Source: a virus. From it: 64,000 bases of DNA. Shown here piece by piece: positions 1 to 64,000 of this stretch. The translations under genes were made by a program, and so were the position numbers. The stretch is taken from positions 7,518-71,517 of IMG/VR virus record IMGVR_UViG_3300029231_000002; one strand, 5' to 3'. Numbering within the stretch: position 1 is the first letter of the stretch; every line of letters starts with the position of its first letter. A model generated the notes under the pieces. That model searched no databases, had not been told where the DNA came from, and saw only the letters and a list, made by a program, of their open reading frames with translations.

Positions 1-1126
1 CCCGCCTCGTCCACGAGGTTCTCTTCTGAGACCACTGAGTCTATCTGCGAGACCAAGTTATCATACCACGCTGCTTGAGAGTCGTAGAGGGGAAGCTTGC
101 GTGTCTCATATACACGTGGCGGTAGATCAAGGCATTGTTCCTTGGTTCTGGAAAACGCTAGAAAGTAAGCGCGCTGTTTAAGCTCGTCCATATTTTTATA
201 GCCCTTGATATACTTGCCAAACGCCGCCTTACCATAATTTATATAACGTTCTGAAAATATCCACTGATTTGTACCGTAAACACTGGGATCTAATGCCAGG
301 AACTGTGCAAATAAGTCTAACGGATTATTTACATATGCCATACCGGTCAGTTCTACACCGTAAGGAATAGTCTGGCATAACTCTGCAGTAGCTAATGTAC
401 GTTTGGCTTTGGGGTTCTTGATCTTCGTAGCTTCATCCATAATAAACATATCAAATTCCTGCAGCTTTAGATCTTCTTCCAGATTAAAAATACCTTCATA
501 TGTTATCATGGAAAACGAGAGCCCAGTATCTGGTATACTATACAGGGCCTTTTCTTTTTGCCTAGGTGTACCCGCTATAATAATACTCTGCGCTTCATCT
601 GCGATATCCCTGACTTCTGTATCCCATTGGTACATCAAAGATCTAGGGGCAATCACAAGTACCTTTTGTACATTGCCTAACGCTGGAATAGCATGGCGTA
701 ACCTTGCAAGTGTAATAGATGTAAATGTTTTCCCAAGTCCCATATCGAGCCAGAGTGCACAGCGCTTCATATTTAGAGCAAATGCAATAGCTTCTTTCTG
801 ATGCTGATAGGGTACTTTTTTATAATCTATTACATCCGGAAGCACTACGTCACGTATACCTTCTCTTTGGGTACCCCGCTGCAGTTCATTAAGTCTACGT
901 AATACCACTTTACAATCAGTTACCCATTGAGCGGTTTCTGCGTCATCCATTCTAATATTCTGTTTAAAAAATAACATAATATCAATAAACACGGAGTAAG
1001 TAGCGGGTGCAGTCCACGCTTTTATCCGTGGGCTATATTGGATATATCTCAGTTTACCTTTGAATATCCCCCGCTCTTCTATCCGTGTCTTGAATATTAT
1101 GGTATCTTGACGTTTAACAAGTTCCA
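1..1126 (-). CDS. SNF2-family (DEAD/DEAH-like) helicase, N-terminal part; gene continues beyond window start
   Basis: Translated by hand on the minus strand. Walker A LDMGLGKTF and motif II FIMDEATKIKN (DEAx...KN, SNF2-like). Open frame from ATG at about 1124-1126 to position 1, with no stop. Absent from the ORF track because it runs off the edge. Confidence 0.6.
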
Positions 1127-1139
1127 TAATATATTTCCC

Positions 1140-1394
1140 CTATTTTACAGTAACCCATCTTACAAAGGCACCGTTTTCTACATTGAGATCTACATCTTTC
1201 GGAATAGGTTTACCTTCTTTTTTATACTCTGCTATTAGTGCTTTAAGCAAGTCAGTAGCAGAATCCAATGCATCTTTAATATTCCTGCCTTCTGTACTTT
1301 TATCAAAGCCTGGAATATATACATATGTTTTATCAATAGATTCAGTAAGAATCACTGGATATGCTATTTGATCAATTTGATTTTTATCCATCAC
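1140..1394 (-). CDS. small HicB-like (UPF0150) domain protein
   Basis: 84 aa. The pattern YPVILTESID...YVYIPGF...EAL...A resembles the HicB/UPF0150 fold, recalled from memory. No HicA partner is adjacent. Confidence 0.4.
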   Translation of the reverse strand: MMDKNQIDQIAYPVILTESIDKTYVYIPGFDKSTEGRNIKDALDSATDLLKALIAEYKKEGKPIPKDVDLNVENGAFVRWVTVK

Positions 1395-1401
1395 TTTCCT
1401 C

Positions 1402-2190
1402 CTATTTGTCAGTCAAGATAAAAGGAAGCTGGCCTCCGTTACCCATATAGGTTGGGAGCTTACCATCCCATTTATCAATTGCTTTTTCTTGAAGTACCAT
1501 TGGGCTAAGAGATTTCTGTTTCTGCAATTGAGCTTCTGCCTCCAAGGTTACACGTTCTAAATCATATTTAGCTTTTAAAGCTCCCTGCTCTGCTACTTTT
1601 TTACTCTCAATAGCTTTATTATATTCATCAGAAAAATCGTGATTTGTAATCAATAAGCTTTTTACAGCAATACCACTATTTGCGGTTTTATCAATAAAAG
1701 CTGCATTGATTTTATTGGAGATCTCAGCTCTCTTTTCTACAAATTCTTCAATTGGATAATTCGCAATAACTGAATTTGTAATCTCGAGCAACGTAGGTTT
1801 GATAAGGGTAGCTTCGTAGTTCACACCGTAAGTTTGATAGATCGTACCTACACTAGCAGGGTCCAACGCATACAACAGGCTTACATCTACCTGAATACCC
1901 TGCATATCTTTACTGGATACTTCAGTTTGAATTGCATAATTTACATCACGTACATTCATTTTAATAACAGTATCCACAAATGGTACTTTGAAATTCAAGC
2001 CCTCATTCATAATGTTGGCGAATCTACCTAGCCGGAGTACTACACCACGTTCTCCAGTATCAATAATCGTAAAACTGGAGAACACTAGAACTGCGAAAAT
2101 AATAACTCCAGTAATTACTGCCCCAAGCCCGGCAAACACTTTTACTGGATTTTTCTTAGGCTTAGGTTCATAGAGAAAATCATCATTCAT
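1402..2190 (-). CDS. SPFH/band-7 (prohibitin/HflC-like) membrane protein
   Basis: N-terminal TM helix, then TGERGVVLRLGR typical of the SPFH domain, and a coiled-coil C-terminus. Confidence 0.75.
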   Translation of the reverse strand: MNDDFLYEPKPKKNPVKVFAGLGAVITGVIIFAVLVFSSFTIIDTGERGVVLRLGRFANIMNEGLNFKVPFVDTVIKMNVRDVNYAIQTEVSSKDMQGIQVDVSLLYALDPASVGTIYQTYGVNYEATLIKPTLLEITNSVIANYPIEEFVEKRAEISNKINAAFIDKTANSGIAVKSLLITNHDFSDEYNKAIESKKVAEQGALKAKYDLERVTLEAEAQLQKQKSLSPMVLQEKAIDKWDGKLPTYMGNGGQLPFILTDK

Positions 2191-2227
2191 ATATACTCCC
2201 TACTTTCTTTTAAGATTATTTTAATAG

Positions 2228-2716
2228 TCAGCTATGTTTAATCTTAACCCTTACAATACGCCGACCCCATTGATACGCTGCTTCCTCCGAGTCCATAGCG
2301 ATATCTATTTTATTTCCTTTTATTGCCCCACCAGTATCATGTGCTATACACCATCCAATATCCGGCACATAAACCTCGCTTTGCATTGGGATAACATTGG
2401 GATCTACTGCAATCGTTTTATACGGGACAGCAGGTTTGCCGTCCGCAGCAAGTCCCGTACCAGAAGCATCTACCGGATCCATTGTCCAGTACGCCGTAGC
2501 TACCACGTCCAGTACATAATAATCTGGCTTTTCTTCTGGTATAACTGCTACTCCCTGAGGCTCTTCTTTTTTCGTATCAGGTTTAAGGGCATCCTCTACC
2601 GGCATTGCGACAACTTCATTCTGTTTATGCTGCGTATCTAATTCCCATACTACCACAGATAAAACAAGGATTGCAGCGAGTAACAGTGCTAGAAAACAAG
2701 ATTCCTTAATCTTCAC
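2228..2716 (-). CDS. 3D-domain (MltA-like) cell-wall-active protein with N-terminal signal/TM
   Basis: YKTIAVDPNVIP...AHDTGGAIKGNKIDI matches the 3D domain signature. A hydrophobic N-terminus is present. Confidence 0.6.
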   Translation of the reverse strand: MKIKESCFLALLLAAILVLSVVVWELDTQHKQNEVVAMPVEDALKPDTKKEEPQGVAVIPEEKPDYYVLDVVATAYWTMDPVDASGTGLAADGKPAVPYKTIAVDPNVIPMQSEVYVPDIGWCIAHDTGGAIKGNKIDIAMDSEEAAYQWGRRIVRVKIKHS

Positions 2717-3452
2717 TATATAGTTTCTCCTCTCCTAATTCTACCACATTATTAAACAATGCGGAATATTTATCAAATTTATGATCTACATGAAAGTGTC
2801 CGAAATACCATTTTTTATATTTAAGCTTTGGACATATCTCAGCATCGAACCATACACTTAGTTCATCATCTTTTTTATCGTCAAAACTAGGACTCCATGG
2901 CGGCATTAAGGGTTCCAGGCTGGGCATTGCAGATAAAGGACAAGTATGGGTGATTACATAGTCTACTTCCCAGTTATTAGCTTCCAGATTCTTAATTGCA
3001 TTGTCTTTCTCTGCCTGACTGGGATATTCCTGGGGCCACCAGCTTATCTGAGGAATACGGTGGTTTTGATCAACAGACAACCCACCGCCCATTGTAAATA
3101 CCTTTTTATCTTCAATGGTATAAACTTCCCCACGCATTAAATGAATACAATGAGGGCTTATTTTTTGAACTCTACCGCCAAACATTTCTGTTACAGGGTA
3201 GCCCTCAATTTTATTAAAGTTTTCATGGTTTCCATCGACCCATAACGTCGTCCACGGAAAGGTATCTTCATATAACCTTTTAATTAATTTTTCATCCGTG
3301 TTAGGAGCGTTTCTTCCCCAGATGCCGCCAAAATCCCCAGCTATGATAAGATAATCGTTACGGGACAGCTTTAAATGTACATCAAGTTTTTGTAGATAAT
3401 AAAGCTTATCTATATCATATTCACCATGTACATCACCACATACAAATATCAT
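2706..3452 (-). CDS. PPP-family-like metallophosphatase (calcineurin-like phosphoesterase)
   Basis: Motifs GDVHG, GDFGG, GNHE. Confidence 0.65.
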   Translation of the reverse strand: MIFVCGDVHGEYDIDKLYYLQKLDVHLKLSRNDYLIIAGDFGGIWGRNAPNTDEKLIKRLYEDTFPWTTLWVDGNHENFNKIEGYPVTEMFGGRVQKISPHCIHLMRGEVYTIEDKKVFTMGGGLSVDQNHRIPQISWWPQEYPSQAEKDNAIKNLEANNWEVDYVITHTCPLSAMPSLEPLMPPWSPSFDDKKDDELSVWFDAEICPKLKYKKWYFGHFHVDHKFDKYSALFNNVVELGEEKLYSED

Positions 3453-3454
3453 AG

Positions 3455-3607
3455 TTATTCTCCTTTACTGCTTTTAAATGCACCAGTTAATCCGCCCAGG
3501 GCAAGGGCTGCCAGTGTAACTATTATAAAATGCGGAATTATCATATCTATTACAATGACTGCAAAGAATGCCAATCCGTACCACATATATTTTATTGTAG
3601 TATCCAT
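3455..3607 (-). CDS. small hydrophobic membrane peptide (50 aa)
   Basis: Below the ORF-track size cutoff. Hand translation gives MDTTIKYMWYGLAFFAVIVID... RBS AGAAAGGAAAGT lies 8 nt upstream. Confidence 0.4.
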   Translation of the reverse strand: MDTTIKYMWYGLAFFAVIVIDMIIPHFIIVTLAALALGGLTGAFKSSKGE

Positions 3608-3626
3608 ATACTTTCCTTTCTATGTA

Positions 3627-3842
3627 TCAAAAATTAAAATCATCAGGGCCAATGCTGAAATAGCTAGCCAATGCAAGCCAAGATAATAATGCTAATCCAC
3701 CTGAAAAAATTGCTACTAATAAAGTTTTTGCCAGAAGCATAAATATTATTGACATTATAAATAATGTTGCCCAAAACCAGATAGGCATTCCCGCTACTTT
3801 ATCAAACCACATTTTATCACCCCATTTGTTCACGCCATACAA
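3627..3842 (-). CDS. small membrane protein
   Basis: 71 aa with two predicted TM segments. Same orientation as neighbours. Confidence 0.45.
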   Translation of the reverse strand: MYGVNKWGDKMWFDKVAGMPIWFWATLFIMSIIFMLLAKTLLVAIFSGGLALLSWLALASYFSIGPDDFNF

Positions 3843-4296
3843 CTAACTTCCCATTTTTAACTTCATATATTTCCTGATTTGTACTGCCATAATACGGGAC
3901 TGCGCTGCTACGCATACTTTCTATATATGGTCCTATCTTTACATAATCCAGATAGTCTGCAAAGTCAGGGAACGTATCTAAAAACTTAAGACACGAAAAA
4001 CCTGTATACAAAATGCGTTTCAAGTTTTTTTCTTTAGCGATTCTGTATACTTCTTTTACGGCTTCAAGTTGAAGCAATGGTTCGCCGCCAGATACTGTAA
4101 CCCCAGTTGTACTTTCAGTAATATGATTAAACAAAGGCTCAATCCTCATCTCCCTGCCTCCGTCCAACGGATGAGTATCAGGATTATGACAGCCTTTGCA
4201 ATTAGCCAGACAGCCTTGGGTTACCAGTACAAGGTTTATCCCTGGTCCGTCTGTTATACTGTCCTGGATTACTGTATTTAGTCTAATGGTTCCCAT
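3817..4296 (-). CDS. nrdG: anaerobic ribonucleotide reductase activating protein (radical SAM)
   Basis: CLANCKGC (CX3CX2C) and GGEPLL motif. Size 159 aa. Confidence 0.75.
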   Translation of the reverse strand: MGTIRLNTVIQDSITDGPGINLVLVTQGCLANCKGCHNPDTHPLDGGREMRIEPLFNHITESTTGVTVSGGEPLLQLEAVKEVYRIAKEKNLKRILYTGFSCLKFLDTFPDFADYLDYVKIGPYIESMRSSAVPYYGSTNQEIYEVKNGKLVVWREQMG

Positions 4297-4826
4297 TCTT
4301 CAACACCCTCTTGTTTGGTTTTCGTAACTAAAGCGCGTAATTCTTTTCTTACCAGTACGTCAAGGTCAATCATTTTATACCCATTACATTCCAAAGCTAT
4401 CGGATAATGCAAACAGCAGCTCTTAATAGTTGCTAAGCTATGTAAATGCCCATGGATATTTACATCTGCTTCATGGAAGATTCGAGGTGCATGAGTAAAC
4501 AACATATCAATACCATAACGCCTCATTGTCAAGGAATCACATGCAAAGTTAAATCCACGCTGCATATAATAATCCAAAGAACACGGATCATGGTTTCCCC
4601 TAACTAATATCTTTTGTCCTGGCAATTCTTTGATTATCGAAAGATACTTGCCGCCCCAGGCTACATCCCCTAAATGAATAACAGTATCTTCCGGAGATAC
4701 CACTGCTTTCCAATTAGTGATAATTAACTCCTCGTAATTTTCAGGCCTATTAGCTAATTTTATTATATTTCTATGCCCGAAATGAGTATCTGTAGTTATC
4801 CAAATCATAAGCGTCTCCTTCCCCAT
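4278..4826 (-). CDS. metallophosphoesterase (calcineurin-like)
   Basis: Motifs DTHFG, GDVAW, GNHD, GHLH. Confidence 0.65.
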   Translation of the reverse strand: MGKETLMIWITTDTHFGHRNIIKLANRPENYEELIITNWKAVVSPEDTVIHLGDVAWGGKYLSIIKELPGQKILVRGNHDPCSLDYYMQRGFNFACDSLTMRRYGIDMLFTHAPRIFHEADVNIHGHLHSLATIKSCCLHYPIALECNGYKMIDLDVLVRKELRALVTKTKQEGVEEWEPLD

Positions 4827-5287
4827 CCTCTACGTTGAACCAGATATTTATTTGCATATCTCTTAAACCGTTTATCCATTTCTTTTCTAAACTGAGCAGT
4901 TGCATAAATAATAAGAGTAGAATGAAATTCAGTGAGCTGTGCATTAAACTTTTCTTCTTTTTCTTTTAAATTATTAAAAACCTCTAGTAAATCAACCATT
5001 TTCATGTCATGTCTACTAGGATAATCTATAAACGCTTTTTCTATCTGTTGTGCATGCAACACTATTTTATAAAGTATTAGTACCCAGAGATATGCAGGAT
5101 CAATTCGGTTTAATACTTTAAGAGCTTCATTTTCTTTGATTTCCTTAATAATAAAATCTCTTCCTGATGTACAATTCTTTATAAGTTCCTCTGGAAGATA
5201 CTTGAAAAGTTCTTGAGGAATACTAACGTTATCCAGCATCTCAGGAAGTTCTTCATAGATTTTTTCAAAGTCTTTCTCAGTAAACAT
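4805..5287 (-). CDS. hypothetical protein
   Basis: 160-aa ORF. RBS GAGGTGG upstream. Confidence 0.5.
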   Translation of the reverse strand: MFTEKDFEKIYEELPEMLDNVSIPQELFKYLPEELIKNCTSGRDFIIKEIKENEALKVLNRIDPAYLWVLILYKIVLHAQQIEKAFIDYPSRHDMKMVDLLEVFNNLKEKEEKFNAQLTEFHSTLIIYATAQFRKEMDKRFKRYANKYLVQRRGWGRRRL

Positions 5288-5313
5288 TATACCACCTCGT
5301 TATATTTATTGGT

Positions 5314-5353
5314 AAGACTAGTATACCATATATTAGTACGATATACTAGTCTT
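5314..5353 (-). promoter_or_regulatory. 12-bp perfect inverted repeat (AAGACTAGTATA / TATACTAGTCTT) overlapping an extended -10 (TGGTATACT on minus strand): candidate operator/promoter for 4805..5287
   Basis: Read directly from the sequence. Position about 30 nt upstream of the RBS. Confidence 0.35.
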
Positions 5354-5380
5354 AAAATGAATTTTATTTGTTCGTAGTTA

Positions 5381-5923
5381 TTAGTTGTCTTCTTCTATTG
5401 AGGTTATTGTCCGATCAATATACTCCAATAATTTTTCTTTTTCAATTGTAGGCGGAGCCTTTTCCACCCCGCTTAAAAGATCTGCTTTCCAAGCTTTTAA
5501 AATATATTCTTTCCCGCCAAACATTATATCATCTACTTTACTTGACCAAGCATCTATAGCATCCAGTAGAAGTTGATGTGAGAAAAATCTGGGTGTTTTC
5601 TTCATCACTGTCCCTGCACCAAAACCACAGGTGCAGCATTTTATTCCACCAAATACTCCAGGAGCTGCATCACCTTCAAAACTCATTATGAAGTGAAATT
5701 TTGTACCATCACATACAGGACATTCAGTAATCCAAGTATCCTGAATTACATGAGAACAACTTGAATGTGTTTGTACCTCTCCTAAAACAGCCTGTATAGC
5801 TGCTTTATTTTTAGTTGCTTTGATATAACGAGTAAAGTCTCTAATTAGTTTCCATTCCTCTGCAGTAGCTATAACTTTTCTTTCGCTGCCTTCTGTGGTT
5901 TTTATAGTTTTTGTGTTTGTCAT
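5381..5923 (-). CDS. hypothetical Cys-rich protein
   Basis: 180 aa. CPVCDG...CCTCG suggests metal binding. Confidence 0.5.
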   Translation of the reverse strand: MTNTKTIKTTEGSERKVIATAEEWKLIRDFTRYIKATKNKAAIQAVLGEVQTHSSCSHVIQDTWITECPVCDGTKFHFIMSFEGDAAPGVFGGIKCCTCGFGAGTVMKKTPRFFSHQLLLDAIDAWSSKVDDIMFGGKEYILKAWKADLLSGVEKAPPTIEKEKLLEYIDRTITSIEEDN

Positions 5924-5939
5924 TTTAATCGTCCTTTCA

Positions 5940-6104
5940 TTACAACGCTTCTAAATTATTGAGTAAAGAATGTTTAATTTGTTTACGTTGTAGTACTGTT
6001 GTGTATTTACATATACCGTTAGTCAGCGGTACCCAATGGTTGTAATATAGATTATATTTTTTGCTTTCTTTAATACAGGGGTTTCTTATACAACTCTTTC
6101 CCAT
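5940..6104 (-). CDS. small Cys-containing protein (54 aa)
   Basis: Hand translated as MGKSCIRNPCIKESKKYNLYYNHWVPLTNGICKY... Perfect RBS AAAGGAGG lies 8 nt upstream. Confidence 0.35.
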   Translation of the reverse strand: MGKSCIRNPCIKESKKYNLYYNHWVPLTNGICKYTTVLQRKQIKHSLLNNLEAL

Positions 6105-6107
6105 ACG

Positions 6108-6605
6108 TTATTCCTCCTTTGGTTCTGGATATCTCTTACATAATCTTGTATACTCTTTACGGACAGCCTGATTCATAATATTTTCCCAGAATATCTTATC
6201 GTGTTCCAGGTTTTCCTTTGCTGCCTCCATTGTGTCATAGATCAGACCTTGAGTATAATATAAATAATTTGATGCATAGTTATTATCAAAGTCAAGCCTT
6301 TGAGTAATAATCTCACCAGTGTTAGGGAAAAATCTATTGATATATCCATACCCATTATCTGTGATTTTATTAACAATTCTCCAGTCTACTTCATCCTTTA
6401 ATATCTTTGTGAAAATAGAATCTAAAACAATATCAGACTTAGCCTCTAAAGGTATAGGAAATGCATACTCTACTCCCTTAGGTCCCATTTTATAAAAATT
6501 GGGGTCACCTTGAATTTTAAATACTGAACCAACTGATGGAACAATTTCATCCATAACGCGGTCCCATAACTTAGAATTTTCTCTTTCAGCACTCATACTA
6601 GTCAA
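6108..6605 (-). CDS. hypothetical protein
   Basis: 165-aa ORF. Confidence 0.5.
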   Translation of the reverse strand: MTSMSAERENSKLWDRVMDEIVPSVGSVFKIQGDPNFYKMGPKGVEYAFPIPLEAKSDIVLDSIFTKILKDEVDWRIVNKITDNGYGYINRFFPNTGEIITQRLDFDNNYASNYLYYTQGLIYDTMEAAKENLEHDKIFWENIMNQAVRKEYTRLCKRYPEPKEE

Positions 6606-6622
6606 TCCTCCTCTAGAATACT

Positions 6623-6958
6623 CTAAATTGTATCTTTATGTACTATCTGTACCTCATTTGAATCTAATATATGACGCAGGCTTAAAATGAATTCCAAACC
6701 TACAGTCGCTATTACTTCTGCTTGTTCTTTAGTTGGATTTTTACCACAAAATACTCGATTGAATTGATCTTCTACATAAGAAATTAGCCTTACTAGAAAT
6801 TCAGGGTCCTTAGCATAGCTTTCACTGATCCAATGTGCTAGTTCTTCTTTCGTAGCATCAAAGATATCTACATTGACAGATTTACCCTCCCGGGTTACTC
6901 GAATATAAATACCCGTAAAATCAGTTGCATCAGGGTACTTAATCCAAATGTATTTCAC
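6623..6958 (-). CDS. hypothetical protein
   Basis: 111-aa ORF. Confidence 0.5.
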   Translation of the reverse strand: MKYIWIKYPDATDFTGIYIRVTREGKSVNVDIFDATKEELAHWISESYAKDPEFLVRLISYVEDQFNRVFCGKNPTKEQAEVIATVGLEFILSLRHILDSNEVQIVHKDTI

Positions 6959-7442
6959 GTACTTCTACTATTTCCGCTCCCACAATTAAATTATTAAGTG
7001 CTGCTCTACTCAGACTCAGACCACAGTCTTTTGACATTGTACTAAACGTTATATCAAAAAGTTCATCGTCGTTTATACGGGACTTAATTGTTATGCCAGT
7101 ACAGTTTTTAAAATACGATATATCTGCGTCTTCAATACGTGACAATACCCTCAGTCCAGGGTCACTTCCTGCGAAATAAAGTGTAGCATACCCAACATGA
7201 TGGGCATATTGAAATTTTACTCTTACGTCTTGGACATATAACTTTTTATTTCTAATTGCTACCATGTACTTTTTCAGGGGACTTTTTACCTGTTCATACC
7301 CTAGTTTTCCCAGATCCAACTCTGGAGCGTTATCAATAAGGGCTTGTATTTGTGTTCCTGTAGTTACCCCTATGCTGAATTCAGGTAAATTTTTCAATGC
7401 ATCGCCATCAATTATTCTCATTTTTATCAATTCCTTTCTCAT
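6939..7442 (-). CDS. hypothetical protein
   Basis: 167-aa ORF. Confidence 0.5.
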   Translation of the reverse strand: MRKELIKMRIIDGDALKNLPEFSIGVTTGTQIQALIDNAPELDLGKLGYEQVKSPLKKYMVAIRNKKLYVQDVRVKFQYAHHVGYATLYFAGSDPGLRVLSRIEDADISYFKNCTGITIKSRINDDELFDITFSTMSKDCGLSLSRAALNNLIVGAEIVEVREIHLD

Positions 7443-7872
7443 GCTCTTTTAATTCTCTTTTAATAATTTCTATATCTTTGCCATACACATTAGTAACAAC
7501 TGTTGCTTGAGGTAAGCCACCATGCATAACATAATATATATCCGCTAAATAGTTATTTGGTGGTTTAATTGACGCTAAGTAAAACGCAGCCTGGGCATAG
7601 CATACCTGCATATACTTACTATTCCAACTAGGCATATAAAGAATATCACCTTTAAATATACGGTTATCTTTTGTATCCAAATAACCAGTACATTGCCCTA
7701 CAGTTTCAATATCTACTTCTTTTGCAACCATTTCTGAATAATCATCACCTATCCAGTTTGAGTATTCAACAATAAAGGCTTCCTCTTCCTGGATTACCAA
7801 GTATCCATATACCCACCTTCTATTATGAATATCCTGTCCTCTATATAGGAAGTTATTTAAGTTGATATTCAT
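7408..7872 (-). CDS. hypothetical protein
   Basis: 154-aa ORF. Confidence 0.5.
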   Translation of the reverse strand: MNINLNNFLYRGQDIHNRRWVYGYLVIQEEEAFIVEYSNWIGDDYSEMVAKEVDIETVGQCTGYLDTKDNRIFKGDILYMPSWNSKYMQVCYAQAAFYLASIKPPNNYLADIYYVMHGGLPQATVVTNVYGKDIEIIKRELKEHEKGIDKNENN

Positions 7873-8003
7873 AATTTTAAATCTCCTTCGATTTCTACGA
7901 TATACTTATTTCTTTTCAAGAACTCTACCCAACGATCAGATACATCATAGCCCTGACGATGATATAACTTGAAGACCTTTTTAAATTGTTGTATGCGCTT
8001 CAT
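7869..8003 (-). CDS. small basic protein (44 aa)
   Basis: ATGA overlaps at both ends suggest translational coupling. Hand translated as MKRIQQFKKVFKLYHRQGYDV... Confidence 0.35.
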   Translation of the reverse strand: MKRIQQFKKVFKLYHRQGYDVSDRWVEFLKRNKYIVEIEGDLKL

Positions 8004-8383
8004 TTCTTTATCTCCTTAATGACTTCAATAGCTTTATCTGCAATAAAATTTACAGTATCTTTCATTACTTCCGTAGTTAATTCTTTAGTAGTTGTAATAT
8101 TATTCGGTGTTATTTGCTGTGCGATAATCATTTTTGTTAGGGTTGTACTGCTAGGCATAAGCATTGCAACTATAAATAGTATAACAGATACTAAAAGTGT
8201 CTTCCCTGCTCTTTTATTCCATATCTTCCGTTCTTCTTGTGTATATATAAATGATGAACCTTCTACTAAACACAGCATGCCCCCTAGACACACCACTATC
8301 CATAAGATAAAGAATGCTATAACTACTATATCTATCTTATCAATAAGATAGATAACCCAGGGACTAATAATAGGGTCATCCAT
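8000..8383 (-). CDS. membrane protein, paralogue of 8603..8986
   Basis: Start refined to the internal Met (MDDPIISPW...) by alignment with its paralogue. Two TM segments. The track ORF extends to 8407. Confidence 0.5.
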   Translation of the reverse strand: MDDPIISPWVIYLIDKIDIVVIAFFILWIVVCLGGMLCLVEGSSFIYTQEERKIWNKRAGKTLLVSVILFIVAMLMPSSTTLTKMIIAQQITPNNITTTKELTTEVMKDTVNFIADKAIEVIKEIKK

Positions 8384-8606
8384 TTTTCTCACCGTCCTCG
8401 ATCTCAATTAATGGACAATCTTTATGTCTACCACTTTCTAAAACCCTCATATTCTCTTCTATACCCTCAATATCTGTACACCAAATATTAGGTACTAATG
8501 TGTCACCACTAACGTAACAATACTGCCCACTGTCATCTATGAAATTGCACTCGAAACAATTCCTGGGCAGAGCAGTCATTCCTTTAATTGCTATTAACTT
8601 AGTCAT
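8376..8606 (-). CDS. hypothetical Cys-containing protein
   Basis: 76 aa. Confidence 0.45.
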   Translation of the reverse strand: MTKLIAIKGMTALPRNCFECNFIDDSGQYCYVSGDTLVPNIWCTDIEGIEENMRVLESGRHKDCPLIEIEDGEKNG

Positions 8607-8986
8607 TTCTTTATCTCCCTAATTATCTCAATAACTTTATCATTTAAATAATCCAAGCCATTTTTAACTACTTCAGAAGATAATTCGTTGGTAGCTTTAA
8701 TATTATTAGGAGTTATATACTGTATAAGTATCAGGGATGTTAGTGTTCTACTGTTTGGGATCAAAGTAAAAAGAGAAATGAATATAATACTCACTATCAT
8801 GAAGATTTTAGATCTTCTATACCATTTAGATTTTTCATTTTTCTCGTAATAACTTGTTGTGCTTTCTATAAAACAAGCTACAGCAAGAGCTAAAGAACAC
8901 AATCCAATAGTGATTACCCAAGCAAGCACCCCATCTACGCTTCCAATAAGATAAATAAGCCACGGACTAATAATAGGTTCATCCAT
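8603..8986 (-). CDS. membrane protein, paralogue of 8000..8383
   Basis: MDEPIISPWLIYLIG... is clearly alignable with 8000..8383. The track ORF extends to 9106. Confidence 0.5.
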   Translation of the reverse strand: MDEPIISPWLIYLIGSVDGVLAWVITIGLCSLALAVACFIESTTSYYEKNEKSKWYRRSKIFMIVSIIFISLFTLIPNSRTLTSLILIQYITPNNIKATNELSSEVVKNGLDYLNDKVIEIIREIKK

Positions 8987-8987
8987 T

Positions 8988-9149
8988 TTATTTATTCCCC
9001 TTTTCTTCCATTCTAGATCCACATTTAGGACAGTAATTTTCCAAGTTGTTAACTCCAAAATTATTATAGATGTGTTTATTACAATTTGAACAAATCCAGC
9101 AACCATATAATAATAAATGTTCTTTCCAATACCCTTTCTTTTTAGTCAT
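8988..9149 (-). CDS. small zinc-ribbon protein
   Basis: CWICSNC...CPKCGSRMEEK. Start refined to MTKKK to avoid a 95-nt overlap. The track ORF extends to 9236. Confidence 0.4.
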   Translation of the reverse strand: MTKKKGYWKEHLLLYGCWICSNCNKHIYNNFGVNNLENYCPKCGSRMEEKGNK

Positions 9150-9462
9150 TTGATACATCTCCTTTCTTTTCTTCCATAATAGCCCCACAAGTCTGACAAT
9201 AATTGTCTTTACTATATAACCCGAACTTGCTTCCACATACGCTACATTGAATAAAGTTGTTATACTTATCAGGTTCTAATTCAATCCAATGCCCCTGCTT
9301 GCGTTCAAATTTTTCTTTTGCTTTTTCATAGCCCAACATAAATGCAATGTGTACATAGTTTACAAGTGGCTTAGTAATATCTGAATCTTTTAATAACTGT
9401 TCTACTTTTGTAATTTCTGAGTTATTAGGCATGACATATACTCCTTTCAAATTTTGCGCCAC
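9142..9462 (-). CDS. small zinc-ribbon protein
   Basis: CSVCGSK...CQTCGAIMEEK. Confidence 0.5.
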   Translation of the reverse strand: MAQNLKGVYVMPNNSEITKVEQLLKDSDITKPLVNYVHIAFMLGYEKAKEKFERKQGHWIELEPDKYNNFIQCSVCGSKFGLYSKDNYCQTCGAIMEEKKGDVSND

Positions 9463-9766
9463 AGTTCCAGCAAAATTTTATTTCATCCCGTGTGACCGCT
9501 CCTCCACAACTTGTTTCTACTAATGGTTTATGACATACACTGCATTCTCCATACTCAGGATACCTGTTGCCCCGGAAATATTGTCGTACCGCTGTTGTAC
9601 GGTTTTCTTCAGTAGGTAATCTATCCAATGCGTTAGCCGCAGAAAGGTACCCTGATTTCAAACCTTCAAAATAGCGCTCCCATTCCCCTACACCTTTTAT
9701 AGTATTAGCTATACCCTGTAGGTACTCTATGGCAGCTTCTTTACTTACCAATTGCATAGTAATCAC
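9425..9766 (-). CDS. small zinc-ribbon protein
   Basis: CSVCHK...CWNCGAKFE. Confidence 0.5.
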   Translation of the reverse strand: MITMQLVSKEAAIEYLQGIANTIKGVGEWERYFEGLKSGYLSAANALDRLPTEENRTTAVRQYFRGNRYPEYGECSVCHKPLVETSCGGAVTRDEIKFCWNCGAKFERSICHA

Positions 9767-9948
9767 TTCTCTTTCTTTTTCTGGTCTTCAATGAGTATAC
9801 GATCCGAGTAACTAATAGAACACGCTGGGTTATACTTGGTTGGCGGACTGGATGCAGTAACCCAAAAACATTCCGCACATGTCGGTGAAAAATAATAATT
9901 ATCTTTAAAATGGATACAATGATAACACCAACTTGTATACTTTATCAT
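9763..9948 (-). CDS. small Cys-rich protein
   Basis: Likely starts at ATG (MIKYTSW), which has RBS GGTGGGAG. The track start is a GTG 4 codons upstream. Confidence 0.4.
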   Translation of the reverse strand: MIKYTSWCYHCIHFKDNYYFSPTCAECFWVTASSPPTKYNPACSISYSDRILIEDQKKKEK

Positions 9949-18990: not shown

Positions 18991-19476
18991 TTAAAGTAGG
19001 TTAAGGTAGGTTTCATCTTGATCATACTCCTCATCCTCCTCATCCTCATCCTTCATAACAATGCAATACTCCTCAATGATCTGAGAAAGACTATTTTTTA
19101 CCTCTATTTTTTGAATCTTATGTTTATTGTCTATAACAAATATTATATAATTGCCAATCCATGCTAGCACATCTATATTACCTATATTATCTAGACTACC
19201 ATTGTGTATATGCATACTCATTGCACTCTCATGGGAGCATGTAATATGTGCCTCTAGACCAAATTTATTTAAATATTTTATGAGTTTACTCAAATTATCC
19301 CCTGTAAAGTGTAATGCATATATTTTATTACTTTGAGGTTTATACTGTAGTTTAAAGAATTTACTATCATCCATATTGTAGTCCCTCCTATTTAATGATT
19401 TCATATTTTTCTTGGAATTCTGTAGGGGATAAATTATAATCCAAAATACTAATGCTGCCATCTGACTGAAAATCAA
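18991..19476 (-). CDS. hypothetical acidic protein
   Basis: 161 aa with a DEDEEDEE tail. Confidence 0.5.
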   Translation of the reverse strand: MIFSQMAALVFWIIIYPLQNSKKNMKSLNRRDYNMDDSKFFKLQYKPQSNKIYALHFTGDNLSKLIKYLNKFGLEAHITCSHESAMSMHIHNGSLDNIGNIDVLAWIGNYIIFVIDNKHKIQKIEVKNSLSQIIEEYCIVMKDEDEEDEEYDQDETYLNLL

Positions 19477-19495
19477 GTACTATATACCTACCTTC

Positions 19496-20011
19496 CTATA
19501 CACGAATCACCTCATATTTATACCTACCCATGCGAAAGAAAAGACGCCCCCAAACTTTTGAAATTTCAGTATGGTTACCATGGTTAATAAATAAATCTAC
19601 GAAAATATTGACATTCCCCGGACTCAATAATAATGCCCTAATATCCCCACTATTATGTGGTTCTAAGGTTACAGTAGCTCTGCTTCTATTGAAGTTTAAG
19701 ATTTTATACTCATTTTGAATTTCACTTAACTCCAGACCTATACTTAGTATACGTAACTTTTCACATTTAGCATCCTCGAAATCAGTATTAAAAGGATAAG
19801 AATATACTACATAACGATCTGCCAATAGCATATAAGATGAATCCTGGTGTGTAATATCTAAAGTTGGATACACATCTGAATCGTTATTAACGTTAAATTT
19901 TATGCTATACTTTCTGAATAATCTGTAAATATCATACATATTCTCCCCAGTATATTGCATTGCCTGATAAATTCTTTCTACTTTTGGTTTTACATCTATT
20001 AGTCCTTTCAT
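19496..20011 (-). CDS. hypothetical protein, paralogue of 20013..20678
   Basis: KPKVERIYQAMQYTGENMYDIYRLF aligns with KPKVEIVYQAIKYTGDNIHDIYRIF in 20013..20678. Confidence 0.5.
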   Translation of the reverse strand: MKGLIDVKPKVERIYQAMQYTGENMYDIYRLFRKYSIKFNVNNDSDVYPTLDITHQDSSYMLLADRYVVYSYPFNTDFEDAKCEKLRILSIGLELSEIQNEYKILNFNRSRATVTLEPHNSGDIRALLLSPGNVNIFVDLFINHGNHTEISKVWGRLFFRMGRYKYEVIRV

Positions 20012-20012
20012 C

Positions 20013-20678
20013 TTACTTTACCTCCTCTTCAACAATTTCATATCTCTCCTGAAATTCTGTAGGGGATAAATCGTACTCTATAATACTAATTGATCTATCT
20101 GGTCTAAATCTAAATACTATATAATTATTTTGATGTAACTCAACCCCATCGCAACTAAGTTCAGATAAGTTAAGTACAAGTCTATTCCCCCTATATGTTG
20201 AAAGGTTAGCAATGTAATTTCCAGTGAAAAACAGGTCTAAGAAAATATTTACGGTTTTCCAATTAAATGGCAATGCCCTAAGCCCCTCCATAACCGTGGG
20301 TTTTATGCTTAGATTATGCATAGGCTTATCAAACGATATAATTTCAAACTTATTTTTAATTTCATTTATATTTTCTGCTACTGCTCGTATACATACATTA
20401 TCAGGTATATCCCGGTTAACATAATAAGAAAATATTATATACTTACCTACTGTTAAATAATAATTCGCATTATGATCTTTAATTCTTAAAATTAGATCCC
20501 CATCCCATTCATCTTCAATATTGAATTTTATTTCACGTCCCTTGAATATTCTATAAATATCATGTATATTGTCCCCAGTATATTTTATTGCCTGATAAAC
20601 TATTTCTACTTTTGGTTTTACACGTAAGATTTCTTCCAGATTTCCCGGACTCTCTTTTTCAGTTACTAAAGTTTTCAT
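20013..20678 (-). CDS. hypothetical protein, paralogue of 19496..20011
   Basis: 221 aa. Tandem duplicate of 19496..20011. Confidence 0.5.
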   Translation of the reverse strand: MKTLVTEKESPGNLEEILRVKPKVEIVYQAIKYTGDNIHDIYRIFKGREIKFNIEDEWDGDLILRIKDHNANYYLTVGKYIIFSYYVNRDIPDNVCIRAVAENINEIKNKFEIISFDKPMHNLSIKPTVMEGLRALPFNWKTVNIFLDLFFTGNYIANLSTYRGNRLVLNLSELSCDGVELHQNNYIVFRFRPDRSISIIEYDLSPTEFQERYEIVEEEVK

Positions 20679-20744
20679 TTTTGCATTCTCCTTTCAAATT
20701 TCCTAATTTTAACTAAAATTTTGTAGTCAAATATTTTTACATAT

Positions 20745-20757
20745 TTTTCTACAATAT
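20745..20757 (-). promoter_or_regulatory. conserved extended -10 motif (TGGTATAAGTATAT), copy 3
   Basis: About 70 nt upstream of the 20013..20678 start. Confidence 0.4.
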
Positions 20758-20776
20758 ACTTATACCAATTTTATTA

Positions 20777-21160
20777 TCAGGTAATAATTGTGTAATTTTT
20801 ATTGAATTCCTCATAAAGCGAGATCTCCTGGGTCCCGTCTTCCATTTCTACTATAACATATTTTTCTGGATCTATCAGTATAAATTCATCTGACATAAAT
20901 ACCCTTACAAAATATTTATTATTTTTATAGATTACAGATGCTCTATATGTAATTTTTAATTTCTTTAACCATACTAATGGATCAGAATTAAAAATTACTA
21001 CACATTTTTCTTTTGAACGCATTGCAGTATACTGCGAACCTGCAGAAGACGTCCTTTTTAATTTCCGTGACTCAGATGCTGTATTGGCTAAATCAGAAAT
21101 CCCATGTACAGCATAGAATAATAGTATCGCACAGATTAAAAATCCTATAAAACTTAACAT
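20777..21160 (-). CDS. membrane protein
   Basis: 127 aa with an N-terminal TM segment. Confidence 0.5.
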   Translation of the reverse strand: MLSFIGFLICAILLFYAVHGISDLANTASESRKLKRTSSAGSQYTAMRSKEKCVVIFNSDPLVWLKKLKITYRASVIYKNNKYFVRVFMSDEFILIDPEKYVIVEMEDGTQEISLYEEFNKNYTIIT

Positions 21161-21173
21161 AATGTTACCTCCT

Positions 21174-21713
21174 TTAGAAACCAGTAAACTCTGTTACTTT
21201 ATAATAAGAGTCTTTGACAGATCTTGTTATGGACGCTTCCTTTATTACCTCAACGTCATCAGATATTATAACGAGATCCCCCTTGACTATATGGATACCT
21301 GCACCAACTATTTGAAGTTCATTATCCACTACTGTTATTGTACACCCGTATATCTCAGGTATAGTTTTTAAAATTGTTTCAAAAGTCTGTCCTGTAGCCC
21401 GTATCATAATCGCTGTATTTGATTTCTTGCATATGTGACTAACTAAGTTGGTTCGTGTACTGTAAGCAAGAGTACGTACATAGTTATCTGATGTACCTAA
21501 TTTTCTAAACATCTCTATACCTACTAGACTAGTAAATACTAGTATGTAATATAATACATACTCTAACGTACTTGAAATATCAACAGCACAATTGATTATT
21601 GCTACGATCAAAACGGTAGAAACTAATATAAATAATAGATCAGATATACTAAAGTCTAAGAAATATTTAAAATTATAATATGCGCGTTTAAATTTAAATT
21701 TTAAGTTATTCAT
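21174..21713 (-). CDS. membrane protein
   Basis: 179 aa with two TM segments. Confidence 0.5.
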   Translation of the reverse strand: MNNLKFKFKRAYYNFKYFLDFSISDLLFILVSTVLIVAIINCAVDISSTLEYVLYYILVFTSLVGIEMFRKLGTSDNYVRTLAYSTRTNLVSHICKKSNTAIMIRATGQTFETILKTIPEIYGCTITVVDNELQIVGAGIHIVKGDLVIISDDVEVIKEASITRSVKDSYYKVTEFTGF

Positions 21714-21721
21714 ACTTCACC

Positions 21722-22174
21722 TCATAATTCCCCAATACTTTTCTCAATTATAATATATACAGAAAAATCTGCGTAAGAATAAATATGAAAACTATTAAGT
21801 ACTATATCCTCGGGAACATATACAATATTTCTAATACAATAATGGGGATATAACCTTTCTGCTAATTCACGTGCAACTAAATCTACTTCTTCTGGTGTAG
21901 GAGAACTCCGTAATTGTACATATCTCCGTCTAATTACTTCAGAAGTTTTATTTGTATCGTTTAATTCTACTAAAACTTTCTGCACACTTTTATTAGGTGT
22001 AACAATCTGGTTCTCATAATTATCAAAGGTTAACTTCGTTTTTTCAAACTCCTCAACCCTAGCTGCACGTTTATCCAAATCCACGGATTTATTCCTTGAT
22101 GAAACTGTATTATCCTTACATCCAATTAAAGTAATCATTGTAATACATAATAATATAGCTATTACTAAGCCCAC
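21722..22174 (-). CDS. putative lipoprotein
   Basis: Signal peptide with lipobox LIGC. Confidence 0.5.
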   Translation of the reverse strand: MGLVIAILLCITMITLIGCKDNTVSSRNKSVDLDKRAARVEEFEKTKLTFDNYENQIVTPNKSVQKVLVELNDTNKTSEVIRRRYVQLRSSPTPEEVDLVARELAERLYPHYCIRNIVYVPEDIVLNSFHIYSYADFSVYIIIEKSIGEL

Positions 22175-22186
22175 CCTTACTTTTTT

Positions 22187-22450
22187 TCATTTAAATATTC
22201 CCATCCAATCTACCACACAGGCTGTTGATATTCCTAGTATTAAGCACAAAAGTACTTTAACATCATCAAACCCCCACCCCAAACAACTTCCACAATCTGA
22301 ATAATGATAATTATAATTTGGGTGCTTACAGGAAAGTATACATGAATCCTTAATTATACAATGATAACAGCATGTATGGTCTCCACAGAAATTAGCACAG
22401 CCGTATCTACATTTTCTAACTTTAAACAATTTTCTAAACAAACTCGTCAT
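22187..22450 (-). CDS. Cys-rich small protein with C-terminal TM
   Basis: 87 aa, more than 12 Cys. RBS AGGGAGGA upstream. Confidence 0.5.
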   Translation of the reverse strand: MTSLFRKLFKVRKCRYGCANFCGDHTCCYHCIIKDSCILSCKHPNYNYHYSDCGSCLGWGFDDVKVLLCLILGISTACVVDWMGIFK

Positions 22451-22467
22451 TTAAAAATCATCCTCCC

Positions 22468-22500
22468 TAATAAAGAAAGAGCCCCGGATAGCCGGAGCTC
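22468..22500 (-). terminator. rho-independent terminator
   Basis: Hairpin GAGCTCCGG-CTAT-CCGGGGCTC with TTTCTTTATT downstream on the minus strand, directly after the stop at 22506. Confidence 0.5.
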
Positions 22501-22505
22501 TCTAA

Positions 22506-23390
22506 TTATTTCTTCTTTGATTCTCGTACAGCTCTGCGTTCAGCCTTGATTTTCTCTGCACGCTCTGCTATCTTTTCTTCTAGAGTTTTTCTACGTCTGG
22601 TAGGTTTTGGGATTTCAATTTTAAAGCCAGATCCACTGCCTTCAGTACCTGCTTTCGATTTCGTACTGGTACTGTCAGCCGCTTTTTCGCTTTCTCCAGT
22701 TCCTGCCTTTGATCTTCGTCCAGGTTTGCTCGCTTTAACTCGAGTAGAACTATCTTCAGATTTATTTCCGGGATCTTGCTCGTTATGTCCCAGTACAGAT
22801 TCTTCTTTAGTTCTTTTAATTCTTTTTGATTGAACTGTTCTCGTAGAAGCTCCGCAGTCCCCACTATCCCCTTCTCGGCTAGTATGTGTTCTAACGCTTC
22901 TCTCATTTTTTGCGCTGCTTCCAGTGTTCCTAGATTCGAGACTATAGGAGAAGGGTGGGTAGAGGAATCCTCGGTCAAATTCTTCTTTTGGGACGTTGCA
23001 GGCGAGGTGGATGGCTCCAGCCAAAAAGTCTGGAATGCGTCGTAAACAGCTTTCACAAATTTTACGATTTTCAATTTTACACGCCCTCTCATCTATTTTG
23101 ATTTGGAGGCTAAAGTCTCGTATTCCTTTACTCCCTGCTTTATAAGTTCTTCTACATATATGGCAGGATACCATGGAAATATTTGAGTCACTACTTTCTC
23201 CAGATTTTTTCTTACTTCTGGACTGTACGGATTGAACTCCGGCAGCAGCATCGGTAACGACTGTATCAGCCTTATTACCAGCTCGTCGTCTTGCAGCAGG
23301 TACTCGGACGTCTGCAGTTTCACACTTGACTTCTGTGGTGTTTGATATTCCAATGTCGGTAGTGGTACTGGTTTTTTTGCTTCTTCCCAT
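22506..23390 (-). CDS. K/R/S/T-rich low-complexity protein, or -1 frame C-terminal extension of 23093..24109
   Basis: Open for 294 codons and ends right at the terminator. Overlaps the upstream gene by 297 nt in the -1 frame. See findings. Confidence 0.35.
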   Translation of the reverse strand: MGRSKKTSTTTDIGISNTTEVKCETADVRVPAARRRAGNKADTVVTDAAAGVQSVQSRSKKKSGESSDSNISMVSCHICRRTYKAGSKGIRDFSLQIKIDERACKIENRKICESCLRRIPDFLAGAIHLACNVPKEEFDRGFLYPPFSYSLESRNTGSSAKNERSVRTHTSREGDSGDCGASTRTVQSKRIKRTKEESVLGHNEQDPGNKSEDSSTRVKASKPGRRSKAGTGESEKAADSTSTKSKAGTEGSGSGFKIEIPKPTRRRKTLEEKIAERAEKIKAERRAVRESKKK

Positions 23391-24109
23391 ATACGTTTTC
23401 TCTCCTTCTCTTCCTTCGCTTTCTTCAAGCTAAGGCGACGTTTGGTTTCCTTGATGTGGCGATAAACAGCATTGGCTGGATTTGCTTTATCAAGGACTTC
23501 AATTTTTATCGCTGCTATATACGCCTGAAGCTTTTGAAGCAATTCCGTAGGAGGAACTTTGTTAAGCTGATCTCTAAATTCATTCTTCGTGTGCCCGCTG
23601 CCTGTCCGTACTATCCCACGTTCCTCAAGATACTCAATGAGATACGCGGTCAGTATGTCTATACACGTATTACATAATGGTTCTACCGGATACAATTTTA
23701 CTCCGTTTATTGTAATCTCACTGTTCCACTCAGGGAACATCGTGTTGGTACGAATCTCATTGTGATCCTCTGCAACACAGTATTTACGAGTGGTAGTCAG
23801 CACTTTCTTTGACTGGAGCTCTGCTTCCAAAGCCCTAAATTGTTTAAACGCGCAATACTTGCATACCGTACCTGCTATTGCATCTTTTTGACGTAATAGA
23901 TTGTGACATATCGCGCACCGCAATTCCTTATCCGCAGGTATTACAGGTGCATCAAACGCTGCAGTTTCAGCAGCGATATGCTCGGTCTTTTCAGGCACAA
24001 CAGCAAGATCGACCCCCGCTTCATCCAGATCCAGCTCCTCTGAAAGCCCCGCATCGCTAACTTCGCCCAAGTCATCATTTATCACTATATCATTTTTTGT
24101 ATCTTCCAT
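23093..24109 (-). CDS. hypothetical protein with Cys pairs (CAICHN...CKYCAF)
   Basis: 338-aa ORF. Confidence 0.55.
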   Translation of the reverse strand: MEDTKNDIVINDDLGEVSDAGLSEELDLDEAGVDLAVVPEKTEHIAAETAAFDAPVIPADKELRCAICHNLLRQKDAIAGTVCKYCAFKQFRALEAELQSKKVLTTTRKYCVAEDHNEIRTNTMFPEWNSEITINGVKLYPVEPLCNTCIDILTAYLIEYLEERGIVRTGSGHTKNEFRDQLNKVPPTELLQKLQAYIAAIKIEVLDKANPANAVYRHIKETKRRLSLKKAKEEKERKRIWEEAKKPVPLPTLEYQTPQKSSVKLQTSEYLLQDDELVIRLIQSLPMLLPEFNPYSPEVRKNLEKVVTQIFPWYPAIYVEELIKQGVKEYETLASKSK

Positions 24110-24405
24110 ACTTAACCTCCAACCAGTTATAACCGGTTTTGAAAACTATAGACATGCCTCTCTTAGCTCCATACTTGACCTACAGTATTGGTCTAAATCG
24201 TCTCGCGAAGAAGTTACCCTGTCTCGACCTAAATCTCCTCTGAGGTGAAATATGAATGCTAGAGATACATATCTACTCCCCATCTTACTTAGAGAGGCGT
24301 TTACATTCCCGGCATAAAAATTCGTCCGGGTTTTTCGGTTTACTGGGGTCATCTTCTTTATATGATATCATGCGATTGCATTTTTTGCACTTCGCAATCT
24401 TGATT

Positions 24406-25125
24406 CTATTTTCTATCGATTGTACTACATCTTGCTCCATAGAGCGATCTTCTCCTTTCTTTTATAAGTCCAAATTGAGCACAAGGTTTCTCTTCCATAC
24501 ACGCACCATGCCGTACGCATTTAGGATAAAAGAACTTACTAAGCTCTGGCTCTGCTTCTGCTACTAAAGCCACCATCTTACGTGTAACATCCTGGATCTC
24601 CCACTGGGCATGGCTGCATAACCTTTCATTTGCCAGGTTTATCAGTGCCTCCAGGGTAAACGAAATATTCATTGCAGTTTGAGAGCCCTGCCCAATAATA
24701 TAACGGGCATCTGATCTGGGAATCTTGTATTCCTCTATCAGTATATTATAAACCTCCTTGCAATGCGCTTCTGCTCTAATAAACAGATCCCTGGCGTCTT
24801 CGTTTTGAGCTATACTCTCGGGCATTACATACTCCTGGCTGGTATCTAAAACCTGGAATACCCCGGATGCCTGATTGATAGCCACACCCACACTATGCCG
24901 TACAAGCTGGTGCGAACAGACACGGCTGCACCCATCTACCATAAATCTAAACATAAAGTCTCTGCTTGCTGAAAAGTGACCCGCATTTATTACGCTAAGC
25001 CCTATGCGTTTATATACATCATCAGTTTTCTCTTCACTGCTTTTGCAGATATTAGCAAATCTACCCACTCTTGCTAAAAAACCTTTAATCTCGTCCGCAT
25101 TCTTCAATATTACCGTTGCACTCAT
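24406..25125 (-). CDS. thyX: flavin-dependent thymidylate synthase ThyX
   Basis: CSRVCSHQLVRHS... and the SHAQWEI signature, recalled from memory. Size 239 aa. Confidence 0.7.
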   Translation of the reverse strand: MSATVILKNADEIKGFLARVGRFANICKSSEEKTDDVYKRIGLSVINAGHFSASRDFMFRFMVDGCSRVCSHQLVRHSVGVAINQASGVFQVLDTSQEYVMPESIAQNEDARDLFIRAEAHCKEVYNILIEEYKIPRSDARYIIGQGSQTAMNISFTLEALINLANERLCSHAQWEIQDVTRKMVALVAEAEPELSKFFYPKCVRHGACMEEKPCAQFGLIKERRRSLYGARCSTIDRK

Positions 25126-25265
25126 GCTCCGTCAGCTCCTTCTCCCTGCAATAATAAGTTGGAGGCCTGCCTGCTGCATACTCCCAACAGTACAGACACC
25201 TCCATTTCACTATTGTCCCTGGTTCTTTTATATCCCTATACTTGCAGTCGTTACACCATTTCATT

Positions 25266-25508
25266 TTACCTGAACAGACTCTTTACTGCCTGCGCTCCTT
25301 TGACAATCAAATCAATTAAATCATTACTGGCCTCTACTTTAGTGCTCGTATTATTTTTACTCGCTTTAAGCGATAAATCACAGATTACATTGTCTGACGC
25401 CGTTTCTACAGGCACTTCATTTTTACATTGCTCTTTTTCTCCTGGCATCCCTGCGTTCCCTCTCTTTCTTTTTATCGATGGTCCTAATATATGCTTCAAA
25501 TTTCTCAT
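25266..25508 (-). CDS. hypothetical small protein
   Basis: 80 aa. Competes with a plus-strand ORF. Minus strand preferred by context. Confidence 0.3.
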   Translation of the reverse strand: MRNLKHILGPSIKRKRGNAGMPGEKEQCKNEVPVETASDNVICDLSLKASKNNTSTKVEASNDLIDLIVKGAQAVKSLFR

Positions 25509-25684
25509 CTTTATGCCAATTATTGATTAATGAATTTCTTTGAACTTTTTTGCTAATTTTCTGTTTATTCATAACTATTTATCTCCATATACACACTTTA
25601 TTATATACGTAAAACAAATAAACATTACACACCAAACTATACACTCATATACATTCATTTCCATTTCAATACTATCTCCTAATA

Positions 25685-26233
25685 TTATTTATTACGCTTC
25701 TTTACGCAATCTGCAATACTGAATCCCCCTGTTTTTTTTGTATCATCTGTTACAAGTGTTACATTCTCTACTGATTTTAAATTACGCAGATATTCTTGCT
25801 CCCGCTTTTTCGTCTCTATGATACTCTTCTTTTCCTGTAGGCTTAGCTCTGCGTCCTTTTGTCTAAACTGTTCATAAATCTCTTTCTCTCTAGAACTTAA
25901 ATCATTGAGTTTCGATTTGTCCTCGAAAAATAATATCCGTTGAGGAGTCCACTCATTTACCAGAAAATTATTGTAAAATAATTTCAGATACATCTTACAT
26001 ACATAACAGGCATTGATTACCGCTACTGTCGCGGAAGTCAAGCCTGTCAGATATAAATTGATGCCCGTGATCCCCTCGGCTTTCCAGGCTAACAGTCGTC
26101 TCTCTGCCGCTTGCTGGAAAGCAATGAAGTCAAGGGGAGACCATGATTTGTCCTTACCAAATACATAGTCCGTCACATAATCTGGAAATAGATGCCGGTC
26201 CTCAAACAACGCTACGTTCTTAACTACCATCAT
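25685..26233 (-). CDS. hypothetical protein
   Basis: 182-aa ORF. Confidence 0.5.
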   Translation of the reverse strand: MMVVKNVALFEDRHLFPDYVTDYVFGKDKSWSPLDFIAFQQAAERRLLAWKAEGITGINLYLTGLTSATVAVINACYVCKMYLKLFYNNFLVNEWTPQRILFFEDKSKLNDLSSREKEIYEQFRQKDAELSLQEKKSIIETKKREQEYLRNLKSVENVTLVTDDTKKTGGFSIADCVKKRNK

Positions 26234-26294
26234 TCTTAATAATCACCTCCTTCCAATACAACTTCAGTAATAAAATATAGGTAATTACTACCCT

Positions 26295-26306
26295 ATTACT
26301 TATACC
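26295..26306 (-). promoter_or_regulatory. conserved motif copy 4 (AGGTATAAGTAAT), upstream of 25685..26233
   Basis: Motif identity. The TG of the extended -10 is replaced by AG in this copy. Confidence 0.35.
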
Positions 26307-26308
26307 TC

Positions 26309-27094
26309 TCAGCCAATCCTACGCAGGTAAGAGATAGCCGAGGTATTCAATGCAGCATAGGATTCCAGGATATTTTTCAGCGTCTCACACATGTCATCTG
26401 TTACAATGATCTTGGATTCCAGCAAATACTTTACTCTTGAAATACTCATCTTATGGATCAGCAAAGCATCGTTGTCTTCTTTGTCTATCGAGTGTGCCGC
26501 TTCATACGCATCGTACACATCCTGTAAATATTCCTTACAGGTTCTTAAAAGTAAATCCCCTGCTTCCAAAAGTTCCGTAGTCATACCCAGGACACTCACA
26601 AGCGTCAAATCATTAGCGTTCTTAAAGCTGTCGATCTTAGCCTGAACTGCTTTACACTCGTTGTTTATAGCCGAAGTAATAGCATCCAAAAACTTATCAG
26701 TTTTAAATACCTCTGGTACACATTCAGTAACCTGACGCAGGTTAGTCATTGCTAAAAAGCTTGATACTGATTTTTCTTTGTTATATGTAAACGTCCATAC
26801 AAGCCTGTTGCCTGTATACTTACACGCAGGTAAACCGAGAAACTCCGCTACCCCCGGGTCTGTTATGCATACATCAGAAAAACAAATTTGGTCAGTGCAT
26901 CCTGCCACAATACTTCCATTCAGTAAATGCACATTCAGCATAAATGTACGCGGAGTTTCTCCTACGTCCAGATTAGTTTCATTGGTATTTGATATTACCC
27001 GAGCATACTTGAATGGTGCAAAATCTGTTAATACGAAATTTCTTCCTGTATATTTACCTGTAATTATTGTTCCTGTTTCTTTAATCGTTGCCAT
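26309..27094 (-). CDS. hypothetical protein
   Basis: 261-aa ORF. Confidence 0.55.
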   Translation of the reverse strand: MATIKETGTIITGKYTGRNFVLTDFAPFKYARVISNTNETNLDVGETPRTFMLNVHLLNGSIVAGCTDQICFSDVCITDPGVAEFLGLPACKYTGNRLVWTFTYNKEKSVSSFLAMTNLRQVTECVPEVFKTDKFLDAITSAINNECKAVQAKIDSFKNANDLTLVSVLGMTTELLEAGDLLLRTCKEYLQDVYDAYEAAHSIDKEDNDALLIHKMSISRVKYLLESKIIVTDDMCETLKNILESYAALNTSAISYLRRIG

Positions 27095-27118
27095 TATAAA
27101 TTCCTCCTTTTGTAGTAA

Positions 27119-28555
27119 TTATAGCATACCTAGTCGCATTAAGTCAATTGGTCCAAAATTGTATAAATTGTTTTTTTGTATTCCATACTGATTATCCATC
27201 CTATGTTCCCCTATAGTAACATATCTTGTGTAAGCCTCATGATAATAATACCATGCAAACTTTGATACAACAAAGGTATGCAAAGCTGAAATATCAATAT
27301 AATTTACTTCTTTCTTAATAAAATAGTTATGCAAAGCTTCTGCAGCCTCAATTATTTTATCCAGTATTTTTAGGTCCTCACTTTTATCAGTTCCTGTTAT
27401 AACCATATTATTATGGTTATATAGTTTTCTAAACTCCTCCATGATTTTACTAAACCCTTGATCATTCCCAATTGATATCCCTGAAAAGAAAAGACGAATA
27501 AAGTTTTCATGCAGGGTAAATGGTAATGATTCTACCAATTCGGTATCATGGTCGCCCAAATACGATAATGCAGTATAGTTTCCGTTAATAAAACTGATAC
27601 AACCTCGCACTCCTGTAGTTTCACTATGCAGTATTTCAAAAAGCGTATCATAAAATACCTCTAAAAACACAGCAAAATCTGCATTAGTTGCATACGTTTC
27701 TTTGCTTTTTATTTTCATTAATTCAATCCAATTTTTAAAACATTTTAAACATAGATTTTCATAAATACAAACACTAATTAGGCCCTCTATAATACAATAA
27801 ATAGCTACATTCATACCTGGGGGTTTATTGTCCGCAGTTATTCCTCTACTTAAATCATTTAGCAGCATTTGACATCCATCGGCATCTAATATTGCATTAT
27901 AGACAGAACTTCCATCTCTAGCAGTATGATTAAAGTTATAGGCAGAATAATCTCGATTATATAGGTATTCCAAATTTAGTGTATATACTTTTAAATCTGG
28001 GCGATCACAAAAAATTATTTCACGAAGCGCTGGCTGTAAAAATATGGTATCTCCATTATCCCTTTCTATTACTATATTTTCTGTTTTCAATGCTTCTATA
28101 ACTTCAGTTATTCCCAAAGGCAAGTATACACCAGCGTCGTCAAGTAACTCACCTAATTCCAGTATTTTGTTATTAAGTCCTACCAGTTCAGATTTATTGA
28201 GCGAGGCATCTAATATATCAAAAATCTCAGGTAACGAAAGATCCTTATTTAAAAATTCTTGGATACGGTGCTGAAGCATATCAACCCGGTCAAATATTAA
28301 AGTATCTTCCTCTAGGTTAAAATACTTGCACAGATTCTTAGATGTAATATTTTTGGGTATACCATCGAGTTTGAATCCCCAATAAAATGGTAATACACCT
28401 GTTATATTTATTGTTTCTGGAATTATCTTTAAGCTTAAACGATCAACTATAGTCGAGCTATCTACTCTTCTTTCAGTTATAAATGCTGAACTCAGTGTCC
28501 TAGTCTCTACAGGTGATGCTACTTTATGTTCCCATTTTTGACCTTTATAACTCAT
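27119..28555 (-). CDS. hypothetical large protein
   Basis: 478 aa. No recognisable motif. Confidence 0.55.
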   Translation of the reverse strand: MSYKGQKWEHKVASPVETRTLSSAFITERRVDSSTIVDRLSLKIIPETINITGVLPFYWGFKLDGIPKNITSKNLCKYFNLEEDTLIFDRVDMLQHRIQEFLNKDLSLPEIFDILDASLNKSELVGLNNKILELGELLDDAGVYLPLGITEVIEALKTENIVIERDNGDTIFLQPALREIIFCDRPDLKVYTLNLEYLYNRDYSAYNFNHTARDGSSVYNAILDADGCQMLLNDLSRGITADNKPPGMNVAIYCIIEGLISVCIYENLCLKCFKNWIELMKIKSKETYATNADFAVFLEVFYDTLFEILHSETTGVRGCISFINGNYTALSYLGDHDTELVESLPFTLHENFIRLFFSGISIGNDQGFSKIMEEFRKLYNHNNMVITGTDKSEDLKILDKIIEAAEALHNYFIKKEVNYIDISALHTFVVSKFAWYYYHEAYTRYVTIGEHRMDNQYGIQKNNLYNFGPIDLMRLGML

Positions 28556-30080
28556 ATATAATCGGCTTCCCTTCCCAGCCTTTTAGAGAAGAAAACCCAT
28601 CTGAATTATCTTCCCATGACTGCAATATTTTTAAATAGTACGCTGGAATCTTTTGTAATGCCATTTTTTCTGCTACCTCTCCTATTTTATTAAATATCTG
28701 TAATATATCTTCATTACCACTTACTAAATCGTTTTCAATGGCCCATTTCTGAAATCCTTGACACGCAAGTCCTAAACATAAATATTCTGATCTAATCCCA
28801 GTTATTAACAATGTAAGCCATGATCCCAAGTCAGCATCGGAACAGCCATACATCAAATAGTCTTTAAACGCGTATTCCGGGAAACCATAAGGTCCATTAA
28901 TAAAATCCCTGTCTAGCGAATACTTATCAAAAGACAACATATATGCTTTAAAAGCTTTTTCTAATGGTATTTCTGCAAGTTTCTTTGATTTTTCTTTCAT
29001 CATCAAAAGAGATGCCGGAATATTTGCATGTACTGCTTCAATATTTAACTTGAAAAGATTTTGATAACACGGCATATCTTTACCATATAACTGTTCTGAA
29101 GAAAATAAATGCCGTGTATTTATATCTCTATATTCTGAGGTATAACGTTTTTCTACAATTGCAGTATAATAATACACATGTACACTTTTTCGACAATCAC
29201 CTTCTATATACCCATATAACCTTAAAGTGTTAGCATTATATCCACGAGATTGGTTCCATATAGGAACATCTATTGAATACCCACCACTTAAAACACCAGT
29301 CTCAACGCAGTTCAGAGTCCTGAGTAGTCTAATTAAATATGGCTGCCCCAAACACCTCGGAGTACCCATCTCAAAACTATCACTCCCCTCATCCACACTT
29401 CCTAGTGATATACCTGTAGCATTTGTTAAAAATCCCTGTTGTTTTCCTGCTACCCGACTTATTTTTCCTAAAATCTTCCATAAATAGCGAATAACAGGGG
29501 TATAATGGTTAAGTACTCGCGGCTGATTAGCTCCTAACCGAAGTGCAGTTATTTTGCCTGGCCAATAAGGTTGGTGCTCTTCCCGCCGTATAGTTAATCT
29601 TAAATCGTTAAGTTCATCCAGATTTGTTTGGTTAATAAACTCATATCGAGTACCTTTAGTCTTTGAAAACCAAAAATTACCCCAATATCTATATCCACGT
29701 GTACCCATAGACTCCCATCTCATACACATTGTAAACATGTCCCGCATAATACGTGTCATATTTGAATTCCGTTCCGCATCACGCTGAAATAACTCCGGTG
29801 CAATACCAGCTACACATCTGGCAGGAGTAAGCCGGGCTTCAAAAAACTGTTTTACACCCATATACTCTACCCAATCATCAGGCAACGTACCCCAGTAATC
29901 CATAAGTTCAACCTTCCGCTTTTCCCTGCGCGAAATTAATCTGGAGTAGATGTTCGCTTTTAATCCCAATTGAGTCATTGCATATGCAAAAGTATTATAA
30001 ATCAACGTAAGCTCACGGGCTACCATTTCTATATCTTTAGTTTCTACTGCAGAACTAGAATATAAGAGTCTCCCCTGCAT
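28545..30080 (-). CDS. hypothetical large protein
   Basis: 511 aa. No recognisable motif. Confidence 0.55.
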   Translation of the reverse strand: MQGRLLYSSSAVETKDIEMVARELTLIYNTFAYAMTQLGLKANIYSRLISRREKRKVELMDYWGTLPDDWVEYMGVKQFFEARLTPARCVAGIAPELFQRDAERNSNMTRIMRDMFTMCMRWESMGTRGYRYWGNFWFSKTKGTRYEFINQTNLDELNDLRLTIRREEHQPYWPGKITALRLGANQPRVLNHYTPVIRYLWKILGKISRVAGKQQGFLTNATGISLGSVDEGSDSFEMGTPRCLGQPYLIRLLRTLNCVETGVLSGGYSIDVPIWNQSRGYNANTLRLYGYIEGDCRKSVHVYYYTAIVEKRYTSEYRDINTRHLFSSEQLYGKDMPCYQNLFKLNIEAVHANIPASLLMMKEKSKKLAEIPLEKAFKAYMLSFDKYSLDRDFINGPYGFPEYAFKDYLMYGCSDADLGSWLTLLITGIRSEYLCLGLACQGFQKWAIENDLVSGNEDILQIFNKIGEVAEKMALQKIPAYYLKILQSWEDNSDGFSSLKGWEGKPIIYEL

Positions 30081-30870
30081 TATATAGTTCCTCCTTTATT
30101 TTATTTCGCTCTATATGAGAATAACATCGTAATTTTAACCTGAAACGATCAATATAATTCCGATTGAAAACTCCTCCTTTTTCATCATGTAATATTACTT
30201 GCGGTAATCCCAGAGGCCTATGCAAATAGGTTGCAAAGTTAAAATTTCCCTGTACTAAATTTAATATATCCCCTATTACACGTTCCCCTATTTCCAACAT
30301 TAAACTCAGAGATTTTAATTGTACCTGAAAAGAAATTGGATACGCATCAAAATCCGTAGAAATAACATTTCTTTCAGCCCCAAATATATGAGTTAAACTA
30401 CTCATAGCATCAAGGAATTCAGAAATTACCACTCTATCTTTGCGGGTAAGAGCTAGTCTGTGGGTAATCATATCTGTATATTTTCTCGTCTTTTTCAATT
30501 GCTTGATTAATATTTTATATAGTTCAATCCTATATTCCATGGATATATTATTTAAAAGCCTTAATATACTTCTAAAACCGTAAATTAACCTCTCTCTATA
30601 ATAACTCCCGGAATAAATCCCGGATAGCTTAATCGTAGTAAGAGATTCGTAACTGCGTAGCGTATTTTTATAAATATTATCTAAAATTCTGTGTAAACTT
30701 TTAATAATAAGTTTCAAATCTATAGCCGAATAAATAATATGGTCATAGCTATTTAACCTTGAACTAATCTTATTACCGAATAGCTCATCTCTGTTATACA
30801 CTATATAATCGCCAAGATGACGAAATTCATCTAGTTCAAATTGAATATATCTGATCATGCGTTGTACCAC
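30055..30870 (-). CDS. hypothetical protein
   Basis: 271-aa ORF. Confidence 0.55.
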   Translation of the reverse strand: MVQRMIRYIQFELDEFRHLGDYIVYNRDELFGNKISSRLNSYDHIIYSAIDLKLIIKSLHRILDNIYKNTLRSYESLTTIKLSGIYSGSYYRERLIYGFRSILRLLNNISMEYRIELYKILIKQLKKTRKYTDMITHRLALTRKDRVVISEFLDAMSSLTHIFGAERNVISTDFDAYPISFQVQLKSLSLMLEIGERVIGDILNLVQGNFNFATYLHRPLGLPQVILHDEKGGVFNRNYIDRFRLKLRCYSHIERNKIKEELYNAGETLIF

Positions 30871-30874
30871 TCCT

Positions 30875-32533
30875 TTATATAATATAATTTAAATGACTGG
30901 ACCATTCTGTGCCATATTTCATATCCCATTTTGTTATGCCCTCAATGTACTCAGATAAAAACGACCAGTTACCCAGCCATTCTGGTTTATCATTGGGCAA
31001 CATATACTGTTTCTGAATCCCCTCTTTGTACCAGGGATCATTAGCTAAGGGATTAAATGTGTCATCACTCCATAAGAATGGAATACTATTTACTTTCGGC
31101 ATTTTTTTATGTATTACTCGTACCTGATCTTCTCTTACTAATGAAATGGAAGTCATCTGGTAGCCAGCGTCTGGGTTATAGTATTCAGACATTGTATTAT
31201 CATTACTTAAATTTACAACATGACCATATCTGCAGGTCAAGTTTGGACCTCTGTTTCTGAATGCATCAAATGTAAACGAAGGAATCATAGGGAAAACAAG
31301 GTTGTACAAAGGTTTCCTGTGTGTAAAACTATTATACAATTCGTGTATTAACCAATTTAAAATAGCGACAAAATCTCCAGGCGACGCATACTCCTGTTGT
31401 ACCATACTCTTATCTTTATATAGAGGCTTTAGTACACGATAATACAGGTTTGCATAGATACCCTCAGCAAAACTACATAAAGAGTTTAAAACATTGAGAT
31501 CTTCATTTAACATTTTCCGTAAATCGTGAGACCACATTGGACCTGGGATAATCGGATTATCAAATAGATAAGGGACATCCTTGTTACCACGATGATTCTT
31601 CGCATATACAACATTTTGTCCTATTTTAATAGAATTCGCTAAATCTAACCATTTGTAGTATAAACATTCCTCCAGTACTTTTACATTGTCAGGACAACGT
31701 GAGTCATTGAGTTCTTTAAGAATATTAGTAACATATAAACGAGATAATAAAAGCATTCCATATAAACCTTTAATTTTTCTCATTAAATTCTCTCTAGGAT
31801 AGGGAACTGCATCTGTGAAAACATTGTGCGAAATCACATAAAATATTTCAGTGTAATGATTGTTTAAAATCCATGATCCAGAATCAACCATATAAGATGT
31901 TGATTCCATCGTCCTTTCATCCATTCCTAAAATAGTATTTATTACATCTAAAAGGTTAGTATTGCATATAAGCAGATATCCAGGAGCATAGGGTATACTA
32001 TATTTTCTAGATTTTAATTCCTCTATGATATTAGTTGACCAATCATTATGAGTATCATAGGGTGTAATACTTAACAGAGTTTCCTTAAAATCGATATCCT
32101 TAAAATTAGAAATTGGTAAATCTGCTTCCCTAACCACATACATTATATTACTTTTAAGAATCATTGGTGTCGCTAGAATATAAAATAAATAATACATGTA
32201 AGATAGTTCATCTGGAAAATAACAGGGAATAGATAATCGACTCCCCCAAGAAAAATTCATTTTATTCTCATTGCGTTTAAAAAGTTTTTCCAGTACATCC
32301 CTATATCGGGGTCTACCATTTCTGATATATATAAAATCAGAACCCTTACCAAAATATAAACGTATAAACGTGGAAGCAAAACTGTTATTATTATGCCTAT
32401 AATCCCACTGTTGATTTAATAACCGTAATATTTTTTCGCTCTCATTCATAAATACATCTCCTTTTCTGTTAAAATATAGGCAGTTATACAAATGTCTACT
32501 ACCATTATACTTATACCAGCCACTGAAATTCAT
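30875..32533 (-). CDS. hypothetical large protein, first gene leftward of the origin-like region
   Basis: 552-aa ORF. Confidence 0.55.
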   Translation of the reverse strand: MNFSGWYKYNGSRHLYNCLYFNRKGDVFMNESEKILRLLNQQWDYRHNNNSFASTFIRLYFGKGSDFIYIRNGRPRYRDVLEKLFKRNENKMNFSWGSRLSIPCYFPDELSYMYYLFYILATPMILKSNIMYVVREADLPISNFKDIDFKETLLSITPYDTHNDWSTNIIEELKSRKYSIPYAPGYLLICNTNLLDVINTILGMDERTMESTSYMVDSGSWILNNHYTEIFYVISHNVFTDAVPYPRENLMRKIKGLYGMLLLSRLYVTNILKELNDSRCPDNVKVLEECLYYKWLDLANSIKIGQNVVYAKNHRGNKDVPYLFDNPIIPGPMWSHDLRKMLNEDLNVLNSLCSFAEGIYANLYYRVLKPLYKDKSMVQQEYASPGDFVAILNWLIHELYNSFTHRKPLYNLVFPMIPSFTFDAFRNRGPNLTCRYGHVVNLSNDNTMSEYYNPDAGYQMTSISLVREDQVRVIHKKMPKVNSIPFLWSDDTFNPLANDPWYKEGIQKQYMLPNDKPEWLGNWSFLSEYIEGITKWDMKYGTEWSSHLNYII

Positions 32534-32561
32534 TTTTTCCCGACGCCATCGACATAAACAT

Positions 32562-33103
32562 AAAGTGTAGACACTTTTATGTCGATAAACTAGCAGAATT
32601 AGAATGTCTGTCTACACTGTCTACAAATCATCTTTAAAAAGTGTAGACACTTTTTTGCTTATAATATAATATAAATTATATGATTGTCTACATGTCTACA
32701 CTTTTTTTAAGGTAGAGACACATGACGCGAGATTTTTTACATGTAAATAGTGTATACTATATATAAATAGTGTATACTAAATGAAAAATAAAAAATGAAG
32801 ATATATATAAGGGGGTCTACCCTGAAAAAAGTGTAGACATGTAGACAACGTGACATTTCATAGCACCGCGTCCTCAAAAAAGTGTCTACACTTTTTCAAA
32901 AAAATTTGTAGACAGGTGTAGACAACTTTGTGAACTATTTGTGAACTTTCTAGGTTTAATGCTGCCCGGAGGGGTGTAAAAACCTGGGAGCAAAGTGTAA
33001 CCACCGATGGCATCGACAGAATTAGAAACCTCCCGAGTTTTCTGTTTTTAGACACAATTATTTTGCACTGTTTTCTCGGCGAAAAAGTGTCTACACTTTT
33101 TGA
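32562..33103. repeat. iteron cluster: at least 9 copies of AAAGTGTAGACAC in both orientations plus tandem half-sites (TGTCTACA with 9-10 bp spacing), an AT-rich segment and a 16-bp direct repeat AAATAGTGTATACTAA x2
   Basis: Motifs and positions read directly from the sequence. Confidence 0.6.
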
Positions 33104-33302
33104 AAGTATTGTGTACTCAGCGTTTTGCGAAGGGAGGCATTGTAAAACGTCGATAAACGTGGATATTTAAGAGATATGGACATTTTAAGAATCTAGTGGA
33201 CACTTGTGGTTAAAAAGTTAACACTTTTATGTAAACTGAATTAAAGATTGTAATGTTTACAACTTCACAATTATTTTACATTTATATTTATCAACAACAC
33301 AT

Positions 33303-33715
33303 GTGGATAACTGTGTCCTATAGCATAAAGCAATGGGTCTCGTTGTTTTTACTTGCTACTCCGAGTGTAACATTTAATAAAAGTGTAACATTTGTTACAT
33401 TGTTAACCTGTGGATAACTCATTTTCAAGGTTTACACTTTTTATCATTTTTTATCAAAACAAATGTCCACAGGTTCAAAATATAACAAATATGTCGATGA
33501 CATGCTGTGAATGATGTGTAAACCTGTTTCTATTTTACCCTGTGGATAAGCTGTGGATAAGCTGTGGATAACTTTTAAAAATCTGTGGATAAGTACATTT
33601 GTTTTTCACTGTCTAAAGATTATTCCCAAAAATATCCACAAGTTATCCACATATTTATCCACAGGGAACAGTGAGTCACCATGCGGTCTAAGACCACTTA
33701 TCCACATTATCCACA
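33303..33715. promoter_or_regulatory. cluster of 11 perfect DnaA boxes (TTATCCACA/TGTGGATAA) plus near-matches: candidate DnaA-dependent origin or DnaA-titrating element
   Basis: Boxes at about 33303, 33409, 33541, 33553, 33565, 33584 (TGTGGATAA) and 33643, 33655, 33698, 33707 (TTATCCACA), with a near-match at 33632. Four are in tandem at 12-bp spacing. Confidence 0.6.
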
Positions 33716-33825
33716 GCCCCTACTACTACTGCTTTTAAAAGATTATATATTTTCCTAGTAATAGAAAACCTTACACACGTGCGTAGGTTCCAAAAACAAA
33801 AAACTTTTTGATTTCGCAATTTAGG

Positions 33826-33855
33826 TTGACTTGGTTTAGGTTCGTATGATATACT
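33826..33855 (+). promoter_or_regulatory. sigma-A-type promoter for the rightward tail operon (-35 TTGACT, 18-nt spacer, -10 TATACT)
   Basis: Read directly. 60 nt upstream of the first plus-strand gene. Confidence 0.45.
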
Positions 33856-33914
33856 TTAGGTACAGCTTCTGGAACTCCCCTTAACACCTGGCTGTTTTAT
33901 CCAAAACTTTAAAT

Positions 33915-34151
33915 ATGAAAGGCGGTAAGATCATGACAACCGAACAAATCACAAACATTGTACCAGACATTATCACAGTATATGGGCTCACAAAAGTCCA
34001 CAAAGATCTCGTTGAAAGCATTACTGATGAAGGTACTACGCTTTTGCTGACCATTAAGTTTAACGATGCCTTGATGAAAATCCGTATCCTGAAAGATAAT
34101 CCCAATATTGGTGTACGGGTTGACGACCATACTGACGAGGTGACTCTGTAA
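33915..34151 (+). CDS. hypothetical protein
   Basis: 78 aa. First gene of the rightward block. Confidence 0.5.
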   Translation: MKGGKIMTTEQITNIVPDIITVYGLTKVHKDLVESITDEGTTLLLTIKFNDALMKIRILKDNPNIGVRVDDHTDEVTL

Positions 34152-34978
34152 TGTCAGAAAATATTTTGAACAAATCTAAAGAGGATCCATTTGCTCGGCG
34201 TAAAGGTCCTAAAAAAGAAAGTACTTCACCTGTACAGAATATCAAATGTACTCCTGATGGACTGGGAAAAGTCAGTGAAGTCGATGATACTCTTCGTGAC
34301 GACCTTAGTAAATTAGAAGGCCTGGTTCCCCAGGAAGCTTCTTTGGATGAAGGTTACAATAAGATGCTGGCTATTATGGGAGTAGATCCTAAGAAAGCAA
34401 AAACGGCTCAGGAAAGACGTCAGCAGGCAGCAAGTATCTTAAATACTCCGCCTATAGAAACGGTATCTGATCCGATTGGTACTGCTCTGGATGGTCCACG
34501 TATGACAGATCCACAGACAGTTAAAACTCCTGAACCTGTGAAAGAGGAAACTCCTACTTACACAGATGAAGAACTTCTTCCGTACATTGATGCTCTGTTT
34601 ACCCTAGGGTACATTACAGACGAGTTTATGATGCGTGGGGCTAAGGTCGTACTGAAAACTACCTTTACCTGGGAAGAGCAGATGGTCCTTACCAAGCTTG
34701 ATGAGTACACGCAAGATCACCGTTTGAACAGTGCTGTTGATTTGATGTACCAAAAGTTCATGTTGGCTGCAGCTATTCAGACTATTGGTGGTGCTAGCTT
34801 CAAACCTATTAGGGAAGGTGACCCGGTACAGCTTGAAAAGCACTTTGATGCTCGCGTAGAAGTACTGAACACTTTGCCTACACCTATCGTACAATTCCTG
34901 TGGACTAAATACACTAACTTTGCTCAGAAGGTAAGTTATGCCACTAAGGAATTTGAACGGCTTATAAAGGTTTTTTAG
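34151..34978 (+). CDS. hypothetical structural-module protein
   Basis: 275-aa ORF. Confidence 0.55.
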   Translation: MSENILNKSKEDPFARRKGPKKESTSPVQNIKCTPDGLGKVSEVDDTLRDDLSKLEGLVPQEASLDEGYNKMLAIMGVDPKKAKTAQERRQQAASILNTPPIETVSDPIGTALDGPRMTDPQTVKTPEPVKEETPTYTDEELLPYIDALFTLGYITDEFMMRGAKVVLKTTFTWEEQMVLTKLDEYTQDHRLNSAVDLMYQKFMLAAAIQTIGGASFKPIREGDPVQLEKHFDARVEVLNTLPTPIVQFLWTKYTNFAQKVSYATKEFERLIKVF

Positions 34979-35007
34979 AAAGCCCACTATATTTAACCAG
35001 AGCATCT

Positions 35008-35322
35008 ATGCACCTGGAGGGTATCCCACTCGCTCCCTTGGGTACCCTCCAAGATTCTCTGTACCAAGCTGTTTGGACTAGACGAGAACAAATGAGGATT
35101 TTTGAGACGCTGATCAATGTTCTGGCTAGTGGGCTCTCTTTAAACCCATCAGTATCTAAAAAAATAGAGAAGCTGATGGATGAATATATCAATCTGGTAA
35201 TACCGGGAGCAGAGCAGGCTAAGAAAAAAGCTGATGAAGCTTTTGTTACAAAGACTGCCAGTGCTTTAAGTGATGTCGCTAAACTGCTTGCATCACATAG
35301 TAAAAAAATTGGGGACAAATAG
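35008..35322 (+). CDS. hypothetical protein
   Basis: 104-aa ORF. Confidence 0.5.
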   Translation: MHLEGIPLAPLGTLQDSLYQAVWTRREQMRIFETLINVLASGLSLNPSVSKKIEKLMDEYINLVIPGAEQAKKKADEAFVTKTASALSDVAKLLASHSKKIGDK

Positions 35323-35324
35323 AA

Positions 35325-35597
35325 ATGAACGATTATATTGCTGTGGTAGAATTCTCGGCTAAGGAAGCAATGCACAGAATGTCCAGCGAGAAACTGAAAT
35401 GCAAGGTTGTAAAAGACTCCAGCAGTTATTATTATATCAAAGATAATCACCTGATCCACCATTTATACAATGGTAAAGAAATTCAGGTATTCTCTGATAT
35501 CAATGAACTGCGGCATTTCTCAGAGCTTCTCATTGAACGTACAGCGTGGGAAATTGCAACACCGGAAAACTGTAGTGCGTTAAAAATTCACAAATAA
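35325..35597 (+). CDS. hypothetical protein
   Basis: 90-aa ORF. Confidence 0.5.
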   Translation: MNDYIAVVEFSAKEAMHRMSSEKLKCKVVKDSSSYYYIKDNHLIHHLYNGKEIQVFSDINELRHFSELLIERTAWEIATPENCSALKIHK

Positions 35598-35662
35598 CCA
35601 AAAGCCTCTCAGGTATAATAGGGCATAGAAACTTAAGTGCTTGATATTATCTTGGGAGGTTT

Positions 35663-36487
35663 TTGTATATGGGTTTGATGGATACTTTACGGGCAGGCAA
35701 ACGTCTGGTACGTGGAGATAATGTAACTGCGATCATGAAACGCAAAGAGAATATGCTGAATAACTTGGCAGGAAAAGTAATGAACAGGAAAGTAGACGCT
35801 AAGCATGGTATCGAAATGGGTATCCGTGGTGCTAACAGAATGGATAAACTGCAGCGTTCTGCACAGCGTCAAACAAATTTAGCAAGGGGAGTCGTGGCTG
35901 GCAGTGCCCTAACGGGGGTATACAAAGGTGTAGAACATGCTACTAAAACTCCGTCTGCAGATTTCGATGCTACTAATATTACAGATGGTGGCTATGATAC
36001 GTATAAATATGCACGTGAAGCACTGGAGTCTTTTAAGAAAAAGCATGCATCCAAAATGGTAACTGATAAACCTGTCGAGCTGATAGAAGCTACAGATACC
36101 CCTTCGTTTGAGTCGCCTAACAGTGCTGTACCTACAGATTATTATGACTTTACGGAGTATGTAAATACAGATCCTGGTCCAACAACGCCAGACAGAGAAA
36201 GTCCTGTATTTAAACAATGGGCGCAAGGGGATGCACAGACTATCATTGGTAACACAAAGACTGCTGCAGATTTACTGGGAGTTGACACTGAGACCCGTGA
36301 GTATATCGACAGTGTATTTCAAGGTAGTACAAAGACTGCCAGTGTTAAGGCAAAGTTAGTCAAAGATACCGTTGGTAAGAAATTGTTGGGCAGTGCACTC
36401 ATTGGTGCTGGTGCAGGAGGTGTGACATATGGCACAACAAGATTTATTAAAAGCGATCTTGTCCAAACGCCCGACTACTATAAATAA
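35663..36487 (+). CDS. hypothetical Ala/Gly/Thr-rich protein
   Basis: 274 aa. The 3' end overlaps the next ORF by 59 nt in another frame. Confidence 0.5.
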   Translation: MYMGLMDTLRAGKRLVRGDNVTAIMKRKENMLNNLAGKVMNRKVDAKHGIEMGIRGANRMDKLQRSAQRQTNLARGVVAGSALTGVYKGVEHATKTPSADFDATNITDGGYDTYKYAREALESFKKKHASKMVTDKPVELIEATDTPSFESPNSAVPTDYYDFTEYVNTDPGPTTPDRESPVFKQWAQGDAQTIIGNTKTAADLLGVDTETREYIDSVFQGSTKTASVKAKLVKDTVGKKLLGSALIGAGAGGVTYGTTRFIKSDLVQTPDYYK

Positions 36488-37478
36488 AGCTACACTGGCT
36501 GAAGTAGGTATAGGCGCAACAACACTTGCCGGAGTGCATTCCATGTATGCAAATACTGAGGATGAGCTCGAAAAGGCAAGACGAAGTGCCAAAGGTGTTA
36601 TTACCAGGAAAATAAAGACTGCAGGGGCAATAGATGAATTAAGAAAGTTATTTTTAAAGCGTCATCCGGAGTTTAGCAAAGATGTCATTGAGATCAAAGA
36701 TGACGGTAAGAAAACCAGTATTACTGTAAATGGGCCGCATAGTATTTTCAGTGATACTAAAAATGCTATAATGACTATCAAAGATGACCCTGGCAACCAT
36801 AAGAAAAAAGCTTTGGCAGGTGTAGCAGGGGCATTAGCTGGTGCATATGTTGCTGCCAAAAACATGACTTTAGGTGGGCATGCTGAGAAGTTGGATAAAG
36901 CACTAGAAGTTGATTCTTCCAAGGCATCTAAGCTTAACCAGGTGATTGCTGATGTATCCCAATGGTTATTACCTGCAAGTGTTTATTATACATCGAGAAA
37001 CCTGGATAGGGACAGCCGGGCGATTGCAGGCACTGCTGCTACAGTAGGTGCTCATAAAATCAATCAAATGGCTTTTAAAAACAGTGTTATGAAGAACCAG
37101 AACATAAAAATACCCCCGGAGGCAGTAGCTCCAATGATGCGAGCTAATGCGGGTATGGCAACTGCCGCTGGTTCTACCATATACGCCTTACATCAATTTC
37201 AGGCCGCCGCAGATGAGGCGGAGTTAACCAAGTTGAAGACCGTAACCGGATTGGGTGATGCAGAAAAGGCTAAGAAGATAAATGCAATCAGATCACGCCG
37301 CGATTTCCTCACCCGGTACCCAGTGTTCCGCTCTGCACCTTACTCTGAAAAGATGAGAGGCTGGTACAACAGGTTCCACAAACCGGTGCCTAAAGTAACT
37401 CCGGAAGACTATAAGGAATATTTTTTAAAGGCTGAAACTAATCGTAAAGACATTGGTGATCCTTTAAAAAACCGGTAA
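36429..37478 (+). CDS. hypothetical Ala-rich protein
   Basis: 349 aa. Followed by a terminator. Confidence 0.5.
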   Translation: MAQQDLLKAILSKRPTTINKATLAEVGIGATTLAGVHSMYANTEDELEKARRSAKGVITRKIKTAGAIDELRKLFLKRHPEFSKDVIEIKDDGKKTSITVNGPHSIFSDTKNAIMTIKDDPGNHKKKALAGVAGALAGAYVAAKNMTLGGHAEKLDKALEVDSSKASKLNQVIADVSQWLLPASVYYTSRNLDRDSRAIAGTAATVGAHKINQMAFKNSVMKNQNIKIPPEAVAPMMRANAGMATAAGSTIYALHQFQAAADEAELTKLKTVTGLGDAEKAKKINAIRSRRDFLTRYPVFRSAPYSEKMRGWYNRFHKPVPKVTPEDYKEYFLKAETNRKDIGDPLKNR

Positions 37479-37498
37479 TCTGGGATCACAGAATGAAG

Positions 37499-37535
37499 GG
37501 GCTGGGAGAAATCCCAGTCCTTTTATTTTTATTTC
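37499..37535 (+). terminator. rho-independent terminator (GGGCTGGGA-GAAA-TCCCAGTCC, then TTTTATTTTTATTT) followed by a TATAAT element
   Basis: Read directly from the sequence. Confidence 0.5.
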
Positions 37536-37579
37536 CGGTATAATAACTACCAGAGAGAATAGTATTAAAATTTAAAGAA

Positions 37580-37903
37580 ATGAGGAATATATTTATCATG
37601 TTAAACAATGTAAGAGCAAAAGGCCCGTTGATTTTCAGTTCTGATGTAGGACAATACAATGTACTAAAGAAACATTTACAATTATGGTACAATAGTGCTA
37701 GAATGGTAAATGGGGCTACTACGTATAAAATGCCGGACTTTGATTTACCTGAGGTAGTTGAGAAACTTGAACTCATTGATACCGCGGGGGATCTCCGCAT
37801 GGTACTTCCTTTGGACGTTTTTTTAGCTACCAAGCTGGAAGATGGTGGCTATGAATTACCAATTGAAGAATGGAAAGCCAAGTATAAACCTGTTCGTTTT
37901 TAA
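37580..37903 (+). CDS. hypothetical protein upstream of the tape measure gene
   Basis: 107 aa. RBS GAGGAA. Confidence 0.5.
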   Translation: MRNIFIMLNNVRAKGPLIFSSDVGQYNVLKKHLQLWYNSARMVNGATTYKMPDFDLPEVVEKLELIDTAGDLRMVLPLDVFLATKLEDGGYELPIEEWKAKYKPVRF

Positions 37904-37931
37904 TTAAAGAAAGGAGGGTACCAAGAGATCT

Positions 37932-40900
37932 ATGGGACCAATGGACTATAATAACTCAAATCAAAACCTGGATGCACGATTTGTCCCGCCGGTTAGGGGA
38001 CTTAATCAGAATACCCTTAATTCCGATCGGATGGCAGGAGTGCGTGAAGATCTCAGCAGTACTCTCCAATCTTTTCGTGATTCTTTAGCATTCAGTTTCC
38101 AAACCTTGAATCTAACATTGTCCTCCTTGAATAACAGTGTTAGATTAGTTGGGACAAAACTTAATATAAATGATCCATCTTTATTAAATTCACAGTACTT
38201 ACCTGCTAGTAAGCTGAATACTTATTACGGGGGATTATCACGTGGATATGCACAGTTTGCAGGGAATCAATCCTTAACAGGGATGCTATTTGCAAATCCG
38301 CCGTATAACGTATCTCCAATGGAATATTGGTTAGAACGTAACAGAGAAATGCCTATGCGGTTAAGCAGTGCTGCCGCAGGGATAACCGGTGCTGCTATAA
38401 ACACTGGTGCGTACATGGCAGGCAGTGCAGCAGGCGGTGCATGGGCAGGCAGTGCCCTCGGTGTTAGCAGCAATTTAGGCAGGATGATGCTGGGTGTACC
38501 ATTTGGTATGGCTGCAGGTGCATTAGTTGGCGCTGTAGTAGATCCGATGGTAGCTGCAGCTCAGGAACATAACCGTGATGTCTCTGCCATTCGCCGTATG
38601 TCACCGAGATTCAGATCTCAGTTTAGTTTACGTGAAGCTCAAACTGTTGCTACAGGTATGGAAGACCTGGCGTTCTCTGAAATAATGAATACAAACTCCC
38701 TGATGCCCAGACTTAATATGTCGGGTATGCGTGATATCGCAATGATGGGCATGCAGGGCAATATGTTCCAAGGTACATCTCCGGAACAAATGCTGCAGCA
38801 GCTTAAGCAGGCAGGTCAGGTAGTTAAATTCCTGACAGGTGTAATGGGTAACAAAGATATCCAGGAGACCATGCAGGCTGTGAAACAAATGAAGGACATG
38901 GGTGTTAATCTGTTTCAAACAACAGGTGCAGCCCAAAATATAGGTACAGATGCGTTCCGTTATAGTAAGGCTATGGGTGTCGATGCTGCTACGCTGTTGA
39001 ACCAGTCTATGAATATGAGTGCTGCAGCATTTGGTCAGTATGGTAACCCTGCATTTATAGGTATCCAGCCTACAATGCAAAACCTTGCTTACCTTGCGGA
39101 ACTTGAAAAACGTAGAGGACTGAGTACCGCAGATATCGCATCAGGCGGCGGTATTTCTACTATAGCAGGGAAAATATCTGCAGCTCAGGCTACACTTCTT
39201 AACAGTAATAATATTGGTATGCCGCTGCTGGCTTCCGGTTGGCAGGGATCTGGCTTTAATCAGCAGATGTTTAGTAACACTATGCGAAACAACGGGTATT
39301 TTGGTGCAATAGCTCAAGGCGCGCATAATATGTTTAGCCAGGGGTTACGTGGTATATCCAATTACTATATGAATAGAAATAATATCGCTGCTGACATGGC
39401 TAACCAGGGGACACTAAGTGATAACATGCGTGATATCCTGGAGAGCGTAGTTTCTCAGATGCCTGGGTTGAATGACCCTACATTATCGCCATCTGATCGT
39501 ACAAACATGGTCGCCATGTATCTTCAGAACATCATGGAAAGCAATGGGAATCCGATAGATGCTGCAACAGCTAAAGCCTATGCGATGCAAATGGTCCAGC
39601 CGAGCTATATGAGAACTGCTGAGCGTAATGCAAATCAGCAGTATATTTTGGGTGTCGGTGAAAACATGCGTGCTCAAATGGGACCAGGTAGATTTATTGA
39701 GCGTATAGGTGAAGGTGTTGAACGTTTTACAAGTAAAGTCCATAAAAATCTTATTTTAAATCCAGGCCGTGCACTGGGAGACTGGTTCAGTAACTCCTTC
39801 GACGGGACTCTTGAGGGTAATGGCGCACGCACTAATGTACCGTTAACAGGTGAGAGTCTCCGTAATTACAGATGGGCACTTAATGTAGCCAGAGGCGCTG
39901 ATTCACGTGCTACTGGTAGTAGGTACCAAGCTTCTGATTTGTATAATTCGTGGAATAGATTAGGTATCCGTGATACTTTGGGCAGTAGTGTTTTGTCATT
40001 GTATTCCAGTATTACAGGTAATGCAGACCAGAATAGGTTAACTGCTATGCTTGATACTAATATGGGATTCCAGTATGCAGATATGTGGAACAGGATCGCA
40101 TCTGGTAATACTATGAGTAAAGATCAAGCACTGGGTGACATGTATGCCTGGCTAAAAGGAAGTACTACTGTAAAAGATATTGAAAACGTATTTAGCGACT
40201 ACGAGGAAAATGGTACTGCAGCAGACCCGCTGCGTGCAGCAGCAGATCTGTTTATAAATAAGGGTAACGGTGTCATGGCGACACAGGCTGATGCTATGTA
40301 TGCGGCGTTACGCAAGAAAAACGTATTTAGCACTGACTCTCTGCGTCAGGTCTTTGGTGACCAGTTTGTCAAAGATAACGTAGCTGGCGGGAGAATCGCG
40401 GGTACTGCGGACTTTATTGCCTCCGGGTATGGCAGTGATCCCAATGTTCGTAAACGTGCAGAGAAATATGTACAGCAATTACGTAGTCAGGGAATTAATA
40501 TCACAGTTGACCAGTATCTTGGTGGTGTTGGTTTAACGTATGCCAAGGATACGAATAGAAACCAAAGTAATCTAAGTAAGGTAATGGTTGCAGGAAAACT
40601 GGACAGAGTAAAAGAGTTTGCAATGCCTTTTGCCAGTCAGTTCGGAGCTGAACGTTATGCTAATTTAGTACCCGGTACTGAAGGGTTTAACTTAATGTCT
40701 TCCGGTGCTAATAGATTACTGGAGAATCTGGGTATTACAGAGACAGGACTCGCTGATTTAATGTCCAGCGATAGTTCACCAGAGGAAATCGAAGCCTTTG
40801 GTCAGATCCTGCAAATGTATACTTCTGGTAATTATAGCCCAGGAGAAGGTCCTGGCGCGGATCAGGTAGCATCTTATGCACGAAAAATAAAAAATAAAGA

Positions 40901-41648
40901 ATTATCAAGTGCAGTATCTCGATTACGAGAAGAGGGAAGTCTATGGGCGCGCAGGCAGGTACGAGATTTCTCTGATAAAACTCCGAATGGTACCAGTGAC
41001 TATGAAAAGCTGTACAAAGAAGATACAGCCAAGTTATTCCGTGATGTCGTCGGGTTCAAGATGGTTGATGATACCCGTGGAAAACTTGATACAACACTGT
41101 CTGACATTGGCTTTAAACTGAAAAATGGTCAAAGCGCTGCTGAGGCTGCAATTACTCCTGGTGGACTTGGTAAACTTATTATGAGTTCTACCGCTCTGAC
41201 TGACGAAGCAGCACGTGCAAAAGAGTTTATAAGCAGTGTTTATAATATGAGTGACAATGAGATCCAAGAGCGATTTGGTGAATCATTGAATATTGATAAA
41301 GTAAACGCATCCAACCGTGAAAGCATCCGTGACAGCATAGTAACACGAGCTATTCAACTCCAAAAAGAGGAAACTCAGCAATCTACTGAGAAGATGGCAC
41401 GAGTTACCAAGAGTGCTATTGATACCGCGGTAGACAAAGATGGCGCTGGTAAACCTGCAGTTCGAGTAATAATGTCAACTGCACCGGAAGAAAAAGCAGA
41501 AAAAGCTAGGGATAAATTCAATAGTATTACAGGGGAAACCAGTTTCAAACCTAATTGGTGGACTTGGGACAACAGGCAGAATATACAGAAAAAAAGGGGA
41601 CTAAATGGTATGCCCCCTACAACGTTTGACTTAGGATATGGGTCGTAA
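37932..41648 (+). CDS. tail tape measure protein
   Basis: 1238 aa, rich in Ala/Gly/Met/Gln, predicted long helical. Sits immediately before tail-tip and lysin genes. Confidence 0.8.
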   Translation: MGPMDYNNSNQNLDARFVPPVRGLNQNTLNSDRMAGVREDLSSTLQSFRDSLAFSFQTLNLTLSSLNNSVRLVGTKLNINDPSLLNSQYLPASKLNTYYGGLSRGYAQFAGNQSLTGMLFANPPYNVSPMEYWLERNREMPMRLSSAAAGITGAAINTGAYMAGSAAGGAWAGSALGVSSNLGRMMLGVPFGMAAGALVGAVVDPMVAAAQEHNRDVSAIRRMSPRFRSQFSLREAQTVATGMEDLAFSEIMNTNSLMPRLNMSGMRDIAMMGMQGNMFQGTSPEQMLQQLKQAGQVVKFLTGVMGNKDIQETMQAVKQMKDMGVNLFQTTGAAQNIGTDAFRYSKAMGVDAATLLNQSMNMSAAAFGQYGNPAFIGIQPTMQNLAYLAELEKRRGLSTADIASGGGISTIAGKISAAQATLLNSNNIGMPLLASGWQGSGFNQQMFSNTMRNNGYFGAIAQGAHNMFSQGLRGISNYYMNRNNIAADMANQGTLSDNMRDILESVVSQMPGLNDPTLSPSDRTNMVAMYLQNIMESNGNPIDAATAKAYAMQMVQPSYMRTAERNANQQYILGVGENMRAQMGPGRFIERIGEGVERFTSKVHKNLILNPGRALGDWFSNSFDGTLEGNGARTNVPLTGESLRNYRWALNVARGADSRATGSRYQASDLYNSWNRLGIRDTLGSSVLSLYSSITGNADQNRLTAMLDTNMGFQYADMWNRIASGNTMSKDQALGDMYAWLKGSTTVKDIENVFSDYEENGTAADPLRAAADLFINKGNGVMATQADAMYAALRKKNVFSTDSLRQVFGDQFVKDNVAGGRIAGTADFIASGYGSDPNVRKRAEKYVQQLRSQGINITVDQYLGGVGLTYAKDTNRNQSNLSKVMVAGKLDRVKEFAMPFASQFGAERYANLVPGTEGFNLMSSGANRLLENLGITETGLADLMSSDSSPEEIEAFGQILQMYTSGNYSPGEGPGADQVASYARKIKNKELSSAVSRLREEGSLWARRQVRDFSDKTPNGTSDYEKLYKEDTAKLFRDVVGFKMVDDTRGKLDTTLSDIGFKLKNGQSAAEAAITPGGLGKLIMSSTALTDEAARAKEFISSVYNMSDNEIQERFGESLNIDKVNASNRESIRDSIVTRAIQLQKEETQQSTEKMARVTKSAIDTAVDKDGAGKPAVRVIMSTAPEEKAEKARDKFNSITGETSFKPNWWTWDNRQNIQKKRGLNGMPPTTFDLGYGS

Positions 41649-41665
41649 GGAGGTGGACATAGTTA

Positions 41666-43003
41666 ATGGCAGTCGATACACCCTATGAAGATATAAGTTC
41701 CAGTGTTAAAAATAAACTTGCCAATATTGCAAATTTACAAGTAAAAGCTGGAGTTCTATTTAATAACAGTACCTATCAGGATCGAGAAAACATTATGCAG
41801 ACGACGTATAACCTGGTTAAAAACTCTGCAAATGAAGCTGCAATGCTTGCCAGCTTAAACTCGATGGAAGTTTCGATCCAGAGACAGATTGATGAGCATA
41901 CTCTTAGCTCTCAAAGTGCATCTCCTGCATCTACATATAGTAATGCGATTATGTCTGACTCCAAGGCTACTGAACTGTTAAACTCTGCAAATCTTGGCAG
42001 TTCATTATCTCTGGAAGATGTTCCAGGTGCTATTTCATCTAATAGCATTTTAGCGGGGATGACTGATGAGGTTCAAAACTCTGAGGCTGCACAGGCAGCA
42101 GTGGGATCACAGACCGCAATGGATATCGGAGCTTTGTACAGGCATGGCTCTGGTAGACTTGTTGATTTTACATATACCGATGGTACAGATGACGATTCTC
42201 GTAGAGCTTATATGCAACTGCAAGGTGAAACAACGGCTTTAACTAGTCAAATTGCAGGCGAGGATAAAGATTTACTGCAAAGTGTATACAACCACTTGAT
42301 AAACGGTTATACTAGTATTATAATAACATCTGTACAAGAAAATTTAATGGAACGGCAAAGTATTATGCCGACTATCGGGGATAACTTTGCAGCTACATTT
42401 TCTGGCGCAGAACCTCAGATCCTGGTAATATCAGGTCTGTTGCCCTTTGATGCATCTGCAGAGGGCTCCTGGTTCATCTCGTTTCTCAATGCCTATAAAT
42501 TTTTTATCAGGGCAAGTAAATTAGCGCAGTTTAGGTGTAGTCTTAAAATAACTTTCCCGGATTTCACATCGTATACATGTTATCCGGTATCGATAAATAA
42601 CTCGTTGGTATCAGATCAGGATAACGTTATACCGTTTAGTATGACTGCAGTAGTTATCCAGCCCCCACCGAATAAAGCGTATGGCTATGATAGTTCAGTA
42701 ACTGAACCGGAGAATACTGCAGAAGAGGTTGCGGAAGAAACATCAAATGAAACAAAACAGGCTGATATTGAAAAGGAAGTAACGAAAGATCCCAAAGAAG
42801 TTGCAAAAACATCAGAAAAGAAAAGCTTTGTAGATTCAGTGTCAAGCTGGGTAAATAAGGTTACTACCAGTAAGGAAATGCAGGAAGTAAATAAAGCGTT
42901 AACGGTAGCAAATCAGGTTTCTGGAGCAATAAGTGCTATTACCGGAAAACCATATGGATCACGGTATTATTCAGGCAAGATAGGAAGGGGGACCTATGAT
43001 TAA
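41666..43003 (+). CDS. tail protein (distal tail or tip candidate)
   Basis: 445 aa. Translationally coupled after the tape measure protein. Confidence 0.5.
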   Translation: MAVDTPYEDISSSVKNKLANIANLQVKAGVLFNNSTYQDRENIMQTTYNLVKNSANEAAMLASLNSMEVSIQRQIDEHTLSSQSASPASTYSNAIMSDSKATELLNSANLGSSLSLEDVPGAISSNSILAGMTDEVQNSEAAQAAVGSQTAMDIGALYRHGSGRLVDFTYTDGTDDDSRRAYMQLQGETTALTSQIAGEDKDLLQSVYNHLINGYTSIIITSVQENLMERQSIMPTIGDNFAATFSGAEPQILVISGLLPFDASAEGSWFISFLNAYKFFIRASKLAQFRCSLKITFPDFTSYTCYPVSINNSLVSDQDNVIPFSMTAVVIQPPPNKAYGYDSSVTEPENTAEEVAEETSNETKQADIEKEVTKDPKEVAKTSEKKSFVDSVSSWVNKVTTSKEMQEVNKALTVANQVSGAISAITGKPYGSRYYSGKIGRGTYD

Positions 43004-44427
43004 TGGCTAATGAAGGGAATAAAATAGGTTCAATATATGAAGACCAAGCGAAAATCATAGAGAAAAAAGCAGAAGATGGTTTAGCTTCATATGAGTTACC
43101 AGGTGTAACTGTTGAAGCGGAGAAAGAAACCGATACTGCTGAGAATGCAAATCAGGAAGAAACCAATAGCGGTCCTGGGGATTCCCCTGATACCAATGTG
43201 TTTTTTTTAGATACCAAGGTATTTTTAGAGGGAGTCCAGATCCCGCACAGTTCTGTCGCTGTTTCTTATGGAATATCGGCTCCTCCGACTTGTACTATTG
43301 TATTACAGGCAAGCTCTTTTTTACGTGATTTGCCTGAAACGACAAAGATCCACATAATTTACAGAGATTTATTGCCAGATAGCACTGGTGCGTATAAATA
43401 TAGACTGTTATTTGATGGGGAATTATCTGGCATTAGCTATTCTATTGATCCTAGTGGTGCTCAGATGACTATTACAGGAATACATTCAACTGCGTATTTG
43501 GCTTTGATGCAAATTATGAGTTTGCCTGCAGCGCAATATATGAGTTTACCTTCTGCAACAATGCTGGGCAATGCTACTCTGGTAACTGTAGCATCCGGAT
43601 TTGATAAAGTAAAGGTAGATATAATTAGTAAACTTATCGAGCGTAAATCATTTCAGAGCATGGGTGACCTTGTTTACCAGATTTTAAAGAATATTATCGA
43701 GGGCGGCAAGGACAAGGGCTCGGTAGGCAAGTGGTTTTATCAAAAATTAGGACCTGAACCTAATGGGTTAAAGATTTTAGATAGAATTTATGGTGTAAGT
43801 GACGTCGCTAAAAATGCACCTTTGGTAGACTGGAGCATTGAACGCAATAAAGGCGGTGCTGGGGGTGTTGGTGGAGCTATAACAGGTAAATATAGTGATA
43901 ATCCAGCATCAAGTATAGTTCCAACAACTGATATAAACTTTGAAACAAGTACTGGGATAGATTATAAATTATATGAAGCAAACGGTGAAATAGGAACTGG
44001 TGGATTTGGTACTAATAGTGAATCTATTGTTCAAAATGCGGAGTCAGCTCTTGGTACTCCATATATTTTAGGGGGGGATGGAACTCCTCAAAATGGTACA
44101 GATTGTGGACAACTTATAAAAACATCTGTTAATGAAAGCGGTATAGATTGGAATAGTAGATATGTACCTGATATGCTTAAGGAAGCTCGTGAAAAAGGAG
44201 TTTGGCATGAAGCTAACGATGGCTATGTTCCTAAAGCAGGGGATGCAATTATTGTAGGTAAGGACTTAGGACATATTGTAATGAGTGATGGTAATGGTGG
44301 ATGTTATCAAGCATCTACATCTAGAAACGGAGTTGTTCATGATTCTTCTGTTACATATATGTTTAATGGAGAAATTGCAGGATATATAGCTTTTAATGAT
44401 TTATCATCCGGGGAGAAATATACATAA
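43003..44427 (+). CDS. tail-associated protein with C-terminal NlpC/P60- or CHAP-like cysteine peptidase domain
   Basis: NGTDCGQLI ... GDAIIVGKDLGHIVMSDG gives a Cys/His arrangement. Confidence 0.5.
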   Translation: MANEGNKIGSIYEDQAKIIEKKAEDGLASYELPGVTVEAEKETDTAENANQEETNSGPGDSPDTNVFFLDTKVFLEGVQIPHSSVAVSYGISAPPTCTIVLQASSFLRDLPETTKIHIIYRDLLPDSTGAYKYRLLFDGELSGISYSIDPSGAQMTITGIHSTAYLALMQIMSLPAAQYMSLPSATMLGNATLVTVASGFDKVKVDIISKLIERKSFQSMGDLVYQILKNIIEGGKDKGSVGKWFYQKLGPEPNGLKILDRIYGVSDVAKNAPLVDWSIERNKGGAGGVGGAITGKYSDNPASSIVPTTDINFETSTGIDYKLYEANGEIGTGGFGTNSESIVQNAESALGTPYILGGDGTPQNGTDCGQLIKTSVNESGIDWNSRYVPDMLKEAREKGVWHEANDGYVPKAGDAIIVGKDLGHIVMSDGNGGCYQASTSRNGVVHDSSVTYMFNGEIAGYIAFNDLSSGEKYT

Positions 44428-46343
44428 TGGCCAGTACAGACGCATATAGAATAAGTAATGTTGAACTTACAGCATATACCTATAATAGTAAAATAGAAAA
44501 TGGTAAAGATGATGGCGTAGGGTCTACAGGTACCCCTGTTGTTCCGGGTAAAACCATTGCAGTTGACCCAACTAAGATACCTTATGGTTCAATAGTAGAT
44601 ATCAATGGTACAAAGTATCTTGCAAATGATACCGGAAGTGCAATGTCCAGTGATTTAGGTAACTATACGACACGCATTGATATTCCGTGTTTCAGCTATA
44701 CTGAGGCGATGAATTTTGGCCGTCAGACAGCGGATATCATTGTATATCCCCCAGGTAACCTTCAGGGTGAAGTTATAAAGGACTCCATAAAGAAAAACTA
44801 TGATATCCAGGAGGGTACAAATTTTTCTGAGTCTTGGAACTCACGACCTGAAACTCTCAGTGAGACCCAATTAGCTGCAGCTAATAAGTTGTCTAGCGCT
44901 ATTGCTTCTGGCGGCGGCTCTGCGATTGTCGGTAATGCACTCAATTCCGTAGATAAAATGCTTGCAAATGTAACCTCTGAGGGTGCAAATCTTGCAGGGT
45001 TTGACTCTGAAGTCACTGAAAAAAATGAAGCTAAGATTACCGGCGCGGGTATTGCAGGGGCAAAAGCTACAGAAACTGGTATTATCGACTTTGCATCGTT
45101 TGTCGGTACATTAGCGTTTAATACTCAGATGAACATGGATTTCAATGAAGACGGTGAACAAACACTGTATGAATACTTGGCGAAGTTCATGTCTAAATTT
45201 TACCACCAGATATACTTTGTCCCTAATCTGAAGAATAATTATACAATACTTTGTAAACCGGAAACCTTGTTTATCCAGGCTCCGTCCTGTAATGTATTGT
45301 TTCCTAATATAAAAGCAGGCATTGGCTACAGCAGGCCTATGAAACAGGAGCCTACTCGTATTTTACAGGTATCAGACCCGATAGGCCAAGTCTTTAATAG
45401 ATCAGGCGGTGAACTTTCCAGGTTACTTTGTATGCTCTTTATAGACTCGGAAGACGAAGAGGTAACTCGGAACGGCATGCCTATCCATAAAAACTTTGTA
45501 GCATCGTTAGGCGAGGAGCATGCAAACCTTACAGATAAAACGTGCCCTATGCTTAATATAACAAAGTTTGAAGAAGAAAATGGTGTTCGCTGTACTACGG
45601 TAAATAAAGGTGCGGATATCTGGCTATACTTAAAGTCGAGTAAATTAAAAGGCAGTTCTTCTTCTGGTAAGGACGAGGATAAGTATACGCTGTCAATGCC
45701 AGCCAGCAAAGCTGAACAGGTTGGCATTGGTATGACAATTGCCAGACTAGCTCGTTATGAGCTTTTAAGGCAGCGTTATGGATATCGCAATGGTACAGCG
45801 GAGTGTTACTTTAATCCCTATTTAGTACCAGGATTTCCTTTTGTAAGTGTTGAATCCACTGTAGAGCAGTTAAATATATATGGATATATCACAGATGTTA
45901 CTCATAATATAACAGATCGTTCTCAGACTACCAGTATATCTTTTACGTGTGCCCATGGGGACTATGAGGCAGCACCTGAAGCGTTTCCAATCGTAGAATC
46001 TGAGTACGCTGATAAAATAGACGCAACTTATAAGGATATGTTAGGCGATAATATCAAACCAGTGTCTAACGAGGATGTTCCAGGTCTGATAGAGGGGTAT
46101 AATCAGTCTAACAAAACCGTAAGTAGCTCGCTAAAAAAAATCTGGAGAGAAACGCCGGACATTGAAAGCTATTTAAAAGAAGTAGCTGACGGTGCGACTA
46201 TAGTAGAGGACCAGAATTACTGGTACTTCAAAAACGGTGAAGGGTCTCAATTCTTTGACGAGACTATCCAGGCGCGGCTTAAAGAGTATATGTCAGATAT
46301 TGTTAATAAAGGTATTGCGTTGAGCAACGCTGATGTGCGTTGA
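44427..46343 (+). CDS. tail-associated lysin with N-terminal 3D domain
   Basis: GKTIAVDPTKIPYGSIVDINGT...ANDTGSAM matches a 3D domain. 638 aa. Confidence 0.55.
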   Translation: MASTDAYRISNVELTAYTYNSKIENGKDDGVGSTGTPVVPGKTIAVDPTKIPYGSIVDINGTKYLANDTGSAMSSDLGNYTTRIDIPCFSYTEAMNFGRQTADIIVYPPGNLQGEVIKDSIKKNYDIQEGTNFSESWNSRPETLSETQLAAANKLSSAIASGGGSAIVGNALNSVDKMLANVTSEGANLAGFDSEVTEKNEAKITGAGIAGAKATETGIIDFASFVGTLAFNTQMNMDFNEDGEQTLYEYLAKFMSKFYHQIYFVPNLKNNYTILCKPETLFIQAPSCNVLFPNIKAGIGYSRPMKQEPTRILQVSDPIGQVFNRSGGELSRLLCMLFIDSEDEEVTRNGMPIHKNFVASLGEEHANLTDKTCPMLNITKFEEENGVRCTTVNKGADIWLYLKSSKLKGSSSSGKDEDKYTLSMPASKAEQVGIGMTIARLARYELLRQRYGYRNGTAECYFNPYLVPGFPFVSVESTVEQLNIYGYITDVTHNITDRSQTTSISFTCAHGDYEAAPEAFPIVESEYADKIDATYKDMLGDNIKPVSNEDVPGLIEGYNQSNKTVSSSLKKIWRETPDIESYLKEVADGATIVEDQNYWYFKNGEGSQFFDETIQARLKEYMSDIVNKGIALSNADVR

Positions 46344-46663
46344 GAAAGGTGGTAAACATGATAAAAGTATTTATCTCCCAGCCTATGGCGAATAAAACCG
46401 AGGTAGAAATTCTTCGAGAACGTGAACGAGCAGTAAAGCGAATAAAAAAGCGTTTTGACGATGACGATATTGAGATAGTAGATAGCTATTTTGGTATGTC
46501 AGGTTCAGACCATCCATTAGCATCACTGGGTAAATCTTTGATAGCACTGAGCACCGCAGATGTAGCTTATTTTGTAAAAGATTTCGAGAAGTATCGTGGC
46601 TGTAAGATAGAAAACATGGCAGCAATTGCGTATGGCATTGAAGTCATTGAGGAACATGAGTAA
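46340..46663 (+). CDS. hypothetical protein
   Basis: 107-aa ORF. Confidence 0.5.
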   Translation: MRKVVNMIKVFISQPMANKTEVEILRERERAVKRIKKRFDDDDIEIVDSYFGMSGSDHPLASLGKSLIALSTADVAYFVKDFEKYRGCKIENMAAIAYGIEVIEEHE

Positions 46664-46665
46664 CC

Positions 46666-46872
46666 ATGAGTGTTCTAATCCAGCATGATATAAAAGATAC
46701 TGTGTATTCAGCTTTCGGTGCTACAGAGGCTGAAGCCAAAGCTAACGCTGAAACCATGGCAGCAGAGTTGACAGCAAAGGGTCACCACGTGCGCGTAGAT
46801 GACTCAGGATCAAAGTTAAGAGATGACCTATATGGTTGGACCGTGCTAGCTAAAAAAATTCAATACAGATAA
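46666..46872 (+). CDS. hypothetical protein
   Basis: 68-aa ORF. Confidence 0.45.
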   Translation: MSVLIQHDIKDTVYSAFGATEAEAKANAETMAAELTAKGHHVRVDDSGSKLRDDLYGWTVLAKKIQYR

Positions 46873-46876
46873 AATT

Positions 46877-46930
46877 TAGAGCTCTGAGAGGTACTTGCGT
46901 ATCAGTCAGAGCTCTAGCTGTTTTGTTATT
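46877..46930. terminator. bidirectional rho-independent terminator (TAGAGCTCTGA ... TCAGAGCTCTA stem, then GCTGTTTTGTTATTT)
   Basis: 11-bp perfect stem. Sits between convergent genes. Confidence 0.6.
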
Positions 46931-47289
46931 TAGTTGTTAAGGAAAGCTTCAATATCGATATCCTGCAGGGTAAGCAGTGATCCTTTGGGAACCGGGTGCA
47001 GCTTGTGGTTCTCAGGTATATTACTCAGTACAGATATCATCGCAGGTCCATATACTTCAGAATTCAGGGTATCGTAGATTTGATCTAGTATATCCGAGTA
47101 CGAATCGCCACCTGCCAGTAATGATACCTCAAAGATATAAGCTATATATTTCGACGATGGCAGAGTAGTTAGTCCAGGAAGGGTATCTACATTGAAATTC
47201 TCAGTACGGGAAATGTATATTGGTACTTTCATGTTAATTACCTGTAGAACCAAACCCGCCTTGACGGATTGCTTTTCTGGGAATATCAA
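46930..47289 (-). CDS. hypothetical protein
   Basis: 119-aa ORF. Confidence 0.45.
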   Translation of the reverse strand: MIFPEKQSVKAGLVLQVINMKVPIYISRTENFNVDTLPGLTTLPSSKYIAYIFEVSLLAGGDSYSDILDQIYDTLNSEVYGPAMISVLSNIPENHKLHPVPKGSLLTLQDIDIEAFLNN

Positions 47290-47923
47290 GTGCTACAGTT
47301 AAGTACTTTTGAAAAATACCCTGAACAATTCGTTCACCTTTTTTAAGTTCTACAGGTTCGATACCCGGATATAACTGAACCATAACACCAATCTCCCCAC
47401 CGTTATCTTCATTGTCTGCATAGTCTGAATCAATGACTCCTGTACCGTTCAGGAGATACATTTTTTTACTCAGAGAGGACCTGATATACAGTGCAAGCCA
47501 TTCATCTGCTTGCATATAAGCTTTAACACCAAGTCCTATGAATACCGGTTCATCACTTGTAACTGTTACGTCCTTCGGCAGGAAAAAGTCGTAACCTGCA
47601 GAGCATGCAGTGCCGCGGGTAGGAAGTTGAATATAATCAGGCTGGGGGTACCATACAGAATCAAAGGTTCTGCTGGATTTAGCCATGGATTTAATGTCCT
47701 GGCTATGGTCCCCAATTCTAAGACCATGCTTATCTATGAAAGCACGCAGAGATGTATATTCTGCTTCACCGTAACATTGTTCTGCCATACTAAGAGTTAT
47801 GGGATTAATAAAAATATCCTTACTATAGCTTTTACTTACGTTCTCAAATTCAAGAGAACAAAATTCTTTAAACTCTTCAAGAGTAGGAAATGAACTGATT
47901 GCTTGCATTGCGTATACCTCCAA
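47234..47923 (-). CDS. dut: dUTP diphosphatase with about 80-aa N-terminal extension
   Basis: All five dUTPase motifs are present: AGYDF, RSSL, GVIDSDY, RIVQ, RQGGFGSTG. Confidence 0.85.
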   Translation of the reverse strand: MEVYAMQAISSFPTLEEFKEFCSLEFENVSKSYSKDIFINPITLSMAEQCYGEAEYTSLRAFIDKHGLRIGDHSQDIKSMAKSSRTFDSVWYPQPDYIQLPTRGTACSAGYDFFLPKDVTVTSDEPVFIGLGVKAYMQADEWLALYIRSSLSKKMYLLNGTGVIDSDYADNEDNGGEIGVMVQLYPGIEPVELKKGERIVQGIFQKYLTVALDIPRKAIRQGGFGSTGN

Positions 47924-47946
47924 AGTTATTATTTAATACTAACTTT

Positions 47947-47956
47947 AGTATACCAT
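47947..47956 (-). promoter_or_regulatory. extended -10 (TGGTATACT on minus strand) upstream of dut
   Basis: About 25 nt upstream of the RBS GGAGGT. Confidence 0.35.
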
Positions 47957-47971
47957 ATAAGTCAATGCAGG

Positions 47972-48241
47972 TCAACGTAGGTACGTTATTTTAGGCTTAA
48001 TCGTGTCTGGAGTTTGATATGTATATTGTGAAAGTTCTTTTTCCAGATTCTTATATTTAGTTGTAAGCACTGAATATTTTTTGTTTAGCATAACATTATT
48101 TCTTCGTTCAGAATTTATAGCAAAACAAAGTTTAATCAATTCATCAGGGTCAATTTCAATAGTTTTCTGATTGTTTTTCTTAGCTGTTTTAGCTTTGGCA
48201 ATTACAGCATCAATAGCTTCTCGTGTAAGTTTCATTGTCAA
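47972..48241 (-). CDS. hypothetical protein
   Basis: 89-aa ORF. Confidence 0.45.
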   Translation of the reverse strand: MTMKLTREAIDAVIAKAKTAKKNNQKTIEIDPDELIKLCFAINSERRNNVMLNKKYSVLTTKYKNLEKELSQYTYQTPDTIKPKITYLR

Positions 48242-48681
48242 TTATCTCCTTCAATAGTAGAATCTAACATTTTTAATACTTGATTAAGAGCTACAAGTGT
48301 AGGTGGAAAAAGATTAGCTTCTGACATTATTTCTTCTCTTGAGAACCATTTGAGTTCAGTCATTTCAGTTGTTCTTTCTCCTAATTTAATATCCATTGTT
48401 GGAATTTTGTACATAAATATGTAACTGCGAACCATTTGTTTTTCGCCTTTTATAATTGCAGGAGCAAAGAATCTGCCTACAAATTTCATATTATCTGGGT
48501 TCTCTACTACATAACCGAATTCTTCTGCACATTCTCGCATAGCTGCTTCAAACGGCATTTCATTGTTTTCGATTTTCCCACCTGCAAGTCCCCAGCCCTG
48601 ACCATCACTTCGTAATCCTAATAATACCTCGTTTTTCTTGCTTACCAGGGCAACCCCTGTTCCTTTGTCGTAAATATTCAT
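48238..48681 (-). CDS. Nudix hydrolase
   Basis: Nudix box GGKIENNEMPFEAAMRECAEEFG. Confidence 0.8.
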   Translation of the reverse strand: MNIYDKGTGVALVSKKNEVLLGLRSDGQGWGLAGGKIENNEMPFEAAMRECAEEFGYVVENPDNMKFVGRFFAPAIIKGEKQMVRSYIFMYKIPTMDIKLGERTTEMTELKWFSREEIMSEANLFPPTLVALNQVLKMLDSTIEGDN

Positions 48682-48685
48682 TATT

Positions 48686-49024
48686 TTATTCCTCCTTTAT
48701 AGTAAAAACTAACCATGAATCTTGCGTATATCCAGCTTCTATAAGTTCTTTGTGCAACCTATTTATTTGGGAAGCCCATAGATATGACGTATCTATCATT
48801 ATTATCTTTTGTTTATTTGCAATTGCAGTACGTACATCCTGAATTTCATTATCCATACGGGGTACTGTATAAATATATGTAAGTGTCGGTATTAGTGCAT
48901 TCAACAAAACTAAAAGGATGACTGTACCTTTTTTCAGTTTACCCCAATTAGTGCCTATATATAAAACCAAAATACATATACTTACAATTGTTAATGTTGT
49001 ACCTATTATAACGAATATATCCAT
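48686..49024 (-). CDS. membrane protein
   Basis: 112 aa with two TM segments. Confidence 0.5.
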   Translation of the reverse strand: MDIFVIIGTTLTIVSICILVLYIGTNWGKLKKGTVILLVLLNALIPTLTYIYTVPRMDNEIQDVRTAIANKQKIIMIDTSYLWASQINRLHKELIEAGYTQDSWLVFTIKEE

Positions 49025-49104
49025 TATTATTTCTCACCGCTTCCGTAAAAAGAATTTTCATTGTAAAAATAGTGAGGCGATGATTAACATCGCCTCTTTT
49101 AGTA

Positions 49105-50430
49105 TTATGGATTTACAAGAGTATCTTCAGCGACATCCATGATTTCCTTGTTTAATACTTCGATAGGTATTGCTAGAAATCTATTATATTGACTGTGTTC
49201 TGCAAAATCCTTTAATATATCACCTACATTTCCAGGTATAAAATCTGTTCCGTCTGCGATATATCCATTAGTATTAGCATGTAAACTCATTGGATATCCA
49301 AAATTCTTCGTAAACCTACACAGGACATTTTCATCACGCCTAAAGCTCCCAATAAATTTGCCAGGATATATAATTTTATCATTTTCTACATAGAATGGGA
49401 GTATTGCCATAAGACCATGAGTTTCATCTAGTATCCTCATTGCCAGGTCAGGACTCACCTCAGATTTCATCTGATTACGCCTAATATACAAAGTCATACG
49501 TTTATTGAAGCGATCATGAAATTTATCTTCATTAAAGTCTGCAGGGAATACTACTTTCTTATATACGTCATCTCTGAACTTCTTAATTAGGATTTTAAAT
49601 CTTTCCTGACGAGGAGGTCTATTTTCTTGAGGCTTGGTTGCAGGTTTAGTTTCAGTTTGTGGAACCTCTACTGGAGGGACAGGTAATTCCTTACACTCAG
49701 CTTTAGATTCCGCGTCTGCAGATATAACGATGCATATACTTTTAAAGATTTTTTCCAGTTTATCTAATAACGTTGAATATATATTATGTATATTAAGCTC
49801 CTGGATATCATTGCACATCTTTTTATGTCTTTTTCTAACCAGTTCTAAATTCAAAGATTTAGCATCTAATGTTGCTAAAGTAAAATACATATCTGCAAGT
49901 TCTTTTAGAGATGCTTTGTTGAATACATCAGCTAAAAAGGCATCGATTGTAGGGCATATATCTTCATATTCTTTTCTTGGGGTAGGTGTTATTTCTTTAG
50001 TAGAGGAATCGTCATCTAATACTATTGCACTTGAAAACCAATCTATAAGAGTTTTTACGCACACACCTTGAACTTTACCATATAATGCCCAATCGAGATC
50101 CGGGGTTCCCCAGGGGTATCCTCCATATACATCTCTAAGCCAGTGATCAACAATACCATGGGATAGTACAAATGATATAAGTTTACCAGACTCCAATTCT
50201 ATACCAAATTTCCAGTCATCTTTACGAGTATAGGGTACCGATATCCCATAGCAGCATTTTTCATAGAAAAATCTATGAACTAATTCATGTTGTAATTCTG
50301 GAGTAAGTTTTTGATTGAACTTTAATTCATCCTGAATAAATTTAATTAGCGCATCTGTTATTTCTCGATGATCTGGGGATTCATGGAATACCTTTAAAAT
50401 GTGATCTCTTAATTTTATGTCGTTTATCAT
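49105..50430 (-). CDS. hypothetical protein
   Basis: 441-aa ORF. Confidence 0.55.
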   Translation of the reverse strand: MINDIKLRDHILKVFHESPDHREITDALIKFIQDELKFNQKLTPELQHELVHRFFYEKCCYGISVPYTRKDDWKFGIELESGKLISFVLSHGIVDHWLRDVYGGYPWGTPDLDWALYGKVQGVCVKTLIDWFSSAIVLDDDSSTKEITPTPRKEYEDICPTIDAFLADVFNKASLKELADMYFTLATLDAKSLNLELVRKRHKKMCNDIQELNIHNIYSTLLDKLEKIFKSICIVISADAESKAECKELPVPPVEVPQTETKPATKPQENRPPRQERFKILIKKFRDDVYKKVVFPADFNEDKFHDRFNKRMTLYIRRNQMKSEVSPDLAMRILDETHGLMAILPFYVENDKIIYPGKFIGSFRRDENVLCRFTKNFGYPMSLHANTNGYIADGTDFIPGNVGDILKDFAEHSQYNRFLAIPIEVLNKEIMDVAEDTLVNP

Positions 50431-50484
50431 ATCAACGACCTCCTTATTAAAATTTTGATACTATTACCTAGTATCTATACAATA

Positions 50485-50497
50485 TACTTATACCAAT
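50485..50497 (-). promoter_or_regulatory. conserved extended -10 motif copy 5 (TGGTATAAGTATAT), in the divergent region with the sigma factor gene
   Basis: About 55 nt upstream of the 49105..50430 start. Confidence 0.4.
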
Positions 50498-50543
50498 CCA
50501 GGTATAATAAAAGCATAAGAAAGAATGTGAAAGGAGAAATAAA

Positions 50544-51308
50544 ATGGTTAGACCTAAGTTAGTCGGGTTCCAAGAGGGTAAAGTTGGCCTTAAGGCATCT
50601 AATCAATATTCTGATTCCGATTTGGAACTTTGGCGTAAATATAAACAAGGTAATATTCAAGCTAAATGGGATTTATTGAAAAAATTCCATGGTGTCATTG
50701 TAAGCAATGCCAGAAAGCTTAGCAATGTACGGCCGTACTCTGTTGTAGAAGCAGAGCTTAAAGAACTTACGTTGAAAGCCTTTGATACTTATAATCCTGC
50801 AATGGGAGCCAAGTTATCAACGCATGTAATCAATACTTACAAAAAAGTAAGCCGTGAAAATATCAGTAATCAACATGCCATCCGTATTCCGGAAAATGTA
50901 CACTTTAAGTTTCGACCTATCACTGAGGCTACGGAATACCTGTCGGAGGCTCTTAATAGAGAGCCAACTCACCAGGAGATAGCAGAGTTTACTGGGTGGT
51001 CAGTGCCGAAAGTTATTGACGCTACTACCAGGCTTCGTCGTGAACTGGTAGAGAGTAAACAGACGTTTGATCCAGGGATACATGAAACTGATCCTACTGA
51101 ACAAGCGTTATACTATGCTTACCATGTGCTTGATAATCCTGGTAAATATATACTTGAGCATACAACTGGTTATGGCGGCAAAGTAGAATTGCCTGACTCC
51201 AAAATCAGGACTTACTTAAAACTTACACCACATATGTATAATAAAAAGAAAAACGAAGTTATCGGAGTTGTACGAGAAGCTCTTAATACAGCGTCCGAAG
51301 GCTTCTAA
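50544..51308 (+). CDS. sigma-70-family RNA polymerase sigma factor
   Basis: KLSTHVINTYKKVSRENISNQHAIRIPENVHFKF...EALNREPTHQEIAEF aligns with SigA region 2.4-3 (KFSTYATWWIRQAI...IRIPVHMVE...LGREPTPEEIAE). Confidence 0.7.
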   Translation: MVRPKLVGFQEGKVGLKASNQYSDSDLELWRKYKQGNIQAKWDLLKKFHGVIVSNARKLSNVRPYSVVEAELKELTLKAFDTYNPAMGAKLSTHVINTYKKVSRENISNQHAIRIPENVHFKFRPITEATEYLSEALNREPTHQEIAEFTGWSVPKVIDATTRLRRELVESKQTFDPGIHETDPTEQALYYAYHVLDNPGKYILEHTTGYGGKVELPDSKIRTYLKLTPHMYNKKKNEVIGVVREALNTASEGF

Positions 51309-51320
51309 CGAGGTAAGGCT

Positions 51321-52802
51321 ATGATAGTTCTCCATCCATTAAAAGGTACACGTCATGCAGATACCGATACTTTTAGGATCTCTACAAATTATAAATTTGC
51401 TGAATTATTAAAAAAATATATCGAGATAAAAGGTGACGAATGTATGCTTTCACGGGAATCGCTGGATGCAACAGAGCCGGACCTTAGAGATATAAAAGTT
51501 AAATATGCACCTACGGTAACTATAACTATTGATTGCTATACCGACCTTGATGCTTCTATTTCAGGCTATAACATTCTCTGTGATAGCTATAACGCCCTTG
51601 TAGGTACAATTAACTATGAAACTTATCAGCAGAAACGTACACCAATAGATTCATTGGGTTATACCCAGACAAACAGTTTAAAATATGGAACTATTTCGGA
51701 TATAACCTATTATATTGGGTATGTTACTAATATAGATGATATGAAGTATCTAAAAAATGATGAAAATTTAGATACTCTGGCTAAACGTATTATTGAAGGA
51801 TCATATGGTCCGCCTGTTAAAACAGTAGAAGATAATGACCCAGTTGGTAATGATGACCCTTATTTTTACAGAATAGATACCTGGAAAGAAAATGAAACAG
51901 TAGATGGTTGCTCAGGGAAAATTCTGGAAACTTTGTATTCGGGATTACCTGTTAGGTATCTATCGATTTCATCGTTCCCCAAAGCTGATACAAATTATAA
52001 CTGGCATACGCCGTTAACATATACTACTCCAACTACTTGCTTGTTTATTGGCTCTGTTCGTGCCCAGGGCGGTACTGCCACTGCGTATATGAAAGTCGGG
52101 AATACGGAGTATACTGAGATCATCGAAGATACTACCTTCCGAATTGTAATATTTGAAGCAGAGGTCAACGAGGGAGACAATGTACATATCGGAGTCCAGG
52201 GTTCCGGAAGATTAGACTACTCAGGTATTTGGGTTTCCCCTAAAGGAACATTAGGTAACCTTGATGATCCGCGTTCTACCTATTCTATCTTCCCTCCGGG
52301 CTACCGTTCCGTAAGCCGAGTTTCATCTGCGTATAACAGTGCAGATGCTATTCATATCGCGCTTACCAGTGCTAAGACACTTATTGAGCGTGCCAAAGAT
52401 AAAACGATGCCTACTATTGGCAGTCAATTGACTCAGGAAGAAGCTACGTCTGAAAGTAGTGGCGGGGATTCCCTGACTCAATTTGTTTTTACAGCGTTAG
52501 GCTATGCAAGCGCATTAAGCGGCATCATGGGTATTTTAAACGAATTCTCCAGTGATAAATTAAATATCGTAGATCCTACAAAGATCAACGTGGATTATAA
52601 AGCGTTAGAAAATTCTATATCAGCTATAGCCAGTGTTCAAAAACGAACAGAAATGATTAACGCAGTAAATGATATAAAAAATATGGCAGGTGCTGTTGGT
52701 GGATTAACGAGCACTGCCGAAGAAGTTACAGAGCAAGGTAAGGCTTTGGCTGAAAAAGTTCAAAGTAAAATTGAGGCAAAGGGGGAAGCACTTAAATCAT
52801 GA
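51321..52802 (+). CDS. baseplate/tail protein (unassigned)
   Basis: 493 aa. First gene of the baseplate block after the sigma factor. Confidence 0.5.
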   Translation: MIVLHPLKGTRHADTDTFRISTNYKFAELLKKYIEIKGDECMLSRESLDATEPDLRDIKVKYAPTVTITIDCYTDLDASISGYNILCDSYNALVGTINYETYQQKRTPIDSLGYTQTNSLKYGTISDITYYIGYVTNIDDMKYLKNDENLDTLAKRIIEGSYGPPVKTVEDNDPVGNDDPYFYRIDTWKENETVDGCSGKILETLYSGLPVRYLSISSFPKADTNYNWHTPLTYTTPTTCLFIGSVRAQGGTATAYMKVGNTEYTEIIEDTTFRIVIFEAEVNEGDNVHIGVQGSGRLDYSGIWVSPKGTLGNLDDPRSTYSIFPPGYRSVSRVSSAYNSADAIHIALTSAKTLIERAKDKTMPTIGSQLTQEEATSESSGGDSLTQFVFTALGYASALSGIMGILNEFSSDKLNIVDPTKINVDYKALENSISAIASVQKRTEMINAVNDIKNMAGAVGGLTSTAEEVTEQGKALAEKVQSKIEAKGEALKS

Positions 52803-53239
52803 TTTCAGGTTTAATAATGACACCTAGGCTTGAAAGCAATATTGGTCCTGTTCGTGTTAGTTATACACTTGATCCCTATGATAAAGTGGCAGGACCTTTG
52901 CGGGCAATGCAGAAATTTACAGTTATTTTAATGACTGGGGTAGGTACTGATCCTATCCGTCCCTGGTTTGGAACTAAACTTTCTAAGTTAGTACGAATGA
53001 ATGTTGTTGATACTACAGAGACAAAAGTGTTTGTAAGAGACCAGGTATCGGAAGCTATCAGACAGTTCTTTAAACTCCAGAGTCTTGAGAGCTCTCAAAA
53101 TACACAAACAGCAGATGATATCATTACTTCTATAGAATTGATATCACTTGACATAAATGCTGCTAATCAAATCTCCATCACTGTACGGTTTACTCCGGCT
53201 AAAGCTGCATCGATAGTATATTCGATGAAAGTAAACTGA
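52799..53239 (+). CDS. putative baseplate wedge protein (gp25/GPW-like)
   Basis: 146 aa. Size, position and general pattern. Weak. Confidence 0.35.
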   Translation: MISGLIMTPRLESNIGPVRVSYTLDPYDKVAGPLRAMQKFTVILMTGVGTDPIRPWFGTKLSKLVRMNVVDTTETKVFVRDQVSEAIRQFFKLQSLESSQNTQTADDIITSIELISLDINAANQISITVRFTPAKAASIVYSMKVN

Positions 53240-53253
53240 GAAAGGAGGAAACA

Positions 53254-54720
53254 ATGGCGATAACTGATAATTTTGATACAACAGTTAATATGGAAACGAG
53301 AATATTTAATATTCTTTCAGATGCCTATCCCAATTTAGATTGCGGTCCAGGTACTCCTATTTATGAAATGTTAATACGTCCTGCTGCAATGATCTGGACA
53401 CGTCAAGCAGAAGGTGCAAAGCGACTTCAGGAATCTGTAGGATTACAAAATTATGTATCTATGGACAATGAAGACCTTGAACGTTTGATGAGTCGGTATT
53501 TTTTAACCAGACGTACAGGTAACTATGTGACAGGTGTAGTTCGAGTAATCTTTGGATCTAAGTCTGATATTTATATAAGTGCAGGCGATGTATGGGAAGC
53601 TAGTAATAGCAGAACATATGAAGTAGTATCTGACCACTTTGTAACTAAAGATGAGCTGCCAGGTGATGATGTTAATGGTTACTATGTTGATGTCTCTGTT
53701 AGATCACTTGGTACAGGTAGTTTTTATAATGCAGTAACTAATGACGCCGTAACAGTTACGGGTTCTGTAGCTGCTTTTGTACGCAGAGCATATTTTCTTG
53801 CTGATACAAGTGATGGCGGTATTGTAGAATCGAACTATGTGTTTTATAATAGAGGCAAGGATGAACTGGCATTACGGGGACTCTTTGCATATAAAACTGT
53901 TAAAGCTATTTTACGTGATAACTTTGATAATATTCAGGAAGTAGTACCCGTAGGTATCAGAGATAACGAAATGATTCGTGACCTGGTAAATATACGTGGT
54001 GTAGGCACTGTACATATTGGGGGTAAATGCGATATTTATATTCGCAATAATACCTTTAATATAAAAAGCGGTTATGTAGCTCCGTTGGGATTTCCATTAG
54101 CTTTTAATGGCAAGAGTTTGATCAATGAACCTGAAGAATTAATGCAGGCGTGGAATGATGCAAACCTGCTTCCTAATGATACATCACTGCGTGGTTCTGT
54201 AAAAGAAGAGGTACCATTGCTTACCCCGGCTTCTCCTATGAGCAGCTTAACATCAAGTATCTCGGATGTTGAAGATTTTGTAAACAACTCTAATAATGAG
54301 CTGTTGCATACAGATAATCTTGTAAAACAAATGTGGCCGCTGGTATTCACTGCTTCAATAAAAGTCTCAGATATTGAATCGAGTACTGCGATTGCAAAGG
54401 TAAAACAGGCAATATCTCAGTACGTAAATGAATTACGGGATTCCGACTATCCACAGGTAGCTGAAATTGCTCACATTATTCGTGATGCTGGGGTTATGAT
54501 GGTACACTTGCCGATCGATGTAAAATGTTATTATTTAACCGAGGATCTACGTATGGAACGTATTGGTCTTGATTTATACCGTCAACCTCAAGATTCTATT
54601 CTCCGTCCTTTGGAATCTGACAGTTTAAAATTTATAATCGAAGACCGGTCACAGATCTCTATGCGTACATGCTGCTGGTACACGAATGAAGACTTGATAA
54701 AAGTTGATGTGGAGGCGTAG
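53254..54720 (+). CDS. putative baseplate J-like protein
   Basis: 488 aa. Synteny after the gp25-like gene only. Confidence 0.35.
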   Translation: MAITDNFDTTVNMETRIFNILSDAYPNLDCGPGTPIYEMLIRPAAMIWTRQAEGAKRLQESVGLQNYVSMDNEDLERLMSRYFLTRRTGNYVTGVVRVIFGSKSDIYISAGDVWEASNSRTYEVVSDHFVTKDELPGDDVNGYYVDVSVRSLGTGSFYNAVTNDAVTVTGSVAAFVRRAYFLADTSDGGIVESNYVFYNRGKDELALRGLFAYKTVKAILRDNFDNIQEVVPVGIRDNEMIRDLVNIRGVGTVHIGGKCDIYIRNNTFNIKSGYVAPLGFPLAFNGKSLINEPEELMQAWNDANLLPNDTSLRGSVKEEVPLLTPASPMSSLTSSISDVEDFVNNSNNELLHTDNLVKQMWPLVFTASIKVSDIESSTAIAKVKQAISQYVNELRDSDYPQVAEIAHIIRDAGVMMVHLPIDVKCYYLTEDLRMERIGLDLYRQPQDSILRPLESDSLKFIIEDRSQISMRTCCWYTNEDLIKVDVEA

Positions 54721-54723
54721 CCT

Positions 54724-56547
54724 ATGCAACGTTATAACTCATGGCTTCAGACCTTAACACCAGACTTTTGGACTGAAAAGTTTAAGCCGAAAGATATTTT
54801 ACGAGTAACATCACATGCTGCATCTATTTTATCCTTACCTACCGATATATCTCTTTTAGCTCGGTATGATATAAATGAGATAAATGAGCATACTGTTGGT
54901 ATTACAAAAGTATGGCAAGAGTTTGAGTTTGGTGAGCCTACGTACCTTGAGGATGAGGATTATCCTTATGTGTACACAATTGATGAGAACTGGCTATTTT
55001 TAGATGCGTTTTACGATGCTTATGTAGACCCTGAAATCAATCTTCAAAATGAAGTAGACTTTAAATTAACTAAAGGTAAACTAGCATTTGTAAAAGAGGT
55101 ACCTAAAAAAAAGCTATTATTATCAAAGGGTCGCTATGCTGGACTGCGTATCTATAACGAGATCGGCAATCTCCTGGATTACAAGCGCCTGGACTCAACT
55201 ACATATAGAGACTCTATTGCTCCTATATTAGCAGGATTTTACTTGGGGCCTTCACCTAGAAATTTGCTTGCAATGCTTAACTTAGTCGTTGGCTTACCAG
55301 TTGCTAAGTATGGTGATGAAACCGTTATTAGTATTGCAAACCAAGTAGTAGAAACTGATAGATATTCCTATCCAATGGGTAATGCTAAAATCAGTGTAAA
55401 AGAGGGGGATGTTCTTTATAGATTTCAGCCTCTGTCAAGCACTGTTGAACTTATTACCCATAAAACACATCCTTATTGGTGGGAAACTCGACCAGTAGAT
55501 CTGTTTGCAAAGTATCTCATTGATGCTCCTATGACAGAAGAAATTAGAGATTATATCATGTCTAATTTCCTGTATGATGTGGTAGCTTATATCCGGTTAA
55601 ATCTCCAATGGCAAGATCTTCAAGTATTCCAGGACAATCAGGATATTCTCCAGTTATTCTATGATGCTTTGCCTACCAGGACCGATATATTTTTAACTCA
55701 GCAATACGTAGCTGAGTCTTATGATGATAACAATATAATGAGTCCAGACATTGATAGTCTAGGTGTACGACTGAATTTATCTGCAGTCTATGGTCTTAAG
55801 AATATACCTGGAGATATGTTTATTTACTCTAAGGATGTAGGTCGTCCGATATTTACGGATGATCTTTCAGATCCATTAGCTCTTACTTTAAATAATTATT
55901 ATTGGCATATCTTCGATAAAGAAGATGACGATAATTTTAATGAGTTCTGGAAAAGCAAGCCTAATCAACCGTCATATGTGGAACTTAACTACAGTAAAGT
56001 TTACTTTAGAGAAACAGATACTCCATTTGCTGAGCATAAAGAATTTCATCTTAGCCATATGACATTCCCTGCGGATGTAACTGACATGGGAATAAAACTT
56101 GATTTGAAGGGCGATACTTCTGGTGGTATTTACTCTGAGATCACCCAGGAACTAATAGATAGCACGCCCAGTTATAATTTTATACAGGGCGAAACTGTAT
56201 GTGGTATCCTGGAAATGGATAAGTGGGAAATGGATAATGTTGTTATGGCAAAGGATGGTCTGGTTGTATTTGATGGGGATAAGGGCAGCGTTGTTTCTCA
56301 GAGTTTCCCAATTGGCGGCATTCCTAAAAATATTTTTGCAAGAACAGAATATGATGCCCCAGAAGGAACTCTGGTTGATATAAAATATTCGCAGGATAAA
56401 ACAAACTGGCAACCAGTACCAGAAATACTGCGAGATATGACTGGGGTTATTTATTTTAAAATAACGATGTATGCTCTGGATCGTAAGAGTCCAACTTTTA
56501 GACGTCTGTATGTAAATTTACAGTATGGTGAGGAGGAAACAGTATGA
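54724..56547 (+). CDS. baseplate or tail fibre protein (unassigned)
   Basis: 607-aa ORF. Confidence 0.5.
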   Translation: MQRYNSWLQTLTPDFWTEKFKPKDILRVTSHAASILSLPTDISLLARYDINEINEHTVGITKVWQEFEFGEPTYLEDEDYPYVYTIDENWLFLDAFYDAYVDPEINLQNEVDFKLTKGKLAFVKEVPKKKLLLSKGRYAGLRIYNEIGNLLDYKRLDSTTYRDSIAPILAGFYLGPSPRNLLAMLNLVVGLPVAKYGDETVISIANQVVETDRYSYPMGNAKISVKEGDVLYRFQPLSSTVELITHKTHPYWWETRPVDLFAKYLIDAPMTEEIRDYIMSNFLYDVVAYIRLNLQWQDLQVFQDNQDILQLFYDALPTRTDIFLTQQYVAESYDDNNIMSPDIDSLGVRLNLSAVYGLKNIPGDMFIYSKDVGRPIFTDDLSDPLALTLNNYYWHIFDKEDDDNFNEFWKSKPNQPSYVELNYSKVYFRETDTPFAEHKEFHLSHMTFPADVTDMGIKLDLKGDTSGGIYSEITQELIDSTPSYNFIQGETVCGILEMDKWEMDNVVMAKDGLVVFDGDKGSVVSQSFPIGGIPKNIFARTEYDAPEGTLVDIKYSQDKTNWQPVPEILRDMTGVIYFKITMYALDRKSPTFRRLYVNLQYGEEETV

Positions 56548-57068
56548 ATAATATAGCAATAAATGATATTGCTAATAAAGATGCTTTAGGTATCTGTTCA
56601 GGATCGAAACTTATCGGTAGAGTAGGTTTTAAGTTGAAAGATGCAGAGGGTAATGTAGTTCAGGAAGGTAAAGTACCTAATAATATCGTATTGGGTATTA
56701 GGTACCCAATTATAAAACTATTAGGCGGCTGGGGGACTGATTCAGCAGATCTTCCGTTTGTTCGCCAATTAGCATTGGGAACCGGTGATACTGCAGTGAC
56801 TATCGCAGATGAACAACTTGACAGTGAATTATCAGGTTCTCGTAAATTAACCGCTACTGTTCCTACAATTGCGGATGATGGCTTAAGCCTTACATTTTCG
56901 TTCCTGTATGACATGGTAGACGATGCAGTAGATAATCAGGATATTAAAGAGATGGGCTTATTTACTACTGATGGTACAATGATAGCTCGTACTACAGTTG
57001 GGTTATGGCGTAAAACTCCTGGGTTATATTTTGAAGTCTACTGGACTATTGGCTATCAAAAACAATAA
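56544..57068 (+). CDS. tail fibre or baseplate-associated protein (unassigned)
   Basis: 174 aa. Last gene of the rightward block. Confidence 0.5.
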   Translation: MNNIAINDIANKDALGICSGSKLIGRVGFKLKDAEGNVVQEGKVPNNIVLGIRYPIIKLLGGWGTDSADLPFVRQLALGTGDTAVTIADEQLDSELSGSRKLTATVPTIADDGLSLTFSFLYDMVDDAVDNQDIKEMGLFTTDGTMIARTTVGLWRKTPGLYFEVYWTIGYQKQ

Positions 57069-57080
57069 CTAAAAAAAAGA

Positions 57081-57241
57081 AAACCCCGAAAAGTCTTAAC
57101 TACCTATAACACGCCCGATCATGCATGGCTGCCGGATCCGAAGTTCCTGGTTGGTTTTTAAGCTGTAAGCTTAAAAATAGGAAGACGACAATGAACTCAT
57201 TGTCAAACTCTGTTATAGGTAGTTAGGGCGTTTCGGGGTTT
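57081..57241. terminator. 160-bp quasi-palindrome: 31-bp inverted arms (AAACCCCGAAAAGTCTTAACTACCTATAACA / TGTTATAGGTAGTTAGGGCGTTTCGGGGTTT) enclosing about 95 nt with internal small hairpins. Acts at least as a bidirectional terminator (T8 run on minus side)
   Basis: Arms compared base by base (about 28 of 31). T-run TTTTCTTTTTTTT follows on the minus strand. Confidence 0.5.
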
Positions 57242-57247
57242 AATTAC

Positions 57248-57398
57248 TTTCATCTTATCTGACCTCCAGAAATTGGAGAAACGTTGATGGGAGTCGAACG
57301 TTAGGAAGCATGTGTTATATGTATAATATTAGTTATACATTAGGACATAACATAAGGAGATGCTAACGAAATATTTCTGGAGGTCAAATAAGATGAAA
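57248..57398. repeat. second 150-bp quasi-palindrome: 26-bp near-perfect inverted arms (TTTCATCTTATCTGACCTCCAGAAAT / ATTTCTGGAGGTCAAATAAGATGAAA) around a 96-nt imperfectly self-complementary core
   Basis: Read directly. The internal ATGTATA...TATACAT hairpin sits at the centre. Confidence 0.5.
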
Positions 57399-57834
57399 AT
57401 AAAGTATCTTGATATTATTAAGACTACCTAAGTAGTCCCCATGCGATTATACGGTCCCGTCGTTTTGGCGGATGAGGAGGTATAACGCGATGTCACGGGT
57501 TGTTTTCATAGGTTTATGACTGCCGTCTAAACCATAAGAAAAAACCATTAAGAACTCTTAATGAATCTCGACTACCTAGGCAGTCTTAATAATATCAAGA
57601 TAATAAAATACAGTATCCCATGTTGGCGCTATAATTAGTAATATCTTTCCTTACCGTTATCTATCCTATAATTTCTTATAGGAAGCGAGCATGTGACCAA
57701 CGGTACACAACCGCAATTGGGCCAGATGTTATTACTATTATTTATTTTTATTCCTAGAACTCTCGGAATGAAAATTATAACACATGAGATACTGTATTTA
57801 TAAATAGAAATAATATCTAATATTATTCCTACAG

Positions 57835-57847
57835 ATTACTTATACCA
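57835..57847 (-). promoter_or_regulatory. conserved extended -10 motif copy 6 (TGGTATAAGTAAT), 8 nt beyond the stop of 57856..58905, pointing into the non-coding region
   Basis: Motif identity. No minus-strand gene lies downstream. Confidence 0.4.
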
Positions 57848-57855
57848 AATTTTTT

Positions 57856-58905
57856 TTAATTAAGCGCATACGAATAATCAACAATTTTAGTAAGATCATC
57901 CTTATATTTTTCTAGGGATTCACTGTCGATCTTATTGAAATCAAAGATATCTATGAGCAAATATACCAGTTTATGTCTGAACGTTGTGTACCAACGAAGG
58001 TGCATGGGCTTTTCAAAATCTACTGCTGTAATTGAATAACTGTTTGCTAACATCATAAGTCCATAAACCTTAATCGGGGTCAACTCAGCCTTTAAATTTA
58101 TAAGTTTGAAGTATTCAGTACACGATTCGGATACCGATTTACAAAAAGCAATAGTTTCCATACCATCATTTGCGTATTTAAGTATGCACCCATGGTTTTC
58201 ATAGGATTCTTTGCTGGCATAGATACGACTGTCATCAGTTAGATACTCTTGACACTTTGGATACCAAACAGGATTATCTTTCCGATATTCTAACTCGGAA
58301 AGGACAGCATCATTGACTTCATCAATATCAGGGTCTAAATACTCTGGTGTTTTAGTTACCATTTCTTTAAAATAAGAACTCTGCGCTTTCCATAACGGAT
58401 CTGTTAAAAATTCGTCTTCAGTGTCAAACAAATCATATTCATAGGTATCATTTAAATAACTAACAGAATCACTATAATCTACGAGGCATAGATCTTTGAT
58501 AAGTTTAGAATTAACTTTATCTGACATAATATCTTGCAAAAGATCTGTGAAGTGACACCCCAATTCATAGATTATTTCATCTGCATTTCGAGTATCTTGA
58601 ATTGATGAATATATTAAATTCATGAATTCTGATAGATAATAGGTAACTTCAGAGGGAGATAACGGAGGTCCCATTGGTTGTTCCAACGCTTTACATCTAA
58701 TTTCCCCTTTATTATGATGGCAAGTAAAAGGCGCTAAGTCCAATAATGTATTCTCGTCTTCTTTTTGCGCCCTTTGTTTTGCCTTTTCTTTTTCTTCTTT
58801 TTCTCGTTCAACTTTTTCTTGTGCTAATTTTAACATTTCTGCGTTGACTATAATAGGTCCACTCTCCAACGCCTTTGTATCTATTTTGCTAACAGGTTCA
58901 GCCAT
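57856..58905 (-). CDS. hypothetical protein, third gene of the RT module
   Basis: 349 aa with a charged coiled-coil-like N-terminus. The start abuts the RT stop. Confidence 0.55.
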   Translation of the reverse strand: MAEPVSKIDTKALESGPIIVNAEMLKLAQEKVEREKEEKEKAKQRAQKEDENTLLDLAPFTCHHNKGEIRCKALEQPMGPPLSPSEVTYYLSEFMNLIYSSIQDTRNADEIIYELGCHFTDLLQDIMSDKVNSKLIKDLCLVDYSDSVSYLNDTYEYDLFDTEDEFLTDPLWKAQSSYFKEMVTKTPEYLDPDIDEVNDAVLSELEYRKDNPVWYPKCQEYLTDDSRIYASKESYENHGCILKYANDGMETIAFCKSVSESCTEYFKLINLKAELTPIKVYGLMMLANSYSITAVDFEKPMHLRWYTTFRHKLVYLLIDIFDFNKIDSESLEKYKDDLTKIVDYSYALN

Positions 58906-60363
58906 TTAGAACCCCTCCCTTTTAAATATGTCGATCATATCCTCTACAGTTTTTTGGCGATGCTTATCCATGATAGTTTTTAACTTTAGGGTTTTATCTG
59001 GATCTACTATACTGAGAAATGCCAGCTTGCCATTAAACACCCGTTTACTCAAGGGTTTCACCATTAAATTTCTAAATGATGATTTAAAGAATTTATTGTG
59101 AGCCGCATACTTTTTAACTAACGCGATTCTAGCAGGATGTATATTATACATTACTTCTCGTATACCAAGCTGTTTTCCAATCAGCATCGCTTCAACTCGC
59201 AGGTCATTATATTTACTCCGTGGATACTTTACTTCCGAGTTAGATATATGTAATCCCAATACAGTTTTCACCGATTGTACATATTTATACATTGGTTTAA
59301 CTATAAATTCTAAATTTGGATATTTCGTATGAACCAGGTCAGTGATACGTGTTAATGTTTCTGGCAATTCATCCAATGGAATTTTGGTATCCTTAGAGAA
59401 CGTGAACTCAATGACTTTGGCAGATATTGTTCCACGTAAGTCTGGCATCTGTAAATAGTTTGTTATAATCCCGATAATTTTAGCAGACTGAGTAGATGGC
59501 AGATATGTAACTTTTGTTTTTATACGGAAGCCAGTTACAATAGGATAAGCTTTATCACGCATAATTCCAACTTTCTTATAATTCATCCGAAATGGATGTA
59601 CTACCTCACTAAGTTCGCTGATAAAGTCCTGACATTCTGCATCACTTTTGTTACCTGAAAAGCATAAATCATCTGCATATCGAGTATATGTAAACCCAAA
59701 CTTTTCTGCTAGTTCCGCTACTCTGCAATCAAAATCATAATTAAGGATTATAGTAAGAATTGGAGAAGTAGGAGCTCCCTGCGGTAGTACCCCATCTAAA
59801 CAAACAAGTTTAACGATTCTACTCAGAACATCCAGGGGTAAATTTGTATTAAAATTTTTTGCAATTAAATGCTCAAGCCCTTTTTGTACATATAAGGATG
59901 TGTGAGCTGGGAAAAAGTCTTTTAAATCTACATGTACAAGTACCCCGTCATTAGCAACTGTTTTAGCTGCATCTACAATGTTTTTACCTTGCATAAATGC
60001 GTAATTACACGGATGTTTAGGAAACTGATTAAAGAATTCCATTAGCTTTAATTGTAGTTCCTTTAAAGCTTCGGTAGGGGCATTGATTTCTCTAAGTTTA
60101 ATACCAAAAGAATAGGGAACGATTTTCTTAGTATTCTTATCGATATAAAACCTGGAATAACAGGCTTTTGCAGTAACGTCTGTTATAGACGTTAGTATTT
60201 CAGGAGTTACTCCCATATAACTTGAAAAAGAATTATAATCAATAAAGGGCAATTCGGATAATGTAAGTACTCGATTGCCACAGATACTTTCTAATTGACT
60301 ATGCCGCCCAGTTAAAGTATTATAATACTCACGTACAAGCTTTGGAAACCTGTTAATATCCAT
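58906..60363 (-). CDS. reverse transcriptase, retron-like (group II/retron/Abi clade) with about 150-aa C-terminal extension
   Basis: RT motifs VHVDLKDFFP (A), LPQGAPTSPILTIILN (B'), FTYTRYADDLCFSG (C), and PIVTGFRI (VTG triplet characteristic of retron RTs). QGxxxSP argues against a DGR-type RT. Confidence 0.85.
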   Translation of the reverse strand: MDINRFPKLVREYYNTLTGRHSQLESICGNRVLTLSELPFIDYNSFSSYMGVTPEILTSITDVTAKACYSRFYIDKNTKKIVPYSFGIKLREINAPTEALKELQLKLMEFFNQFPKHPCNYAFMQGKNIVDAAKTVANDGVLVHVDLKDFFPAHTSLYVQKGLEHLIAKNFNTNLPLDVLSRIVKLVCLDGVLPQGAPTSPILTIILNYDFDCRVAELAEKFGFTYTRYADDLCFSGNKSDAECQDFISELSEVVHPFRMNYKKVGIMRDKAYPIVTGFRIKTKVTYLPSTQSAKIIGIITNYLQMPDLRGTISAKVIEFTFSKDTKIPLDELPETLTRITDLVHTKYPNLEFIVKPMYKYVQSVKTVLGLHISNSEVKYPRSKYNDLRVEAMLIGKQLGIREVMYNIHPARIALVKKYAAHNKFFKSSFRNLMVKPLSKRVFNGKLAFLSIVDPDKTLKLKTIMDKHRQKTVEDMIDIFKREGF

Positions 60364-61190
60364 TATACATTCTCCTTTTCTACAGGTTCATCTTTGAGAT
60401 ATGTGTTTGTATACCATTCCTCAAAGTCTTTATTACTTTTAAACTTTTGTAAAATGGGAAATTCGTTGCTGTCGATATCCAACCCTGAAATAATAGTATT
60501 TGCGTATAACTGTTGGATATCTTTATTGATTTCCTCTTTTGATATCGGATTTAGGGTAAAGAAGCATTTATAATCGATATCATAATTAATACATAAAGTA
60601 TCTTCTTTATGAGCTTGATGTTTACATAGATTACACTTATTCTTTATTTCTATACCATTAAGGATCAGCTTATGTTCTACTGGAAGATGCATATAGTATT
60701 TTAAGGACTCAATATCTTCTGTATCCTTTAATAGAGTAACATATGCATTTCCGAAAACTAGGTTTGAAACAAATACATTAGCATCAGTTATTAGACTCAT
60801 AACAGTACTAATAGGCATAGGGGAGGTATCAAATAACGGAACTGTACAAAATACGGGTTCAGTATTTTCGTCTGTAAAAACCTGAAGGTCATTAAAAATT
60901 AACCGTTTAGAAGAGGAAGTATAAACTTCTAAAACACCATAGGTACATTCTTTTAATTTAGTACAAAAGTCCCTGAATTCATCTGCACTAAATTCCCATA
61001 TAAGATAATTCTTAAAAATGGGGGTCAACGGTTTAAAAGAAAAATAAGCGCATCTTGCAATTACACCTGGTACGATTTGCAGCAAGACACCGATGTTGAG
61101 AGCATTAGGTCCCCAGTAAACAACAGTGTTGCTTTTGTCTACTATAGTTCCTTGTCTCTCTTGAGTTTCCATAGAACTCATGGCAGTCAC
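60363..61190 (-). CDS. hypothetical protein, first gene of the RT module
   Basis: 275 aa. The stop overlaps the RT start (ATGA-type coupling). The likely start is the internal ATG (MSSMETQ), which has RBS AAAGGAA. Confidence 0.55.
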   Translation of the reverse strand: MTAMSSMETQERQGTIVDKSNTVVYWGPNALNIGVLLQIVPGVIARCAYFSFKPLTPIFKNYLIWEFSADEFRDFCTKLKECTYGVLEVYTSSSKRLIFNDLQVFTDENTEPVFCTVPLFDTSPMPISTVMSLITDANVFVSNLVFGNAYVTLLKDTEDIESLKYYMHLPVEHKLILNGIEIKNKCNLCKHQAHKEDTLCINYDIDYKCFFTLNPISKEEINKDIQQLYANTIISGLDIDSNEFPILQKFKSNKDFEEWYTNTYLKDEPVEKENV

Positions 61191-61200
61191 ATTCCTTTCT

Positions 61201-61249
61201 TTTAATAAAAAATAAAAGACCCTGAAATCAATTGCTTGACTCAGGGTCT
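61201..61249 (-). terminator. rho-independent terminator (AAGACCCTGA-15 nt-TCAGGGTCTT then TTTTATTTTTTATT) immediately upstream of the RT-module RBS
   Basis: 10-bp perfect stem plus a T-run on the minus strand. Confidence 0.55.
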
Positions 61250-61497
61250 TCGGAGGATGGCCGCTCTGGTTTAGATTTGTGCACTAAAGTGAGATAGTGA
61301 ATAACACTTTGTAAGGGGATGATTATTTCTGCACAGGTTAGGACCGAGCGGCGTAGTCCTAAGAGAAGAAACCACCCCAATGAGGGCTGCATCTATAACA
61401 GTACTCTCCTAAAAGAAAACTGCGTTAGGGTACATCTCCCAGATGCGTGCCGTCAGCGCAGACTTACGTTTTCTTTAGAGGTTTGATATAGATATCT
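61201..61497 (-). ncRNA. candidate discrete leader/ncRNA unit (about 290 nt) between the promoter motif and the terminator, upstream of the RT module; possible retron msr-msd-like template or regulatory leader
   Basis: Bounded by the extended -10 at 61504-61516 and the terminator. Contains hairpins AGGAC-N11-GTCCT and CATCT-GGG-AGATG, and a CTCTAAAGAAAAC / GTTTTCTTTTAGAG pairing. No ORF. Confidence 0.35.
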
Positions 61498-61503
61498 TCT
61501 CCA

Positions 61504-61516
61504 TATTACTTATACC
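61504..61516 (-). promoter_or_regulatory. conserved extended -10 motif copy 7 (TGGTATAAGTAAT), 20 nt downstream of the terminase stop
   Basis: Motif identity. Confidence 0.4.
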
Positions 61517-61536
61517 ATTTTGATCTCTATAACATT

Positions 61537-63144
61537 TTACTCATATTCTTCAGGTATTTCACCGTTAGGTGGAGTGAAATCATCTAACTGATGTTTGAAT
61601 GCCCTTGGATTTTTAGCAAAGTATCTAGCACCTAAACGTAAATATACTAGCGTATGTGCAAAGTCATCAGGAACATTGATATCCCTGATTATCTGGAATG
61701 CACGAATCCTATCATTATATTCACAAGATAAGGTTAATAGATCCTCTGCGAAAGGTTTCATAACCTTATATGCAGGGAAAATCATTCTTTGGCTTTTAAT
61801 ATCTAAAACAACGCCTGCCATTGCACGAGTACGATCTGTAACCCAGGATCTGGATTTATCGTTAAATTCCATACCTACAGTTACACGCGCTTTATATTCT
61901 ATTTCGTATACTTTTACATTCGGGAAATGTTTACGAAGCACAGAGTTCGCTAAACTACCGCCACCACGGTCACATACTATTAAAACTGGAGTGGCAGAAG
62001 CTATTAGCTTAACGATTTGATCCATCTGGGATAATGGGTCCTGATCTACTGGGAATTTCTGGCTAAAAAATACACGCAGTTTATCCTGCGGATCCAGGCC
62101 CCCAATAGTTACTACGGTATGCGTGTTTCCACCAAGTACACCCCAGTCTACTGTAGCAACTACAGTATATATTCCCCATTCACCTTTTCTATTAGTAGTA
62201 AATTCTGTTGTTTCAGGATCACAGCACGCAACGACATCTGATTCAACCAGAAGTTTTGCACCGTTATCATAGGAATAACCAAGACATTCATTGAAAAACT
62301 TTGCCTCACTATATAATGGGTTATTTAATTTTTCGATAAGACGGGACCAGGGAATACCTGTTTGAGGAACACCTGCGATCATTGCCTGAGAAATGTGATA
62401 CCCAACAAAATCCCTGTCAGGATATTTGCCTACATATTCACCAGTTGCTACGTCCAAGGGTTTACCACAGTATTTACATATAAGACCATCTTCACCTAGA
62501 TTATCTACTACGATTGGTACATTCCACTTTGTACAACCCTTGCATTTCATTGCCCAATAGTGTTGGGTAGTTTGTTCCCAAAGCTTTTGAATACAATTAT
62601 CAAATGTTTTAGGAGTACCGCAAAAGACCATACGTTTCGGAGTTTTACGTGCTGTACATTCTTCTATTACAGGGATGTTATCCAAAATGATATCCTGTAC
62701 CTCGTCAAGATACACAGAATTTGCGGATATACCACGGATACCATCGGCTGTATGATAGCAGCTACGTAAATACATCATAGATCCGTTTAAAAACTCTTTA
62801 GCCTGGGTTTGCATAGTACACGAAGAATTAACATAATAATTCTTTATAATCGGAGAATTATTTATCATTGGGTTAAGTTTATCATTATTAAATTGTGATA
62901 CCTGATTATCTCGAGGAGCTACGTATAATGATCTCCAGAATGGTTTGCTGGCAAGTTCTGTAATACTGGTTGCACCAATAGTAGTTGATTTTGCTACCTG
63001 GCGACCAGTCATAAGAAGCAATTTTTCTGAGTCTGTATTCATTATAGTAACCATGTATGGTAACCCATCAAGACTAAAAGGTTTACCATCCAAGTATAAT
63101 ATCTTTTGGGAGAAATCAGAGGGGCTTGTTTCCAGTGTATACAT
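61537..63144 (-). CDS. terminase large subunit
   Basis: Walker A-like LMTGRQVAKST, Walker B VYLDEV, and a C-terminal nuclease-like region. 535 aa. RBS GAAGGAG. Confidence 0.8.
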   Translation of the reverse strand: MYTLETSPSDFSQKILYLDGKPFSLDGLPYMVTIMNTDSEKLLLMTGRQVAKSTTIGATSITELASKPFWRSLYVAPRDNQVSQFNNDKLNPMINNSPIIKNYYVNSSCTMQTQAKEFLNGSMMYLRSCYHTADGIRGISANSVYLDEVQDIILDNIPVIEECTARKTPKRMVFCGTPKTFDNCIQKLWEQTTQHYWAMKCKGCTKWNVPIVVDNLGEDGLICKYCGKPLDVATGEYVGKYPDRDFVGYHISQAMIAGVPQTGIPWSRLIEKLNNPLYSEAKFFNECLGYSYDNGAKLLVESDVVACCDPETTEFTTNRKGEWGIYTVVATVDWGVLGGNTHTVVTIGGLDPQDKLRVFFSQKFPVDQDPLSQMDQIVKLIASATPVLIVCDRGGGSLANSVLRKHFPNVKVYEIEYKARVTVGMEFNDKSRSWVTDRTRAMAGVVLDIKSQRMIFPAYKVMKPFAEDLLTLSCEYNDRIRAFQIIRDINVPDDFAHTLVYLRLGARYFAKNPRAFKHQLDDFTPPNGEIPEEYE

Positions 63145-63505
63145 AGATCGAACTCCTTCACTAGGTTCTACGATCTATTATACCGAAAATACTTTGTTAA
63201 AAAAAAGAGAGAAGTATGGATCGGGATCAAACCCTGAAACCAAATATCTCTCGAAATATGCTTCTGAGCTAGTGCCTTGCTCTCACACTAGTGTCTCCTC
63301 AGCTTCAGCATATGCTAAAACAATCATCAAATCAAACCAAAGTATTGAGAAACAAATTAGAAGTCCAAGTGTTATCGCCACTTGGAACCTCCTTTCAGAG
63401 ACGCATAAGATCCTTCTGCTTATGCATCTCGATGGAAACTTTGACATGCTTCTGCCATTTTAACAGAAACGTAGCGTGATTTCTCCAACCTCTGTTTTGG
63501 AAGAA

Positions 63506-64000
63506 TTAGTTACGTTTCTGGTGTGTCAGAGGCTCTCTGACAAAACCGTTGATCTCCAGGCGTTTGCCAACAGGTTCAACGGAGAAACGCTCCTTGAATT
63601 CTTGGTCAGGAAGTAAAACCCAGAATACCCAGCGAGCGTCAGGCTCGGAGCTTTCCTTCCTCCAGCTAACCGGAATTCCTTCTGCATTAATATAATCCAC
63701 TGCGTCTTTGGCTACATAGGCTACGCGTTGTGCATAAGTTAATAATGCAGGATTAACTGGCGGGGTAATCTTTATGGTATTTAACAATTGCCATAAAGCC
63801 CATGTTTCATACTCAGCATCGTTTTCCACTTTTTCTTTCTGAAGTTTCGGAATCGGCGCTTCTTTAAATACCTCCTTCATCGTTGGCGAGCTATCAATAA
63901 GAGCTTCGATACCAAGATAGAACTTTGGAGTCTTAAGAACATAGCGCTCCGTAAAATCTTCAGGTTGAAATTTGATGTTTTTGATGTTTTGTACAGTCAT
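63506..64000 (-). CDS. hypothetical protein (start at window edge, may extend further)
   Basis: 164-aa ORF beginning at the last base of the window. Confidence 0.4.
   Translation of the reverse strand: MTVQNIKNIKFQPEDFTERYVLKTPKFYLGIEALIDSSPTMKEVFKEAPIPKLQKEKVENDAEYETWALWQLLNTIKITPPVNPALLTYAQRVAYVAKDAVDYINAEGIPVSWRKESSEPDARWVFWVLLPDQEFKERFSVEPVGKRLEINGFVREPLTHQKRN

Follow-up and report, generated by a model that had tools for sequence, protein, structure and literature searches.

The window analysed here, a stretch of 64,000 nucleotides, comes from a 158.8-kb (~159-kb) phage genome found widely in human gut metagenomes. Two blocks of genes diverge from a non-coding gap of ~1.47 kb, which bears out an earlier note on this DNA that had described a divergent intergenic region of 1.4 kb. 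The origin-like region within the gap lies internally in contigs of 145–165 kb. Homologues of the first leftward gene are 524–546 aa long, not 552 aa, and its start is therefore probably at 32449 and not at 32533. The genes and promoter-like sites that frame the region are as follows.

32450–33914, no strand: divergent non-coding region, flanked in the ORF list by a leftward gene that probably starts at 32449 and by the first rightward gene (33915)
30875–32449, minus strand: first leftward gene (524 aa), an orphan confined to this lineage
33826–33855, plus strand: sigma-70-type promoter-like site for the rightward tail-gene block (TTGACT, 18-nt spacer, TATACT, with TG; 10/12 matches)
32663–32690, minus strand: best promoter-like site for the leftward block (TAGACA, 16-nt spacer, TATATT; 10/12, a consensus match only)

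The rightward promoter-like site lies ~110 bp downstream of the last DnaA box and is kept in two relatives of the phage, L234 and L238. The leftward one coincides in part with TGTAGACA sites of the left arm of the repeat element described below. The region holds 10 promoter-like matches against 8.5 expected from shuffles, which is no excess. DNA and protein searches of 50,697 phage records revealed no known phage relatives; the sole matches, 32–37 nt long, pair the trio of DnaA boxes with microviruses. Rfam gave no family at threshold for the region. An RNA element was rejected, since the low-threshold Rfam matches are plant miRNA models that reflect the palindrome only and since 32926–33050 folds no better than shuffles (z = −0.78). 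A DGR template/variable repeat was looked for near the phage reverse transcriptase and was not found.

The following features make up a repeat element and its surroundings.

32609–32926, no strand: dyad-symmetric TGTAGACA element, copy A, ~320 bp, with inverted pairs I2 and I3
32609−, 32618−, 32642+, 32685−, 32693−: TGTAGACA sites of the left arm of copy A
32832+, 32840+, 32883−, 32907+, 32917+: TGTAGACA sites of the right arm of copy A
32717–32815, no strand: AT-rich dyad centre with a 2 × 20-bp direct repeat (32738–32777, D13)
32562–32578, plus strand: outlying AAAGTGTAGACACTTTT near-palindrome (repeat family D4; further copies at 32638+, 32879− and 33084−)
33084–33100, minus strand: outlying copy of the AAAGTGTAGACACTTTT near-palindrome, in the stretch that separates the dyad element from the DnaA boxes
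32926–32948, plus strand: direct repeat TTTGTGAACT, two copies, beside the right arm; invariant in L234

The sequence GTGTAGACAC occurs four times (32565+, 32641+, 32882− and 33087−; 0.06 expected) and forms part of a 12-member family of TGTAGACA sites, which lies entirely within 32566–33095 (2.3 expected). The four copies had been taken for bidirectional iterons. They do lie on both strands, but regular direct iterons they are not: the TGTAGACA sites are 8-bp cores, mostly in doublets 8–10 bp apart, and are distributed over mirror-image arms. Inverted arms 32617–32657 and 32875–32915 are 90% complementary, arms 32684–32716 and 32816–32848 are 94% complementary, and copy A as a whole matches its own reverse complement at 68–70%. 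The AT-rich segment with direct repeats described in the earlier note is present between the arms, with two 20-bp units at 32738–32777, and the 40-mer with the lowest duplex stability in the region falls in the dyad centre (99.99th percentile of the window). Compared with L234, the TGTAGACA sites show 0/96 substitutions.

A second copy of the dyad element (copy B, locus L009), which the earlier note missed, is found at a distance of ~85 kb in this genome and matches copy A at 84%. It is located between convergent genes and has no DnaA boxes. The arms of the two copies are nearly identical and their centres differ; the reverse complement of TTTGTGAACT also adjoins copy B. Around the 158.8-kb genome, the copies are separated by 84.5 kb on one side versus 74.3 kb on the other. 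Since the element recurs at this distance without a DnaA box, a single unit composed of iterons and a DnaA-box origin is unsupported, and the TGTAGACA element and the DnaA module are separable. The dyad is best explained as a separate array of predicted binding sites for a sequence-specific protein. It may regulate or complement the origin, although the oriC-type module would not need it.

Two further roles for TGTAGACA were rejected. As a general phage promoter motif it is absent elsewhere in ~92 kb of the genome, and few of its sites are accompanied by a −10 element; as a site for a host oriC-associated factor it is not enriched in 81 bacterial oriC loci (20 found, 18.5 expected). Some contigs end inside the element (L001 and L235–L237). 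Physical genome ends were considered and rejected in favour of assembly breaks at a two-copy repeat, which fit better because a contig of 85,174 bp matches the 84.5-kb distance between the copies.

The right-hand part of the region carries DnaA boxes and the sequences that follow them.

33302–33310 and 33409–33417, minus strand: two distal perfect DnaA boxes, kept in L234, L238 and L239
33541–33592, minus strand: four perfect reverse boxes (33541, 33552, 33563 and 33584; repeat family D2)
33632–33663, plus strand: three forward boxes, ATATCCACA at 33632 (1 mismatch) and TTATCCACA at 33643 and 33655
33698–33715, plus strand: tandem perfect boxes TTATCCACA TTATCCACA, the origin-proximal pair of the putative unwinding module
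33716–33719, plus strand: GC-rich spacer GCCC, separating the trios from the proximal box
33720–33737, plus strand: DnaA-trios, top strand CTA CTA CTA CTG CTT TTA
33734–33773, no strand: AT-rich candidate DNA-unwinding element, directly 3′ of the trios

The perfect box TTATCCACA is present in 10 copies in the 64-kb window, and all 10 fall inside 33302–33715 (414 bp). The chance expectation for the window is 0.79, and 10 copies were reached in 0/100 shuffles; ten perfect boxes in 414 bp is also at the top of the range among viral contigs. The cluster is thus as dense as had been claimed, but the count of at least 11 perfect boxes was too high, as ATATCCACA at 33632, the eleventh, differs from a perfect box at one position. 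A phasing of four boxes at 12 bp has to be corrected as well: their starts at 33541, 33552, 33563 and 33584 are 11, 11 and 21 bp apart, a spacing that represents helical phasing. Measured from the proximal box, the reverse boxes are at −166, −155, −144 and −123 and the forward boxes at −75, −64, −52 (33632, 33643 and 33655), −9 and 0. A cluster of perfect boxes this dense would titrate DnaA whether it fires or not.

The box cluster is closed by what has the make-up of an oriC unwinding module, overlooked in the earlier note and composed of tandem boxes, GCCC, DnaA-trios and AT-rich DNA. In the published basal unwinding system (BUS), the DnaA box has at most two mismatches, adjoins the trios, is oriented toward them and is commonly part of a tandem pair (PMC8287927). 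The distance from box to first trio is 0–16 bp, typically a GC-rich gap of ~4 bp (PMC8287927; PMC7561715), and the trios are at least three consecutive 3′-NAN-5′ triplets with the consensus 3′-GAT-5′ (PMC8287927). Distal upstream boxes have a published role in supporting the proximal module. In the phage, two perfect abutting boxes (33698–33715) lie on the same strand as the 5′-CTA repeats, an orientation that matches dnaA→BUS→dnaN loci. They are followed by GCCC (33716–33719) and by three consensus and three further NAN trios (33720–33737), which read 3′-GAT GAT GAT GAC GAA AAT-5′ on the bottom strand. After the trios, 33734–33773 is the third least stable 40-mer of the region and reaches the 99.5th percentile of the whole window. 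Upstream of the pair are eight more perfect boxes and one with a single mismatch, at offsets as in bacterial oriCs. The segment 33698–33740 fits every sequence criterion of the published system, and by these criteria the DnaA part is a complete chromosomal-type oriC module by itself, not the accessory cluster of an iteron origin.

The resemblance to bacterial origins extends to identity. The 22-mer TTATCCACAGCCCCTACTACTA, which spans the module, is identical in 81 bacterial genomes from many phyla, with a chance expectation of <0.1 by our own estimate (22-mer, ~596 Gb, both strands). In 65 of the 81 genomes, dnaA lies upstream and/or dnaN downstream of the 22-mer in the correct orientation; all four loci tested by Pfam have it between dnaA and dnaN, and the annotated dnaA–dnaN region of Priestia megaterium shows the same arrangement. 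A 31-mer composed of the box pair, GCCC and CTACTACTA is shared with the oriCs of Clostridium sp. ASF356, Romboutsia, Robinsoniella and Halanaerobacter. The positions and orientations of the upstream boxes superimpose on Firmicutes dnaA–dnaN oriCs, which may not be those of the host itself. Offsets −75/−64/−52 recur in Halanaerobacter, a Bacillota MAG, Clostridium sp. ASF356 and the viral contigs L230, L216, L225 and L220, and the 11/11/21 pattern of reverse boxes is found ~10 bp further upstream in the oriCs of Halanaerobacter and the Bacillota MAG.

A chromosomal oriC has dnaA or dnaN as a neighbour, and here the flanks are phage genes; a tblastn search of the window and of the viral loci compared found no homologue of DnaA or DnaN. 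In its layout the region is oriC-like, yet it is not a chromosomal oriC locus. Since its best bacterial match is only ~72% over ~210 bp, it is not a recent passenger fragment, and recent capture of a host oriC was rejected on this ground and for want of dnaA or dnaN remnants. Among plasmids, a similar module was matched only by the origin of a Priestia chromosome that is recorded as a plasmid.

Relatives of the phage keep the region. The intergenic DNA is 89% identical to that of L234, whereas the flanking left protein is only 63% identical. Between the two, the boxes have 1/99 substitutions and the remaining intergenic DNA 132/1245 (Fisher p = 6e-4); by this comparison the DnaA boxes are under purifying selection against an 11%-diverged background. 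The AT-rich element 33734–33773 is almost invariant in L234, and the GC spacer there reads CCCC. In L234 and L238 the trios are CTA CTA CTA TTA CTA TTA, with trios 4–6 altered and the middle base and periodicity kept.

Beyond this group, the IMG/VR contig L230, which is phage-like, has the same module and the same right-half box layout, and it encodes a DnaB-like helicase and a DnaD/O-like protein. The IMG/VR contigs L216, L225 and L220 share the layout, phage-like character being seen for L230 only. The statement that a phage recruiting host DnaA is uncommon needs qualification: phased DnaA-box trios occur in >119 IMG/VR contigs, whereas the complete unwinding module is very rare there.

The four large leftward genes had been proposed as an iteron-binding initiator and replisome loaders, a proposal that finds no support. 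Pfam, PHROG, NCBIfam and PDB sequence searches gave no match for any of the four, and a profile search of 1.84 billion representative proteins returned no relatives outside this phage group. No Rep, winged-helix or other recognisable domain was found in the neighbouring proteins, AlphaFold produced no usable model for the leftward neighbours (pLDDT 34), and the four orphans are the fastest-evolving stretch of the locus. A novel kind of DNA-binding protein may nevertheless be among these neighbours. Recognisable phage replication genes lie roughly 30–40 kb from the origin-like region: past the window's left end come a SNF2 helicase gene, after ~1.1 kb, and, at a distance put at ~9.5 kb or ~20 kb, the gene for a 1008-aa protein whose N-terminus resembles DnaG primase.

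The module is situated at the switch in gene orientation and at the minimum of the cumulative GC skew. Coding-strand GC skew is 0.179 for genes co-oriented with the presumed forks (n=58) versus 0.009 for head-on genes (n=12; p = 2e-4), a difference that is confounded with transcription direction. A terminus-like switch in GC skew was looked for at the antipodal copy-B region and is absent there.

Because the element is close to a textbook bacterial origin, the phage probably starts its replication through host DnaA. Our preferred reading, to which we assign a probability of roughly 0.6, is that 33300–33775 is a host-DnaA-dependent, chromosomal-type (oriC-like) origin in a ~159-kb phage of anaerobic Firmicutes. 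The earlier proposal of an iteron-type origin with DnaA boxes is retained in outline, in that the region very probably serves as an origin that engages host DnaA, here by means of an oriC-type module, but its iteron architecture is not, since the dyad element is separable. In the mechanism that we envisage, host DnaA-ATP would fill the 10–11 consensus boxes, and the helically phased distal arrays would raise the local DnaA concentration. DnaA bound to the tandem pair 33698–33715 would nucleate a filament across GCCC onto one strand of the trios at 33720–33737, and the filament would melt the adjoining AT-rich element (~33734–33773). The replicative helicase could be loaded by the DnaD/DnaB/DnaI pathway of the host or by the primase-helicase-like protein of the phage, giving rise to bidirectional forks that would be co-oriented with both diverging gene blocks.

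The phage appears to encode replication proteins of its own, which speaks against the origin reading, and another origin is thus possible, for example at the AT-rich dyad centre ~950 bp away. The box clusters of T5-like phages, which are not regarded as origins, are a further point against it. If DnaA were for this reason dispensable for replication, as the apparent possession of a primase(-helicase) may suggest, the cluster might be a decoy and not the main phage origin: an oriC mimic that sequesters host DnaA, perhaps along with DnaD, DnaB and helicase, to block or delay host initiation, with an uptake that grows as the phage genome is amplified. DnaA is known to be titrated when multicopy DNA carries box clusters (review), and ten perfect, high-affinity boxes in 414 bp would be well suited to it. 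Titration needs boxes only, however, and leaves both the layout of tandem pair, GC spacer, trios and AT-rich DNA and the conserved trio periodicity in relatives unexplained, so we consider a decoy rather unlikely as the main function, although the functions of sink and origin are not mutually exclusive. An initiator of the phage could instead bind TGTAGACA and melt the dyad centre 32717–32815, with the DnaA boxes as accessories. The extreme instability of this centre, the 12 conserved sites that flank it and the retention of such sites ahead of the left gene in L236, the relative that has diverged most (gene 39% identical), would be in keeping with an iteron-type origin. The sites, however, are 8-bp cores in inverted doublets and not regular direct iterons of 17–22 bp, no recognisable Rep-like gene adjoins them, the element recurs between convergent genes away from any DnaA box, and the DnaA module is complete alone. 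We regard an iteron-type origin as unlikely.

Transcriptional control, in which the boxes and TGTAGACA operators would tune the tail and leftward genes to host DnaA-ATP and to a phage regulator, is more doubtful still. DnaA is a known transcription factor, a strong sigma-70-like promoter follows the last box and promoter-like sites overlap TGTAGACA sites; such control has no need, though, of trios, a GC spacer or a layout identical to oriC, and the promoter-like matches do not exceed those in shuffles. By analogy with T5, finally, the boxes might bind membrane-associated DnaA during DNA entry and so anchor the DNA or pause its injection, which we hold to be very improbable. T5-like phages do have a long non-coding region in which ~8 DnaA boxes are interspersed with inverted repeats. 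Even for T5, however, this role is a hypothesis; the phage region lies internally in its contigs, boxes in an oriC layout with trios are unlike T5 pairs 3 bp apart, and the phage has no sequence similarity to known phages.

Phage origins are usually set by phage-encoded initiators, with DnaA normally only an accessory (lambda, P1). If the DnaA-dependent origin is real, a natural phage with a complete bacterial unwinding module would have taken over the host initiator–origin logic wholesale, and its replication would be coupled to the DnaA-ATP cycle of the host, probably in competition with the host origin. A broader and quite tentative proposal is that the phage is a DnaA-licensed ‘minichromosome’ in at least one phase of its life, gated by host growth or cell cycle and competing for DnaA, with the dyads, one next to the origin and the other roughly opposite, as phage-specific poles; they may act as fork barriers or as a terminus, or may serve in segregation or recombination. 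If so, it would define, together with contigs like L230, a class of phages with chromosomal-type origins. The search for box pair, spacer and trios already yields a few more viral contigs and could map DnaA-dependent origins across uncultivated phages, and the phage element, short and consensus-perfect, is suited to existing in-vitro BUS assays.

Repeats, an AT-rich segment and DnaA boxes are combined in one non-coding region in P1 oriR, F oriS, RK2 oriV and pSC101, and the phage region likewise combines repeated sites, AT-rich DNA and DnaA boxes. In iteron replicons, a Rep protein encoded next to the origin binds regular direct iterons and melts the DNA; boxes are few and accessory, and there are no trios. 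The phage differs in its inverted doublets, its complete DnaA module and the absence of a recognisable Rep-like neighbour. Its closest counterpart in layout is the Firmicutes oriC (B. subtilis incC, C. difficile oriC2), with which it shares tandem boxes, the 4-bp GC spacer, 3′-GAT-5′ trios and the AT-rich element, as well as helically phased upstream boxes in both orientations, identical stretches of 22–31 nt and superimposable offsets. Unlike these origins, it is placed between orphan and tail genes without dnaA or dnaN, has no second box cluster upstream of dnaA and is flanked by the phage-specific TGTAGACA dyad.

Dense high-affinity boxes away from the host origin are also a feature of datA and of the B. 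subtilis DnaA-box clusters. E. coli datA lacks an unwinding module; it has two consensus boxes, four boxes with one misfit and an IHF site (review), whereas the phage region has 10 perfect boxes plus trios and the AT-rich element. The injection-stop region of T5-like phages, a large conserved non-coding region with ~8 DnaA boxes, resembles the phage locus in that both belong to big phages and are full of inverted repeats and DnaA boxes (bioRxiv 10.1101/866236, Davison). The T5 boxes, many of them non-consensus, form pairs 3 bp apart within terminal-repeat inverted repeats and were judged unrelated to replication and thought not to be origins (bioRxiv 10.1101/866236). T5 lacks trios, and the boxes described here, which abut or are separated by 2 bp, are not part of the TGTAGACA inverted repeats. 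A phage genome that carries a chromosomal-type origin has a precedent in the lambda-asn oriC phages, which, like oriC minichromosomes, are laboratory captures that replicate through DnaA (review). Whereas lambda-asn contains recent host DNA together with flanking genes, the module described here is conserved and gene-free and belongs to a natural phage lineage.

The perfect DnaA box TTATCCACA is present in 10 copies in the 64 kb, all of them inside 33302–33715 (0.79 expected), and an eleventh box, ATATCCACA at 33632, carries one mismatch. An earlier note had described an iteron-type origin with at least 11 perfect boxes, four of them phased at 12 bp. The motifs it listed are real and lie far above chance, but they were partly mis-described: ten boxes are perfect, the spacing of the four same-strand boxes measures 11, 11 and 21 bp, and the start of the first leftward gene beside the non-coding region (30875–32449, − strand; here the left gene) had probably been misplaced. 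Since its homologues comprise 524–546 aa, this gene probably starts at 32449, and the non-coding gap therefore spans 32450–33914.

The last two boxes abut (33698–33715) and are followed by GCCC, the triplets CTA CTA CTA CTG CTT TTA and AT-rich DNA; this module of spacer and DnaA-trios after tandem boxes had been missed. In the published basal unwinding system (BUS) of bacterial oriC, one DnaA box or, more usually, two in tandem are separated from three or more trios (3'-NAN-5', consensus 3'-GAT-5') by a spacer of up to 16 bp with a GC-rich gap of some 4 bp, and the unwinding region comes after the trios (PMC8287927, PMC7561715, PMC6669920). Judged by sequence, the phage module (33698–33773) matches this description on each point, and the 40-mer 33734–33773 belongs to the least stable 0.5% of the window.

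We scanned the exact 22-mer TTATCCACAGCCCCTACTACTA against 185,579 bacterial and archaeal genomes. It is present in 81 genomes of many phyla, with AT-rich DNA after it in every case, and at 65 of the 81 loci it has dnaA on its upstream side, dnaN on its downstream side, or both, in the orientation expected. Pfam identified DnaA and the beta clamp at all four of the loci examined (Staphylococcus simulans, a Lachnospiraceae isolate, Halanaerobacter and Romboutsia), and an annotated Priestia megaterium dnaA-dnaN region has the same arrangement as the phage module. A 410-kb P. megaterium 'plasmid' record (PLSDB NZ_CP140268.1, 1–6273; locus L240) opens with dnaA-dnaN-yaaA-recF-gyrB and, because this is the chromosomal origin region, is probably a mis-assigned chromosome segment. 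The box positions relative to the proximal box are as follows, and other Clostridia have layouts similar to that of the phage.

Phage: reverse boxes at -166, -155, -144, -123; forward boxes at -75, -64, -52, -9, 0
Halanaerobacter: boxes at -176, -164, -153, -132, -120, then -75, -64, -9, 0

Because both the module and the wider box layout match bacterial oriCs, the phage appears to bear a whole dnaA-dnaN-type oriC in cis, beyond a mere cluster of boxes.

Bacterial contamination or a recently acquired passenger was rejected as the source of the module. No DnaA or DnaN homologue is encoded in the window or any viral locus fetched, the best nucleotide match among the 81 bacterial oriCs reaches about 72% over about 210 bp, and the module is kept in two relatives of the phage (L234 and L238) whose intergenic DNA is 89% identical. 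Compared with L234, the boxes are substituted at 1 of 99 positions and the remaining intergenic DNA at 132 of 1245 (p = 6e-4). In both relatives the spacer reads CCCC and the trios CTA CTA CTA TTA CTA TTA, changes that leave the trio pattern intact.

The module coincides with the flip in gene orientation and with the minimum of cumulative GC skew. Coding-strand GC skew is 0.179 for genes co-oriented with forks from 33.7 kb (n = 58) and 0.009 for head-on genes (n = 12; p = 2e-4), and third-position skew behaves in the same way. As a sign of an origin this is weak, and it could still reflect gene class instead of replication.

The supposed iterons belong to a different structure. GTGTAGACAC occurs four times in the window (0.06 expected), and these copies are members of a 12-site TGTAGACA family confined to 32566–33095 (2.3 expected), which forms a dyad of ~320 bp (copy A, 32609–32926).

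Left arm sites: 32609 (−), 32618 (−), 32642 (+), 32685 (−), 32693 (−)
Centre: 99 bp, with a 2 x 20-bp direct repeat
Right arm sites: 32832 (+), 32840 (+), 32883 (−), 32907 (+), 32917 (+)

The centre holds the region's least stable 40-mer (99.99th percentile of the window). The TGTAGACA sites show 0/96 substitutions relative to L234 (p = 5e-5) and are retained ahead of the left gene even in the most divergent relative, in which the gene has 39% identity. A second copy in the same phage genome (copy B, locus L009 5292–5923, equivalent to IMGVR_UViG_3300045988_167780 ~143,967–144,598) is 84% identical overall to copy A, with nearly identical arms and a different centre. It is located in a 1.4-kb gap between convergent genes, has no DnaA box and lies roughly opposite the oriC-like region (84.5 vs 74.3 kb); no skew switch was seen there. 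Its flanks have short motifs in common with copy A (GTTTACACTTTT, TGATAAAAATTGA, AAAGTTCACAAA), and about 600 bp of GC-richer non-coding DNA come after it; copy B was also seen in loci L004 and L006. Several contigs stop within the element, and the length of one contig, 85,174 bp, is the same as the spacing of the two copies; these ends are better explained by the assembly having broken at the repeat. Bacterial oriC loci show no enrichment of the element, and it has no further occurrence in about 92 kb of this phage genome. We conclude that it is a putative binding array for a sequence-specific protein, separable from the DnaA module; it may be a second phage-specific origin, a regulator of the neighbouring origin or promoters, a fork barrier, or a segregation or recombination site.

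The proposal of an origin is thus supported in another and more specific form, as a probable phage-borne, chromosomal-type, DnaA-dependent origin, but without the 'iterons', a separate two-copy element whose copy B is free of DnaA boxes. The sequence that the module shares with characterised bacterial modules would predict DnaA binding, unwinding and initiation, and DnaA titration is possible as an additional effect.

No support was found for the suggestion that the adjacent genes encode the initiator and loaders. Searches of Pfam, PHROGs, NCBIfam and PDB sequences gave no match to any of the four large leftward proteins, their relatives among 1.84 billion representatives, searched by profile, all belong to their own phage group, and an AlphaFold model of a leftward protein was unusable (pLDDT 34). 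Their genes (27100–32500) evolve faster than any other part of the locus, with 62–87% nucleotide identity between relatives versus about 90–98% for the less diverged non-coding region and other genes; the left gene product ranges from 39 to 95% protein identity. Such divergence is expected for host-interaction or arms-race proteins. Recognisable replication and recombination genes lie elsewhere: beyond the window's left end are an SNF2 helicase (~1.1 kb out), RuvC, an HU-like protein, a PD-(D/E)XK nuclease and, ~9.5 kb out, a 1008-aa protein with a DnaG-type zinc ribbon and Toprim domain at its N-terminus. An ORF within the leftward block (16066–16920, −) has a weak IS110-family transposase domain; PLSDB plasmids contain no relative of it.

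The window comes from a large phage without earlier description. The 50,697 deposited phage genomes contain nothing similar; a 158,838-bp IMG/VR contig is 97% identical, and relatives of 145–165 kb are present in numerous assemblies, human gut metagenomes among them. For one protein of the window, the index of the collection lists 220 blocks, of which 137 have contigs of 50–200 kb. The right half encodes tail-type proteins, the terminase large subunit, a dUTPase (47234–47923), a sigma-like factor and a reverse transcriptase, and the left half genes of nucleotide metabolism (ThyX, a split anaerobic ribonucleotide reductase NrdD, a radical-SAM activase-like protein, NUDIX and others). An anaerobic Firmicutes host is suggested by this reductase together with the layout of the boxes. 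NrdD (10112–13877, −) is divided into an N-terminal part with an ATP-cone (13188–13877) and a C-terminal part (10112–11263), separated by ~1.9 kb including a 228-aa ORF (11401–12087), which suggests an intron, intein or homing-endonuclease insertion. The reverse transcriptase (RVT_1, 58906–60363, −) lies near the terminase between two uncharacterised genes and, since a search of 44–64 kb for template/variable-type direct repeats of 45 nt or more found none, does not look like an obvious diversity-generating retroelement. Two distant sigma-70-family proteins (SigF/G-like, 50544–51308, +; and L243 13122–14156, elsewhere in the phage) imply phage-directed promoter switching.

Phased triple DnaA boxes by themselves are not rare among viruses, being found in more than 119 IMG/VR contigs, many microvirus-sized and none of these loci with dnaA or dnaN; the full module is rare. 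Triples phased at 11 bp occur in IMG/VR loci L010–L127, many on contigs of 4–8 kb, and in gut Microviridae deposited in INPHARED (MZ089785.1, 3781–3812; PQ006258.1, 3796–3832); those of Microvirus mar39 occupy the intergenic gap directly after the replication initiator gene. In microviruses they may serve DnaA-dependent priming or regulation. Within IMG/VR, TTATCCACAGCCCCTACTACTA is present only in the contig of the window phage, and a degenerate pattern (box, 3–5 nt, CTACTACTA) gives 26 loci, about half a dozen with several boxes. One of these contigs, L230 (IMGVR_UViG_3300001544_000024; 29.8 kb), is phage-like and encodes a DnaB-like helicase, a DnaD/O-like protein and methyltransferases. 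At about 12450–12860 it has seven perfect boxes ending in a tandem pair, then ACCC, four CTA trios and AT-rich DNA, and it has boxes at -64, -52, -9 and 0 in common with the window phage; it thus appears to be a second phage with an oriC-type module. Three other viral contigs (L216, L225, L220) resemble L230. The window phage is the clearest case of what may be a small class.

Our full-text searches, which covered the literature incompletely, turned up no description of a consensus BUS-type oriC in any natural phage. T5-like phages have about 8 DnaA boxes in the injection-stop region, thought to be unconnected to replication (bioRxiv 10.1101/866236). For phage G, an Ori-Finder-type prediction lists boxes and a trio (PMC12484599), without evidence comparable to that for the window phage. 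Lambda-asn transducing phages bearing E. coli oriC are able to replicate as minichromosomes (PMC5835720).

What the first reader, a model, noticed from the sequence alone, without database searches (positions are those of the whole stretch)
57075..57850. 790-bp ORF-free region built from two adjacent 150-160-bp quasi-palindromes, with a promoter copy pointing into it
The two elements are an arm pair of 31 bp and one of 26 bp, each enclosing about 95 nt. They sit back to back. One ends in a T8 run and acts as a bidirectional terminator. The 13-nt promoter motif copy 6 sits right after the stop of the last RT-module gene and can only transcribe this region. Long quasi-palindromes of this size are unusual for simple terminators. 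Candidates are an RT template or other ncRNA, a lytic origin or packaging-related structure, or a MITE-like insertion. Two short plus-strand ORFs with perfect SDs inside (MKIKYLDIIKTT, MSRVVFIGL) may be leader-peptide-like or fortuitous.
Basis: seen in the sequence. Interest (0 to 1): 0.6.

Follow-up and report, generated by a model that had tools for sequence, protein, structure and literature searches.

The report
Phage retron-like structured RNA array
The gene-free stretch is a conserved array of four long-stemmed structured RNA units, three with a hypervariable GC-rich insert, that follows a retron-type reverse transcriptase operon in a family of large gut phages; it looks like a natural multi-unit "retron array", which I could not find described.

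Summary
They are half of a four-unit array filling the 787-nt gap (57069-57855). The array has its own phage promoter copy and ends in a stem plus T8, all on the minus strand, which is the reverse transcriptase (RT) strand.

Units 1, 2 and 4 share one plan. An 18-40 bp closing stem encloses a hairpin with loop GANUUC and a U-rich linker. Units 2 and 4 add a second hairpin. A GC-rich segment follows that is hypervariable between near-identical phages.

The same module recurs in about eight divergent lineages (RT 34-100% identical): terminase, conserved 206-275-aa protein, retron-clade RT, variable accessory gene, then an array of 1 to at least 8 units. Evidence for an RT-strand RNA:
- Stem covariation.
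- 55 G·U pairs against 7 A/C mismatches in the closing stems.
- Lower folding energy on that strand in 8 of 8 loci.

No Rfam family matches, and the held literature describes no natural retron array.

Best reading (about 0.55): tandem retron-like ncRNAs whose variable segments are RT templates. Transcription and cDNA synthesis are untested. The variable segments do not fold like canonical msd hairpins, and their targets are unknown. Origin, MITE, plain-terminator and leader-peptide readings are not supported.

The parts
57837..57847 (-). Promoter-like motif TGGTATAAGTA (extended -10 type) that fires into the array. It is followed by ..TGTAG.
   Evidence: There are 8 copies in the window, all on the minus strand and all in gaps upstream of minus-strand genes (2.5 expected). 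The same motif precedes the array in L002, L005, L080, L085, L091-93, L095 and L097.
57804..57832 (-). 5' leader hairpin (GTAGGAATAATATT...ATATTATTTCTAT) at the start of the predicted transcript.
   Evidence: Present in the RNAfold result. An analogous GTAG...CTAC hairpin follows the promoter in L002, L082, L085 and L091.
57606..57799 (-). Unit 1 (194 nt). It has an 18-24 bp closing stem and hairpin HP1 with loop GAGUUC (loop at 57757-57762). Its variable core lies at about 57660-57715.
   Evidence: Inverted repeat I5, fold, segment identities against relatives.
57405..57602 (-). Unit 2 (198 nt). It has a 33-bp closing stem, HP1 at 57545-57564 (loop GAGUUC at 57552-57557), a U-rich linker, a second hairpin HP2, and a hypervariable 68-nt segment at 57438-57505 (53% GC).
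   Evidence: In RNAalifold on 6 orthologues, 4 stem columns show compensatory changes and G·U intermediates, and 1 of 198 stem cells is broken.
57244..57402 (-). Unit 3 (159 nt), a different 'type B' unit. It has a 30-bp closing stem and an AT-rich interior with two conserved hairpins. It has no GANUUC hairpin and no GC-rich insert.
Evidence: L002 has a comparable odd unit.
57081..57241 (-). Unit 4 (161 nt). It has a 30-bp closing stem, HP1 at 57186-57205 (loop GAGUUC at 57193-57198), HP2 with triloop UAC, and a hypervariable 44-nt segment at 57111-57154 (61% GC).
57072..57080 (-). U-run (T8 on the minus strand) directly after the closing stem of unit 4. This is the predicted 3' end of the array transcript.
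   Evidence: Sequence. A T-run follows the last unit on the RT strand in the lineages where the 3' end was examined (L002, L005, L080, L082, L085, L091).
57856..58905 (-). 349-aa accessory gene downstream of the RT. It has no detectable family, and this slot differs between lineages.
   Evidence: No Pfam, PHROG, PADLOC or NCBIfam hit. There is no BLASTP similarity between the downstream genes of different lineages. The AlphaFold model is unusable (pLDDT 40).
58906..60363 (-). 485-aa reverse transcriptase of the retron clade, with a C-terminal extension of about 200 aa.
60363..61190 (-). 275-aa protein upstream of the RT. It is the conserved partner of the RT in all lineages.
   Evidence: BLASTP links the 206-275-aa upstream proteins of WIN, L080, L002, L082, L085, L091 and L004. 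It is an orphan family: 4 hits among 1.84 billion representatives.
61190..61537 (-). Structured leader of the RT operon. It holds a promoter copy (61507-61517), a long stem around a conserved core, and a terminator-like hairpin before the 275-aa gene. It may belong to the same system.
   Evidence: No Rfam match.

Best explanation
The gap encodes one minus-strand non-coding transcript of about 760 nt. It starts at its own copy of the phage promoter TGGTATAAGTA and ends at the stem plus U8 of the last unit. It folds into a tandem array of four autonomous units.

Units 1, 2 and 4 share one scaffold:
- a long closing stem, playing the role of the a1/a2 inverted repeats of a retron ncRNA;
- a short junction, usually starting with G;
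- hairpin HP1 with the conserved loop G-A-N-U-U-C;
- a U-rich linker;
- in units 2 and 4, hairpin HP2, in unit 4 with a U-R-C triloop;
- a 40-85 nt GC-rich segment that is hypervariable between close relatives.

Proposed mechanism (inferred):
1. The long double-stranded stems let a host RNase III-type enzyme separate the units.
2. The retron-clade RT, with its conserved 275-aa partner, binds the HP1/HP2 scaffold of each unit.
3. The RT reverse-transcribes the adjacent variable segment. One RT therefore makes several different small cDNAs (msDNA-like).
4. These cDNAs work with the lineage-specific accessory protein in phage-host or phage-phage conflict.

What is shown: the array, its unit anatomy, the strand, its conservation and its linkage to the RT module. 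What is inferred: transcription, processing, RT binding, cDNA synthesis and biological role.
For: Anatomy: four back-to-back long-stem units, folding z-score -18.

Transcription signals on the RT strand: a promoter copy and a stem plus T8. The same bracket occurs in relatives.

Strand:
- The RT strand folds better in 8 of 8 loci.
- Closing stems hold 55 G·U pairs against 7 A/C mismatches.
- GANUUC hairpins occur only on the RT strand.

Selection on pairing:
- HP1 is 93.6% paired against 59.5% in shuffles, with 91 double-sided changes against 25.8 and slid controls at or below 0.23.
- A unit's own arms pair at 15 of 16 positions; foreign arms pair at 6.6 of 16.
- In orthologue comparisons, 36 of 48 changed stem pairs keep pairing.
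- Unit 2 orthologues show 4 compensatory columns and 1 broken cell of 198.

Specificity: the strict HP1 hairpin occurs twice in 128 kb of window (both strands counted), both times in the array. It occurs 7 non-redundant times in 1.63 Mb of other retron-type RT loci, never in tandem.

Linkage to the RT: the module terminase, upstream protein, RT, accessory gene and array occurs in WIN/L080, L002/L006, L082-85, L091-94/L003 and L095. In the short-RT subfamily it occurs in L096/L097, and L005 carries the RT-to-array part of it. Unit number runs from 1 to at least 8, and the genes downstream of the array differ.

RT identity: retron clade by HMMs, by PDB sequence search and by fold.

Retron-like layout: a conserved 5' scaffold is followed by a variable 3' segment next to the 3' arm. 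Scaffold identity is 84-100% while variable segments fall to 34-52% between phages whose flanking genes are 78-87% identical.

Feasibility: engineered arrays of retron ncRNAs are processed by one RT (bioRxiv 10.1101/2023.07.17.549397).
Against: - There is no expression or cDNA data.
- The variable segments are no more self-structured than shuffles (mean z -0.22). Canonical retron msd regions are long hairpins.
- A G follows the 5' arm in most units of the WIN, L080, L002 and L091-93 lineages. The junction is A-rich in L082/L085, so a fixed branching G is not evident.
- The array lies downstream of the RT operon under its own promoter. Retron ncRNAs usually lie upstream (my recollection).
- Unit 3 lacks the HP1 scaffold.
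- The RT operon has its own conserved structured leader, which could be the true RT substrate.
- All carriers are related phages. Co-occurrence of RT and array is therefore partly shared ancestry, although the gene following the array varies.
- No Rfam family matches at the curated gathering thresholds, and only weak, unrelated hits (plant miRNA, snoRNA and sRNA models) appear at E up to 10.
Confidence: 0.55

Rival explanations
1. The array is an RT-associated RNA but not a template. The units would be scaffold-plus-guide or scaffold-plus-sensor RNAs. The conserved hairpins bind the RT, the 275-aa protein or the accessory protein. The unstructured GC-rich segment works through base pairing (antisense or guide against host or rival-phage nucleic acid) or as a decoy. 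No cDNA is made from it.
For: - The variable segments are GC-rich (46-74%) in an AT-rich scaffold and are not self-folded (mean z -0.22), as expected for an accessible pairing region.
- They are hypervariable between near-identical phages.
- One segment (unit 4) has a 23-nt exact match to a gene of an unrelated 224-kb viral contig.
Against: - Four other 20-mers gave no external match.
- There are no matches in INPHARED phages or PLSDB plasmids.
- The single 23-nt match is near chance level and does not extend across the segment.
- A retron-clade polymerase with an intact YADD motif sits next to an RNA with retron-like flanking repeats, which suggests templating.
Confidence: 0.2
2. The units are RT-independent structured RNAs. 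They could be phage small RNAs, RNase III processing or stability elements, or elaborate terminators separating the convergent tail-gene and RT transcription units. They would sit next to the RT only because of conserved synteny.
For: - The array lies between convergent operons in most lineages.
- The last unit plus U-run is terminator-like.
- All carriers are related phages, so linkage could be inherited.
Against: - The array stays with the RT module when the downstream neighbours change. In L005 same-strand genes follow. In L097 tRNA-like sequences follow (not checked with ARAGORN)..
- Its own promoter copy points into it.
- 700-2400 nt of conserved scaffold and hypervariable inserts is far more than termination needs.
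- An HP1-like hairpin also sits in the leader of the RT operon in L091-94, L003 and L095, tying the motif to the RT genes.
Confidence: 0.15
3. The region is a DNA-level element. The inverted repeats would act as cruciforms or single-strand hairpins of a replication origin or packaging site near the terminase gene.
For: - The region is long, ORF-free and rich in inverted repeats, and it lies three genes from the terminase large subunit.
- Both strands fold almost equally well in the window itself.
Against: - G·U against A/C asymmetry of 55:7, and lower RT-strand energy in 8 of 8 loci.
- Strand-specific loop motifs.
- Promoter and terminator bracketing.
- No direct repeats or iterons.
- The cumulative GC-skew minimum of the window is at 33-34 kb, not here.
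Confidence: 0.06
4. The region is a MITE-like or other mobile insertion, or the short + strand ORFs are leader peptides.
For: Terminal inverted repeats of MITE-like size. Two short ORFs with Shine-Dalgarno-like sequences.
Against: - There are no other copies in the 64-kb window.
- The location is fixed in all relatives.
- The arms differ in sequence between units.
- ORF1 has a premature stop and ORF2 loses its start codon in L080/L081. Both lie inside stem arms or variable segments on the non-RNA strand.
Confidence: 0.02

Closest known systems
Bacterial retrons (retron RT + msr-msd ncRNA + effector), e.g. Eco1/Ec86, Eco2/Ec67, Eco7/Ec78
   Same: - The RT belongs to the retron clade by sequence and fold.
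- The ncRNA unit is closed by flanking inverted repeats. It has conserved 5' stem-loops and a variable 3' part next to the 3' repeat.
- The accessory gene differs between lineages, as retron effectors differ between retron types.
   Different: - It is carried by large (about 120-165 kb) phage genomes next to the terminase gene, not by bacterial defence islands.
- There are 1 to at least 8 units per RT instead of one.
- The array lies downstream of the operon under its own promoter.
- The variable part is not a hairpin.
- The RT carries a C-terminal extension of about 200 aa and reads DAAKT where retron RTs have NAxxH (motif recalled from memory).
- It has an extra conserved 206-275-aa partner protein.
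- No Rfam family matches at gathering threshold.
Engineered retron ncRNA arrays ('multitrons')
   Same: Several retron ncRNA units sit in tandem on one transcript and are served by one RT, each unit with a different template (10.1101/2023.07.17.549397).
   Different: Those are synthetic constructs. That paper does not mention natural arrays in the passages I searched. Here the arrangement is natural, conserved and phage-borne.
Diversity-generating retroelements (DGRs) of phages
   Same: A phage-encoded RT lies next to tail or baseplate genes, together with a non-coding RNA and locally hypervariable sequence.
   Different: - No template/variable repeat pair exists in the window.
- Differences between relatives are not adenine-specific and include indels.
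- The hypervariable sequence is in the RNA gene itself, not in a protein gene.
DRT2/DRT9-type defence RTs with structured template ncRNAs
   Same: An RT is paired with a dedicated structured ncRNA that holds a short template region.
   Different: - They use a single ncRNA with no array of distinct variable segments.
- They are bacterial, not phage-encoded.
CRISPR arrays and phage mini-arrays
   Same: Both are tandem units that combine a constant part with a variable part that turns over quickly between close relatives.
   Different: - There are no direct sequence repeats. The constant part is conserved mostly as structure and each closing stem has its own sequence.
- There are no cas genes.
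- Only one borderline external match was found for a variable segment.

Membership tests
Retron | Reverse transcriptase of the retron clade | tested here: met
   [not shown]
Retron | Adjacent ncRNA bounded by inverted repeats (a1/a2) that pair | tested here: met
   Each unit is closed by an 18-40 bp stem. Pairing is maintained by compensatory and G·U changes. The position is atypical: downstream of the operon with its own promoter.
Retron | Conserved msr stem-loops that the RT recognises | tested here: inconclusive
   HP1 (loop GANUUC) is conserved across about eight lineages with strong stem covariation and is specific to the arrays. HP2 with a U-R-C triloop occurs in about half of the units. 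Binding by the RT was not tested.
Retron | msd region forms a long self-complementary hairpin | tested here: not met
   The 22 variable segments fold no better than shuffles (mean z -0.22; 6 of 22 below -1).
Retron | Conserved branching guanosine at the end of a1, and a 2'-5' branched msDNA | tested here: inconclusive
   The 5' arm is followed by G (mostly GA) in most units of the WIN, L080, L002 and L091-93 lineages but by A-runs in L082/L085. The branch and the msDNA cannot be tested with these tools.
Retron | One ncRNA per RT | tested here: not met
   The window has 4 units. Relatives have from 1 (L004) to at least 8 (L097).
Retron | Associated effector of a known retron type (I-XIII) | tested here: not met
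   The neighbouring 275-aa and 349-aa proteins have no PADLOC, Pfam, NCBIfam or PHROG family. Both are orphans.
Retron | Match to a curated RNA family model (Rfam) | tested here: not met
   There are no matches at gathering threshold in the window. Only weak matches to unrelated families (plant miRNA, snoRNA, sRNA) appear at E up to 10 in 56900-58000.
Diversity-generating retroelement | Template repeat with a near-identical variable repeat in a target gene, differing at adenines | tested here: not met
   No part of the gap has a second copy in the 64-kb window. Differences between relatives are not A-specific. The rest of the roughly 160-kb genome was not available.
Diversity-generating retroelement | RT of the DGR clade | tested here: not met
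   [not shown]
Intrinsic (bidirectional) terminator | Short GC-rich hairpin followed by a U-run, on both strands | tested here: inconclusive
   On the minus strand, the unit 4 stem (CCCCGAAA.../...TTTCGGGG) is followed by TTTTCTTTTTTTT. On the plus strand the run is only TTTAATTACTTT. The consensus scan called neither. Three of the four units have no U-run.
MITE or other mobile insertion | Multiple dispersed copies with terminal inverted repeats and target-site duplications | tested here: not met
   There are no other copies in the window. The position is the same in all relatives. No match in INPHARED phages.
Replication origin or pac site | Iterons or direct repeats, an AT-rich unwinding region, a skew inflection | tested here: not met
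   Direct repeats are short two-copy matches only. The cumulative GC-skew minimum lies at 33-34 kb. Function was not tested.
CRISPR-like array | Regularly spaced direct repeats of conserved sequence | tested here: not met
   No direct-repeat family spans the units. Arms of different units do not match.

The most novel reading that the evidence does not exclude
The variable segments are programmable, spacer-like cassettes. Each unit would be reverse-transcribed by the phage RT into a short single-stranded DNA, or used directly as RNA, that is complementary to a sequence of the host or of a competing phage. It would direct the accessory proteins against that target. This would be a phage-borne, RT-based targeting array working like a CRISPR array but built on a retron scaffold. 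The hints are the hypervariability, the GC content foreign to the phage, the lack of self-structure, and one 23-nt exact sense-strand match to a gene of an unrelated 224-kb virus.
Probability: 0.1. Interest if true: 0.95.

Novelty: new variant of a known kind. Interest (0 to 1): 0.8.

Why it matters
As far as I could find, retrons are known as bacterial defence systems (some of them prophage-borne) with one RT and one ncRNA.

This finding shows a retron-clade RT in large gut phages, possibly of Lachnospiraceae. It is permanently coupled to a tandem array of 1 to at least 8 structured RNA units with fast-evolving inserts.

If the units are templates, this is a natural multiplexed retron: one enzyme making several different DNAs. 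Synthetic biologists had to engineer that arrangement. It would also mean phages use retron chemistry for their own ends, whether counter-defence, competition between phages, or something unknown.

The compact scaffold could be directly useful for multiplexed in-cell DNA production. It consists of a closing stem, the GANUUC hairpin and the U-R-C hairpin, and it tolerates arbitrary 40-85 nt inserts.

The hypervariable inserts also give a concrete handle for asking what retron-type cDNAs recognise.

Tried and rejected
- **Rfam.** The whole window at gathering thresholds, and the gap at E up to 10, gave nothing meaningful. There are no tRNAs.
- **Nucleotide similarity.** blastn of the gap and of 14 kb around it against INPHARED phages found no match. 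Variable segments against INPHARED found only a 22/24 match to Blautia phage Montmirail. That match falls on a Shine-Dalgarno-like GGAGG stretch and is probably chance. Against PLSDB plasmids there was nothing.
- **DGR idea.** No second copy of any part of the gap exists in the window.
- **Restriction-decoy idea.** GATCC/ATCCG is enriched in the variable segments. The phage genome does not avoid GATC or GGATC, so I dropped the idea.
- **Protospacer idea.** Five exact 20-mer scans of IMG/VR gave only the arrays themselves plus one external 23-nt match. No further match exists in the 11 kb held of that contig.
- **Tandem-HP1 pattern scan of IMG/VR.** Apart from L100, which is the array of the contig that carries L003, it returned unrelated repeats.
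- **Accessory proteins.** A single-sequence AlphaFold model of the 349-aa protein was unusable (pLDDT 40). The 275-aa protein has only 4 relatives among 1.84 billion representatives.
- **Unit core alignment.** MAFFT alignment of the unit cores was too poor around HP2 to build a covariance model. I used loop-anchored alignments and direct counts instead.
- **Six-frame peptide search.** I considered spending the last large protein search on six-frame peptides of the variable segments. I decided against it because 10-23-aa peptides could not reach significance.
- **Literature.** Four topic searches found no description of natural retron ncRNA arrays or of this phage module. A fifth search found only the engineered multitron arrays. 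A sixth was rejected for a malformed term. One preprint that might be relevant (10.64898/2026.09.22.753630) could not be opened.
Full report
**The observation**

The stretch between the stop of the plus-strand 174-aa gene (57068) and the stop of the minus-strand 349-aa gene (57856) is 787 nt without a conserved ORF. One is 57081-57111/57211-57241 (31 nt). The other is 57248-57273/57373-57398 (26 nt). Each encloses 99 nt.

The repeat search also shows two more elements of the same kind, and larger ones. These are 57405-57437/57570-57602 (33-nt arms, 94% complementary, 132 nt between) and 57606-57623/57782-57799 (18-nt arms, 158 nt between). The four elements abut one another and fill the gap. 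The whole region folds with a z-score of -18 (minus strand) or -19 (plus strand) against dinucleotide shuffles.

**Context**

The minus-strand genes next to the gap are, in order of transcription:
- a terminase large subunit (61537..63144; GpA_ATPase in orthologues);
- a 275-aa protein (60363..61190);
- a 485-aa reverse transcriptase (58906..60363);
- a 349-aa protein (57856..58905).

On the other side, baseplate and tail genes converge on the gap.

The RT is of the retron clade:
- PADLOC retron RT models reach 4e-48, and NCBIfam retron St85 scores 1e-45.
- The best solved-structure sequence hits are all retron RTs.
- It has YADD and an additional C-terminal region of about 200 aa.

The motif TGGTATAAGTA occurs 8 times in the window (2.5 expected). 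All copies are on the minus strand and in gaps upstream of minus-strand genes. One copy (57847..57837) points into the gap, and another (61517..61507) precedes the RT operon. The minus strand of the gap ends with the stem of the last element followed by T8.

**Relatives**

Neither the gap nor the surrounding 14 kb matches any GenBank phage. A protein search with the RT found a family (P0001-P0027). I retrieved its genomic loci from IMG/VR, metagenomes, Logan/ENA assemblies and GTDB genomes. The carriers are mostly human-gut viral contigs of about 120-165 kb. One locus (L095) lies on a contig binned into an Acetatifactor (Lachnospiraceae) MAG.

In the lineages examined the order is terminase, a 195-275-aa protein, the RT, a variable accessory gene, then a long ORF-free stretch of 700-1040 nt (up to 2.4 kb in L097). 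RT identity to the window ranges from 34% to 100%. In L082-85 a few small genes separate the terminase from the rest. In L005 I did not identify the upstream genes.

The upstream protein is homologous across lineages. The downstream accessory proteins show no detectable similarity to each other.

**Anatomy of the array**

I folded each gap in the RT orientation with a 260-nt span limit. Each gives the same picture:
- the promoter motif followed by ..TGTAG and a leader hairpin;
- a tandem series of units;
- a U-run after the last unit.

A standard unit has these parts in order:
1. a long closing stem (18-40 bp);
2. a short junction, usually beginning with G;
3. hairpin HP1, a 6-9 bp stem with loop G-A-N-U-U-C (GAUUC in the short-RT subfamily);
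4. a U-rich linker, often UAUUCU;
5. hairpin HP2;
6. a 40-85 nt segment of 46-74% GC, set in a scaffold of 25-40% GC;
7. the 3' arm.

In 18 of 39 units HP2 is a perfect stem of 6 bp or more with a 3-nt loop, against 7.7% of shuffles. That loop is UGC or UAC in 14 of those 18.

In the window, units 1 (57606-57799), 2 (57405-57602) and 4 (57081-57241) follow this plan. In unit 1 the automatic parse did not resolve a separate HP2 or insert. Its variable core, at about 57660-57715, is taken from the comparison with relatives. Unit 3 (57244-57402) has the closing stem but a different, AT-rich interior.

Unit number is 1 in L004, 4 in the window, L002, L091-94 and L095, 5 in L082-85, 6-7 in L005, and at least 8 in L097.

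**Is it RNA, and on which strand?**

- The RT strand folds more stably than its complement in 8 of 8 loci, by 8-50 kcal/mol.
- In the closing stems there are 55 G·U pairs on the RT strand against 7 A/C mismatches. A/C mismatches are what G·U pairs on the other strand would look like.
- The strict HP1 hairpin (GANUUC loop, stem of at least 6 bp) occurs only on the RT strand of the arrays. The window has 2 hits in 128 kb (both strands counted), both in the gap. All hits in relatives' arrays are on the RT strand. Other retron-type RT loci have 7 non-redundant hits in 1.63 Mb, none in tandem.
- On a loop-anchored alignment of 33 distinct HP1 hairpins, 93.6% of cells pair, against 59.5% in shuffles. 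There are 91 double-sided changes against 25.8. The covariation score is 0.957, against 0.237 in shuffles and at most 0.23 for slid partners. The hairpins were picked by requiring 4 pairs next to the loop, so the inner pairs are partly ascertained. The outer pairs are not.
- The closing stems have unrelated sequences in different units, yet each pairs with its own partner (15 of 16 positions, against 6.6 of 16 for foreign arms).
- Between orthologous units of three lineage pairs, 36 of 48 changed stem pairs keep pairing, 19 of them by double changes.
- In unit 2 orthologues, RNAalifold finds 4 compensatory columns with G·U intermediates and one broken cell of 198 in the 33-bp stem.

Together with the promoter and U-run, this makes a minus-strand structured RNA the best-supported object. 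A DNA-level role does not explain the G·U asymmetry.

**The variable segments**

I compared the window with phages whose flanking genes are 97-100% identical. Arms and HP1 are 91-100% identical, but the unit 2 segment drops to 71-90% and the unit 4 segment to 73-91%.

Against L080 (flanking genes 78-87% identical), arms of the standard units stay at 85-100%. Unit 3 arms are 77-83%. The unit 2 and unit 4 segments fall to 52% and 34%, which is essentially replacement. Changes include indels and all base classes, so this is not DGR-type adenine mutagenesis.

The segments are not more self-structured than shuffles (mean z -0.22). This differs from the hairpin msd of canonical retrons. It suggests their information lies in primary sequence.

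They have no copy elsewhere in the window and no convincing match in INPHARED or PLSDB. Five exact 20-mer scans of IMG/VR returned only the arrays themselves, with one exception. A 23-nt exact match of the unit 4 segment lies in the sense strand of a 105-aa ORF in an unrelated 224-kb viral contig. I estimate about 0.1-0.2 chance hits per 20-mer scan, from a rough guess at the size of the collection. The match runs 3 nt beyond the seed but not across the segment. I treat it as an unresolved hint.

**Interpretation**

The layout has four elements: paired flanking repeats, conserved 5' stem-loops, a variable 3' part next to the 3' repeat, and a retron-clade RT nearby. That is the layout of a retron msr-msd RNA, multiplied in tandem. 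I therefore favour (about 0.55) a natural retron-like array in which one RT copies several different templates.

The steps beyond the RNA itself are inferred: processing at the long stems, RT binding to HP1/HP2, priming, cDNA synthesis and function.

Points against strict retron membership:
- The array position is downstream of the operon with its own promoter.
- There are several units per RT.
- The variable part is not a hairpin.
- A branching G is not fixed in all lineages.
- There is no known effector.
- No Rfam family matches.

The main rival (0.2) keeps the link to the RT module but sees the variable segment as a pairing or sensor region rather than a template. RT-independent RNAs (0.15), a DNA-level origin or pac element (0.06), and a MITE or leader peptides (0.02) are less likely. 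The two short plus-strand ORFs are broken in L080/L081.

**Novelty**

Four topic searches of the held literature found no natural retron ncRNA array and no description of this phage module. Engineered retron arrays ('multitrons') exist and show that one RT can serve arrayed ncRNAs. One recent preprint that might be relevant could not be read.

I class the finding as a new variant of a known kind (retron-type RT plus ncRNA). Its architecture is unprecedented as far as I could find, and it sits in a phage.

Noticed in passing
window 61190-61537 (minus strand): The 346-nt leader of the RT operon is itself a conserved structured element. It has a promoter copy, then a long stem (CTCTAAAGAAAAC / GTTTTCTTTTAGGAG) around a core (CTGCG..GGCACGCA..TGGG..CCC..CGCAG) shared with L080, L002, L082 and L085. 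It ends in a terminator-like hairpin with a T-run just before the 275-aa gene. There is no Rfam match. It could be an attenuator or a further substrate of the RT.
   Followed up: partly
L091:3567-3638, and the same position in L092-L094 and L003; L095:3576-4030: In these lineages the hairpin plus T-run that precedes the RT operon carries the same G-A-N-U-U-C loop as HP1 of the array units (10-bp stem in L091-94 and L003). This hints that the protein binding HP1 also regulates its own operon.
   Followed up: no
window 57111-57154 (unit 4 variable segment) and L099:2535-2557: There is a 23-nt exact match (TTCGGATCCGGCAGCCATGCATG) between the unit 4 variable segment and the sense strand of a 105-aa ORF in an unrelated 224-kb IMG/VR contig. 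It is close to chance expectation for the searches done. It is the only external match found for any variable segment.
   Followed up: partly
variable segments of units in the window, L080, L082, L085, L091-L093: ATCCG and GATCC(G) are over-represented in the variable segments. ATCCG occurs in 10 of 26 segments against 1.6 expected. GATCCG occurs in 7 against 0.4. Some segments are related, so the counts are inflated. GCATGG or GG(G/A) often ends the segment just before the 3' arm. The phage genome itself does not avoid GATC.
   Followed up: partly
window 57244-57402 (unit 3); L002:9047-9175 (unit 2 of L002): One unit per array in the window/L080 lineage and in L002 keeps the long closing stem but has an AT-rich interior without the GANUUC hairpin or a GC-rich insert. 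In the window lineage it contains two conserved hairpins (loops ACUAAU and ..ACUCCCAUC..). Its role is unknown.
   Followed up: no
L082:8891-8949 and L085:6476-6531: Between the promoter and the first unit, these lineages carry a GC-clamped hairpin with an unpaired pyrimidine-rich loop of 32-41 nt (e.g. UUCCCCCAUUCAUUGUUCACCAUCUUCUGCC...).
   Followed up: no
L007, L008, L010, L011, L014-L018 (about 360 nt downstream of a different retron-type RT): An identical 13-bp hairpin with a GAGUUC loop followed by TTTT sits downstream of an unrelated retron-type RT in viral contigs of about 14-47 kb. It may be only a terminator, or a distant cousin of HP1.
   Followed up: no
[not shown]
   Followed up: partly
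window 10051-61517, eight sites: All eight copies of TGGTATAAGTA are on the minus strand. The phage also encodes its own sigma-70-like factor on the plus strand (50544..51308). This suggests that two promoter classes divide the genome by strand.
   Followed up: no
window 32533-34151: A second large stretch without ORFs of 90 aa or more lies at the point where gene orientation and cumulative GC skew switch. It is a better candidate for an origin region than the finding's gap. I did not examine it.
   Followed up: no
L097:8040-9166: In the short-RT subfamily the array of at least 8 units appears to be followed by a cluster of tRNA-like sequences (GGTTCAAATCC / GGTTCGACTCC T-arm motifs). I did not check this with ARAGORN.
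   Followed up: no

Follow-up and report, generated by a model that had tools for sequence, protein, structure and literature searches.

A large uncultured gut phage carries in its morphogenesis region a retron-type reverse transcriptase (RT) operon, followed by an array of structured RNA modules with hypervariable blocks. We lean towards reading the locus as a phage-encoded multi-template retron-like system, which would copy the hypervariable blocks into single-stranded DNA (ssDNA) and have a role related to genetic conflict. Because the non-coding RNA array is present, the locus can be regarded as a system rather than an orphan RT. The initial annotation of this DNA had suggested that the RT module could be undescribed, and we found no prior description of the module, nor an account of a retron-type RT operon combined with an array of stem-closed RNAs with hypervariable blocks.

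The RT operon and its neighbourhood

Three minus-strand open reading frames were confirmed between the large terminase subunit gene and convergent tail genes. They encode an upstream partner (275 aa from a GTG; 60363..61190), the RT (485 aa; 58906..60363) and a third protein (349 aa; 57856..58905); all coordinates refer to the window, i.e. the whole 64-kb stretch of DNA analysed. The terminase gene terL (61537..63144, minus strand; Pfam GpA_ATPase, 8e-15; PHROG 675, 2e-70) is the conserved upstream neighbour and holds the same position in the relatives inspected; it lies outside the RT module and is given for context. The other flank consists of a baseplate-J-like gene and two more tail-region genes in convergent orientation. 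Translational coupling, proposed in the initial annotation, is evident at both junctions: the partner stop and the RT start share one base (TAATG), and the next ATG abuts the RT stop (TAAATG). According to the gene calls inspected, the 1-nt overlap is found in the window locus and in the related loci L004, L006, L008 and L010. The span assigned to the module by the initial annotation holds the genes correctly and ends too early, overlooking the RNA array that lies just outside it at 57069–57855.

HMM, PDB sequence and fold matches place the RT among the retron RTs, and not among group II, DGR or DRT enzymes. It contains the motifs LPQGAPTSP, RYADD and PIVTGFRI, and it matches Pfam RVT_1 at 1.9e-10, above the gathering score. 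The best 25 PADLOC matches are all retron RT models (4e-48 to 1e-31, with RT_III-A on top at 4e-48), and no DRT model is among these 25 families. The top 14 matches in the PDB sequence search are retron RTs, and so are the top 18 Foldseek matches of the AF2 model (pLDDT 84.7), the best being retron Ec86 (TM 0.75, E 7e-16). DRT9 and DRT2 rank 19–20 in the fold search; the DGR RT 8ub7 ranks 44th (E 1e-6), which, together with the QGAPTSP motif, bears out the earlier exclusion of a DGR RT. Membership in the UG/Abi (DRT) group was rejected (Drt2, 33 bits vs a cut-off of 390; Drt4, 20 vs 450). The RT also falls short of every curated retron family cut-off scored, namely the NCBIfam models retron_St85_RT (1e-45; 156 bits, below the cut-off of 235), the Ec67 family (118 bits vs 450) and TIR-RT (99 vs 600).

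The signature motifs of retron RTs are NAxxH between RT3 and RT4, and VTG in RT7. In contrast to bacterial retrons, both are degenerate in the phage enzyme. NAxxH reads DAAKT, and the VTG triplet, called diagnostic in the initial annotation, does not hold as such, only G278 being nearly invariant in the RT's own family (MTG, FTG, LNG, VCG and others occur); QGxxSP and YADD are invariant there. The protein is indeed longer than retron RTs, by ~165 aa rather than the ~150 aa first estimated, relative to the solved structures (about 310–320 aa). The excess, a further difference from bacterial retrons, is composed of an alpha/beta insertion at ~290–350 (about 60–80 aa) and a long helical C-terminal extension.

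The RVT_1 domain and weak matches to group II RTs could be expected of a mobile retroelement, such as a group II intron or similar, or of a bacterial retron that a single phage recently acquired by horizontal insertion. We regard this origin as effectively refuted. Neither of the two signs of it named in the initial annotation, a group II maturase and flanking intron RNA, was found: the maturase model TIGR04416 scores 25 bits vs a cut-off of 300, and no Rfam match was obtained at E up to 1 across 56500–62000. Moreover, the module is found at one and the same locus throughout the related phage lineages examined, and no member of the RT family is among the best 80 matches to 185,579 bacterial species genomes. 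The latter result, together with the lack of an integrase among the ORFs scanned, indirectly supports the earlier description of the phage as apparently virulent.

The upstream partner probably starts at the ATG at 61181 (272 aa), since its relatives begin with MSSM. It has weak full-length homology across lineages, and an ORF adjoins the RT upstream in every lineage examined. Four invariant cysteines (C186, C189, C200 and C209) and an acidic tail lead us to propose that it is a Cys4 zinc-finger-like protein; its AF2 model is unusable (pLDDT 35), and only four relatives occur among 1.84 billion cluster representatives. The third ORF has only three close homologues. ORFs at the same position in other lineages are of 444, 380, 211 or 168 aa, or absent, and have no significant similarity to it. 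Hence, of the two ORFs that the initial annotation joined to the RT, the upstream one is co-conserved with it and the 349-aa one is not conserved across lineages. Both had been described as lacking recognisable domains, and neither has a family match in Pfam, PHROGs, PADLOC or NCBIfam.

The composition of the operon resembles a classical tripartite toxin-antitoxin retron serving superinfection exclusion, in which RT-msDNA would restrain one or more partner toxins and a rival phage that perturbs the msDNA would cause cell death. Retrons are known from prophages and satellites; here the RT is of retron type, it is tightly coupled to two accessory proteins as in many retron types, and the module evolves fast. 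We nevertheless consider this explanation unlikely. No effector-class domain was detected in either partner of the window or of five other lineages (5027 PADLOC models, Pfam, NCBIfam and PHROG), and the third ORF gives way to another ORF or is missing in other lineages. Cell killing would be of little use to an already lytic phage, and the fixed position among morphogenesis genes in all relatives examined is presumably unlike the usual variable defence islands. Several templates per RT would also be atypical; to our knowledge, known defence retrons do not have them.

Structured RNAs upstream and downstream of the genes

The candidate operon promoter is the 13-mer promoter-like motif TGGTATAAGTAAT (61505..61517, minus strand). 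A second exact copy (57835..57847, minus strand) is located directly upstream of the RNA array. The core of the motif, GGTATAAGTA, has eight copies in the 64-kb window, all on the minus strand, and one core copy stands at the operon-promoter position in each related locus. The copy at the array start is kept in L004, L006, L105, L008, L103, L013 and L016.

The operon promoter candidate is followed by a structured leader RNA of ~300 nt (61191..61504, minus strand). Between the window locus and L004 the leader is nearly unchanged, with one compensatory change, although third-codon sites differ by 32–41%. It ends in a terminator-like hairpin (61216–61250) and a U-run just ahead of the first ORF, and it has no Rfam match. 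The core CUGCG...GGG...CCC...ACCGCAG is common to the window locus, L013 and L006/L105, and in the L008/L014 lineage a single G(ANUU)C hairpin with a U-run stands in place of the leader.

Downstream of the genes, the 787-nt gap at 57069–57855 contains its own promoter-like motif and four abutting modules of 160–200 nt, each closed by a predicted stem of 18–40 bp, all on the minus strand. A small leader hairpin (57804..57832), kept in the L008 lineage, lies between the motif and the first module. Module E4 (57606..57799) has a closing helix of at least 18 bp, a hairpin termed SL1 with the loop GAGUUC at 57757–57762, and a hypervariable block at 57685–57715. Module E3 (57405..57602) has a 33-bp closing helix, SL1 at 57545–57564 (loop 57552–57557), a second hairpin SL2, and a hypervariable block at 57441–57507. 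Module E2 (57244..57402), with a 30-bp closing helix and without SL1 or a hypervariable block, is a module of a different type; the L008 lineage has its analogue, which is likewise SL1-less and invariant. In module E1 (57072..57250), the arms of the closing helix are up to 40 nt long; the module has SL1 at 57186–57205 (loop 57193–57198), SL2, and a hypervariable block at 57113–57157, and it ends in a U-run (terminator) when read in the RT sense.

The array has MFE z-scores of -6 to -11. Across 15 strain variants, pairing holds in 92.5% of cells, vs about 41% with partners slid; pairs that change on both sides number 20 vs 4–9, and none of 500 shuffles reached 20. Helix 8 of E3 is 99.6% paired; it has three compensatory pairs, and its conserved G.U pairs can form on the RT-sense strand only. 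The same strand is indicated by the overall G.U count (103 sense vs 70 antisense) and by the U-run terminator.

This architecture was compared with that of bacterial retrons (Mestre types I-XIII), to which the RT is closest by HMM, PDB sequence and fold, and in which accessory genes are likewise translationally coupled to the RT. The predicted terminal duplex resembles the a1/a2 stem, conserved hairpins lie on the 5' side, the variable segment lies at the 3' arm, and the scaffolds covary. Most retrons have a single msr-msd upstream of the RT, whereas the phage array has from one to at least six modules per RT, located downstream of the genes and mostly provided with their own promoter-like motif. 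Unlike bacterial retrons, the modules do not support an invariant branching guanosine: in predicted structures, where its exact position is uncertain, the first base left unpaired downstream of the 5' arm is A for 13 of 29 modules, G for 12, U for three and C for one, and it is A in all L006 modules. Also in contrast to retrons, where the canonical msd is a long hairpin, the variable segment folds only weakly and is hypervariable among strains; the module has no known effector class, and the phages in which the family was found are large and carry it at a fixed locus.

SL1, whose hairpin loop is G(ANUU)C, is present in three of the four modules (E1, E3 and E4). The SL1 motif has 30 sense matches and one antisense match in 9.4 kb of arrays; control loci (1.29 Mb) have 0.009 per kb and strand, so that the arrays are about 340-fold enriched. 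Elsewhere in the family loci (179 kb), the motif occurs solely in the leaders of the RT operons of L014, L103 and L104, and is thereby tied to that operon. From synteny and this shared hairpin we infer that the array is functionally linked to the RT.

The syntenic lineages have a recurrent layout, consisting of the leader RNA, the Cys4 partner, the RT, a variable third ORF and an array of one to at least six modules. The order from TerL through these genes and the array to the convergent tail genes was found in the window locus, L004, L006/L105, L008/L103/L104, L010, L013/L017 and L016; in L014, which ends at a contig edge, the leader, partner and RT are visible. Identity across lineages is 34–43% for the RT vs 72–75% for TerL, and the module also outpaces the tail genes. 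Since the module evolves several-fold faster than the adjoining core genes at a fixed position, its role would be in genetic conflict, such as anti-defence or inter-phage competition, and not in replication or packaging.

The array might instead have nothing to do with the RT, consisting of several small RNAs of the phage or forming a long bidirectional terminator or insulator between convergent operons, with the RT doing something else. Its own promoter-like motif, its location between convergent transcription units and the U-run of its last module are compatible with this, and at the TerL identity of 63–95% among these phages synteny alone could hold neighbours together. Several observations make the separation improbable, however. 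The G(ANUU)C hairpin of the arrays recurs in the RT operon leader of the L008/L014 lineage and nowhere else in the family loci, and in L010 a single module directly follows the RT stop without its own promoter-like copy. Module number and the RT both turn over quickly, yet they stay together in every complete locus. Finally, a terminator would not need modules of 160–200 nt with conserved hairpins and a hypervariable block.

Hypervariable blocks

A single hypervariable block adjoins the 3' arm of each SL1 module; SL1-less modules have none. Between the window locus and L091, the blocks diverge by 0.35–0.56, compared with 0.15–0.18 at third-codon sites and 0–0.05 in the scaffolds. Within L091–L098, block pi is 0.03–0.06 vs 0.0015–0.004. 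Thus, in near-identical strains the blocks are 10–20 times more variable than third-codon sites, whereas the scaffolds are nearly invariant. This hypervariability was quantified in one lineage and judged by eye in a second one; strain pairs of the other lineages are identical or nearly so. Folding of the blocks is weak (z from 0 to -3). Retron RTs start copying at the segment directly 5' of the 3' arm, and the block, the putative template segment, occupies this position.

Confined, rapid change next to an RT gene could result from DGR-like self-diversification, in which the RT would use mutagenic retrohoming to mutate the blocks in its own RNA genes, the product being RNA or ssDNA and not protein. 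The substitution spectrum is transversion-rich (20/40 events inside the blocks vs 9/32 outside), and small duplications and indels occur inside the blocks. As in phage DGRs, the RT is phage-borne, tail genes adjoin it, the hypervariability is sharply localised, and a small accessory gene directly upstream of the RT resembles, in layout only, the Avd-RT arrangement. On the other hand, the RT belongs to a different clade, its partner has no Avd match, and adenine bias is absent, with 13/40 block events starting from A, which makes up 28% of block composition. Nor was a TR/VR pair found, since array elements match other parts of the 64-kb window over no more than 16 nt (the genome extends ~95 kb beyond it), and no external target of the array was found. 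Whereas DGRs vary a protein-coding target, the variable sequence here is part of a non-coding RNA gene. We therefore give little credence to a DGR-like mechanism.

Possible mechanism and relation to known systems

Under the multi-template retron-like reading, one phage promoter would drive the structured leader RNA and then the three coupled genes for the Cys4 partner, the RT and the fast-evolving third protein, and the second promoter copy would drive a polycistronic array of four RNA modules. The long terminal duplexes would delimit the modules and may let them be cut apart. The RT would recognise the G(ANUU)C-loop hairpin near the 5' arm and prime at the base of the terminal duplex, as in retrons, converting the adjacent 3' hypervariable block into a short ssDNA. 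This phage would make three different cDNAs, and its relatives from one to six or more. Variability of the blocks may arise from error-bearing cDNA that recombines back into replicating phage genomes, or from selection on a sequence serving as a specificity determinant. A bolder version, which we put forward tentatively and hold to be rather doubtful, is a new class of phage retroelement, in which one retron-derived RT serves the array and the blocks are specificity ssDNAs (guides, decoys or sensors) diversified by RT-dependent copy-back. Such an element, differing from retrons as well as from DGRs, would in effect be a natural and programmable factory for ssDNA, with several templates and with non-coding sequence as the object of diversification.

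Bacterial retrons are seen as serving abortive infection, each with a single template RNA. In the present group of large gut phages, an RT of the retron type has a fixed place yet evolves rapidly, and it is paired with a putative template array, in which the segments that would be copied seem to be hypervariable. If the RT copies the blocks, the locus would represent the first retron-like system with multiple templates in nature, phages would be using retron-type reverse transcription for their own ends, and localised hypermutation, so far seen only for DGR protein targets, would extend to a non-coding template. The hypervariable blocks offer a purely genomic read-out of probable reverse transcription sites, so that the hypothesis is testable in existing metagenomes and metatranscriptomes. 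A scaffold with a long clamp duplex, a recognition hairpin and a free insert site is an aim of retron-editing engineering, and a natural one that tolerates arbitrary tandem inserts of 30–70 nt could be directly useful. Gonzalez-Delgado et al. (2024) reportedly engineered "multitrons", tandem retron ncRNAs from which one RT makes several ssDNAs for multiplexed editing; these are synthetic, and the phage array would be their natural counterpart.

The UG/Abi systems DRT2, DRT9, DRT3 and DRT10 also combine an RT with an adjacent dedicated structured ncRNA and have cDNA as the functional output, as may be the case here. They differ in that the phage RT groups with retrons by sequence and fold and that its putative templates form an array instead of a single one. 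The RT gp206 of the Staphylococcus jumbo phage MarsHill is retron-like and is encoded in a lytic large phage beside a long non-coding region, with no recognisable effector and no DGR features (10.1101/2020.12.14.422802). In contrast to the present RT, gp206 has its extra domain at the N-terminus and its non-coding region upstream, and no RNA structure, array or hypervariability was reported for it (10.1101/2020.12.14.422802). The two are only distant kin, with 29% identity over the RT core between the RT described here and related Staphylococcus phage records.

The reverse transcriptase operon and the phages that carry it

The three-ORF module of the initial annotation was recovered in full on the minus strand. 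It consists of a partner ORF of 275 aa (60363-61190), the reverse transcriptase (RT) of 485 aa (58906-60363) and a third ORF of 349 aa (57856-58905). The proposed translational coupling also holds, as the stop codon of the partner and the start codon of the RT share one base (TAATG) and the ATG of the third ORF directly follows the RT stop. The upstream neighbour is the large terminase TerL (PHROG 675, 2e-70), and three tail/baseplate-region genes converge on the module from the opposite side.

The RT contains the motifs LPQGAPTSP, RYADD and PIVTGFRI and passed the Pfam check for RVT_1. QGxxSP and YADD are invariant within its family, and DAAKT occupies the position of the retron NAxxH motif. 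The VTG triplet, previously taken as a hallmark, fails as such: only its glycine is conserved across the family. All 25 PADLOC matches listed are retron RT models, the best being RT_III-A (4e-48); many other retron types score near 1e-40, so no specific retron type is indicated. Among NCBIfam models, the RT scores 156 bits against retron_St85_RT (cut-off 235 bits) and 20-33 bits against Drt2, Drt4 and group II maturases. The nearest solved proteins by sequence are retrons Ec67, Ec78, Ec86, Kva2, Ec83 and Eco8. In a Foldseek search of the PDB with an AlphaFold model built from a 24-sequence family alignment (pLDDT 84.7), retron RTs take the first 18 places (Ec86 with E 7e-16 and a target-based TM of 0.75), followed by DRT9, DRT2, group II and DGR RTs. 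The extra length comprises an alpha/beta insertion at approximately residues 290-350 and a helical C-terminal region. The RT is a retron-type enzyme, which supports the retron-like reading of the module, and it stands outside the curated retron families because it falls below the St85 cut-off, does not keep VTG and has DAAKT in place of NAxxH.

Neither the partner nor the third ORF has a match in Pfam, PHROGs, PADLOC or NCBIfam. Homology between the partner ORFs of different lineages is weak but consistent and full-length; four cysteines (PCxLC...C...C) are invariant among them, and all have an acidic tail. Exhaustive searching with HMMER across 1.84 billion cluster representatives turned up only four relatives of the partner, its AF2 model from 3 sequences is unusable (pLDDT 35), and a PDB profile search with an 8-lineage alignment gave nothing significant. 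The third position is occupied by an ORF of 349, 444, 380, 211 or 168 aa or by none, depending on the lineage, and profile-profile comparison detected no kinship between these ORFs (probability ≤1.2%).

The phage lacks cultured relatives: a megablast comparison of the locus with 50,697 deposited phages gave no DNA match, and TerL is less than 30% identical to that of any deposited phage. Both IMG/VR and assemblies of gut metagenomes contain near-identical contigs of 125-164 kb. The window has a gene for an anaerobic ribonucleotide reductase; ARAGORN found no tRNA or tmRNA anywhere in the 64 kb. A search of 5.8 billion proteins delineated a full-length RT family of approximately 27 clusters (30-92% identity), beyond which only generic retron RTs were found, matching the RT core. 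In a set of 185,579 bacterial and archaeal genomes, one per species, no family member occurs among the best 80 matches; all 80 are generic retron RTs aligned to approximately residues 40-300.

The terminase is followed by a short gap or leader, an ORF of 198-275 aa and the RT; after the RT come a third ORF that varies or is missing, a non-coding gap and the convergent tail genes. The module order is kept in the window and in the related loci L004/L005, L006/L007/L105, L008/L009/L103/L104, L010/L011, L013/L017 and L016; in L014 it is seen up to the contig end. In L016, the genes past the non-coding gap run on the same strand instead of converging. The one-base overlap of partner and RT occurs in the four lineages whose gene calls were read. 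In L006 (4464-5982) and L105 (917-2463), terL is separated from the RT operon by an insertion of several small genes, including those for an AAA_33-like kinase and a zinc-ribbon protein. Adjacency of terL and the RT is thus not absolute, while the operon leader and the module order are kept.

Compared with L006, L008 and L013, the window shows identities of 72-75% for TerL, 56-73% for tail proteins, 34-43% for the RT and approximately 20-25% for the partner, and its third ORF cannot be aligned with theirs. Compared with L004, the corresponding values are 95% (TerL), 92-97% (tail), 83% (RT), 79% (partner) and 71% (third ORF). Since the RT, the partner and the third ORF diverge more than TerL and the tail proteins, the module is, judged by sequence identity, a hotspot of fast evolution that keeps its position in phages which have otherwise diverged moderately. 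Such a hotspot would favour a conflict-related role of the module over one in replication or packaging.

The RNA array and its hypervariable blocks

The 787-nt gap 3' of the third ORF (57069-57855, minus strand) is an array of four abutting elements, E1-E4, each closed by long inverted repeats with arms of 40, 30, 33 and 18 nt and cores of 99-158 nt. Their folding energies are 6-11 standard deviations below those of shuffled sequences, and, folded as one piece in the RT sense, the gap resolves cleanly into the same four domains. The corresponding gaps of the relatives contain four domains in L004 and L013, five in L006 and L105, two to four in L008, one in L010 and at least six in L016, and the arm sequences differ wholly from lineage to lineage. 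In nine representative loci, 37 modules reach 100 nt or more; their median length is 176 nt, and the closing helix has a median of 23 bp. MITEs or remnants of IS elements were considered as an origin of the modules and ruled out, as the arms differ from module to module and none is repeated elsewhere in the window. An Rfam search of 56500-62000 at a permissive threshold gave no match.

Of the 37 modules, 29 have a hairpin near the 5' arm, SL1, at a distance of 24-57 nt from the 5' terminus. Stems of 6-9 bp are seen in 24 of the 29 cases, and the A-N-U-U loop is closed by a G-C pair (GAGUUC in 18 modules, GAUUUC in seven, GACUUC in three and GAAUUC in one). The 9.4 kb of arrays contain 30 RT-sense copies and a single antisense one, the palindromic GAAUUC; the remaining 179 kb of the family loci contain three. 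In 153 retron-RT loci unrelated to the family, the hairpin has a background density of 0.009 per kb per strand, relative to which the arrays are enriched approximately 340-fold.

The structure is supported by an alignment of 15 strain variants of the window array: 92.5% of pair cells are standard versus about 41% when the partners are slid, both-side pair changes number 20 versus 4-9 in the slid controls, and none of 500 shuffles reached the observed values. Pairing in the closing helices is 97-100%. Among the conserved G.U pairs, several would read C.A on the other strand, the sense folds contain 103 G.U pairs versus 70 in antisense, and the last module terminates with a U-run in the RT sense.

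In the same alignment the arms, SL1 and the second hairpin, SL2, are nearly invariant, and each SL1-bearing module has one discrete scrambled segment directly 5' of its 3' arm. These hypervariable blocks map to 57685-57715 (E4), 57441-57507 (E3) and 57113-57157 (E1) on the minus strand. Between the window and its relative L091, the blocks diverge by 35-56%, the third-codon positions of flanking genes by 15-18% and the scaffolds by 0-5%. The blocks could be regarded as merely unconstrained sequence; this is ruled out by their diversity among the near-identical strains L091-L098 (0.03-0.06 versus 0.0015-0.004 at third-codon positions), which is 10-20-fold higher. They hold 40 polymorphic events in 167 columns, compared with 32 in the other 654 columns; half of the block events are transversions, and the 40 events show no adenine bias. 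Small duplications and indels also occur within the blocks, which fold weakly (z 0 to -3) and have a G+C content of 52% versus 32% in the scaffolds. A second lineage, L008/L103/L104 (RT DNA 86-88% identical), repeats the pattern, with a scrambled block beside each 3' arm and conserved promoter, arms, SL1 and SL2, the SL2 change being compensatory. Variability is seen in these two lineages; the strain pairs L006/L007, L008/L009 and L010/L011 are identical, and pairs from the other lineages are identical or nearly so. The SL1-less modules, E2 and the third module of the L008 lineage, have no hypervariable block.

A small antisense peptide ORF in the E1 and E3 blocks (M-H/S-G-C-R...) was dropped as unsupported, because the residues in common stem from the conserved flanks and a ribosome-binding site is absent. 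Comparison of the array with the rest of the window, for targets or a TR/VR pair, gave only chance-level 15-16-mers, and blastn (word 11) against 50,697 phage records and 72,556 plasmids likewise gave chance-level matches (E ~0.8). Exact 24-mer searches with two blocks in IMG/VR, and with one of them in JGI metagenomes, found only this phage itself.

One module per array has no G(ANUU)C hairpin. In the window this is E2 (57244-57402, minus strand), which has a 30-bp closing duplex and is strongly conserved from strain to strain. Its analogue in the L008 lineage (L008 9647-9759) is an almost perfect 113-nt hairpin with A6/U6 flanks, and the two are a different kind of RNA within the array. The L008 array ends with an extra GC-rich structured segment of approximately 185-205 nt (9781-9965; gap positions 533-717). 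It is absent from L103 and L104 and is a whole-domain indel between close relatives.

Promoter-like motif and operon leader

The promoter-like motif TGGTATAAGTAAT has two exact copies in the locus, one immediately ahead of the array (57835-57847, minus strand) and one just past the terminase stop (61505-61517, minus strand). Its core GGTATAAGTA has eight copies in the window, all on the gene-sense strand, and occurs exactly twice in the locus of each relative, ahead of the operon leader and ahead of the array. The exception is L010, which has no third ORF and a single module directly after the RT. The motif TGGTATAAGTA(A/T)(T/A) is found on the minus strand upstream of minus-strand gene blocks at 10049-10061, 16061-16073, 20755-20767, 26295-26307, 32506-32518, 50483-50495, 57835-57847 and 61505-61517; it probably serves as the promoter for a transcription programme specific to the phage.

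Phages of this group encode their own RNA polymerase-like and sigma-like proteins. A 254-aa protein encoded before the baseplate genes (50544-51308, plus strand) has a weak sigma factor match (PHROG 351, 3e-11). A few kb upstream of terL, L008 (1-551) and L010 (1-766) encode one polypeptide of 1,313-1,371 aa with Rpb2-like and Rpb1-like domains, a fused two-barrel RNA polymerase.

The operon leader lies in the 346 nt that separate the terminase from the first ORF; this stretch starts with the promoter motif and ends with a hairpin and a U-run directly ahead of the ribosome-binding site. The window and L004 are almost identical across it, while third-codon sites of the adjacent genes differ by 32-41%, and its core is recognisable in L013 and L006/L105. 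The L008/L014 lineage has a single G(ANUU)C hairpin and a U-run instead. The three SL1 copies found outside arrays are this single-hairpin leader in L014, L103 and L104, and L008 carries the variant GAGUCC in the same place. This hairpin provides the strongest sequence-level tie of the array to the RT operon. We infer that the leader is a regulatory RNA, possibly bound by the RT.

Comparison with known systems and possible mechanism

The module works most like a retron. It departs from retrons in its scores against curated families, in its degenerate NAxxH and VTG motifs and in the absence of a known effector. The retron branching G is not invariant here (A in 13, G in 12, U in three and C in one of 29 modules), and the array differs from the single upstream msr-msd template of retrons. 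Nor is it a diversity-generating retroelement (DGR): its RT is of another clade, and a TR/VR pair in the window, adenine bias and Avd are lacking. The module is neither a group II intron nor a UG/Abi DRT. The nearest precedent found comes from lytic Staphylococcus jumbo phages, whose unannotated 'retron-like RT' adjoins a 1.2-kb non-coding region; that RT is a distant relative of the window RT, and the RNA there is uncharacterised (10.1101/2020.12.14.422802). A full-text literature search found no account of phage retron-type ncRNA arrays or of hypervariable retron templates. The module is retron-like; that it constitutes a distinct class of phage retroelement is a tentative and rather unlikely proposition. 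With its RNA array, hypervariable blocks and fast evolution, the module is of greater interest than was originally claimed for it.

The system combines a retron-type RT and its co-conserved four-cysteine partner with two RNA components, a leader and an RT-sense array that has its own promoter. The clamp-closed modules of the array carry a family-specific hairpin and a hypervariable block beside the 3' arm. Template use, cDNA production and a biological role are suggested by comparative genomics. The RT may recognise the G(ANUU)C hairpin and, by analogy with retron RTs, would prime at the base of the terminal duplex and copy the adjacent hypervariable block into short ssDNA, yielding several cDNA species per phage. 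We speculate that the long duplexes could be RNase III sites that part the modules. The excess variability of the very segment that the RT would copy could arise by recombination of RT-error-bearing cDNA into replicating genomes, or by diversifying selection on a specificity determinant. Error rates per base are, by our estimate, approximately 2e-8 for phage replication and 1e-4 to 1e-5 for RTs; the far higher rate of the latter makes cDNA write-back plausible in order of magnitude.

Several other features of these genomes were observed. In L010 (4253-6024; IMG 3300001598 contig, 146.6 kb) the terminase is called as two ORFs of 136 and 310 aa, approximately 430 nt apart, with an Endonuclease_7 gene just upstream, which suggests an intron or homing-endonuclease insertion in terL. 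A 383-aa ORF of the window (10112-11263, minus strand) matches only the C-terminal half of NrdD (profile 338-713 of 718); the gene may be split, e.g. by an intron or homing endonuclease, with its N-terminal part upstream. A 284-aa ORF (16066-16920, minus strand) matches PHROG 4285 'transposase' (1e-49); it is overlapped by long ORFs on either strand, and the promoter motif has an exact copy directly at the 3' end of this ORF. Within approximately 32500-34200, the coding strand, GC skew and AT skew all change sign near 33-34 kb. This switch is a divergent junction at which the minus-strand genes give way to the structural block on the plus strand, possibly an origin or a boundary of transcription modules.

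Follow-up and report, generated by a model that had tools for sequence, protein, structure and literature searches.

What is the RNA that this phage encodes between its terminase gene and its reverse transcriptase (RT) module, and what might it do for the RT? Bacteria are known to use retron-type RTs for defence against phages, with a single non-coding RNA (ncRNA) for each RT, and the original prediction for this locus was that the module appears to be controlled by, or to make use of, a structured RNA directly upstream of it (i.e. a retron msr-msd template, an attenuator or a riboswitch). In the window (the whole stretch of DNA that was analysed, 64 kb in length) the module consists of three genes:

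61190-60363, minus strand: ORF-A, 275 aa from GTG 61190, with an alternative start at ATG 61181.
60363-58906, minus strand: retron-clade reverse transcriptase, 485 aa.
58905-57856, minus strand: ORF-C, 349 aa, a variable gene in third position.

Sequence and predicted fold both place the RT among the retron-type enzymes. It matched the PADLOC retron RT_III-A model at 4e-48 and NCBIfam retron_St85 with 156 bits (under the cut-off of 235), and its PDB profile matches were to retron RTs (6e-33 to 8e-18), group II (1e-8) and DRT2 (1e-6) proteins. The AF2 model (pLDDT 83.5) was closest in Foldseek to the RTs of retrons Eco7 and Ec86 (E ~1e-15, TM 0.70-0.72), and all 18 top matches were retron RTs (TM (target) up to 0.72). 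The protein is extended at its N-terminus, bears an alpha/beta insertion at residues ~290-380 and has helices at its C-terminus. Retron RTs carry an NAxxH motif, at the position of which this family shows D/K/E-A-A/V-x-x. The retron signature ‘VTG’ of motif 7 (PMC8632793) is present in the RT of the window (as IVTGF) and in some relatives, with only its G conserved family-wide. ORF-A is fast-evolving, retains an invariant Cys4 motif (C186, C189, C200 and C209) and is always found directly upstream of the RT gene, abutting or overlapping it; its AlphaFold model reached a pLDDT of only 35. ORF-C has no Pfam domains, its counterparts in relatives differ in length and show little or no similarity, and gene calling gave no ORF-C in the interval from the RT to the downstream RNA array of L171. 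Searches of Pfam, PHROG, PADLOC, NCBIfam and PDB returned no match for ORF-A, for ORF-C or for the homologues of either.

Across a group of uncultured phages (118-159 kb), which by their terminase are distantly related to Herelleviridae, this divergent retron-clade RT is a constant neighbour of the terminase gene. Protein searches found the RT family to be absent from deposited phages, a DNA search of phage GenBank gave no match, a metagenome scan with the RT alignment gave only generic retron RTs among the matches listed, and no RT-less relatives of these phages were found in IMG/VR. We found no description in the literature of this RT module or of the two RNA elements that accompany it.

The upstream RNA (hereafter the leader) lies on the same strand as the RT gene and 830 nt upstream of it, with ORF-A in between, and is delimited by two signals:

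61517-61502, minus strand: promoter motif TGGTATAAGTAATATG, an extended -10 with TG at 61517-61516 and TATAAG at 61514-61509.
61251-61204, minus strand: intrinsic terminator, with a stem of 61251-61241 and 61225-61216, a small apical extension and a U-tract at 61217-61204.

Both had been recognised in the original prediction, and both were confirmed. The promoter begins 19 nt past the terminase stop codon (61539-61537), and its motif occurs eight times in the 64-kb window, always on the minus strand (0.75 copies expected; eight reached in 0 of 100 shuffles), and is kept at the orthologous site in 11 related loci. Judging from the promoter position, transcription would start near 61504-61501; the interval delimited earlier (61201-61497) leaves out the promoter and the first transcript bases (61517-61498). 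The terminator (dG = -21.4 kcal/mol) has arms (61250-61241 and 61225-61216) that are complementary at 10 of 10 positions, followed by TTTTATTTTTTATT, and ends ~14 nt ahead of the ribosome-binding site of ORF-A, the first gene of the module. Its G+C-rich hairpin and U-tract stand in sense orientation at the end of the unit, by which it qualifies as a predicted intrinsic (Rho-independent) terminator. Perfect stems of at least 9 bp followed by a T-run number two in total across both strands of the 64-kb window (~0.1 in shuffles), and the leader terminator, which a standard terminator scan missed because of an inter-arm gap of 15 nt, is one of them. All leader homologues carry a terminator, and in L166 its arms show compensatory changes.

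The 5'UTR that issues from this promoter copy measures 327 nt and has the terminator inside it; at five of the six other gene-preceding copies the 5'UTR is ~50-75 nt long. The motif scan of the window found no promoter motif between the terminator and ORF-A, and the RT operon, having no promoter of its own after the terminator, would therefore depend on read-through. The transcripts of most of the eight promoter copies start with a hairpin, which in several is followed by a U-rich tract. That the leader is but a generic feature of phage transcription units (a 5' stabiliser or a phage antiterminator site with no specific link to the RT) would account for these hairpin-first transcripts, and also for the leaders of the L004/L169 clade, which consist of the promoter, a small hairpin and U8 only. 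We consider this explanation highly improbable, as this copy is the only one with a covarying fold of 327 nt, a small ORF that is conserved and a strong terminator, and the leader keeps its place beside ORF-A even in L083/L085, in which other genes intervene between it and the terminase gene. The L004/L169 clade, from which the leader is absent and in which ORF-A, the RT and the downstream array are present, runs the same operon without the long leader, which is therefore dispensable.

The fold of the leader can be described by the following elements:

61502-61363, minus strand: domain 1, in which a closing helix (P1) surrounds the long P2 and the small P5 (61388-61372), as derived from MFE folds and covariance model R1.
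61502-61495 with 61371-61363, minus strand: P1 closing helix, GGAGAAGA with UUUCUUCUC.
61494-61389, minus strand: P2, a long imperfect stem of ~35 bp (5' strand 61494-61468, 3' strand 61419-61389).
61362-61338, minus strand: hairpin H3 (UUAGGAC / GUCCUAA), within the small ORF described below; helix 7 of the covariance model.
61352-61252, minus strand: domain 2, an irregular hairpin with the closing stem GCCGCUC (61352-61346) paired to GAGCGGC (61266-61260).

The several stable hairpins that had been anticipated here were borne out by folding energies as well as by covariation. The intergenic RNA (346 nt) has an MFE of -99 kcal/mol (z = -3.66), a stability attained in 0 of 100 shuffles, and the homologous leaders gave folding z values from -1.0 to -9.3. 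As stems were misaligned when MAFFT and RNAalifold were applied to the raw leaders (only 8 pairs recovered), the covariance model replaced the raw-sequence alignment for pair counts. In the resulting alignment of six relatives, which was fitted to the model's own structure, 91.4% of the cells were paired and 27 of the 52 pairs displayed compensatory changes (0/500 shuffles as high; 41-49% paired in slid controls); the model did not recover the L083/L085 leaders. In domain 1 (helices 1-3 and 6: 79-94% paired, compensatory changes in 23/38 pairs) the arms of P2 vary in sequence among phages and retain their complementarity (helices 2 and 3: two-sided changes in 16/25 pairs, 92-94% of cells paired). 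Compensatory changes were also observed in 4 of the 7 pairs of H3 (e.g. GGAC/GUCC to AAGC/GCUU in L003). Domain 2 evolves faster than domain 1 and differs in its interior between the window and L081, and its closing stem is retained in L166 via C-G to U-A changes; the reading frame of the small ORF runs through this domain. A scan of the leader against Rfam 15 (E up to 10) yielded noise only, with no match to any family (retron msr models included), and as no ligand-type motif was seen either, the riboswitch option is not indicated.

The most conserved part of the leader is found at the tip of P2:

61461-61420, minus strand: apical core CUGCG..GGCACGCAUCUGGGAGAUGUACCCUAACGCAG, 42 nt.

This core is almost invariant across seven relatives, and a pattern built on it finds one match per related locus, always at the P2-tip position. 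A scan of viral contigs with a core pattern proved too loose (66 matches, four contigs in the family); the family contigs were three known ones and L239, and the remaining matches look like chance. The reading frame across the core differs between L003 and L083, and the core, lacking a conserved frame, is therefore a site at which a protein or an RNA might bind; conceivably it contains a new aptamer. A pairing between the core and an array hairpin loop was considered and dropped, the complementarity being inconsistent across phages. The conservation of this non-coding core raises the prospect of a dual-function or trans-acting RNA, in which the terminated 300-nt transcript would serve via its apical core as a scaffold or decoy for ORF-A or the RT, with the small ORF being secondary. 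Such a role would agree with the strong terminator, which would yield a discrete RNA, and with the near-identity of domain 1 between the window and L081 (identical except for one short insertion) although their RTs are only 83% identical. We nevertheless rate it as unlikely, given that no partner or target was identified, that neither the array nor the rest of the window contains a complement of the core, and that the core is missing from the L004/L169 clade.

The original prediction also stated that no ORF lies between the promoter and the terminator, which proved to be wrong, since the leader contains a conserved ORF with its own start region:

61392-61228, minus strand: small ORF of 54 codons, MQPSLGWFLLLGLRRSVLTCAEIIIPLQSVIHYLTLVHKSKPERPSSEDPESSN, with an ATG start and a TGA stop (61230-61228).
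61410-61390, minus strand: start region of the small ORF, with Shine-Dalgarno (SD) AGGAG at 61410-61406 and AUG at 61392-61390, both within the 3' strand of P2.

Judged by its conservation and coding signature, the small ORF is protein-coding. Homologous ORFs of 34-60 codons are present in L081, L166, L003, L171, L083 and L085, only frame 0 is open, and from a conserved ATG this frame is open in five independent lineages (chance of an open frame 0.01-0.13 per lineage, joint product ~1e-7); the ORF of L166 has a TTG start. Nucleotide identity at codon positions 1/2/3 amounts to.44/.62/.38, the BLOSUM score of frame 0 is 31.5 (-3.7 and 6.6 in the other frames), and a public protein collection holds a 54-aa product (P0126) that is 96% identical to that of the small ORF. 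The N-terminal 26 residues of the peptide are conserved (M-x-x-S-L-x-x-[YF]-[LM]-[LV]-L ... [IV][IL]-x-P, then a basic tail), which suggests that the peptide has a function of its own as well, and the C-terminal half is variable (total length 34-60 aa). The SD and AUG, lying within the 3' strand of P2, are therefore occluded: in the MFE structures of 6 of 7 homologues, base pairs take up 13-17 of the 19 nt that extend from SD to AUG, and both elements fall in the covarying helices 2 and 3. The spacing between SD and AUG is long in the window (13 nt).

These properties bring in a further alternative, namely that the leader is a stand-alone gene for a small protein (a 54-aa toxin-like or membrane-active peptide, or a subunit of an RT complex), whose translation would be throttled by the fold, with the terminator serving simply as the end of this gene and the RT genes being expressed via leakage. 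Type I toxin mRNAs (e.g. bsrG, hok) typically hide their SD within a long 5' fold, and the leader shares this trait, has its own promoter and terminator, and encodes a peptide whose N-terminal part is conserved as protein and followed by a basic tail. On the other hand, the hydrophobic stretch of the peptide is interrupted by charged residues and leaves no clean transmembrane segment, no family match was obtained for it, and the opposite strand bears no sigma-70-type promoter-like site within 61191-61536 (and hence no candidate promoter for an antisense RNA). Moreover, the stop codon tracks the terminator in spite of the variation in the C-terminal half and in length, and the RT operon is without a promoter of its own. 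We regard the small-protein gene as a rather doubtful alternative.

The interpretation that we favour, and to which we give about an even chance, is that the leader constitutes the 5' leader and first cistron of an operon (ORF-A, the retron-type RT and ORF-C) and acts on it as a translation-gated attenuator. The phage promoter would start an RNA whose first 140 nt form the closing helix and the long hairpin with its 42-nt apical element, and P2, while closed, would bury the SD and AUG and block translation of the small ORF, which would cross domain 2 and stop inside the terminator, 14 nt ahead of the ORF-A ribosome-binding site. In the off state (P2 closed) no ribosome would load, the terminator would form and an RNA of ~300 nt would be freed; in the on state (P2 open) a ribosome on the small ORF would cover the terminator arms, and the polymerase would read into ORF-A, the RT and ORF-C. 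The opening of P2 might be brought about by a factor that binds the apical element. The overlap between the leader ORF and the terminator hairpin is found in the window, L081, L166 and L003, all of which have their stop codon within the terminator (at its apex in the case of the window), and nearly so in L171 (stop 4-8 nt ahead of it), with L083/L085 being borderline (13-16 nt ahead, at the edge of ribosome reach). The anatomy of the leader fits well with the remark in the original prediction that a terminator placed between a promoter and an operon is the layout of an attenuator. The conserved sequence of the peptide is unusual for a pure leader peptide and counts against an attenuator. So do the long SD-to-AUG spacing in the window, the TTG start in L166, the distance of the stop codon from the terminator in L083/L085 and the dispensability of the leader in the L004/L169 clade, and no antiterminator helix that could replace the terminator was identified.

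The leader stands immediately upstream of the module, and the RT of that module is of retron type (in sequence and predicted fold), which makes it necessary to weigh whether the leader is a retron-type msr-msd RNA, serving as primer and template of the adjacent RT for the synthesis of branched msDNA. Its high degree of structure (long hairpin and 5' closing helix) and the faster evolution of domain 2 as compared to domain 1, resembling that of msd regions, would be compatible with such a role. Retron ncRNAs, however, have short msr stem-loops at the 5' side followed by a single long msd hairpin, and a conserved unpaired branching G right after the 5' arm (PMC8632793); in the leader the order is reversed (the long P2 precedes the short P5), and P1 runs straight into P2, leaving no conserved G unpaired where the two helices meet. 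Furthermore, the 5' end (61502-61495) pairs 130 nt on, with 61371-61363 in the small ORF, and not with the 3' end near 61250-61205; a conserved coding ORF fills 61392-61228; no Rfam match was obtained; and the L004/L169 clade keeps ORF-A, the RT and the array without the leader. The msr-msd reading of the leader is hence unsupported, and we deem it very unlikely; the prediction is borne out as regards a structured RNA, conserved by covariation and with a promoter and terminator of its own, in front of a retron-clade RT operon. A far better architectural match to a retron ncRNA is located downstream of the module:

57847-57069, minus strand: array of ~770 nt without a long ORF, with a second promoter copy at 57847-57832 and a U-tract at its end.

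In the window the array consists of four units in a row, all of them closed by long stems (~19-34 bp), and three of the four contain a small hairpin with a GAGUUC apex. Its MFE is -275.6 kcal/mol (z = -16), the test of its hairpins gave 33/46 vs 0/114, and its comparison with Rfam returned sub-threshold noise and no match; neither of the two RNA elements accompanying the RT thus matches an Rfam family. The array is present downstream of the RT module in all related phages examined, where the ends of its units are complementary over 17-34 bp, with a short conserved G[ANUU]C hairpin at the 5' side and a hypervariable G+C-rich hairpin at the 3' side. An invariant branching G per unit was looked for and rejected, as roughly one half of the units have G as the first base after the 5' arm and the others have A there. 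A DGR reading of the locus was likewise discarded, as the RT is not of the DGR type and the 64-kb window contains no similar copy of the leader or array beyond the promoter motifs and their own arms.

On these sequence features, the units of the array, and not the upstream leader, are probably the template or RNA partners of the RT. It is possible, and we put it forward tentatively, that the module as a whole represents an undescribed phage retron-like system, in which a divergent retron-clade RT and the Cys4 protein ORF-A act, under the control of the leader, on a tandem array of 3-5 or more msr-msd-like RNAs instead of a single ncRNA. In such a system the units might be excised from one precursor, and infection would yield a set of small DNAs or RNPs that differ from one another and evolve fast; the RT, ORF-A or an array product would bind the leader core, and this binding would decide the translation of the small ORF and the read-through of the terminator. 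As proposed here, the leader would offer a concrete example of how an RT module is switched, by means of a buried ribosome-binding site, a mini-gene and a terminator within 320 nt. The template of the RT should probably be sought in the downstream array with its hypervariable inserts and not in the upstream RNA; were the array confirmed, these phages would be putting the chemistry of retrons to their own use, and they could be a source of naturally multiplexed retron scaffolds.

Among known systems, the retron msr-msd ncRNAs resemble the leader in lying upstream of retron-clade RT genes, on the same strand, and in possessing a long hairpin; their complementary ends, 5' hairpin and variable 3' hairpin are a better fit to the array, the units of which differ from them in having no invariant G after the 5' arm. 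The type I toxin loci (bsrG/SR4 and other toxins of Bacillus prophages, and hok/sok) have in common with the leader an ORF in the 34-60-codon range whose product is hydrophobic in its N-terminal part and ends in a basic tail, an extended and structured 5' region that hides the SD, a terminator of their own and carriage by phage. Unlike in these loci, no antisense RNA or promoter and no clean transmembrane helix were found here, and the leader, which stands in front of an operon, has its stop codon tied to its terminator. Lambda PR'-tR' (6S RNA), a late-gene antitermination system, is similar in that a terminator close after a phage promoter gives a short RNA unless termination is overcome; it differs from the leader, for which no Q-like protein or binding site was identified, and the transcript of which carries a conserved ORF and a covarying fold that is specific to one operon. 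A close parallel to our preferred reading is provided by the ribosome-mediated transcription attenuators, such as the E. coli pyrBI leader (and, more loosely, the trp and his leaders). In pyrBI the promoter, the leader ORF, the intrinsic terminator and the ribosome-binding site of the operon follow each other in the same order, and as the leader ORF of the phage extends into the terminator hairpin in the pyrBI manner, a translating ribosome would prevent that hairpin from forming. In contrast to the pyrBI, trp and his leaders, no regulatory codon runs or U-rich pause sites were identified in the phage leader. Unlike in pyrBI, ribosome entry would here depend on the opening of a covarying 35-bp hairpin in which the SD and AUG are hidden, the N-terminal half of the leader peptide is conserved, and the operon that would be controlled is a phage retron-type RT module.

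The leader occupies the minus strand between the terminase gene and ORF-A, the first of the three genes of the reverse transcriptase (RT) module, and its surroundings are arranged as follows.

Features of the leader and the RT module (window positions unless a related locus is named)
63144-61537, minus strand: large terminase gene (PHROG 675, Pfam GpA_ATPase)
61536-61191, minus strand: 346-nt gap from the terminase gene to ORF-A
61517-61502, minus strand: promoter motif TGGTATAAGTAATATG, an extended -10, 19 nt past the terminase stop codon
61392-61228, minus strand: small ORF, 54 codons from ATG (ORF listing)
61190-60363, minus strand: ORF-A
60363-58906, minus strand: reverse transcriptase gene
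58905-57856, minus strand: ORF-C
57847-57069, minus strand: array of about 770 nt that holds no long ORF, immediately after ORF-C, with a promoter copy (57847-57832) at its head
10061, 16073, 20767, 26307, 32518, 50495, 57847 and 61517, minus strand: copies of the promoter motif TGGTATAAGTAWWWTG
L004 4163-4233 and L169 5267-5344 (related loci): reduced operon leaders, each with promoter, one hairpin and U8

The loci of related phages (taken from IMG/VR and other assemblies; RT homologues 34-92% identical) all lie on large phage contigs, of 118-159 kb for those of sufficient length, with identical gene order. Their terminases are distantly related (about 25-28% identity) to terminases mostly of large Staphylococcus, Bacillus, Listeria and Enterococcus phages, and protein searches found the RT family to be absent from deposited phages. 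Most lineages carry a 300-400 nt gap with the promoter motif immediately upstream of ORF-A (in L083/L085 this gap still adjoins ORF-A, though other genes intervene before the terminase gene), and in the L004/L169 clade the gap measures only about 75 nt and consists of the promoter followed by a single small hairpin and U8. A distant clade (RTs of about 390-400 aa; L170 4134-4436, L006 3773-4319) was observed to have a different leader from which the conserved core is absent, and that of L170 holds a hydrophobic 28-codon ORF (VMLIGGLLACFVLAAVEPFFILFGGVRN), a possible analogue of the small ORF.

With eight copies in the window, all on the minus strand (0.75 expected), and a position kept in related loci, the promoter motif proved to be real, as the original prediction had proposed. 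The remaining gene-preceding copies give 5'UTRs of about 50-75 nt, each beginning with a hairpin; most transcripts from the eight copies would start with a 5' hairpin, followed in several by a U-rich tract, which may serve as an mRNA stabiliser or antitermination site. We also observed a second orphan promoter-to-terminator unit (window ~16073-15985, minus strand, with a convergent gene beyond), in which a strong hairpin (AATAGGTCGTAAGA..TCTTGCGGCCTATT) and then a T-run follow about 35 nt after the promoter copy, and which may be the gene for an RNA about 75 nt long.

The strong intrinsic terminator and the stable hairpins of the original prediction were likewise borne out. The terminator arms (61250-61241 / 61225-61216) are perfectly complementary and followed by a U-rich tract (dG -21.4 kcal/mol), forming one of only two strict-class sites in 64 kb (about 0.1 in shuffles), and no promoter motif was found between this terminator and ORF-A. 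The intergenic RNA folds with a stability above chance (-99 kcal/mol, z = -3.66), and the leaders of relatives share a 5' closing helix, a long hairpin with sequence-divergent arms, an apical core at its tip and a further hairpin. The core (42 nt) is nearly invariant (CUGCG..GGCACGCAUCUGGG(A)GAUnnACCCnAMCGCAG), and as its reading frame is not conserved among lineages it is either an RNA or a DNA element. Since MAFFT failed to align the stems, a covariance model was derived from the window's own sequence and fold; it recovered L081, L166 (1e-15), L003 (4e-7), L239 (8e-7) and L171 (2e-5), and no second leader copy in the window. In the resulting alignment, which comprises six sequences (the L083/L085 leaders were not recovered) and is fitted to the model, 91.4% of cells were paired and 27 of the 52 pairs showed compensatory changes; the observed values were reached by 0 of 500 shuffles on four of five measures and by 2 of 500 on the fifth (further pair types), and sliding the structure by 1-3 columns left 41-49% pairing and 4-6 compensatory pairs. 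The leader RNA fold is conserved.

What did not stand is the claimed absence of an ORF from the interval between promoter and terminator, since the small ORF is located there. Its start ATG sits in a conserved 'GATGCA' motif, from which a frame of 34-60 codons is open in every lineage having the apical core: frame 0 contains no stop codon in any lineage, and the two alternative frames over the same span have 2-6 stops in most (the exception being frame +2, also free of stops in the short L083/L085 span). Such openness would arise by chance with a probability of 0.01-0.13 per lineage (product about 1e-7 for five independent lineages). The first 26 residues of the peptide align gap-free (M-x-x-S-L-x-x-[YF]-[LM]-[LV]-L ... 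[IV][IL]-x-P), pairwise nucleotide identity peaks at codon position 2 (.62, compared with.44 at position 1 and.38 at position 3), and the mean BLOSUM62 score is 31.5 in frame 0 versus -3.7 and 6.6 in the two alternatives. Judged by this pattern of conservation, the small ORF is coding, and its conserved peptide may have a role of its own; it has no PHROG match, and a public protein set already includes a 54-aa protein with 96% identity. A comparison with type I toxins is left unsupported, since the promoter scan found no antisense promoter at the leader and the peptide is without a clean transmembrane segment.

Both the Shine-Dalgarno sequence (61410-61406) and the AUG (61392-61390) of the small ORF fall on the 3' side of the long covarying stem, and are paired in the minimum-energy folds of 6 of 7 homologues. 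A hairpin within the ORF (H3) covaries even though the peptide there differs, and beyond it the frame continues into a faster-evolving second domain of the leader, with its stop inside the terminator hairpin (window, L081, L166 and L003) or ahead of it (by 4-8 nt in L171 and 13-16 nt in L083/L085).

The RT is a member of the retron lineage: it matches PADLOC retron RT models (up to 4e-48), its family profile gives 6e-33 to 8e-18 with solved retron RTs, compared with 1e-8 for group II intron RTs and 1e-6 for DRT2, and the structures nearest to its AlphaFold model (pLDDT 83.5) are the RTs of retrons Eco7, Ec86, Eco2 and Ec78 (Foldseek E ~1e-15; TM normalised to target 0.70-0.72). Despite this ancestry it is divergent, reaching 156 bits where the NCBIfam retron_St85 model requires 235, with an alpha/beta domain (residues ~290-380) inserted in the model between the palm and the thumb-like helices and an N-terminal extension of about 90 residues (low model confidence is confined to the first 35). 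Of the retron 'VTG' signature the family conserves the G alone, and the NAxxH motif typical for retron RTs is lacking. ORF-A is its constant partner, always immediately upstream and abutting or overlapping the RT gene; its sequence evolves rapidly, with four invariant cysteines (PCxxC ... C ... YxC[LF]F, alignment A4) and no match to a known protein family in Pfam, PHROG, PADLOC, NCBIfam or PDB, and the protein probably binds zinc and acts as a partner of the RT. ORF-C (168-560 aa) shows little or no similarity between clades (window, L003, L083, L167-L171), none of its versions has a Pfam domain, and in L171 none was called between RT and array.

In retron ncRNAs the 5' and 3' ends are commonly complementary, a single long msd hairpin comes after short msr stem-loops, and a branching G is conserved (PMC8632793). 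The leader has none of these features (complementary ends, msr-then-msd order, branching G), is partly coding and is absent from one clade; of the structured RNA originally proposed to serve the RT module, a retron template at this position is therefore not plausible. The other half of the original interpretation, an attenuator-like structured leader, is plausible, so that the interpretation is supported in part.

Much closer to retron ncRNA is the architecture of the downstream array, which folds (-275.6 kcal/mol, z = -16) into four units, all of them closed by long stems of about 19-34 bp; three units in the window carry a small hairpin with a GAGUUC apex. Every related locus that extends far enough, including those of the leaderless clade and L171, has such an array behind its RT module. 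Most units consist of a long 5' arm, an approximately 8-nt linker starting R-A, a small GANUUC-apex hairpin, a U/A-rich stretch, a G+C-rich hairpin region and the 3' arm, often with TCG(C/A/G) just upstream of the latter. GANTTC sites, taken without selection for stems, were flanked by stems of at least 5 bp in 33 of 46 cases in twelve arrays versus 0 of 114 in the rest of the window, the 33 having 29 different arm sequences. Between the window and L081 (RT 83% identical) array arms (with compensatory changes), small hairpin and spacer are conserved and the G+C-rich part is almost wholly replaced. The 3' parts of units are hypervariable between close relatives. The L004 operon leader has its own GANTTC hairpin (GAUUUC apex, as in the arrays), then a U-tract, which hints that a protein recognising array hairpins may also act on the operon leader. 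Like retron ncRNA, the array units have ends that pair with each other, a short conserved stem-loop on the 5' side and a variable hairpin on the 3' side; they differ in the conserved branching G of retron ncRNA, as only about half of the units carry a G directly behind the 5' arm.

The simplest reading of the leader, and a plausible one, is a translation-gated attenuator, whose operation beyond the anatomy we infer. With the long hairpin closed, ribosomes would not enter, the terminator would form and a 300-nt RNA would be released; with it open, a ribosome on the small ORF would melt the terminator and allow read-through into ORF-A, the RT gene and ORF-C, the conserved apical core being the obvious candidate site for opening of the gate. 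No description of the module was found in the literature searched; the kind of leader (an occluded small ORF with a terminator) is already known, and an RT module carrying this variant was not found described. On this reading the leader would work as those of the pyrBI type do, the difference being that it would add a gate on ribosome entry.
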